Notes under the pieces: model-generated
What the model saw: the letters and a program-made list of their open reading frames with translations, nothing else
What the model was told of the DNA's origin: nothing
The model's database searches: none
In this document: in pieces, positions 1-17,896 of the stretch
Position numbering within the stretch: the first letter of the stretch is position 1
Layout of the letters: every line of letters begins with the position of its first letter
Assembly (NCBI GenBank): GCA_016188355.1
Contig: JACPHY010000010.1
Coordinates: 1-17,896, forward strand
Direction: 5' to 3'
From: Candidatus Uhrbacteria bacterium
GTDB taxonomy: Bacteria > Patescibacteriota > Patescibacteriia > JACPHY01
Length of the DNA stretch: 17,896 nucleotides
Translations under genes and position numbers: made by a program

Positions 1-1044
1 CTCTGCCTCTTCGTGCATTTCGCGTGTGCGAATCTGGAATTCCACAGAATCCTCGTTGGTGACGGCAACGGTGGTATGGAGGGATTGGTATCCGTTCGGT
101 TTTGGGTGGGCAATGTAATCTTTGAGTCGATCGGGCAGTGGTTGCCAATGTTGATGGACGATACTGAGTACGGTGTAACAGTCCGCAACGTGTTCTACGA
201 TGATGCGGAGCGCGAGATGGTCGTAGATCTTGGTGATGTCACGGTCCAGTCGGATGAGTTTTTGGTACAGGCTGTATCGGTGCTTCATGCGCGCCTCAAT
301 AGAAACGACGGGCACATGCGCATCGGCGAGGACCCGTGCGGTCGTGTGCCGCAGTTGTTCGCAGAGCGCACGGCGGGACGGAGTCTCGAGTGTGGTGATG
401 AGCGATGCGATCCATCGCGCATCCTCGGGGTAGGCGTAGGGAAAGGCGAGATCTTCGAGTTGTGCTTTGATTTCATACATACCCAAGCGGTTGGCGATGG
501 GCGCATGAATCTCGAGGCTCTCGCGTGCGATACGCATGCGTTTTTTTTCGGGCACGTATTGAATGGTCTCGAGGTTGTGGAGACGGTCGCAGAACTTAAT
601 GATGATGACACGGATATCCTTGGCCATCGCCACGAACATCTTCCGAAGATTTTCAATATACCGCGCCTCTCCGTGGAGACGAACGGTACTCGTTTTGGTG
701 ACCCCCTCGACCAGCGAGGCAACCTCGCGTCCGAATTCTCGGCGAAGATTTTCGGCGCTTCGGTCGGCATCCTCAATGACATCATGGAGGAGCCCCGCAG
801 CGATCATGGCGGCGGAAACACGCATGTTCGCGAGTCGTTGCGCCGTACCCACAGGATGCACAATGTACGGATGCCCCGAATATCGAAGTTTTCCCGCATG
901 CGCTGCGGCAGCGTATGCGTACGCATGGGCGATGAGGGCGAGATCATCCGCAGGAAGATACGTGCGAACCGTAGCGAGCAAAGCGTCGACGTCTCCTTGC
1001 TCATGCGTCGTTTGTGGATCATGGACAACTGTTGGTGCAGTCAT
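1..1044 (-). CDS. rel: Bifunctional (p)ppGpp synthetase/hydrolase of the Rel/SpoT (RSH) family. Only the N-terminal 348 aa are present; the gene runs off the left edge of the window.
   Basis: I translated the minus strand by hand from the ATG at 1044..1042; the frame stays open to position 1. The product begins MTAPTVVHDPQTTHEQ...HPYIVHPVGTAQRL...AAGLLHDVIEDA, which is the HD hydrolase motif. It continues ...RYSLYQKL...ALRIIVEH...GYQSLHTTV, the RelA/SpoT nucleotidyltransferase signature. This ORF is absent from the six-frame track because it has no stop codon inside the window. The plus-strand ORF 13..1101 is its shadow. Confidence 0.85.
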   Translation of the reverse strand, partial: MTAPTVVHDPQTTHEQGDVDALLATVRTYLPADDLALIAHAYAYAAAAHAGKLRYSGHPYIVHPVGTAQRLANMRVSAAMIAAGLLHDVIEDADRSAENLRREFGREVASLVEGVTKTSTVRLHGEARYIENLRKMFVAMAKDIRVIIIKFCDRLHNLETIQYVPEKKRMRIARESLEIHAPIANRLGMYEIKAQLEDLAFPYAYPEDARWIASLITTLETPSRRALCEQLRHTTARVLADAHVPVVSIEARMKHRYSLYQKLIRLDRDITKIYDHLALRIIVEHVADCYTVLSIVHQHWQPLPDRLKDYIAHPKPNGYQSLHTTVAVTNEDSVEFQIRTREMHEEAE

Positions 1045-1052
1045 GCTCCGTC

Positions 1053-1081
1053 AGAATACGGCGGCCATTGTGCCCCGTCAA
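1053..1081 (-). promoter_or_regulatory. Candidate sigma70-like promoter for rel: TTGACG, a 17-nt spacer, then TATTCT. It lies so close to the ATG that the mRNA would be nearly leaderless.
   Basis: The minus strand reads TTGACGgggcacaatggccgccgTATTCTgacggagcATG. The -35 element is the reverse complement of 1076-1081 and the -10 element is the reverse complement of 1053-1058. The only SD-like GGAG sits 1 nt from the ATG, which fits a leaderless transcript. Confidence 0.3.
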
Positions 1082-1100
1082 CGCGTACGAGTATTGCGTA

Positions 1101-1133
1101 ACGAAAAACGGGCATCACGATTGGTGGTGCCCG
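1101..1133 (-). terminator. Rho-independent terminator of the 418-aa hypothetical gene.
   Basis: On the minus strand, 5 nt after the TAA stop at 1140..1138, the sequence is CGGGCACCAccaatcgTGATGCCCG followed by GUUUUUCGUU. This forms a 9-bp stem with one G-U pair. The stem and U-tract are visible on the plus strand as the acgaaaaa run at 1101-1108 next to the stem at 1109-1133. Confidence 0.5.
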
Positions 1134-1137
1134 TCCA

Positions 1138-2394
1138 TTAGCTGACTATTGTTCCTCGTTTTTTGGTGAGGATGAGCCTTCGACAGTCTCCGCGAATCCG
1201 ATCGCTACTCCAGGGGACTTGGTAGTATTGGGTTGGGAAGTAGACCGGAAAGAAGAGGCGGAGGAGTTGGCGCAGACGATAGCGGAACCAGTTCTCTTCG
1301 CCCCGGGAGTACCAGAGATTCAGGTAGTCGCGGATATGCATGATCTGGACTTCCCACGGACCGCTTTGATCATCGAATTCTCCGTAGAGTTTCATTGCAC
1401 GGAAGTACGAACCAGAAAATCGATTGAGTGCCCGCTGGGAAGTCTTGGTGTAGCGATCGTTCCACCCGGCAGTCCAAAAGCCGAAGCGAGGAAATGTCTT
1501 CGCAAGTGTTTCGTAACAGGTGATGCGATCGTCATGCGACCAGCAGGCGATGCGGATTCCGCGGATATCCTCCACCCATTCCGGGAACGAGATATTATCG
1601 CGGAGCATGTGTAGGATGATGCTGAACGGTGTTTTCACGCGATACTGGATGAGACAATCGATCGCACGTTTGCACGTATCCTGGAATTGACCGACGTCCG
1701 GGAGGGTGATGGATTGCCACCCTGCTTTTGGGGTGAAGGAAACGTCGAGACAGCGGCCTTCCGGGTTCTTCCCTTCCACGTTGGTAAAATTCGCAAATAT
1801 CGTTCGTTCGTTCGGCAGTTGGGTGATCAACTGCTTCTGGAAGAGGTCCTGCACATACGAGTACGCATCGAGGCTCCTCTTGTAGAAGGACGGTGTCGAA
1901 GCCCCCAGATAGCCGCCGTATCGGATGCGGAGGATGAGCATGGCGAGATGATGGAGGCGGCGCGCCTCGAACGATAGGCGCCGCTGCTCCTCGCGATCAG
2001 ATTTCGGCATCATGATCGCAAGGAGTTCATTGAGAGAGCCTGGCGGTTCATGGATTACCGTATTCCGGCGAATGGTCTTCGCGTGTTCCTCCGGAATCCA
2101 TTGTTCGATCTGTTGCGCGAGCATGGTGTGCGCTTCTCCGATGGCACCGCCAATCGCACGTTCGGCATTTTCCTCGGGAGGAATAAATGGGAATGCGCCC
2201 TGCATGAGCCGCAACGCTCCTTCGGGGTGTGCCTGCCGTTCCCGGATGAGCGATTCGAAGAGTCGAATGTTGGTGTAGTCGAATGTGCGATGTTTGCGAA
2301 GCTGCTGGAGTGCACCTTCGTCCATGTCGATTCTGCTTGCGAGCAGCGGGTGCGCCATGGGGTCGCGCGCCAGCCGTCTCCGTGTTTTGGTCAT
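1138..2394 (-). CDS. Hypothetical protein, 418 aa, rich in Trp and Tyr, with no recognisable family.
   Basis: This is a long ORF with non-repetitive, protein-like composition, e.g. ...WSHDDRITCYETLAKTFPRFGFWTAGWNDRYTK...NLWYSRGEENWFRYRL.... A strong SD precedes the start: gacgaGGAGGcgccATG. It has its own terminator and a long upstream leader. The plus-strand ORFs 1219..1614 and 1687..1977 are shadows. Confidence 0.75.
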   Translation of the reverse strand: MTKTRRRLARDPMAHPLLASRIDMDEGALQQLRKHRTFDYTNIRLFESLIRERQAHPEGALRLMQGAFPFIPPEENAERAIGGAIGEAHTMLAQQIEQWIPEEHAKTIRRNTVIHEPPGSLNELLAIMMPKSDREEQRRLSFEARRLHHLAMLILRIRYGGYLGASTPSFYKRSLDAYSYVQDLFQKQLITQLPNERTIFANFTNVEGKNPEGRCLDVSFTPKAGWQSITLPDVGQFQDTCKRAIDCLIQYRVKTPFSIILHMLRDNISFPEWVEDIRGIRIACWSHDDRITCYETLAKTFPRFGFWTAGWNDRYTKTSQRALNRFSGSYFRAMKLYGEFDDQSGPWEVQIMHIRDYLNLWYSRGEENWFRYRLRQLLRLFFPVYFPTQYYQVPWSSDRIRGDCRRLILTKKRGTIVS

Positions 2395-2580
2395 GGCGCC
2401 TCCTCGTCCATTTGCGCGTGCAATTGCGGCGTGGCGACGAGATCCGAATGGCTCTCATCGCGTCCCGCGCGTGGTGAATTGGAAATGATCGTCCCCGCCA
2501 ATCGAGCGAAGGTGCACTCACTGTACGGAAGATCAAAATCTCTGTCAATGGCCTGGCATGAATGGTGGCTACGGACAAAT

Positions 2581-2634
2581 ACATACAAAACACGACCCAC
2601 TCGACTGTGTACGAGCGGGTCGTGCCTGTTTTCT
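2581..2634. terminator. Bidirectional intrinsic-terminator-like hairpin.
   Basis: The stem is cacgacccactcg (2591-2603) with loop actgtgta, then cgagcgggtcgtg (2612-2624). That is 13 bp with one mismatch. On the plus strand it is followed by cctgttttct. On the minus strand it is followed by UUUUGUAUGUAUUUGUC. Confidence 0.45.
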
Positions 2635-2652
2635 GAGCGTCCCGTTGCCGGA

Positions 2653-2668
2653 AACTCAAACATTCACA
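2653..2668. repeat. Direct repeat copy 1: AACTCAAACATTCACA.
   Basis: An exact 16-nt match to 2741-2756, about 88 bp away, lying in noncoding DNA. Confidence 0.6.
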
Positions 2669-2740
2669 AATTGACTATACGTGCGGGAGGCGTGCTTGTC
2701 AAGCTGGGCGTCTGTGGATCACCATGGAGTGGGGAGGCAG

Positions 2741-2756
2741 AACTCAAACATTCACA
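2741..2756. repeat. Direct repeat copy 2: AACTCAAACATTCACA. It sits in the loop of an imperfect hairpin (ggggaggcag...ctgtcctcccc) and is followed by CTGTTTTTT.
   Basis: An exact 16-nt match to 2653-2668. The flanking arms GGGGAGG and CCTCCCC are inverted. A T6 run follows at 2760-2765. Confidence 0.6.
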
Positions 2757-2841
2757 CTGTTTTTTGGGTCCCCTGTCCTCCCCTTTATCCTCACGCGCAG
2801 GCCCGCGTGATTTGAAATTATAGGGTAAAGCTTTGCAGCAG

Positions 2842-2872
2842 AGCGCCCGTTCCAGGCAGTGGAACGGGCGCT
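2842..2872 (-). terminator. Hairpin that probably terminates metK. The stem is perfect (12 bp) but the U-tract is weak.
   Basis: agcgcccgttcc / aggcagt / ggaacgggcgct lies 45 nt downstream of the metK stop at 2918. Downstream on the minus strand the sequence is cugcugcaaagcuuu. Confidence 0.4.
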
Positions 2873-2917
2873 TGTGGTTGCTTCACGCACGCGGATCATC
2901 GAGCTAGCAGTGCTCCT

Positions 2918-4096
2918 TCATGCTCCTTGCGTGCCAGATCCGGGTGACCATCGCTCCCAGGGGAGTTCCGGATCGCCGAAGTGCCCCCACGTGGCGAGAT
3001 GTTCCCAGCGCATGGCGTGGAGCTGCAGGTCGCGGAAGGTGCCGGCGATGGAGCAGTCGTACCCGGAGAGCCACCGGCGCGCAAATACGGGATCCGCTCG
3101 TTTCCAGGTGAGCGTGTGTGCTGCGGGATCATGCGTGCCAAACTGTATCTCCGACCATCGCGGGTTGGTGTCTCCCGGAGCGTAAGCGAGGTGCACGAGC
3201 GCGCGTTCGGCTACGCCGGCCATGACGAGGTGCTTTGCGATCTGACGCGCGCGCAGCGCGGCGGTGCGATCGATTTTGTGCGGGTCTTTCCCGGAGAGCG
3301 CACCCCCGCCGATTGGTACGTGCGGACCAAATGCGTCCACGACGAGCTTTTTTCCGGAGAGTCCGTTATCGCCTTCCGGCCCGCCGACCGCGAAATCGCC
3401 CGCGCCATTCACGAGGAGCGCGTCCGGATGTTCCTCCCAGGTGAGCGCGGGAATCGACGCGAGCCGCTGCTGGGCCGCTGCGCGGACGCGTTTTACGGCA
3501 TCAATGATGTCGACCGTCCCCACCTTCGGATGATGTTGCACGGAGCAGCTCATTGCTTCGATGTTGCAGCGTGCTTGGTGGCGCGTGCCGTCCCATTCGT
3601 CCCGAGCGACGATGAGTATTTTGCCGTCCGGTCCAAAGAGCTTCGGAGCGCTCCGTCGCTCACGATCGAGTTCCTCCGCGCATACGCGGGCAACTCGGTG
3701 CGCGGTGGGGAGGTAGTGTGTTTCCGGTTGTGCCTCCGCGTACCCGGTGACGATGTTTTGATCATCCGCGAGACGACGAATGTCGCGTTCCTCGGGTCGG
3801 AAATCGCCGAGGCAGAGATCCTGCAGGATGTGGAGGTGCTCGGGATTTGGTCCGAAGGTAGCACCGTATCCGCTCGTCGTGCAGATGCGGCGTGCGATGC
3901 GATCGACATCGATGGATTCCGCGCCCGGGCATGCGATGCGTCCATCGATGAAGACGTGATCGCGATGGACAGCGACCTCAATGCCGACGAGTGCATCGGT
4001 GTCGCGGGTGAGTGCGGCGTCCACAAGTGCGTCCGCAATGCGATCGCTGAGCTTATCGGGGTGTCCCGGGAGAGTGCATTCGGCGAAGGTGCGCAT
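2918..4096 (-). CDS. metK: S-adenosylmethionine synthetase (methionine adenosyltransferase).
   Basis: The N-terminus reads MRTFAECTLPGHPDKLSDRIADALVDAAL, where GHPDK is the MetK hallmark. Further in, ...GGGALSGKDPHKIDRTAALRARQIAKHLV matches the MetK GGGAFSGKDPTKVDRS P-loop. I chose the start at 4096 because GGAGGA lies 4 nt upstream. An in-frame ATG at 4108 (MEDPMRTF) is an alternative. The track ORF extending to 4303 (MASAPHH..., rich in P/R/T) is an unlikely N-terminal extension. The plus-strand ORF 2981..4243 is a shadow. Confidence 0.9.
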   Translation of the reverse strand: MRTFAECTLPGHPDKLSDRIADALVDAALTRDTDALVGIEVAVHRDHVFIDGRIACPGAESIDVDRIARRICTTSGYGATFGPNPEHLHILQDLCLGDFRPEERDIRRLADDQNIVTGYAEAQPETHYLPTAHRVARVCAEELDRERRSAPKLFGPDGKILIVARDEWDGTRHQARCNIEAMSCSVQHHPKVGTVDIIDAVKRVRAAAQQRLASIPALTWEEHPDALLVNGAGDFAVGGPEGDNGLSGKKLVVDAFGPHVPIGGGALSGKDPHKIDRTAALRARQIAKHLVMAGVAERALVHLAYAPGDTNPRWSEIQFGTHDPAAHTLTWKRADPVFARRWLSGYDCSIAGTFRDLQLHAMRWEHLATWGHFGDPELPWERWSPGSGTQGA

Positions 4097-4112
4097 GGGG
4101 TCCTCCATTCGA

Positions 4113-4143
4113 CTCCGACTCACGAAGGATTCGCGAGTCGGAG
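4113..4143 (-). promoter_or_regulatory. Perfect 9-bp hairpin in the metK 5' leader, positioned just upstream of the SD.
   Basis: On the minus strand the structure is CUCCGACUC gcgaauccuucgu GAGUCGGAG, followed by tcgaatGGAGGAccccATG. Confidence 0.35.
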
Positions 4144-4148
4144 GGAAT

Positions 4149-4175
4149 GGGCGATGCGTTGGAGTCGCATCGCCC
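4149..4175 (-). terminator. Perfect 10-bp GC-rich hairpin 4 nt after the stop of the VWA/peptidase gene. It is a candidate terminator or attenuator separating the four-gene module from metK.
   Basis: gggcgatgcg / ttggagt / cgcatcgccc. No clear U-tract follows on the minus strand; the next bases are auucccucc. Confidence 0.35.
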
Positions 4176-4179
4176 GCCG

Positions 4180-5568
4180 TCATGGGGCAAGGAGCGGTAG
4201 TTCGGTGAGTTCCTCTGCGATAGGTTGGAGGTCGGGGAGATAACCGTTCGGGGTGAGTGCGACGCGGATTCGGAGTTTCGCGGTGATGAGGCGCGCTCGC
4301 CATTCGCGGGTGGGTGGGCCGACGTATCCATCTGTCATGATGAGGATTTTTTGGAATCCCTCCTGGAGCGCGTGCTCCCAGATGCAGACGGCATCGGTAC
4401 CGCTGGTGGACGCGCAGGTGCCGGCGGCGAGCTGCGCGGTGGTCATCTCGTGGATTTGCTCACTGAAGGCAAACAGACGCGCGCGACGTTGCTGCACGTA
4501 CGGATGGACGAGTCCAGCAAAGAGGTTCCAGTACGGTCGTGTGCTGCCGCTCACGTCGATGTAGATCGAAGTGATGCCGCGGGCGTCCGTGATCTGTTGC
4601 GCGGGAATGACATTGCGGAAGATGAGCGGCGACCAACCGCCGGCGCTAGCAACCAGTGCGCGGCGATCGCGGAGCGTGGGAATGGGGGCCTCGATGGAGC
4701 GATCCGTGCATGCGCGATGGCGATGGGTTACCGCCCCCTTCACCTGCGCTTCCGCCATGGTGCGGAGCATCCGTCGGAGCACCTGCTGTGCACTCAGGGG
4801 GACGGGCGTGCGTTCGAGGAGGATGTCGCGAATGTCGCCCCCCACACTGCGTCCGCGAATGGGATCGGGTGGCATGGGCCATTTTTCCACAATCGATCGC
4901 ACCATGCCGTTCAGGAGGGGATGATGGGAGGCGGATTCCCCGCGACCTTCCGTATCTTCCGGGGAGTGATCTCCTAGGAGCACGGGCATCCTCGCTTCTT
5001 TTCCGATGCATTCGCGTAGCTGCGGGTCCTCCTGGAACAGCCGATAGACTTCGTCGTAGGTGCCGCTTGCTTCGGAGTAGAGGGTGCGGATCATGTGTTG
5101 CACGGGACGGGGGAGCGTTTTGGGAATCTGTATCTTTTTCGGCCATCCGGGTGGCGGACGGAGGAGCGCGGCGGGGAATTGATCTGCAGCGGAGAATTGG
5201 GTGAGAAAGGACGTGTAGATCGGTTCCGGGAAGAGCCGTGCCAGGATCGCATTAATGATTGCATCGAACACGATATTGTCGACCGGCGTCATGCGCGGGA
5301 AGAGTCGCGTGTGTCCGAGGAGGACATGGTGCAGTTCATGCATGACGAGCATGAAGAGATGCTCATCGGTTTTGCAGTATGCCGCGATGAAGTCCGGATT
5401 CAGGAGGAGCTTCGGCGCGGAAAGGCACTCCACGGCTGCACTGGGCACCGTCCACGATTCCACTACGTCGGTGAGCCGGAGGAAGGTATCGAGGGCGTAG
5501 TGTCCCGCAGGAAACGCCGAGAGTATCCGATGTCGGAGTGCATCGCTCGCGCGGCGATCCGCCATCAT
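4180..5568 (-). CDS. Fusion protein with an N-terminal HExxH zinc-metallopeptidase-like domain and a C-terminal von Willebrand A (VWA) domain. This is the DUF2201_N + DUF2201 architecture, the usual partner of MoxR/CbbQ-type AAA+ ATPases.
   Basis: The N-terminal half contains ...YCKTDEHLFMLVMHELHHVLLGHTRLF..., with HELHH as the HExxH motif. The C-terminal half contains ...ITSIYIDVSGSTRPYW... (a DxSxS MIDAS motif) and later ...STSGTD... and ...ILIMTDGYVG..., the VWA beta-strand motifs. The start MMADRR at 5568 overlaps the TGA of the upstream gene as ATGA, and GGAG lies 9 nt upstream. The 126 codons of the track ORF (4180..5946) upstream of this start are not used. ORF 5095..5934(+) and the ORFs at 4225-5204(+) are shadows. 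Confidence 0.8.
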   Translation of the reverse strand: MMADRRASDALRHRILSAFPAGHYALDTFLRLTDVVESWTVPSAAVECLSAPKLLLNPDFIAAYCKTDEHLFMLVMHELHHVLLGHTRLFPRMTPVDNIVFDAIINAILARLFPEPIYTSFLTQFSAADQFPAALLRPPPGWPKKIQIPKTLPRPVQHMIRTLYSEASGTYDEVYRLFQEDPQLRECIGKEARMPVLLGDHSPEDTEGRGESASHHPLLNGMVRSIVEKWPMPPDPIRGRSVGGDIRDILLERTPVPLSAQQVLRRMLRTMAEAQVKGAVTHRHRACTDRSIEAPIPTLRDRRALVASAGGWSPLIFRNVIPAQQITDARGITSIYIDVSGSTRPYWNLFAGLVHPYVQQRRARLFAFSEQIHEMTTAQLAAGTCASTSGTDAVCIWEHALQEGFQKILIMTDGYVGPPTREWRARLITAKLRIRVALTPNGYLPDLQPIAEELTELPLLAP

Positions 5569-6092
5569 GGCAGGATCTCCGCGAGCGCGACGATGCGCGG
5601 ATCGAAGGTAACGAGCTCGCGGAGCAGGAGCTCTGGCGTCACGTTGGGTGTTTTCGATGCGATGAACAGGCGGTCGGATGTTTTTGCGAGGATTGCGAGG
5701 GTGAGGGGGAGATCGCGGATGCGTCCCCAGCGAAAGGGGCGATTTAGGTTTTCTCGTATGACGGATCCCTGCTCTTGGAATATGATGCATCCCACGAATC
5801 GTTGCGCACAGATAGTGGCGTCGGCAATGGCGCAGAGGGCTTCGGCGTCGTCTTGCGCTGCGGAGACGTGTTTGGCGACCAGACTCCGGAGGCCTCGACA
5901 TACCGTATTCGGATGTCGCGTCATGATGATGTGATTCGCATTGCACGCTTCCTTCAGTGAGACGCGCACGGCGGTACGTCCCCGTACCGCGGCACCCGAT
6001 GCGGTAGTTTTCGAGGGCAGCGGCTTGACGGTGACGGTCGATCTCGACGCGCCGCTCATGTTGTGGGCGAGCGATTGTGTATCGGCGGTCAT
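5565..6092 (-). CDS. Hypothetical 175-aa protein with a Ser/Thr/Ala-rich disordered N-terminus followed by a globular domain of about 120 aa. It is an inserted middle gene of the AAA+/VWA module.
   Basis: The start ATG at 6092..6090 overlaps the TGA of the AAA gene at 6091..6089 as ATGA. Its own TGA at 5567..5565 overlaps the next ATG at 5568..5566, again as ATGA. The sequence is MTADTQSLAHNMSGASRSTVTVKPLPSKTTASGAAVRGRTAVRVSLKEA...CRGLRSLVAKHV...ELLLRELVTFDPRIVALAEILP. I treat the 16 upstream codons in the track ORF (to 6140) as non-coding overlap with the AAA gene. Confidence 0.6.
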   Translation of the reverse strand: MTADTQSLAHNMSGASRSTVTVKPLPSKTTASGAAVRGRTAVRVSLKEACNANHIIMTRHPNTVCRGLRSLVAKHVSAAQDDAEALCAIADATICAQRFVGCIIFQEQGSVIRENLNRPFRWGRIRDLPLTLAILAKTSDRLFIASKTPNVTPELLLRELVTFDPRIVALAEILP

Positions 6093-12901: not shown

Positions 12902-13996
12902 ATGCTACGGTTTCCCGATATGTTCTCCAGGAATACCACACGCCGCACAACCTCGCGAATCCCGCTTCCGACCGATGCGGTGGTTGCGGTGACGTATCTC
13001 TGTAATTCGCGGTGCACCATGTGTGACTTTTGGAAGGAGACGCGGCAGCCGACGATGACGGTCGAGGACTATCGCAAGCTCCCTCCAACACTCCGCGATA
13101 TCAATGTGAGTGGCGGTGAGCCGTTTCTCCATCCCCAGATCGTTGCGATCGTACGCGCACTCCACGAAACCTGCCCGAAGGCGCGCATCACGATTTCAAC
13201 GAATGGGTTTTTGACCGATCTCATCTGCAAGCGCACGCGCGATATCCTCGAATTTCTTCCGGACATCGGCATCCGCATTTCCATTGATGGCGTAGGGGAC
13301 ATGCACGAGCGCATCCGCCGGATCCCGCAGGCGCTCCAGAAAGATCTCGCCACCCTCCGCGGGCTCCGTGCGATCGGCGTGCGGGATATCGGATTTGGAT
13401 ACACGATGACGGAGGAAAATGTAGAGCACTGCACGAAGGTCTACGCGCTCGCGCAACAGGAGCGTGTGGATTGCACCTGGGCAGTGGCGCAGAGCTCGGA
13501 TTTTTATTTTGGCGGTAAGCAAATTGAACGCCGCGTGGATCCGGCGGTCGTTGCCCGAGAATTTGATGTGCTCATGGAAGCGGAGCTTCGGCGATGGCGA
13601 CCGAAGTCGTGGGTGCGCGCGTATTTCGCCTATGGATTGCGGCGACTGGCGCTCGACGGCGTGCAGGTGCTGCCATCGCGAGCGGGAACGGACTTCTTCT
13701 TTTTGGATCCATTTGGCAACGTATATCCTTCGGTCGTGCATCCATCAGTCATGGGTAATTGTGCCGCGGCGACATCGTTTTCGGATCTCTGGACGAGCAC
13801 AGCGGCAGCGCATGCGCGGCGCGTGGTGGCGGCGTGGGACCGCCCCTATTGGATGGTCTGCACGGCGCGTACCGCCATTCGACGCAATCTGCCGCGTGTC
13901 GCGCGATGGGTGCTGGTGCAGCAGTTGCGTCTTTTGCCGCAGCGGCTCACGGGGCATCGTTCTCTGTCGGTACCGACGGCAGCAGCTACTCCATGA
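12902..13996 (+). CDS. Radical SAM domain protein.
   Basis: ...AVVAVTYLCNSRCTMCDFWK... carries the CxxxCxxC [4Fe-4S] motif. ...DINVSGGEPFLHPQ... is the glycine-rich SAM-binding motif. ...ITISTNGFL... and ...IRISIDG... are also present. The start is uncertain. I chose the ATG at 12902 (MLRFPDMF), the first ATG after the upstream stop, but it has no clear SD. The track ORF begins at 12641, overlapping the previous gene. No full SPASM Cys cluster is present. Confidence 0.8.
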   Translation: MLRFPDMFSRNTTRRTTSRIPLPTDAVVAVTYLCNSRCTMCDFWKETRQPTMTVEDYRKLPPTLRDINVSGGEPFLHPQIVAIVRALHETCPKARITISTNGFLTDLICKRTRDILEFLPDIGIRISIDGVGDMHERIRRIPQALQKDLATLRGLRAIGVRDIGFGYTMTEENVEHCTKVYALAQQERVDCTWAVAQSSDFYFGGKQIERRVDPAVVAREFDVLMEAELRRWRPKSWVRAYFAYGLRRLALDGVQVLPSRAGTDFFFLDPFGNVYPSVVHPSVMGNCAAATSFSDLWTSTAAAHARRVVAAWDRPYWMVCTARTAIRRNLPRVARWVLVQQLRLLPQRLTGHRSLSVPTAAATP

Positions 13997-15414
13997 CGCG
14001 TCATCCAAAAATTACGACAGCGATCATGGCGATTGCTCCGGCCCTCCTCGCGGGGGTAGCGGCTGCATTGGTTCCTGCCATTCCCGTATTCGTCGGATGG
14101 GGGATTGTGGTGGCATTCGCGTTGCTCTGCTGGCGCCCCATGATTGGCATGGTGCTCATAGTGCTCACGTATCCATTCCTCGCATATGAGATTCCCGTGG
14201 GACCGCTCCACATCCCCCCGGTCGATTTGGTGGCGCTGGCGACCGCGGTGGCGGTGAGCGTCCGTTTTGTATGGAGCTGGTCGCGGACTGGTATTCGTCC
14301 AATGGTCGAGTTGCCTCCGGGCGCACTGGCCTTCGGCATGCTCACTGTGGTGGGCATGTTGTCGTTGGTGCATACGGATAATTTTTTCGGCAGCGCAAAA
14401 TTCCTCGCGCGGCCGATCATGTTCGGATATCTCATGTTCCTGGTGTTGCCACTGCACCTTTTGGATGCTCCGCAGCGTCTCTTCCGAGTATTCCGTGCGA
14501 TGGGGGTGATTGGGGTGGTGGCTGCGGCGATGGGAACGTGGTCCCTCGTGCTCCCCGTGGAACCCGGCGCCCTGCGCCGCGCGGTCCCCGTGGCGATTGC
14601 GGGTATTGCGCCGCTGGGGACGAACCATAACCTTCTTGCGGAAGTACTGGTGAGCGTAGCCCCCGTGGGAATTGCGCTCGCGACGTTGGCCTCCGGAACG
14701 ATGCGGCGATGGATGTGGGCCGGCACGGCGTGGTGCGTGGTGATTGCGCTGGCAACGTTTTCGCGGAATGCATGGCTGGCGCTGGCCGTGGAAGGCGTGG
14801 TGCTGCTCGCCGCATATGCGCACGCGCATGGCATCGCGTGGCGCCGCGTCCTCGGTGGCATGGGCGTGCTCGTGCTCATGGCAACCATGGCGGTCGGCGT
14901 GCTTTCGGCGACGGGTGTGGCGCAGAGTTCGAATCGTAATCGGTTGCAGTTGATGACGATCGCGTTCGAGCAATTCCGAGCGCATCCATGGATTGGTGGC
15001 GGCACGGGTACGTTCCTGGATGCGGTTCGGCGTGATCGGTGGTACATGGCGGATTTTGGGCGACCACTGGATGCGCATGGATTCGTACCGAAGTTGCTCG
15101 CAGAAACCGGCATGCTGGGGCTCGCGGCGTACAGTGGACTGCTCGGCGCGGTGCTGTATACGATCGCGCGTGCCTCGCTCCGCGTGGTGCATGCACCGCG
15201 CTGGCGTCTGATGGTGCTCGCGTTGCTCGCGAGTGCGGTGGGGAGCGTCGCGTTCCAGTTATTCAATACGTCGTATTTTGTCGCGAAGCTCTGGCTCCCC
15301 CTAGGCATTGCCGTGGCGACGGCGCGACTCGCGCAGCGGAGTGCGGGGCCTATGCCGTCACGATCATCCGAGCGGATCGAGCATCCTCATTTGCTGCGGC
15401 AATTGCTATCATAA
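13993..15414 (+). CDS. O-antigen ligase/polymerase-like (Wzy/WaaL-type) polytopic membrane protein.
   Basis: The ATG at 13993 overlaps the rSAM TGA as ATGA. The protein is 473 aa and highly hydrophobic, with at least 10 predicted TM segments, e.g. AIMAIAPALLAGVAAALVPAIPVFVGWGIVVAFALL and ...FSRNAWLALAVEGVVLLAAYA.... It has a large periplasmic-loop region. The antisense ORFs 13846..15192 and 14001..15308 are shadows. Confidence 0.75.
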   Translation: MTRHPKITTAIMAIAPALLAGVAAALVPAIPVFVGWGIVVAFALLCWRPMIGMVLIVLTYPFLAYEIPVGPLHIPPVDLVALATAVAVSVRFVWSWSRTGIRPMVELPPGALAFGMLTVVGMLSLVHTDNFFGSAKFLARPIMFGYLMFLVLPLHLLDAPQRLFRVFRAMGVIGVVAAAMGTWSLVLPVEPGALRRAVPVAIAGIAPLGTNHNLLAEVLVSVAPVGIALATLASGTMRRWMWAGTAWCVVIALATFSRNAWLALAVEGVVLLAAYAHAHGIAWRRVLGGMGVLVLMATMAVGVLSATGVAQSSNRNRLQLMTIAFEQFRAHPWIGGGTGTFLDAVRRDRWYMADFGRPLDAHGFVPKLLAETGMLGLAAYSGLLGAVLYTIARASLRVVHAPRWRLMVLALLASAVGSVAFQLFNTSYFVAKLWLPLGIAVATARLAQRSAGPMPSRSSERIEHPHLLRQLLS

Positions 15415-15418
15415 CCAC

Positions 15419-16507
15419 ATGCTCCGCGTGACGTTCATCGGTACGTCCTTTGCGATTGGTGGCGCCGAACAGCTCCAACTTGAGCTGGCACGGCGGTTAC
15501 CCCGCGATCGTTTTTCCGTGGAGGTGGTGGCGGTAGTGCGGGGAGGGCCGCTGGAGGAGGAGTTTCGTGCGCTCGGCATCCCGACCACAGTCATCGGGAA
15601 GACGACCAAGTGGGGATGGAGTACGATCGAGCAGTTGCGCGCGCACCTGGTGGCGCAGCAGCCGGATGTCGTCCACACCCATCTCTTTGGTGGAGATACA
15701 TGGGGACGCGTTGCGGCGATTCGCGCGGGGGTGCGGTGCATCGTTTCGACAGAGCACAATATTAACGTGGATGAGGGAATCGGGAAGCGGTTCGTGAAGC
15801 GGGTGCTTGCCCGGTACACCACACGCATTGTTGCGGTTTCCGATGCGGTGCGGGTGGCGAGTATGCGTCGCGACGGCATTCCGTCGCGGCTGCTGACCGT
15901 GATACCTAATGGCGTGGATACGGAACAGTTTCGGCCTGCGCCCGCGTCCGCGCATGCGACCGTGCAATTGCTCACAGTGGGGCGACTTGTCCCACAAAAG
16001 GGTCACGACGTACTGATGGATGCGATGGCGATCCTTCGGGATGAGCTGCCGCACGTGGTGCTGGATGTGGTGGGTGATGGTCCGCGTCGCGCAGCACTCG
16101 AATCGCATGTGCGCGCATATGGATTGGCGGAGCGCGTGCGTTTTTTGGGCATGCGCCGCGATTTGCCGGACCAATATCATCGAGCGGATATTGCCGTATT
16201 CCCATCGCGTTGGGAAGGATTTGGTATTGCAGCGGCAGAGGCGATGTCCTGTGGTATTCCCGTCATTGCGACGCGCGTGGATGGGCTTGCCGAGGTGGTG
16301 GTTCCGGACGTGACTGGATTGCTTGTTCCTGCAAATGATCCGGTGGCGCTCGCACAAGCGATTCGTGCGCTTGCGCAGGATCGCGCACGTCGACTGTTGT
16401 TGGGTGCCGCCGGACGTCGTCGTGTGCTCGAGTGTTTTGATATTCGCAATGTCGTACGTCGGTACGGGGAGTTCTATGAAGCAGCTGCGCGTGCTCCTCG
16501 TCAATAA
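15419..16507 (+). CDS. GT4-family (GT-B) glycosyltransferase.
   Basis: MLRVTFIGTSFAIGGAEQ... and ...FPSRWEGFGIAAAEAMSCGIPVIATRVDGLAEVV... carry the EX7E-type GT4 signature. The start lies 4 nt after the upstream stop. ORF 15497..16825(-) is a shadow. Confidence 0.85.
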   Translation: MLRVTFIGTSFAIGGAEQLQLELARRLPRDRFSVEVVAVVRGGPLEEEFRALGIPTTVIGKTTKWGWSTIEQLRAHLVAQQPDVVHTHLFGGDTWGRVAAIRAGVRCIVSTEHNINVDEGIGKRFVKRVLARYTTRIVAVSDAVRVASMRRDGIPSRLLTVIPNGVDTEQFRPAPASAHATVQLLTVGRLVPQKGHDVLMDAMAILRDELPHVVLDVVGDGPRRAALESHVRAYGLAERVRFLGMRRDLPDQYHRADIAVFPSRWEGFGIAAAEAMSCGIPVIATRVDGLAEVVVPDVTGLLVPANDPVALAQAIRALAQDRARRLLLGAAGRRRVLECFDIRNVVRRYGEFYEAAARAPRQ

Positions 16508-17765
16508 ATTTTGGTACCCCAAAGGAGGATCGGAGCGGTACACCCTACTGCTGCGGGACATACTCCGTGCGCAGGGGCACGAGGTGGTCCCGTTTGCGAT
16601 GACCGATCCGAAAAATCTTCCCACGCAATGGGCGGAATATTTTGCGCCGTCGGTGGATTGGGGGGATGGGAGTGCTCGGGCATCCTCGCCATCGCACGCA
16701 TGGACGAGTTTGACACGTGTGCTCTGGAACCGCGCCGCCGCCGCTGCATTGGATCGACTCCTGCAGCGGGTGCGTCCGGATGTTGCCCATCTACAGAATT
16801 TTGCGCACCAACTCTCCCCCTCCATTCTTCCCGTGCTCGCGCGGCACGGGGTTCCGATTGTTTGGACCTTGCACGACTACAAGTTGCTCTGCCCGAACTA
16901 TCGTCTGTACACCCAGGGCGCTCCGTGTGAACGGTGTCAGGGGCATTCGTATTGGAATGCGGTGCGGTACAACTGCATGGGGCGGCGTAGTGCGAGTGTG
17001 GCGGTCGCGGCGGAAATGTACCTCCATCATGCGTTGACGAATGTGTATGGGAAGCACATCGCTGCGGTGATTGCGCCGAGCGCATTCCTCGCGGATCGGC
17101 TCCAGGAGTGGGGATGGCGAGGGCGAATCGAGGTGGTGCCGAATTGCATTGAATCACTTCCTGTACCGGACAGAGTAATCTCGGCGCGTGATCGGGTTGG
17201 TGTGTTGTTTGTGGGTCGATTGGTGGAGGAGAAAGGGGTAGGGGATTTCCTGGAAGCGGTGCGGCGACTGCCGGAGATTCCGTTTGTGGTGATCGGGGAT
17301 GGTTCGCTCGGCGCAGAGATGCGGAAGGCGGTCGCGACCTGCGTGAACCTCACGTGGCACGGTGCACAATCTCCCGATCAGATGCGCGCACACTACGAGC
17401 GTGCTCGGGTGCTCGTCGTACCGTCGCGATGGTATGAGAATGCACCATACGTGGTCCTCGAAGCGATGCGGGCGGGGACTCCGGTGATCGCGACGCGCAT
17501 GGGGGGACTTCCGGAGCTCGTTCACGATGGCGAAACGGGCGTACTGGTACCGCCGCGGAATCCGGTTGCGCTCGCGCATGCTATTGCGGCGCTCGTCGCC
17601 GATGAGGGGCGCTGCTCCGTATTGGGGGAGCGAGCGCAGCAGCGGGCACGCGCACCATACGACCCTGCATCGCACTACGCACGGATACGCGCGCTCTATC
17701 GGGAGGTGTCGGTCCGCCCCACCATTACAGCAGAGGTACGCGCAGGGAGCGGAGTGGGCTTATAA
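16476..17765 (+). CDS. GT4-family glycosyltransferase with an internal Cys cluster.
   Basis: MKQLRVLLVNKFWYPKGGSERY... and ...VPSRWYENAPYVVLEAMRAGTPVIATRMGGLPELV.... GGGAG lies 4 nt upstream of the ATG. The gene overlaps the previous GT by 32 nt. The Cys cluster is CPNYRLYTQGAPCERCQGHSYWNAVRYNC. Confidence 0.85.
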   Translation: MKQLRVLLVNKFWYPKGGSERYTLLLRDILRAQGHEVVPFAMTDPKNLPTQWAEYFAPSVDWGDGSARASSPSHAWTSLTRVLWNRAAAAALDRLLQRVRPDVAHLQNFAHQLSPSILPVLARHGVPIVWTLHDYKLLCPNYRLYTQGAPCERCQGHSYWNAVRYNCMGRRSASVAVAAEMYLHHALTNVYGKHIAAVIAPSAFLADRLQEWGWRGRIEVVPNCIESLPVPDRVISARDRVGVLFVGRLVEEKGVGDFLEAVRRLPEIPFVVIGDGSLGAEMRKAVATCVNLTWHGAQSPDQMRAHYERARVLVVPSRWYENAPYVVLEAMRAGTPVIATRMGGLPELVHDGETGVLVPPRNPVALAHAIAALVADEGRCSVLGERAQQRARAPYDPASHYARIRALYREVSVRPTITAEVRAGSGVGL

Positions 17766-17777
17766 AACGAAGTTGGA

Positions 17778-17819
17778 ACAGCGGTAAGGTGAAAGTGAAG
17801 ATCAATCACTCACCGCTGT
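17778..17819 (+). terminator. Imperfect hairpin after the last glycosyltransferase gene; a possible terminator.
   Basis: acagcggt...accgctgt forms 8 bp, with inner gtga/tcac pairs. No strong T-tract follows. Confidence 0.25.
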
Positions 17820-17896
17820 CCCTATGTCGATTGTAGGATCGGTCCCGTCTCCTGCGAAGCTCCGCATCCTCTTCCGTCGCTGCACCTTCGGTCCCC

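Follow-up and report, generated by a model that had tools for sequence, protein, structure and literature searches.

A predicted free-standing small RNA gene whose promoter is bracketed by twin 16-mers in uncultured Uhrbacteria-type bacteria

The 523-bp island (positions 2395–2917) that lies between a MetK-like gene and a 418-aa gene of an uncultured 'Candidatus Uhrbacteria bacterium' probably holds a free-standing small RNA (sRNA) gene on the minus strand, with an element upstream of it that carries the second of two copies of a 16-mer; the RNA would act in trans, and a single factor would read both copies. The predicted sRNA belongs to a new family that has no Rfam relative and was previously undescribed, and no report of regulatory RNAs in candidate-phyla-radiation (CPR) bacteria was found in the literature. 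The window, by which we mean the whole stretch of 17,896 nt analysed here, is a contig of a metagenome-assembled genome (MAG). Within it, the island consists of the 3′ hairpin of the upstream operon, an sRNA module of ~200 bp, a separate promoter (P2) and the 5′ UTR of the 418-aa gene. The first-pass annotation of this DNA had left two readings side by side, an independent minus-strand small RNA ending at a hairpin at 2591–2624 and a cis-acting attenuator or riboswitch-like leader; the comparisons described below, all made at the level of sequence, support the former.

Every gene from position 1 to 11407 lies on the minus strand. In minus-strand order, these encode an MVP-like protein, an MTA/SAH-nucleosidase-like protein, a 332-aa protein, a MoxR AAA ATPase, a 175-aa protein, a vWA protein and the MetK-like protein (stop at 2918), 3′ of which come the island, the 418-aa gene (HYV74_03050; start at 2394) and a long RelA/SpoT homologue. 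The gene that had been named metK does encode a MetK-like protein, but its score of 206.9 bits falls below the NCBIfam metK cut-off of 309.4 bits; it is of a MetK-like paralogue type and is the last gene of a MoxR–vWA–MetK-like string. The MoxR–p175–vWA–MetK-like gene module recurs in 27 loci from many phyla, and a literature search for a MoxR–vWA–SAM-synthetase gene string returned nothing. At the 5′ end of the string, positions 11681–11793 give a weak SAM-I (S-box, RF00162)-like match of 24.6 bits, and a stronger one (41.9 bits) lies upstream of MoxR in the relative L197; a divergent SAM-I riboswitch seems to lead this string, whose last gene is the MetK-like one. The 418-aa protein is found in only one other lineage among 5.8 billion proteins, and it has no homologue in JGI metagenomes.

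Relatives were found through the MetK-like protein, and their contigs were compared with the window. The ~200-bp module, comprising an upstream hairpin element with 16-mer copy 2, a promoter (P1) and the sRNA, is present in the window and in three more lineages; these four related, uncultured lineages (CPR/Uhrbacteria-type) fall into two subclades. L195 is another Uhrbacteria MAG that is syntenic with the window, with amino acid identities of 85% for the MetK-like protein and 59% for the 418-aa protein. In L197/L198, where the MetK-like protein is 66% identical, the module is ~71% identical and lies on the strand opposite to that of the MetK-like gene, flanked by the terminators of a HAD-hydrolase gene and of the MetK-like gene. 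The fourth copy, in L201, was recovered with a covariance model of the RNA (73 bits); it is convergent with the MetK-like operon, and its contig ends exactly at TTGACA-17-TATGAT-5-CGTGAATG. The same model returned nothing in 27 distant loci that share MoxR–vWA–MetK (MetK-like identity ~40%), and the module is absent from the closer relatives L199, L200, L202, L203, L205 and L206. Within the closest MetK-like clade, four of the five members carry the sRNA within ~520 bp of the 3′ end of the MoxR–vWA–MetK-like operon; it was not found in the fifth, L200.

A consensus scan of the full 17.9 kb called nine promoter-like sites. The two best sigma-70-like sites of the window both lie in the island on the minus strand, with the best terminator between them. 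The higher scoring of the two, P1 (2702..2674), reads TTGACA-17-TATAGT and matches the consensus at 11 of 12 positions, and a site with a match of at least 11/12 appears in 2.7% of whole-window shuffles. Its −35 hexamer, TTGACA (2697..2702), is invariant in the window, L195, L197 and L201, and its −10 hexamer (2674..2679), which follows a 17-bp spacer and stands 5 bp from 16-mer copy 1, reads TATAGT, TATAGT, TATCGT and TATGAT, respectively. All four lineages can be written as TTGACA-17-TATNNT-5-(T/C)GTGAATG. The intervening sequence has drifted at unchanged length: the hexamers of the window and L195 are identical, with 12/17 spacer and 0/5 discriminator positions shared, and the corresponding values for L197 are 6/17 and 0/5. 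Hexamers conserved at a fixed spacing across a drifting spacer indicate that the sRNA has a predicted promoter of its own. RNA polymerase with the housekeeping sigma factor would start at P1, at about position 2667, and the resulting RNA of ~87 nt (2580..2667, minus strand; the start is placed from the geometry of P1) would stop at the hairpin and U-run at 2627..2588.

The predicted RNA consists of an unpaired 5′ GUGAAUG, a stem-loop (SL1), a linker (AAAACAGG), a second helix (helix 2) and a U-run. It folds at −42.9 kcal/mol (z = −6.0), each of the four lineage RNAs folds on its own with z between −3.9 and −6.3, and the covariance-model scores in the four lineages are 110, 110, 87 and 73 bits. 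Between the window and L195, 79 of 81 positions are identical through the terminator stem, and so are 69 of the 70 nt of the upstream element (block 2). Because third codon positions of the MetK-like gene are only 56% identical between the same two lineages, block 2 and the sRNA must be under strong constraint; conservation of the sRNA lies far above that of neighbouring neutral sites.

SL1 (2632..2660, minus strand) is a 12-pair hairpin capped by a GNRA tetraloop, which is GCAA here and GAAA in L197 and L201. Covariation in the homologous regions is evident, as 5 of the 12 pairs have changed on both sides across the four lineages, with 87.5% of cells paired; the covariation score is 0.202, a value that 5 of 500 shuffles attained and that lies above all slid controls. 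By compensatory change in these four sequences, SL1 behaves as a conserved structure; the pair counts come from two subclades and from an alignment fitted to the model, and one or two events may account for most of the compensatory changes. Helix 2 (2588..2627, minus strand) comprises 16 pairs followed by TTTTGT; on the minus strand it ranks first among all terminator-like sites of the window. It contains the 13-bp hairpin (2591–2603/2612–2624) that the first-pass annotation had described as a bidirectional terminator; the hairpin is real and the minus-strand part of that description holds, but on the plus strand there is only a weak 6-pair stem with a T4 tail, and the T-run is absent in L197 and L201. 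Fifteen of the 16 pairs are invariant in the four lineages, and the loop is variable. The tail reads ATTTTTT in L195 and, by eye, CGTTTTC in L201; a GC-rich hairpin with a U-run is present in the window and in both of these relatives. Helix 2 has no U-run in L197, where another hairpin, this one with a U-run, comes 12 nt later; helix 2 is thus conserved for more than termination. Neither the minimum-free-energy nor the centroid folds contained a competing terminator/antiterminator structure.

The strand of the RNA follows from its pairing, because the G–U pairs in both helices would be A–C mismatches on the other strand. A plus-strand transcript was considered and rejected: it has no promoter-like site, and the G–U pairs exist on the minus strand only. 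The island likewise contains no credible open reading frame, as the first-pass annotation had stated. The small MFEF... peptides that start in each 16-mer are conserved in neither frame nor length in L195 or L197, and a 90-aa minus-strand frame (2391–2663, ending in ATGA at 2391) and small plus-strand frames are not kept in the relatives, which carry indels of 13 and 26 nt across the small open reading frames. Rfam offers no family for the island. Rfam 15 at gathering thresholds gave no matches in the window; a permissive scan of 2200–3100 returned only ALIL, at 12 bits and inside a coding sequence; and nothing overlaps the module in L195, L197 and L201, or the island in a whole-window scan at E ≤ 5.

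The sRNA would act in trans through its invariant 5′ end and the invariant helix 2. Searches of the four loci for targets, by complementarity to GUGAAUG or by duplex energy, gave chance-level or trivial antisense matches only. RybB, OmrA/B and MicC are trans-encoded sRNAs with their own sigma-70 promoters, 5′-end seeds and Rho-independent terminators. The predicted gene resembles them in being stand-alone and less than 100 nt long, with a consensus-like promoter, a conserved 5′ end that is left unpaired, a hairpin in the interior and, at the 3′ end, a terminator hairpin and U-run. It differs from them in having no sequence or Rfam relationship, in belonging to an uncultured CPR lineage, in a terminator stem that is invariant in sequence and not merely in structure, and in the duplication of its first 16 nt upstream of the promoter.

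The second-best promoter-like site of the window, P2 (2548..2520, minus strand; TTGACA-17-TACAGT, 10/12 match), lies between the sRNA terminator and the 418-aa gene. L195 and L002 retain its −35 hexamer, most of the spacer and the +1 region (GAGTGCACCTTCGC), and P2 is predicted to drive the 418-aa gene separately from the sRNA. The predicted 5′ UTR (2395..2513, minus strand) carries an RBS, GAGGAGG, 5 nt from the ATG at 2394; conservation in L195 and L002 stops after the first ~15 nt, beyond which the sequence has diverged and contains a 26-nt indel. The 418-aa gene would therefore, by this prediction, be expressed from P2 on its own.

This arrangement bears directly on the attenuator or leader reading, in which a unit of ~230 nt runs from a minus-strand TATAAT at 2822–2817 to the terminator and controls the 418-aa gene in cis, as an attenuator or riboswitch-like leader. 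The hexamer does exist (ATTATA on the plus strand at 2817–2822), as does the terminator, and both in the window and in L195 the 418-aa gene follows this unit. However, no −35 element was called for this TATAAT, and the hexamer and its surroundings are deleted in L195, whereas P1 is the better site, is conserved in four lineages and gives an RNA of ~87 nt; the conserved P2 intervenes between the terminator and the gene. Moreover, in L197 and L201 the module is turned the other way, opposite to the MetK-like gene; the contig sequence examined there showed no homologue of the 418-aa gene, and no gene follows the sRNA 3′ on its strand. A riboswitch leader would be a same-strand 5′ UTR in all relatives, and this is not what is seen; nothing in 2395–2917 matches any riboswitch or other Rfam aptamer model, the S-box-like match being 9 kb from the island. 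The comparisons largely refute the leader reading, which we now regard as very unlikely. The inversion of the module in two lineages, where no 418-aa gene is seen alongside, argues for an independent sRNA gene and against an attenuator or riboswitch.

The position of the module 3′ of the MetK-like gene raises a different question, namely, whether the stretch from 2917 to 2580 is simply the long 3′ UTR of the operon, with 2627..2588 as its real terminator and P1 as an internal promoter. MicL and DapZ are 3′-UTR-derived sRNAs of this kind, with internal promoters, and in the window and L195 the likeness is clear, in that the RNA lies on the same strand immediately 3′ of the coding gene and supplies its first strong terminator. 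A perfect 13-bp hairpin, H1 (2842..2872, minus strand), does stand 46 nt past the MetK-like stop codon and is the 3′ hairpin of the upstream operon; it is kept in L195, with one compensatory G–C to A–U change and a different loop, but a minus-strand U-run is absent in both the window and L195. The co-orientation and shared terminator that define a 3′-UTR sRNA are, however, confined to these two lineages. In L197 and L201 the MetK-like gene has a terminator hairpin of its own and converges with the sRNA, and the RNA is still conserved; because of this convergence, the sRNA is not part of the MetK-like 3′ UTR in these lineages. A 3′-UTR element is thus an unlikely account of the module as a whole, and the free-standing gene remains the preferred reading.

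The 16-mer itself, AACTCAAACATTCACA, occurs exactly twice in the window, at 2653–2668 and 2741–2756, 88 bp apart from start to start, as had been reported at first pass. None of 200 dinucleotide shuffles of the window contained an exact repeat of at least 16 nt within 200 bp, but 28 of 200 contained one of that length anywhere in the window; it is therefore the proximity of the copies, and not their length, that is unusual. On the minus strand, both copies read TGTGAATGTTTGAGTT in the window and in L195. Copy 1 (2653..2668) supplies the first bases of the sRNA, that is, the single-stranded GUGAAUG, together with the 5′ arm of SL1, and would thus cover +1 to +15; copy 2 (2741..2756) lies outside the predicted RNA, centred at about −81.5 relative to the P1 start. 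In L197 the two copies read TGTGAATGCTTGGGAC (copy 1) and TGTGAATGCTTGGGCC (copy 2), and in pattern form the motif is GTGAATGYTTGRG. Between the subclades, both copies differ at four shared positions of the 16, three of which carry the identical new base; for at least one of the four, the 3′ arm of SL1 carries a change that compensates for the one in copy 1. The copy-to-copy distance is 88 in the window, L195 and L197. Changes at the same positions in both copies, always 88 bp apart, suggest a shared binding factor.

A dispersed repeat or a mobile-element fragment (REP, MITE or att-site scar), with everything else a coincidence, would also yield two copies, and it speaks in its favour that the module changes orientation among lineages and that the copies are direct repeats. 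The distribution of the motif points the other way. Searches of 523 kb of related loci for the motif and for the inverted repeat of block 2 returned only the copies of the module, with just two in the window; the module has no match in phages and plasmids, and terminal inverted repeats are absent. In viral sequences, the 16-mer gave 42 matches, all single copies without extended similarity and close to the number estimated for chance, and we read them as chance; at least 120 matches in metagenomes, again all single copies without extended similarity, were read in the same way. A search of viral contigs with the helix-2 pattern gave 0 matches. The two copies co-evolve at a fixed 88 bp in lineages with saturated neutral sites, as a functional, conserved motif would. 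Over the loci and collections covered, a dispersed repeat is accordingly the most improbable of the explanations weighed here.

Several further identities for the motif were tried and rejected. Readings as a DnaA box, a CRP box or an alternative-sigma element gave poor matches by eye, with no skew switch and no conservation. An origin of block 2 as a circularly permuted sRNA, with the SL1 3′ arm and the linker joined to the 5′ motif, was not borne out, the similarity being non-significant (128, 573 and 874 of 2000 shuffles). The repeats are also not those of a type III toxin–antitoxin RNA, which stand head to tail in tandem before a toxin gene: here the 16-nt copies number two, unrelated sequence separates them over the 88 bp, and extended similarity of the repeat units is not significant.

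Copy 2 is embedded in block 2 (2714..2783, minus strand), which spans approximately −116 to −47 of P1. Here, an A-run and the 16-mer lie between the arms of an inverted repeat, GGGGAGG(A)CAG / CUGCCUCCCC; this agrees with the earlier placement of copy 2 in a hairpin loop with a T6 tract, the hairpin being GGGGAGG...CCUCCCC and the T6 lying inside the loop. The first 53 nt of block 2 are ~79% identical to L197, and the distance from block 2 to the −35 hexamer is the same in three lineages. Indeed, all the lengths along this stretch are identical in the window, L195 and L197: 28 from GGGGAGG to copy 2, 53 from copy 2 to the −35 hexamer, 17 for the promoter spacer and 5 for the discriminator. The 28-nt linker between block 2 and the −35 hexamer shares only 6 of 28 positions with L197 and yet keeps its length. 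A linker that is locked in length and free in sequence beside a promoter argues for block 2 being a DNA-level element phased with P1.

The twin motif might instead be read in RNA. Were block 2 also transcribed, by read-through past the U-less H1, both copies could show a single-stranded GUGAAUG beside a UUUGAG helix to one protein or RNA partner, and the short sRNA would coexist with a long 3′-UTR form. The missing minus-strand U-run of H1 in the window and L195 would permit such read-through, and the fold of block 2 places GUGUGAAUG in a loop with UUUGAG paired, as in the sRNA. Its inner helix changes from ACCCAAA/UUUGAGU to GCCCAA/UUGGGC in L197, an A–U pair becoming G–C by compensatory change and a C·A mismatch becoming C–G, and a single partner reading both copies would most readily account for selection that keeps them identical. 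However, the hairpin of block 2 has weak z-scores (−0.6 to −3.0), is no better than shuffles in the window (−0.6) and L195 (−1.2), and contains the C·A mismatch on the minus strand. In L197, the intrinsic terminator of the upstream HAD gene, a strong one, immediately precedes block 2, and upstream of block 2 no promoter-like site was called in any lineage. The exact length of the unconserved 28-nt linker also fits DNA phasing better than it fits an RNA linker. Recognition of both copies in RNA is therefore rather unlikely.

If block 2 acts as DNA, in keeping with the preferred reading of a free-standing sRNA gene, one factor would bind both copies on either side of P1 and control it, with a geometry similar to that of a two-operator loop. 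The lac operators O1 (+11) and O3 (−82) form a two-operator promoter loop. As in lac, two copies of a motif bracket the promoter at a fixed separation, one over the start and one near −82, and this bracketing at a conserved distance is found in the window, L195 and L197. In contrast to lac, the repeat is direct and non-palindromic (the 16-mer, read from its sequence, has no dyad symmetry), 88 bp corresponds to ~8.4 helical turns, and one copy doubles as part of an RNA hairpin with compensatory changes. No helix-turn-helix protein was recognised among the shared neighbour genes as a cognate binder, nor did the 523 kb of related loci reveal a regulon of the motif.

A more speculative extension, which we consider improbable, is that the sRNA is a self-referential RNA switch dedicated to the neighbouring SAM-riboswitch-led MoxR–vWA–MetK-like operon, in which the sRNA, or a protein of this system bound to its 5′ end, recognises copy 2. 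The recognition could take the form of RNA:DNA pairing or of an RNP on DNA. If true, this would explain the selection for identity between the copies, and also why the sRNA stays at the 3′ end of the operon despite a changed orientation and neighbour. As the operon in this genome includes the gene for the MVP (major-vault-protein)-like protein, the sRNA could even be an RNA component of that machinery.

Together, these comparisons correct the annotation of the locus: the 418-aa gene has its own predicted promoter, and the MetK-like string seems to be led by a SAM-I riboswitch. The module is a compact, delimited sRNA candidate in an unculturable CPR lineage and a concrete target for metatranscriptomics, and P1 can be tested in a heterologous host. 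What goes beyond an ordinary sRNA, namely, copies that co-evolve at a locked 88 bp and a terminator stem that is invariant in sequence, asks for a mechanism.

The second hairpin of the predicted small RNA (sRNA; window 2588–2627, minus strand) has homologues in the related lineages L195 (an Uhrbacteria metagenome-assembled genome), L197 and L201, and the sequence of its stem is identical across these four lineages, with 15 of 16 pairs invariant. In the neighbouring gene, by contrast, synonymous sites show 46–61% identity. In L197, the hairpin is found without a U-run after it. The stem of the predicted sRNA is conserved for a sequence-specific reason. L193 (SRR12113419), a strain variant of the window contig, exhibits 18 SNPs over 7.2 kb. 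One of the 18 lies in the noncoding island that separates the MetK-like gene from the gene for a 418-aa protein, within the 5′ UTR belonging to the latter gene (window 2423); none falls in the sRNA module across the 7.2 kb compared.

The 418-aa protein (window 1138–2394, minus strand) was found in only one other lineage, at 59% identity, in a search of 5.8 billion clustered proteins, and no sequence-detectable relative was found in the PDB. It exhibits a sub-threshold match (21.5 bits) to the RelA_SpoT nucleotidyltransferase family PF04607, and a long RelA/SpoT homologue is located 3′ of the gene in both genomes. The first bases of the transcript predicted from P2, the putative promoter of this gene (GAGUGCACCUUCG, window 2507–2519), are perfectly complementary over 13 nt to codons 25–29 of the same gene (window 2308–2320). 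The 5′ segment of this pairing is kept in L195 and in L002, a related sequence that shares the P2 region, and the long-range partner differs there (32–44 with 316–328). The complementarity may be due to chance.

Upstream of the island, the minus strand encodes a conserved module (window ~2918–7520) that comprises a MoxR AAA ATPase, a ~175-aa protein, a vWA protein with a weak DUF2201_N match and a VWA_CoxE match, and a MetK-like protein. The same module is present in the 27 distant loci L003–L029 and in L195, L197, L199, L201, L203 and L206, with hosts that include Verrucomicrobia, Chloroflexota, Myxococcota, Bacilli and CPR, among others. Comparison with PADLOC and NCBIfam returned no family for it, except a metK match under threshold. 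Within the same gene string, 5′ of a gene for an MTA/SAH-nucleosidase-like protein, lies a gene for a vault-like 595-aa protein (window 9620–11407, minus strand) with a major-vault-protein shoulder domain (PF11978, 5e-30) and Vault repeat domains (PF17795, PF17794 and PF17796); this gene is missing at the equivalent position in L197.

The longest exact repeat of the whole window is a 22-nt sequence, GGGGAGCCTCGCTCCCCTCCTC as read on the minus strand, present in two copies (window 7671–7692 and 8775–8796). One of them is positioned 5 nt past the nucleosidase-like gene's stop codon, and the other 26 nt past that of a 332-aa gene. On the minus strand the repeat forms a 7-bp hairpin whose loop is CUC, with UCCUC coming next, and it could be a hairpin element internal to the operon. 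The hairpin stem, GGGGAG/CUCCCC, is similar to the outer stem of block 2, the upstream element of the sRNA module.

The minus-strand gene string whose last gene is MetK-like carries at its 5′ end a SAM-I (S-box) riboswitch-like match (window 11681–11793, minus strand; 24.6 bits, E 0.11) that scores under the SAM-I gathering score of 44.4, with a long hairpin and a terminator with a T-run located 3′ of it (window 11618–11667). In L197, a near-threshold SAM match (1245–1363; 41.9 bits, E 1.4e-6) lies immediately 5′ of the MoxR gene. The entire MoxR–vWA–MetK-like string therefore seems to be under SAM control.

Follow-up and report, generated by a model that had tools for sequence, protein, structure and literature searches.

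The 175-aa open reading frame at positions 5565-6092, on the reverse strand of the window (the whole 17,896-nucleotide stretch of Candidatus Uhrbacteria bacterium DNA analyzed here), is almost certainly a genuine and integral component of a four-gene operon. The order of this operon, namely a MoxR-type AAA+ ATPase, the small protein, a protein combining zincin (HExxH) and VWA (MIDAS) domains, and a MetK-like protein, is conserved. The first-pass annotation had considered the small gene to be inserted into a canonical AAA+/VWA pair. Instead, the small gene is a fixed member of a distinct operon, whose fourth, MetK-like member had been missed.

Coding status of the small gene and conservation of the operon

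Reading of the sequence confirmed a frame of 175 codons plus stop, belonging to an unnamed family and joined to both neighbors by ATGA overlaps. On the reverse strand, the stop codon of the AAA+ gene (TGA, 6091-6089) overlaps the ATG of the small gene (6092-6090), forming the ATGA at 6089-6092, while the stop codon of the small gene (TGA, 5567-5565) overlaps the ATG of the VWA gene (5568-5566), forming the ATGA at 5565-5568. An SD-like GGAG is found 8 nt 5' of the small-gene ATG (6101-6104) and also of the VWA-gene ATG (5577-5580). The alignment of orthologs begins at the Met encoded at 6092, so this ATG was taken as the start in preference to the GTG lying upstream at 6140. The frame of the VWA gene is open over the entire small gene, which can lead gene callers to prolong the VWA gene wrongly or to miss the small one; in the public annotation of locus L009, the small gene is uncalled.

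This open VWA frame, and the approximately 60% GC content of the window with its many long chance ORFs, are the observations that would fit a spurious small ORF, a shadow (out-of-frame or antisense) in GC-rich DNA flanked by two real genes. We give this reading hardly any chance. Comparison of the small gene with its ortholog at locus L001 revealed 24, 16 and 82 substitutions at the first, second and third codon positions, respectively, and the gene is under purifying selection. In addition, homologs of the protein are still alignable across phyla at 13-20% identity, a confident fold is predicted for it, and the VWA orthologs are 450-480 aa long and begin at the overlap. The codon-position bias, the conserved position in the locus and the cross-phylum homologs refute the shadow reading. 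Loss of the frame in relatives, which the first-pass annotation had named as the observation that would count against its proposal, clearly does not occur: the bias towards third positions relative to L001 is evident, and the frame is kept across phyla. The proposal itself, a genuine and translationally coupled component, was thus borne out, as at least 10 phyla share the frame, its position and the 4-nt overlaps.

Patterns derived from the small protein failed to reach its relatives: the one from alignment A1 retrieved none from species-representative genomes, and alignment A2 was too divergent for deriving a pattern. Related loci were therefore reached via the better-conserved VWA partner, whose relatives were found in 331 species-representative genomes of at least 10 phyla. 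As to whether orthologous AAA+/VWA pairs carry a gene at this position, an iterated HMM detected a small-family ORF between the two genes in approximately 88 of the 89 loci with room for one. The loci come from CPR bacteria, Myxococcota, Burkholderiales, Planctomycetota, Acidobacteriota, Chloroflexota, Verrucomicrobiota, Gemmatimonadota and Bacilli. The junction of -4 nt was observed between the AAA+ and small genes in 68 of 79 related loci, and between the small and VWA genes in 59 of 89, while the MetK-like gene lies 3' of the VWA gene in 69 of 70 loci.

In the window, a gene for a Cys-rich protein of 344 aa with repeated CxxC pairs (7719-8753, reverse strand) stops 4 nt short of the AAA+ start; this gene is lineage-specific and does not belong to the conserved four-gene core. 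At the other end, a 16-bp hairpin followed by a T-run (2588-2627, reverse strand) is a likely terminator closing the operon after the MetK-like gene, and no RNA elements were found in the window with Rfam. A mobile-element origin was considered and rejected, as the VWA partner had no tblastn match among 72,556 plasmids and among 50,697 phage records, and a single one in 2.9 million IMG/VR contigs; phage matches to MetK represent ordinary MetK homologs (31-34% identity). Regarding a possible role as a component of defence islands, the data point neither way: two loci adjoin methylases, helicases or an integrase, but the neighbors are mostly unrelated among 145 flanking ORFs. The AAA+/small/VWA/MetK cassette corresponds to none of the PADLOC system models. 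The survey of the 145 flanking ORFs also recorded DUF3293 in 8 cases, and MerR with a second VWA protein in 4-5.

Sequence and predicted structure of the small protein

The small family is composed of basic proteins that stand alone, with lengths of about 140-230 aa and a median pI of 9.6. No fusions to other domains were found, the apparent long fusion ORFs being open upstream frames in GC-rich DNA. In line with the earlier view of an ORF with no recognizable family, the small protein matches none in Pfam, NCBIfam, PADLOC or PHROG, and a PDB sequence-profile search gave no match. The structure-based check that had been advised was also carried out, and no fold relative of the globular model was found in the PDB. 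As for DUF58, 0 of 27 small-family members match it in Pfam at E up to 1.

In the AlphaFold model (pLDDT 85.4), residues 1-39, approximately 50% of which are Ser, Thr or Ala, are unstructured and of low pLDDT, and codons 40-175 (5568-5975, reverse strand) form a globular alpha/beta domain, mostly with pLDDT above 90. The STA-rich disordered N-terminus and C-terminal globular domain noticed at first are therefore both present, the latter with a length of approximately 136 aa and not 120. The N-terminus is, however, not merely disordered, as it carries the most conserved motif of the family and its only invariant residue, Asn11 (6060-6062; alignment A5). This linear motif spans codons 8-25 (6018-6071, reverse strand; LAHNMSGASRSTVTVKPL), with the family consensus LLHN(M)SxPP(K/R)SV(V/I)x(Y/W)xGL. 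In the better model, its pLDDT is low and no secondary structure is assigned to it; a variable flexible linker separates it from the alpha/beta domain of about 135 aa. Its distance from Met1 is near-fixed, with the Asn at residue 10 in 31 of 77 members. Position 12 is Met in 63 of 85 aligned sequences and gapped in 3 of 85, with S, I, T, V, L or Y replacing Met in about a fifth of the family. Asp or Glu occurs within the 9 residues before HN in only 75% of the members.

In the globular domain, the conserved residues are K137, K/R147, P149 and P165, and at position 145, where most of the family has Arg, the window protein has Ala. No conserved set of His, Asp, Glu or Cys was observed in this domain. 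This pattern of conserved residues suggests that the small protein may be a binding module rather than an enzyme, and a putative role as adaptor or substrate-specifier can reasonably be inferred.

The AAA+, VWA-zincin and MetK-like partners

The assignment of the flanking genes as AAA+ and VWA held, both proteins having family matches above the respective cut-offs. The AAA+ ATPase (541 aa; 6089-7714, reverse strand; Walker A GPHGTAKS, Walker B VFIDE) matches the AAA_5/MoxR-like family PF07728 with 30.8 bits (cut-off 22), while its bpMoxR (PF20030) score of 23.6 is below the cut-off of 27; it also has a low-complexity N-terminal extension of about 80 aa that orthologs lack. The VWA-zincin protein (462 aa; 4180-5568, reverse strand) matches VWA_CoxE (PF05762) with 27.6 bits (cut-off 26.4). 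Its N-terminal zincin-like domain contains the HExxH motif in HELHHVLLGH (5311-5340, reverse strand), and its C-terminal VWA domain has an intact MIDAS, consisting of DVSGS (4543-4557, reverse strand), then T, then TDG. Across 17 diverse homologs (alignment A3), the HExxH motif and D338-V-S-G-S342, T388/T391 and D413 do not vary. With PF13203 (DUF2201_N), the protein scores 17 bits, below the cut-off of 23.2; precomputed PF13203 hits are carried by its relatives P0070, P0074 and P0127, the last of which is 40% identical to it, lies within the same four-gene operon and is named by NCBI as a DUF2201 family putative metallopeptidase.

The fourth gene (2918-4108, reverse strand) encodes a divergent MetK-like adenosyltransferase, which probably starts at Met66 or Met70 of a long ORF (at 4108 or 4096). 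Against the TIGR01034 equivalog, with a cut-off of 309.4 bits, the protein scores 206, 11 other operon copies score 135-207, and the canonical MetKs adjoining the operon in loci L094 and L068 score 399 and 393. For the comparison of residues, the sequence and residue roles of E. coli MetK served as the reference. The paralogs retain H14, D16, E42, D118, D163, K165, F230, D238, K245, K265, K269 and D271, and they carry Arg in place of E55 in 72 of 74 sequences, Cys in place of I102 in 70 of 74, and Lys in place of R244, with Q98 being variable. Glu55 is the residue that binds the alpha-amino group of methionine, and Ile102 a residue of the gating loop.

Relation to known systems and possible role of the small protein

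The co-encoded MoxR-clade AAA+ ATPase with Walker A and B motifs and VWA protein with intact MIDAS resemble the pairs CbbQ-CbbO, NorQ-NorD, CoxD-CoxE and RavA-ViaA. As in these two-component remodellers, a presumed client is encoded alongside, MetK-like here and Rubisco, cNOR or CO dehydrogenase there. The present operon differs from them in having a gene for a conserved small protein between the two, an N-terminal HExxH zincin domain in the VWA protein, and, as the linked enzyme, a MetK paralog, for which no report as a MoxR client was found in the searched literature. The MRP-type MoxR operons reportedly described by Snider and Houry in 2006 are said to carry a DUF58 gene between the MoxR and VWA genes; these Bat/Mxa-like operons thus share an intervening gene, but the intervening protein here has no match to DUF58 or any other Pfam family and is about half the size. 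The first-pass assumption that MoxR-VWA pairs are always adjacent would thus be only partly true, given such MRP-type operons. There are also ternary vWA-MoxR systems, which add a third protein proposed to be the target of restructuring by the pair (PMC7159879).

The operon described here is similar to these ternary conflict systems (Kaur et al. 2020, PMC7159879) in joining an obligatory third protein to a MoxR-vWA pair, and in the weak, below-cut-off bpMoxR match of its ATPase. In contrast, its third protein has 140-230 aa, with one domain and a tail, and is not a large multidomain sensor or effector; it is no VMAP, iSTAND, FtsH or beta-propeller component and matches no family, and the operon has no effector domains. 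Kaur et al. make no mention of SAM synthetase or MetK (PMC7159879). DUF2201 proteins (PF13203 plus PF09967) paired with AAA_5 have the same HExxH-then-VWA layout as the 462-aa protein, which differs from them in scoring below the PF13203 cut-off; no literature on DUF2201 was found.

Regarding function, our tentative preference, to which we give a little less than an even chance, is that the small protein is a client or adaptor held by its tail. The motif LLHN(M)SxPP(K/R)SV would be the handle captured by the VWA/zincin protein or by the AAA+ ring, ATP hydrolysis by the AAA+ hexamer would then remodel the small protein, release it or license its processing, and this remodelling would couple the machine to its client, the MetK-like enzyme. 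We infer this mechanism, including the binding partner of the tail and the output of the machine, by analogy with characterized MoxR-VWA remodellers. The obligate position and translational coupling across phyla are in agreement with such a role, as is the concentration of the most conserved residues in a tail that is nonetheless unstructured; the catalytic motifs of all three partners are intact, so that these partners are competent. On the other hand, MIDAS ligands are normally carboxylates, whereas acidic residues are not conserved within the core motif; docking of the tail on the zincin cleft or on the MetK-like enzyme is an alternative, about 85 sequences are too few for resolving coevolution, and translational coupling is no proof of a physical complex. 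Precedents exist for the steps proposed, as the MIDAS of VWA domains is a capture site for extended peptides, and MoxR ATPases then act on the bound protein by remodelling it (PMC7159879), while a finger of NorD enters the NorQ hexamer's pore and its VWA domain engages the target (PMC9976466, PMC13036017).

The invariance of the zincin motif across the VWA-partner family, and a tail motif exposed at a near-fixed distance from Met1, would also suit a proteolytic substrate or pro-protein, cleaved by the HExxH domain at or near that motif with the AAA+ protein gating access, so that the globular domain or a short peptide is freed or activated. Pairs of a zincin and a small precursor are attached to vWA-MoxR systems (PMC7159879), but those precursors diverge rapidly whereas the globular domain here is as constrained as the tail, and no cleavage-site logic is readable from the sequence of the small protein; we find this reading doubtful. 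A role of the small protein as regulatory or pseudo-substrate subunit of the MetK-like enzyme appears distinctly unlikely; here its tail would enter the altered amino-acid pocket, through Met12 in most members, and the AAA+/VWA pair would load or strip it. MAT2A-MAT2B, in which the non-catalytic MAT2B regulates a MetK-fold enzyme by insertion of a terminal tail, offers an analogy only, since MAT2B has an SDR fold and is no homolog. The paralogs do keep catalytic residues around a pocket altered at E55, I102, R244 and Q98, Met is the prevailing residue at tail position 12, and tails of the form HN[SITV]G occur together with Gly at MetK position 98. However, only one clade of the VWA tree (14 of 89 tips) shows this co-occurrence, which thus amounts to a single evolutionary event, and the apparent covariation collapses to it. 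Moreover, the invariant residue is Asn11 and not Met, and the replacement of Met12 in about a fifth of the members weakens peptidyl-Met12 as a universal substrate.

A role outside the machine, for instance as a basic nucleic-acid-binding protein or operon regulator that is merely co-transcribed, would be consistent with the high pI of the family, but has a small chance in our view: the position is strictly fixed between two specific genes, with stop/start overlaps across phyla, and neither a match to HTH or other DNA-binding families nor a significant match of the model to a DNA-binding fold was found. Also conceivable, although very improbable, is that the module constitutes a new pathway of protein- or peptide-directed adenosyl transfer. 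The MetK-like paralog, retaining its ATP/Mg catalytic residues but with Arg for Glu55 and Cys for Ile102, would then act on the invariant HN(M)S tail, giving, for example, a protein-bound sulfonium or an adenosylated residue, or would make a non-SAM sulfonium metabolite under control of the small protein, with loading, release or trimming of the product left to the AAA+/VWA-zincin pair.

MoxR-VWA machines are common, and most have no known clients. The present work defines a distinct and strictly conserved four-gene version, found also in genome-reduced CPR bacteria, of which no description was found in the literature on MoxR/vWA, SAM synthetase/MetK, DUF2201 or vault. New with respect to the literature searched are the obligatory small tail-bearing subunit with no recognizable fold relative and, as judged from its residues, a dedicated MetK paralog with a remodelled substrate pocket. 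Annotation is corrected as well, given that callers in some cases omit the small gene and may wrongly prolong the VWA frame across it. The small protein provides an obvious experimental handle on what the machine acts on.

A translationally coupled gene in a fixed operon

In the window, a contig of 17,896 bp from a CPR bacterium (Candidatus Uhrbacteria), the small gene is read as an ORF at 5565-6092 on the minus strand, and its product is identical to the deposited HYV74_03065. Direct reading of the sequence showed that the TGA of the AAA+ gene (6091-6089) overlaps the small-gene ATG (6092-6090), and that the small-gene TGA (5567-5565) overlaps the VWA-gene ATG (5568-5566); therefore, both junctions (6092-6089 and 5568-5565) are ATGA overlaps, as the first-pass annotation had stated. 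GGAG is found 8 nt upstream of the small-gene ATG (6101-6104) and of the VWA-gene ATG (5577-5580), and the GC3 of the small gene (0.69) is similar to that of its neighbours. Compared to its 72%-identical ortholog in L001, a second Uhrbacteria contig, the gene differs 24/16/82 times at codon positions 1/2/3, with 55 synonymous and 41 non-synonymous codons among those that differ. An initial search retrieved eight homologs (33-100% identity), and a profile search run exhaustively on 1.84 billion cluster representatives yielded 34 small-family proteins of 59-226 aa, mostly 137-190 aa and none of them a long fusion protein. The VWA frame stays open across the small-gene stretch in the window; despite this, VWA orthologs have 450-480 aa and begin at the overlap. 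The codon-position bias and the homologs bear out the earlier view that the ORF is a real gene, and a spurious frame can be considered vanishingly improbable. In the related locus L009, the small gene (7514-8020, 168 aa, with an ATGA overlap with the AAA+ gene) is absent from the deposited annotation; members of the family have probably escaped annotation in GC-rich genomes, in which the VWA frame is open upstream.

The gene had been described as inserted into a canonical AAA+/VWA pair, a description that has to be replaced. In all CPR and related loci recovered, L009 included, the AAA+ gene is followed by the small gene, the gene for a VWA protein of 462-467 aa and the MetK-like gene, in that order. 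Moreover, homologs of the VWA partner number at least 750 at cluster level (approximately 40% identity), and it has 331 relatives, nearly all from MAGs, in GTDB species-representative genomes of Verrucomicrobiota, Myxococcota, Alphaproteobacteria, Acidobacteriota, Gemmatimonadota, Planctomycetota, Chloroflexota, Bacilli and, in many cases, Burkholderiales. An HMM scan with one iteration, covering the best 80 of these 331 relatives plus the earlier loci, detected a small-family ORF immediately upstream of the VWA gene in approximately 88 of the 89 loci containing the region, so that related AAA+/VWA loci do carry a gene at this position. A 4-nt overlap is seen at the AAA+/small junction in 68 of 79 loci and at the small/VWA junction in 59 of 89. 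Of 70 loci long enough to hold one, 69 have a MetK-like gene 3' of the VWA gene. Given this fixed order, the small gene is a constant component of a four-gene operon conserved well beyond CPR, and not an insertion into a pair; the earlier finding is real and more general than supposed. The sole locus with downstream room yet no MetK-like gene after the VWA gene is L079, from an uncultured betaproteobacterium, in which a MetK fragment is present on the opposite strand (8215-8529); this operon may be decaying or rearranged.

Conserved tail and predicted fold of the small protein

Absence of a recognisable family, as first noted, was upheld: neither the Pfam, NCBIfam, PADLOC and PHROG models nor a PDB sequence search gave a match. 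AlphaFold returned a pLDDT of 64 with an 8-sequence input, and of 85.4 (pTM 0.75) with 27 sequences; in the latter model, residues 1-39 are unstructured and the rest (40-175) folds into an alternating beta/alpha domain. The C-terminal globular domain is thus recovered in the model, but it is longer than the 120 aa or so previously attributed to it. The N-terminus is also unstructured in the model, in keeping with the disorder described, and yet this tail is the most conserved region of the protein. Its consensus among 85 distinct sequences is LLHN(M)SxPP(K/R)SV(V/I)x(Y/W)xGL, with Asn11 in 79, Leu9 in 71, His10 in 67 and Met12 in 63, five sequences being gapped at positions 8-11 and three at position 12. 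In an alignment of 24 sequences that share 13-40% identity with the window protein, Asn11 is the sole invariant column. The motif lies near the N-terminus (Asn is residue 10 in 31 of 77 members), and a variable Gly/Ser/Pro-rich linker is found C-terminal to it. Conserved positions in the globular part are K137, K/R147, P149 and P165, together with the hydrophobic core; position 145 is Arg in 72 of the 85 sequences, and Ala within the CPR group. The family is basic (median pI 9.6), and its alignment contains no constellation of residues suggesting catalysis.

Partner proteins and genomic surroundings

The product of the AAA+ gene (6089-7714, minus strand) is an ATPase of the AAA_5/MoxR type, in which both Walker motifs (A and B) are present. 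Its N-terminal extension of approximately 80 aa (7475-7714, minus strand) is of low complexity, rich in Thr, Pro, Arg and Lys, and missing from the orthologs (463-479 aa); the true start may lie further downstream than 7714. Motifs and domain matches in the VWA partner (4180-5568, minus strand) place an HExxH zincin-like domain N-terminal to a VWA domain, the latter with a DVSGS MIDAS motif. Across 17 diverse sequences, H77, E78, H80, H81, G85 and H86 are invariant, as are the MIDAS residues D338, S340, S342, T388/T391 and D413; judged by these residues, the peptidase site looks functional, as does the metal-dependent peptide-binding site.

The fourth gene, MetK-like (2918-4108, minus strand), fails the MetK equivalog test, as its product scores 206 bits on TIGR01034 against a cut-off of 309, and the scores of eleven further operon copies range from 135 to 207 bits. 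Two Planctomycetota loci (L094 and L068) also encode a canonical MetK directly downstream of the operon copy, scoring 399 and 393 bits; the operon copy is therefore a paralog and not the housekeeping enzyme. When 74 operon copies were aligned to E. coli MetK, H14, D16, K17, E42, D118, D163, K165, F230, D238, K245, K265, K269 and D271 were kept, while E55 is changed to R (72/74), I102 to C (70/74) and R244 to K (71/74), and Q98 is variable. The kept residues include all those for ATP, Mg and triphosphate. Nucleotide and metal chemistry would thus be retained with an altered amino-acid pocket, which suggests a substrate other than free L-methionine.

Downstream of the MetK-like gene, the minus strand has first a strong sigma-70-like promoter (2702-2674, TTGACA-17-TATAGT), then a hairpin of 16 bp with a T-run (2627-2588), probably the terminator of the operon or else a leader/attenuator, and lastly a second promoter-like site (2548-2520). 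No Rfam family matched region 2520-2702, and the 90-aa ORF over it (2391-2663) is probably not a gene. Next comes a 418-aa protein (1138-2394, minus strand) scoring 21.5 bits on PF04607 (RelA/SpoT nucleotidyltransferase; cut-off 27); L001 has at this position a 417-aa gene (13656-14909) with no Pfam hit on record, followed by a canonical HD/RelA_SpoT/TGS protein. Upstream of the operon, a 344-aa Cys-rich protein (7719-8753, minus strand) ends 4 nt before the AAA+ start; it has repeated CxxC...CxxC pairs of zinc-ribbon-like look and matches no family, and L001 carries there unrelated-looking 229-aa genes, one a PNP_UDP_1 phosphorylase. Also upstream of the operon and on its strand, a 595-aa protein homologous to the eukaryotic major vault protein (9620-11407; L001 counterpart at 5009-6781) matches MVP_shoulder (5e-30), Vault_3 (1.9e-10), Vault_2 and Vault_4 weakly, and Band_7. 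A separate plus-strand cluster (12641-17765), common to L001, encodes radical SAM, Wzy_C O-antigen ligase-like and two GT4 glycosyltransferase proteins.

Flanks vary by locus, with ribosomal proteins, topoisomerases, gyrase and at times methylases, helicases or an integrase. Among 145 flanking ORFs (flanks of L012-L091, and L092 at 2881-4871), only DUF3293 (8) and MerR with a second classical VWA (4-5) recur; rarer families are N-formylglutamate amidohydrolase (3), ADP-ribosylglycohydrolase (2) and Macro (1). PADLOC system models did not match the cassette, giving two marginal single-protein matches only, and the VWA partner had no match in plasmid and phage records and one contig in IMG/VR.

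Possible role of the small protein

In MoxR-VWA pairs, the target is captured through an extended peptide, which binds the VWA MIDAS site, a VWA finger plugs the AAA+ hexamer, and ATP strains the VWA protein, remodelling the bound target; in ternary systems, a third protein is added and restructured by the pair (PMC7159879, PMC9976466, PMC13036017). At the system level, our operon has the sequence-level hallmarks of such remodellers. Unlike the ternary conflict systems described so far, it contains no VMAP, iSTAND, FtsH or propeller component and no effectors, and its AAA+ scores below the bpMoxR cut-off. It is not a MoxR-DUF58-VWA operon either; the VWA partner is a borderline relative of DUF2201, and the small protein is not a member of any named family. 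Full-text searches, in a collection with few subscription journals, gave no paper that connects MoxR or vWA to a SAM synthetase and no work on what DUF2201 does.

In the small protein, a flexible linker connects a compact domain to an exposed peptide that is strongly conserved, and the protein is translationally coupled to the AAA+ and VWA components. Exposure of the tail and coupling to both machine components lead us to favour, tentatively, a small protein whose tail would serve as a handle, as a client or adaptor subunit joining the AAA+/VWA machine to the MetK-like enzyme. Its function, including which site would bind the tail and with what consequence, is what we infer from these features. 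It seems unlikely that the zincin domain instead cuts the tail, the small protein being a pro-protein, and somewhat less likely still that the tail acts on the MetK-like enzyme, plugging or regulating its altered pocket. HN[SITV]G tails do co-occur with Gly at MetK position 98, which had seemed to favour this pocket reading; however, this is restricted to one clade of the VWA tree, and therefore counts as a single event. Least probable among these readings is that the small protein acts outside the machine. Altogether, a widespread, uncharacterised AAA+/zincin-VWA/MetK-like operon has an obligatory, unnamed, tail-bearing subunit.

Follow-up and report, generated by a model that had tools for sequence, protein, structure and literature searches.

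Some of the enzymes closest to the radical SAM (rSAM) protein described here are known from antibiotic pathways. BtrN (2-deoxy-scyllo-inosamine dehydrogenase) and SpeY belong to aminoglycoside pathways, act on small carbohydrate-type substrates, and carry a short C-terminal twitch domain, consisting of a beta-hairpin and helix, behind the rSAM core; where twitch enzymes catalyse a two-electron oxidation, their auxiliary cluster is proposed to accept an electron (PMC9012708). BlsE, the cytosylglucuronate decarboxylase of a nucleoside-antibiotic pathway (7vob, TIGR04466), acts on a sugar-nucleoside in what its name implies is a non-oxidative reaction. Surface glycans are the business of other systems: Wzx/Wzy loci for O-antigen, capsule and EPS place Wzy_C and GT4 genes in one operon, while Pel/galactosaminogalactan systems combine a GT4 synthase with a GH114/GH166-type hydrolase. 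The original prediction for the locus examined below held that rSAM enzymes are uncommon in O-antigen or EPS loci, yet precedent exists, for example a Brachyspira plasmid block in which an rSAM gene lies within a glycan locus (PMC4267127).

The DNA analysed (hereafter the window, 17,896 nucleotides) is a contig of Candidatus Uhrbacteria, an ultra-small bacterium of the Patescibacteria/CPR. Between 12902 and 17765, four closely packed genes on one strand encode, in order, an rSAM enzyme, a Wzy_C membrane protein and two GT4 glycosyltransferases (GT4a and GT4b), with the following features:

12842..12871, + strand: terminator-like hairpin (stem of 13 bp followed by a T-rich tail), lying after a 304-aa ORF and ahead of the rSAM gene
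12902..13996, + strand: radical SAM enzyme of an uncharacterised twitch-type family (PF04055, 364 aa)
13001..13024, + strand: CX3CX2C motif (C34, C38, C41), ligands of the SAM-cleaving [4Fe-4S] cluster, invariant in alignment A1
13112-13120, + strand: GGE SAM motif, invariant in alignment A1
13676..13861, + strand: degenerate twitch domain, beta-hairpin (265-275) plus helices (AF2 model, family alignment)
13880..13960, + strand: C-terminal amphipathic helix, about residues 328-350 (AF2 helix 330-350), candidate membrane-surface helix
13993..13996, + strand: ATGA start/stop overlap of the rSAM and Wzy_C genes
13993..15414, + strand: Wzy_C (O-antigen ligase/polymerase family) membrane protein, 473 aa (PF04932, WaaL fold)
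14905..15111, + strand: 69-residue loop of the Wzy_C protein (305-373) with invariant residues, candidate catalytic loop typical of the family
15419..16507, + strand: GT4a, 362 aa (PF00534 149 bits, PF13439 97 bits)
16476..17765, + strand: GT4b, 429 aa (PF00534 122 bits, PF13439 68 bits)
16890-16976, + strand: Cys-rich insertion in GT4b, located in the sequence

Our reading of the sequence, together with Pfam searches, reproduced the coordinates, domains and three junctions originally proposed. The rSAM stop codon (TGA, 13994-13996) overlaps the Wzy_C start (ATG, 13993-13995), the Wzy_C stop (TAA, 15412-15414) is followed after a 4-nt gap by the GT4a ATG at 15419, and GT4b (ATG 16476, stop 17763-17765) overlaps GT4a (stop 16505-16507) by 32 nt. 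The NCBI product P0121 (473 aa) shares the Wzy_C start at 13993; our rSAM start at ATG 12902 (364 aa) differs from the NCBI call P0001, which uses the in-frame ATG at 12920 (358 aa), and GT4b has an in-frame alternative ATG at 16449. As the hairpin at 12842-12871 lies between the upstream ORF and the rSAM gene, the latter would appear to head its own transcription unit, and the spacing of the four genes suggests a single transcript. Upstream of the cluster lies a MoxR-vWA-MVP block (Pfam) with the flavour of a conflict system.

We consider it reasonably probable that the genes at 12902-17765 form the central part of a module, typical of ABY1-type Patescibacteria, that assembles a cell-surface glycan by the mechanism proposed below; the Pfam domains of the four genes and their conserved context support their designation as a glycan-assembly cluster. 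In a survey of 81 species-level rSAM loci, Wzy_C was detected within 8 kb of the rSAM gene in 61 (tblastn), and clustering added 9 divergently oriented cases, giving about 70 of the 81; in 48 the two lie less than 400 nt apart. GT4 genes occur in 65 loci and a membrane-anchored GH114-like (GHL15)+FG-GAP protein in 60, although the latter gene is absent from the contig of the window and from its closest relative, L081. At 40-55% rSAM identity the order rSAM-Wzy_C-GT4-GT4-GHL15 is seen repeatedly, and the gene order of the window is found in dozens of species-level genomes with rSAMs merely 40-55% identical, an arrangement well beyond chance. Minimal loci (L029-type and L082) consist of Wzy_C, rSAM and GHL15 only, with no glycosyltransferase close by. 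Outside the Patescibacteria, homologs adjoin Bac_transf, NAD-epimerase, GHMP kinase, GT4, methyltransferase and B12-rSAM genes in polysaccharide loci.

Domain fusions seen in the 150 best representatives of the family further strengthen the proposed link between the rSAM and the polymerase/ligase and glycosyltransferase genes. Soluble GT-A/GT-B glycosyltransferase domains are the most frequent partners (GT2-rSAM, GT4-rSAM, rSAM-GT4, GT28C-rSAM), and very large multi-GT-rSAM proteins also occur, as do rSAM-methyltransferase, flippase-like TM-rSAM (LPG_synthase_TM) and rSAM-TM-GHL15 fusions. Several of these fusions occur in independent assemblies, and in L082 Wzy_C adjoins an rSAM-TM-GHL15 fusion of coherent topology.

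The window's rSAM exceeds the Pfam cutoff for Radical_SAM (PF04055, 58.5 bits against 29.5), while no NCBIfam family attains its cutoff; its own uncharacterised family comprises about 925 clusters (50% identity). The best PDB folds for its AF2 model (pLDDT 89.5) are BlsE, SkfB, CteB, anSME, SuiB and MoaA (Foldseek), mostly peptide maturases at the top, all of them distant (TM 0.5-0.6, identity at most 20%). BlsE is the best solved structure (E 1e-12, TM 0.54/0.60) and ranks second in a profile sequence search, but identity is 20% and TIGR04466 reaches only 38.5 bits (cutoff 400). BtrN and SpeY are among both the sequence and the fold matches, at about 15-20% identity and TM 0.27-0.36 on the query, and unlike the window's rSAM they do not sit beside Wzy_C/GT4 genes. 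The original prediction would have been undermined by an rSAM of the MoaA or QueE kind and by a lack of conserved association with glycosyltransferase genes; we find neither. An accidental neighbour of this sort, whether MoaA, QueE or viperin-like, could draw on weak matches to various rSAM families, among them MoaA (35.8 bits), viperin (24.7 bits) and PADLOC pVip (39 bits), and on the MoxR-vWA-MVP block. However, these matches span the rSAM core only and fall far under curated cutoffs (284 for MoaA, 180 for viperin), QueE gives no NCBIfam match, the block is shared only with the closest relative L081 among the compared loci, and the Wzy_C/GT4/GHL15 association is kept in about 70 of 81 loci, in addition to the fusions. 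A housekeeping or defence role is thus effectively refuted.

The rSAM was also predicted to possess the CxxxCxxC motif, which is present, and to lack a SPASM or twitch Cys cluster. The latter is correct for this protein, but its C-terminal half is a relic of the twitch/SPASM fold whose Cys are kept in most relatives. At the family Cys positions it has S259, S277, Y316 and C320, so only C320 remains. Between 107 and 119 of the best 150 family representatives have Cys at the four twitch positions, and many homologs give weak PF13186 SPASM matches, whereas all members of the Patescibacterial clade have Ser, Asn or Thr at 259, S277, a variable residue at 316, and C320. A neighbour-joining tree places 47 of the 48 Cys-depleted sequences together in a single pure clade, itself nested among 99 sequences that are Cys-complete. 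Since most relatives keep four Cys, this points to secondary loss and not to an rSAM that was always without an auxiliary domain; across the Patescibacterial clade, the disappearance of three auxiliary Cys looks like a single event. The wider family, like BtrN and SpeY, has an rSAM core followed by a short twitch domain, mostly with four Cys where one auxiliary [4Fe-4S] cluster is expected. The window's rSAM and its clade lack three of these ligands, which makes an auxiliary-cluster oxidation of the BtrN type (PMC9012708) unlikely.

One distant family member (P0279) has lost the CX3CX2C motif itself. Its example, the clade-wide loss of three of four auxiliary Cys, and the close linkage and fusions, which suit complex formation, might suggest that the rSAM is a dead enzyme serving as a structural or scaffold subunit of a membrane glycan-assembly complex. 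We regard this as very improbable, given that C34/C38/C41, GGE and many core residues are invariant in alignment A1 (sequences 46-81% identical), which argues for selection on SAM-cluster chemistry, and that S277 and C320 are also invariant, suggesting a retained functional site and not decay. With both motifs invariant, the window's rSAM is probably still catalytically active.

Under the mechanism that we favour, both GT4 enzymes would work on the cytoplasmic side of the membrane, assembling an oligosaccharide carried by polyprenyl phosphate, and the C-terminal amphipathic helix would hold the rSAM at this membrane too. The rSAM would cleave SAM to a 5'-deoxyadenosyl radical and abstract H from a sugar C-H of a nucleotide- or lipid-linked intermediate, with invariant Cys320 as a candidate H-atom donor. 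Without an auxiliary cluster to accept electrons, this single-cluster tailoring is expected to be redox-neutral, and epimerisation, dehydration or decarboxylation might be the outcome. C-methylation, which had also been suggested, is unlikely: no B12-binding or other methylase domain was found by Pfam, and no methylase family is among the NCBIfam matches listed. After export, the glycan would be polymerised or ligated outside the membrane by the WaaL-fold Wzy_C protein and, in most relatives although not on this contig, processed by the membrane-anchored GH114-like/FG-GAP protein. The conserved rSAM/Wzy_C pairing across the Patescibacterial group suggests an uncharacterised radical step in making the surface sugar coat.

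Genomic context favours a sugar as the substrate class, over a lipid or a protein. HpnH and GDGT-MAS are rSAMs that act on lipids, and a comparable enzyme at the cytoplasmic face could modify or build the polyprenyl or lipid part that carries or anchors the glycan. Several membrane signs agree with this: the C-terminal helix is amphipathic (hydrophobic moment 1.1-1.4), it continues straight into a TM helix and external GHL15 domain in the fusion protein P0145, and a flippase-like LPG_synthase_TM fusion exists; minimal loci also lack GT genes, and the core weakly resembles HpnH (29 bits) and GDGT-MAS. We nevertheless think a lipid target quite unlikely, as this resemblance is that of a generic core far under family cutoffs (225 for HpnH), soluble glycosyltransferase domains are the commonest fusion partners, and Patescibacteria are generally held to have very limited lipid biosynthesis.

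The Wzy_C protein scores 49.5 bits against PF04932 (cutoff 31.7) and matches no NCBIfam family; hydropathy indicates about 11-12 TM helices, in keeping with the predicted membrane protein. Its AF2 model (pLDDT 86) is closest to WaaL (7tpg, TM 0.56/0.64, about 15% identity), followed by FtsW/RodA, and its loop has the Arg/His/Glu character of WaaL, Wzy and PglL proteins (invariant R317, P332, G335, G337, H362, K367 and E371); this region aligns weakly with 7tpg. The Patescibacterial host presumably lacks LPS, and hence this protein would be no classical lipid-A-core ligase. The Wzy_C family takes in O-oligosaccharyltransferases, and neither fold nor Pfam match separates ligase, polymerase and oligosaccharyltransferase. 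A PglL/PilO-type enzyme could therefore glycosylate pilins or MopE-repeat/DUF11 proteins, with the rSAM tailoring the lipid-linked glycan or, as anSME does on sulfatases, the protein target. In 11 loci MopE-repeat proteins are encoded immediately ahead of the rSAM, and in 22-25 loci DUF11 proteins are nearby, which is consistent with this, as is the fold class shared with the maturases anSME, SkfB, CteB, SuiB and PqqE. However, the window and L081 have no such surface-protein gene beside the cluster, Wzz chain-length proteins in 7 related loci point to polymerisation, and the rSAM lacks the maturases' auxiliary clusters, an RRE/peptide-binding domain and a conserved precursor-peptide gene, its family being fused to glycosyltransferases and not to RRE domains or target proteins. 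Protein glycosylation is consequently unlikely.

Returning to surface glycan assembly, the Wzy_C and GT4 genes in one operon and the Wzz proteins resemble Wzx/Wzy loci. By contrast, neither the window (Pfam) nor the conserved neighbourhood of related loci contains an initiating phosphoglycosyltransferase, Wzx flippase or sugar-nucleotide genes, and Wzz is likewise missing from the window; the cluster is thus not self-sufficient there, a classical Wzx/Wzy pathway is not demonstrated, and the constant partners are instead the rSAM and the GH114-like exoprotein. GT4a and GT4b, whose family has retaining chemistry, both carry Glycos_transf_1 and Glyco_transf_4 domains, and the top NCBIfam match of GT4a, TIGR03088 (186 bits), is under its cutoff of 409. 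PelF is also among the GT4a matches, but its 64 bits fall short of the cutoff of 100. Although PelD/E/G-type partners are missing here, Wzy_C and the rSAM are present, and the contig and L081 lack the GHL15 gene, related loci recall Pel systems in combining GT4 with an extracytoplasmic GH114-like TIM-barrel protein, whose GHL15 profile matches the GH114 structures 8rg3/8rg5 (E 4e-7).

The module is a glycan locus of the Wzy_C/GT4 type whose constant partner is an uncharacterised, twitch-derived, single-cluster radical SAM enzyme (rSAM). Its features in the window, a complete contig of 17,896 bp from Candidatus Uhrbacteria (Patescibacteria/CPR), are as follows.

12842-12871, strong terminator-like hairpin of 13 bp, downstream of an unrelated 304-aa ORF and upstream of the rSAM gene
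12902-13996, + strand, rSAM gene (ATG 12902, TGA 13994-13996; the in-frame ATG at 12920 starts NCBI's 358-aa call)
13993-15414, + strand, Wzy_C gene (ATG 13993, in an ATGA overlap with the rSAM gene; NCBI 473-aa product with identical start)
15419-16507, + strand, glycosyltransferase gene GT4a, after a 4-nt gap
16476-17765, + strand, glycosyltransferase gene GT4b, with a 32-nt overlap with GT4a

On reading the DNA, the ATGA, gap and overlap junctions of the original prediction are all borne out, as are the gene identities: Radical_SAM, Wzy_C and two two-domain GT4 enzymes all score above the Pfam gathering scores. From the gene spacing we infer that the four genes form one operon, plausibly headed by the rSAM gene, since the hairpin closes the upstream 304-aa ORF. 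A scan for sigma-70 promoters gave no convincing candidate immediately before the rSAM gene, and no riboswitch, RNA family or tRNA was found in the window. The contig ends 131 nt past GT4b; this tail holds an imperfect hairpin (~17781-17822) with no T-tract and an ORF from ATG 17824 (17824-17896, + strand) that runs off the contig end, begins MSIVGSVPSPAKLRILFRRCTFGP... and differs at its N-terminus from the third GT4 encoded after GT4b in the closest related locus (L081).

The rSAM contains a PF04055 core (58.5 bits, Pfam gathering score 29.5) in which the CX3CX2C motif for the SAM-cleaving [4Fe-4S] cluster (C34-x3-C38-x2-C41) is invariant across 34 aligned homologs, as is SGGEP, the GGE SAM motif, among the aligned homologs. 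Its AF2 model (pLDDT 89.5) consists of alternating beta/alpha elements, and every top fold match is an rSAM enzyme, with BlsE the best (E 1e-12, TM 0.54/0.60), followed by SkfB, CteB, anSME, SuiB, MoaA and PqqE. A profile search of PDB sequences returned core similarity alone, to SkfB, BlsE, BtrN, viperin and MoaA. Judged from the model, the fold class is that of SPASM/twitch enzymes, with distant fold matches and a close solved relative absent; because the matches in both the sequence and fold searches are distant and lie at core or fold level, function cannot be transferred from the PDB.

Among NCBIfam models no family reached its cutoff, the best being TIGR03961 (63 bits against 306), and matches were confined to the core. 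MoaA (TIGR02666) scored 35.8 bits against a cutoff of 284.05, over residues 28-106 alone, and no QueE family occurs among the best 25 of 42 NCBIfam matches; so tested, the enzyme does not belong to the housekeeping families. Membership of BlsE (TIGR04466, 38.5 bits against 400; 20% identity in the structural alignment) and of viperin or pVip (NF038283, 24.7 bits against 180; PADLOC pVip, 39 bits over residues 30-132 alone) was also rejected, and a RiPP maturase is made unlikely by the lack of a conserved small ORF beside the rSAM gene, of an RRE domain and of auxiliary cysteines. The original interpretation is thus supported as to a glycan cluster with a non-housekeeping rSAM, but its suggestion of C-methylation is unlikely because the enzyme has no PF02310 cobalamin-binding or methylase domain, the protein beginning ~30 residues before CX3CX2C. 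When 1.8 billion representatives were scanned in full with a profile, 925 clusters (50% identity) fell in the family at E ≤ 1e-30; we found no characterised member among them, and full-text searches found no paper describing the family or the module. Ten close relatives that retain the auxiliary-cluster cysteines (Cys-complete) were looked up, and all are metagenomic, none having a cultured source.

The C-terminal half of the rSAM is, judged from model and alignment, homologous to SPASM/twitch domains: its extension is modelled as a beta-hairpin (265-275) and helices (293-328), and PF13186 (SPASM) gives weak matches in close homologs. Across 150 representatives of the family, four twitch columns hold Cys in 107-119 and a fifth column does so in 58. 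At the four columns the window enzyme has S259, S277, Y316 and C320, the last being the sole Cys kept, while all rSAMs of the Patescibacterial clade have S, N or T at 259, an invariant S277, a variable residue at 316 and an invariant C320. The auxiliary Fe-S ligands required of the SPASM/twitch subgroup are therefore absent from the window rSAM. The earlier statement that it has no SPASM or twitch Cys cluster is right for this protein but incomplete, as the twitch hairpin and helices are present and most relatives carry the cysteines. In a neighbour-joining tree, 47 of 48 sequences lacking these cysteines (Cys-depleted) form one pure clade nested among 99 Cys-complete sequences, and this purity and nesting indicate a single secondary loss.

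Having lost these ligands, the rSAM might be a catalytically dead scaffold. However, the SAM-cluster and GGE motifs remain invariant, for which reason the window enzyme has most likely kept its activity, working with a single cluster, and we regard a dead scaffold as very improbable. One Cys-complete relative (L064) has the window's order of rSAM-Wzy_C-GT4-GT4; Cys-complete and Cys-depleted sister clades in identical gene order, as in L064 and the window, offer a natural experiment on the purpose of the twitch auxiliary cluster.

The second product was originally described as an O-antigen-ligase/polymerase-like membrane protein, and it indeed belongs to the Wzy_C/O-antigen ligase family (PF04932, 49.5 bits, Pfam gathering score 31.7) and is predicted by hydropathy and model to be polytopic, with ~11-12 hydrophobic helices. 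WaaL (7tpg) is the top fold match of its model (pLDDT 86; TM 0.56/0.64), with FtsW/RodA next. A 69-residue loop (305-373) holds invariant R317, H362 and E371; R317 and H362 invite comparison with WaaL, although the alignment is weak and gives no residue-by-residue equivalence. Profile-against-PDB and Foldseek searches return WaaL and SEDS proteins alone and do not discriminate between ligase, polymerase and OTase, while the Wzz genes present in some loci favour a polymerase.

GT4a and GT4b are two-domain GT-B enzymes (PF13439, 97 and 68 bits; PF00534, 149 and 122 bits), for which no specific NCBIfam equivalog reached its cutoff. The Pel system is a poor match, as PelF scores 64 bits with GT4a and 30 bits with GT4b against a cutoff of 100, and the Pel partner genes (PelA/D/E/G) were not found in the window. 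Similarly, the gene set of a Wzx/Wzy-dependent pathway is not present: Pfam searches found no Wzx flippase, initiating phosphoglycosyltransferase (PGT) or Wzz in the window, no flippase or PGT occurs among the conserved neighbour clusters scanned, and Wzz chain-length proteins occur in just 7 related loci. The absent Wzx, PGT and Wzz genes may lie elsewhere in the genome. The original prediction also looked to flanking sugar-nucleotide genes, none of which is found in the conserved neighbourhood. Residues 139-167 of GT4b (16890-16976) form a Cys-rich insertion in the N-terminal domain, CPNYRLYTQGAPCERCQGHSYWNAVRYNC, a candidate zinc-binding loop.

Neighbourhoods were compared in a scan of one genome per species, in which 80 loci were kept from 391 rSAM relatives. 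Neighbours were counted by clustering and a tblastn recount, and the counts of high-GC loci (the window, L001-L003, L017, L036, L037 and L078) rest on the latter. Records with a lineage name are mostly from Patescibacteria of Uhr-, Falkow-, Kerfeld-, Magasanik-, Kuenen- and Parcubacteria type, and many others bear placeholder names. The usual gene order is rSAM-Wzy_C-GT4-GT4-(~670-aa protein), and in Magasanikbacteria-type loci it is Wzy_C-rSAM-GT4-(~670-aa protein). The ~670-aa protein combines an N-terminal membrane anchor, a GHL15 domain whose profile matches GH114 TIM-barrel structures (8rg3/8rg5, E 4e-7), and FG-GAP repeats.

A Wzy_C gene lies within 8 kb of the rSAM gene in ~70 of 81 loci (61 by tblastn and 9 divergent ones from clustering) and within 400 nt in 48, a GT4 gene lies near it in 65, and the GHL15 protein in 60. 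Of the 11 loci without Wzy_C, six are cut short where the contig stops, immediately upstream of the rSAM gene, and the remaining five (L075-L079) are the most distant and apparently non-Patescibacterial; in two of these (L075, L079) the rSAM homolog sits amid polysaccharide genes (Bac_transf, NAD-epimerase, GHMP kinase, GT4s, methyltransferase and B12-rSAMs). The association with glycan genes, whose lack of conservation would have counted against the original prediction, is thus conserved (Wzy_C and GT4 alike). A housekeeping or defence enzyme that is adjacent by chance is effectively refuted. Defence was brought to mind by matches to PF20706 ('GT4-conflict') and by MoxR-vWA-MVP neighbours, but we reject it because generic GT4 models score far above PF20706 and the sole PADLOC match, to the viperin core, is weak.

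A survey of the best 150 family representatives found the following fusions, several of which recur in independent assemblies.

Domain fusions of the rSAM family
GT2-rSAM: P0151, P0178, P0238, P0165
GT4-rSAM: P0161, P0162
rSAM-GT4: P0279
GT28C-rSAM: P0218
rSAM-methyltransferase: P0180
LPG_synthase_TM (flippase-like)-rSAM: P0290
rSAM-GHL15-FG-GAP: P0145
GT2-GT2-GT4-rSAM, ~2,000 aa: P0280 (2011 aa), P0291 (2163 aa; Candidatus Gygaella obscura, MDP8259969.1)

Two loci with fusion proteins were examined: one (L083/L084) has the order Wzy_C-[GT4-rSAM]-GT4-GT4 beside a dcw cluster, and in the other (L082) the order is MopE protein-Wzy_C-[rSAM-GHL15], after which come housekeeping genes and no nearby GT. 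As read from these sequences, the fusions seal the functional link between the rSAM and glycan genes, and recurrent fusion to GT2, GT4 and GT28 makes the family a clearly defined way in to studying a radical step of glycan assembly. In P0145 the amphipathic C-terminal helix of the rSAM leads without a break to a TM helix of strong hydrophobicity, beyond which lies the GHL15 domain; the predicted topology is coherent, with the rSAM in the cytoplasm and GHL15 outside, joined by the membrane helix. Because of this topology the rSAM C-terminus would be located at the membrane, and the window rSAM has a matching amphipathic C-terminal helix.

What is directly observed is which parts the genes encode, that their linkage is conserved, that fusions occur, and that the auxiliary ligands have been lost while the SAM-cluster site is kept. 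On this basis we consider it probable, if far from certain, that the rSAM is a sugar-tailoring enzyme acting with the GT4s and the Wzy_C protein in lipid-linked glycan assembly. GT4a and GT4b would assemble a lipid-linked oligosaccharide, the membrane-proximal rSAM would take hydrogen from a sugar carried by a nucleotide- or lipid-linked intermediate, the Wzy_C protein would act on the outer side of the membrane to polymerise or ligate the glycan, and in loci that encode it the GH114-like protein would process this glycan. The auxiliary cluster has been proposed to accept the electron in twitch enzymes that perform two-electron oxidations (PMC9012708). Since this cluster is absent from the rSAM, a redox-neutral outcome (epimerisation, dehydration or decarboxylation) would be expected. 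Invariant C320 is a candidate H-atom donor, a role that Cys plays in radical epimerases.

Several alternative hypotheses may be considered. MopE-repeat and DUF11 surface proteins are frequent flanks of the module and may be glycosylation targets or co-regulated adhesins; a system for the O-glycosylation of proteins, in which the rSAM might itself have a protein substrate, would accommodate the former, and we consider it unlikely. That the substrate is the lipid carrier or anchor would suit the inferred membrane location and the existence of loci without any nearby GT, and sits less easily with the repeated GT fusions; we hold it to be distinctly unlikely. A broader and rather speculative possibility, which we would not bet on, is that single-cluster rSAM, WaaL-fold Wzy_C protein and GH114-like/FG-GAP exoprotein constitute an unrecognised envelope-spanning Patescibacterial machine performing new radical chemistry on a lipid-linked envelope precursor. 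Within this trio the rSAM is cytoplasmic and the exoprotein membrane-anchored, sometimes with no nearby GT and sometimes as an rSAM-TM-GHL15 fusion. A secondary cell-wall polymer might serve as this precursor, or else a peptidoglycan-related intermediate, since peptidoglycan genes (Mur ligase, MraY-family, FemAB-like, dcw cluster) often lie nearby; the product would then be a surface structure important to the episymbiotic lifestyle.

We regard the module as a sound lead, open to test, in both rSAM enzymology and CPR surface biology rather than a categorical surprise. Patescibacterial genomes are tiny and the cells live attached to others; to our knowledge, almost nothing is known of their surface chemistry and no ABY1-type member has been cultured. 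Given such genomes and lifestyle, the retention of the gene set across Uhr-, Falkow-, Kerfeld-, Magasanik- and Kuenenbacteria makes it likely that it produces an important envelope component.

Related loci show several further features. In 11 loci the module is immediately preceded by a large secreted repeat protein with the MopE motif (PF11617; L008 4877-7714; L001 4372-7122; L082 924-2837), and DUF11 proteins lie near it in ~22-25, downstream where checked (e.g. L020 14725-16575). Some loci contain a second, more distant rSAM paralog (L027 5681-6790, L052 3529-4638, L063 12178-13272), which in L052 and L063 keeps three of the four auxiliary-cluster Cys in the pattern C-S-C-C, and in some the Wzy_C and GT4 genes are separated by one for a class I SAM methyltransferase (L053 9513-10217); such additions are typical of glycan-locus variability. 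P0280 and P0291 are single giant polypeptides that include a SPASM domain, P0280 having two Radical_SAM stretches and the P0291 cluster having members from several assemblies. In L081 the rSAM is 81% identical and the window synteny is kept, with an added 173-aa ORF and the third GT4; no GHL15 was found within the 20 kb retrieved.

Elsewhere on the contig, a block at 4180-11407 (- strand; syntenic with L081 1499-8436) encodes a vWA/DUF2201-like protein (4180-5946), a MoxR-type AAA ATPase (6089-7714), a Cys-rich 344-aa protein and a protein like bacterial Major Vault Protein (MVP; 9620-11407), which has SPFH, Vault repeats and an MVP_shoulder match of 104 bits. PADLOC gave no match to the block, whose make-up recalls a MoxR-vWA 'ternary'-type system combined with an MVP homolog, an unusual find in a CPR bacterium. 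The 344-aa ORF (7719-8753, between the MoxR and MVP-like genes) has no match in Pfam, NCBIfam or PADLOC, and its six CxxC in three pairs (70/87, 200/222, 292/311) suggest three zinc-ribbon-like units. A 418-aa ORF (1138-2394, - strand) matches itself alone in the 80 loci and window, and has no PADLOC match. A divergent MetK-like S-adenosylmethionine synthetase (2918-4303, - strand) has all three Pfam domains (TIGR01034, 206 bits against 309) and, when read from the first ATG, a long basic stretch added at its N-terminus; it was rejected as a module part, being common to L081 alone and unlinked in other loci. Directly upstream of the rSAM gene, the 304-aa ORF (11923-12837, + strand) has no family match and its sole homolog was found in L081 (298 aa); its motif LVSGASAMGVD...ATGGREQ is suggestive of a SLOG/LOG-type Rossmann fold.
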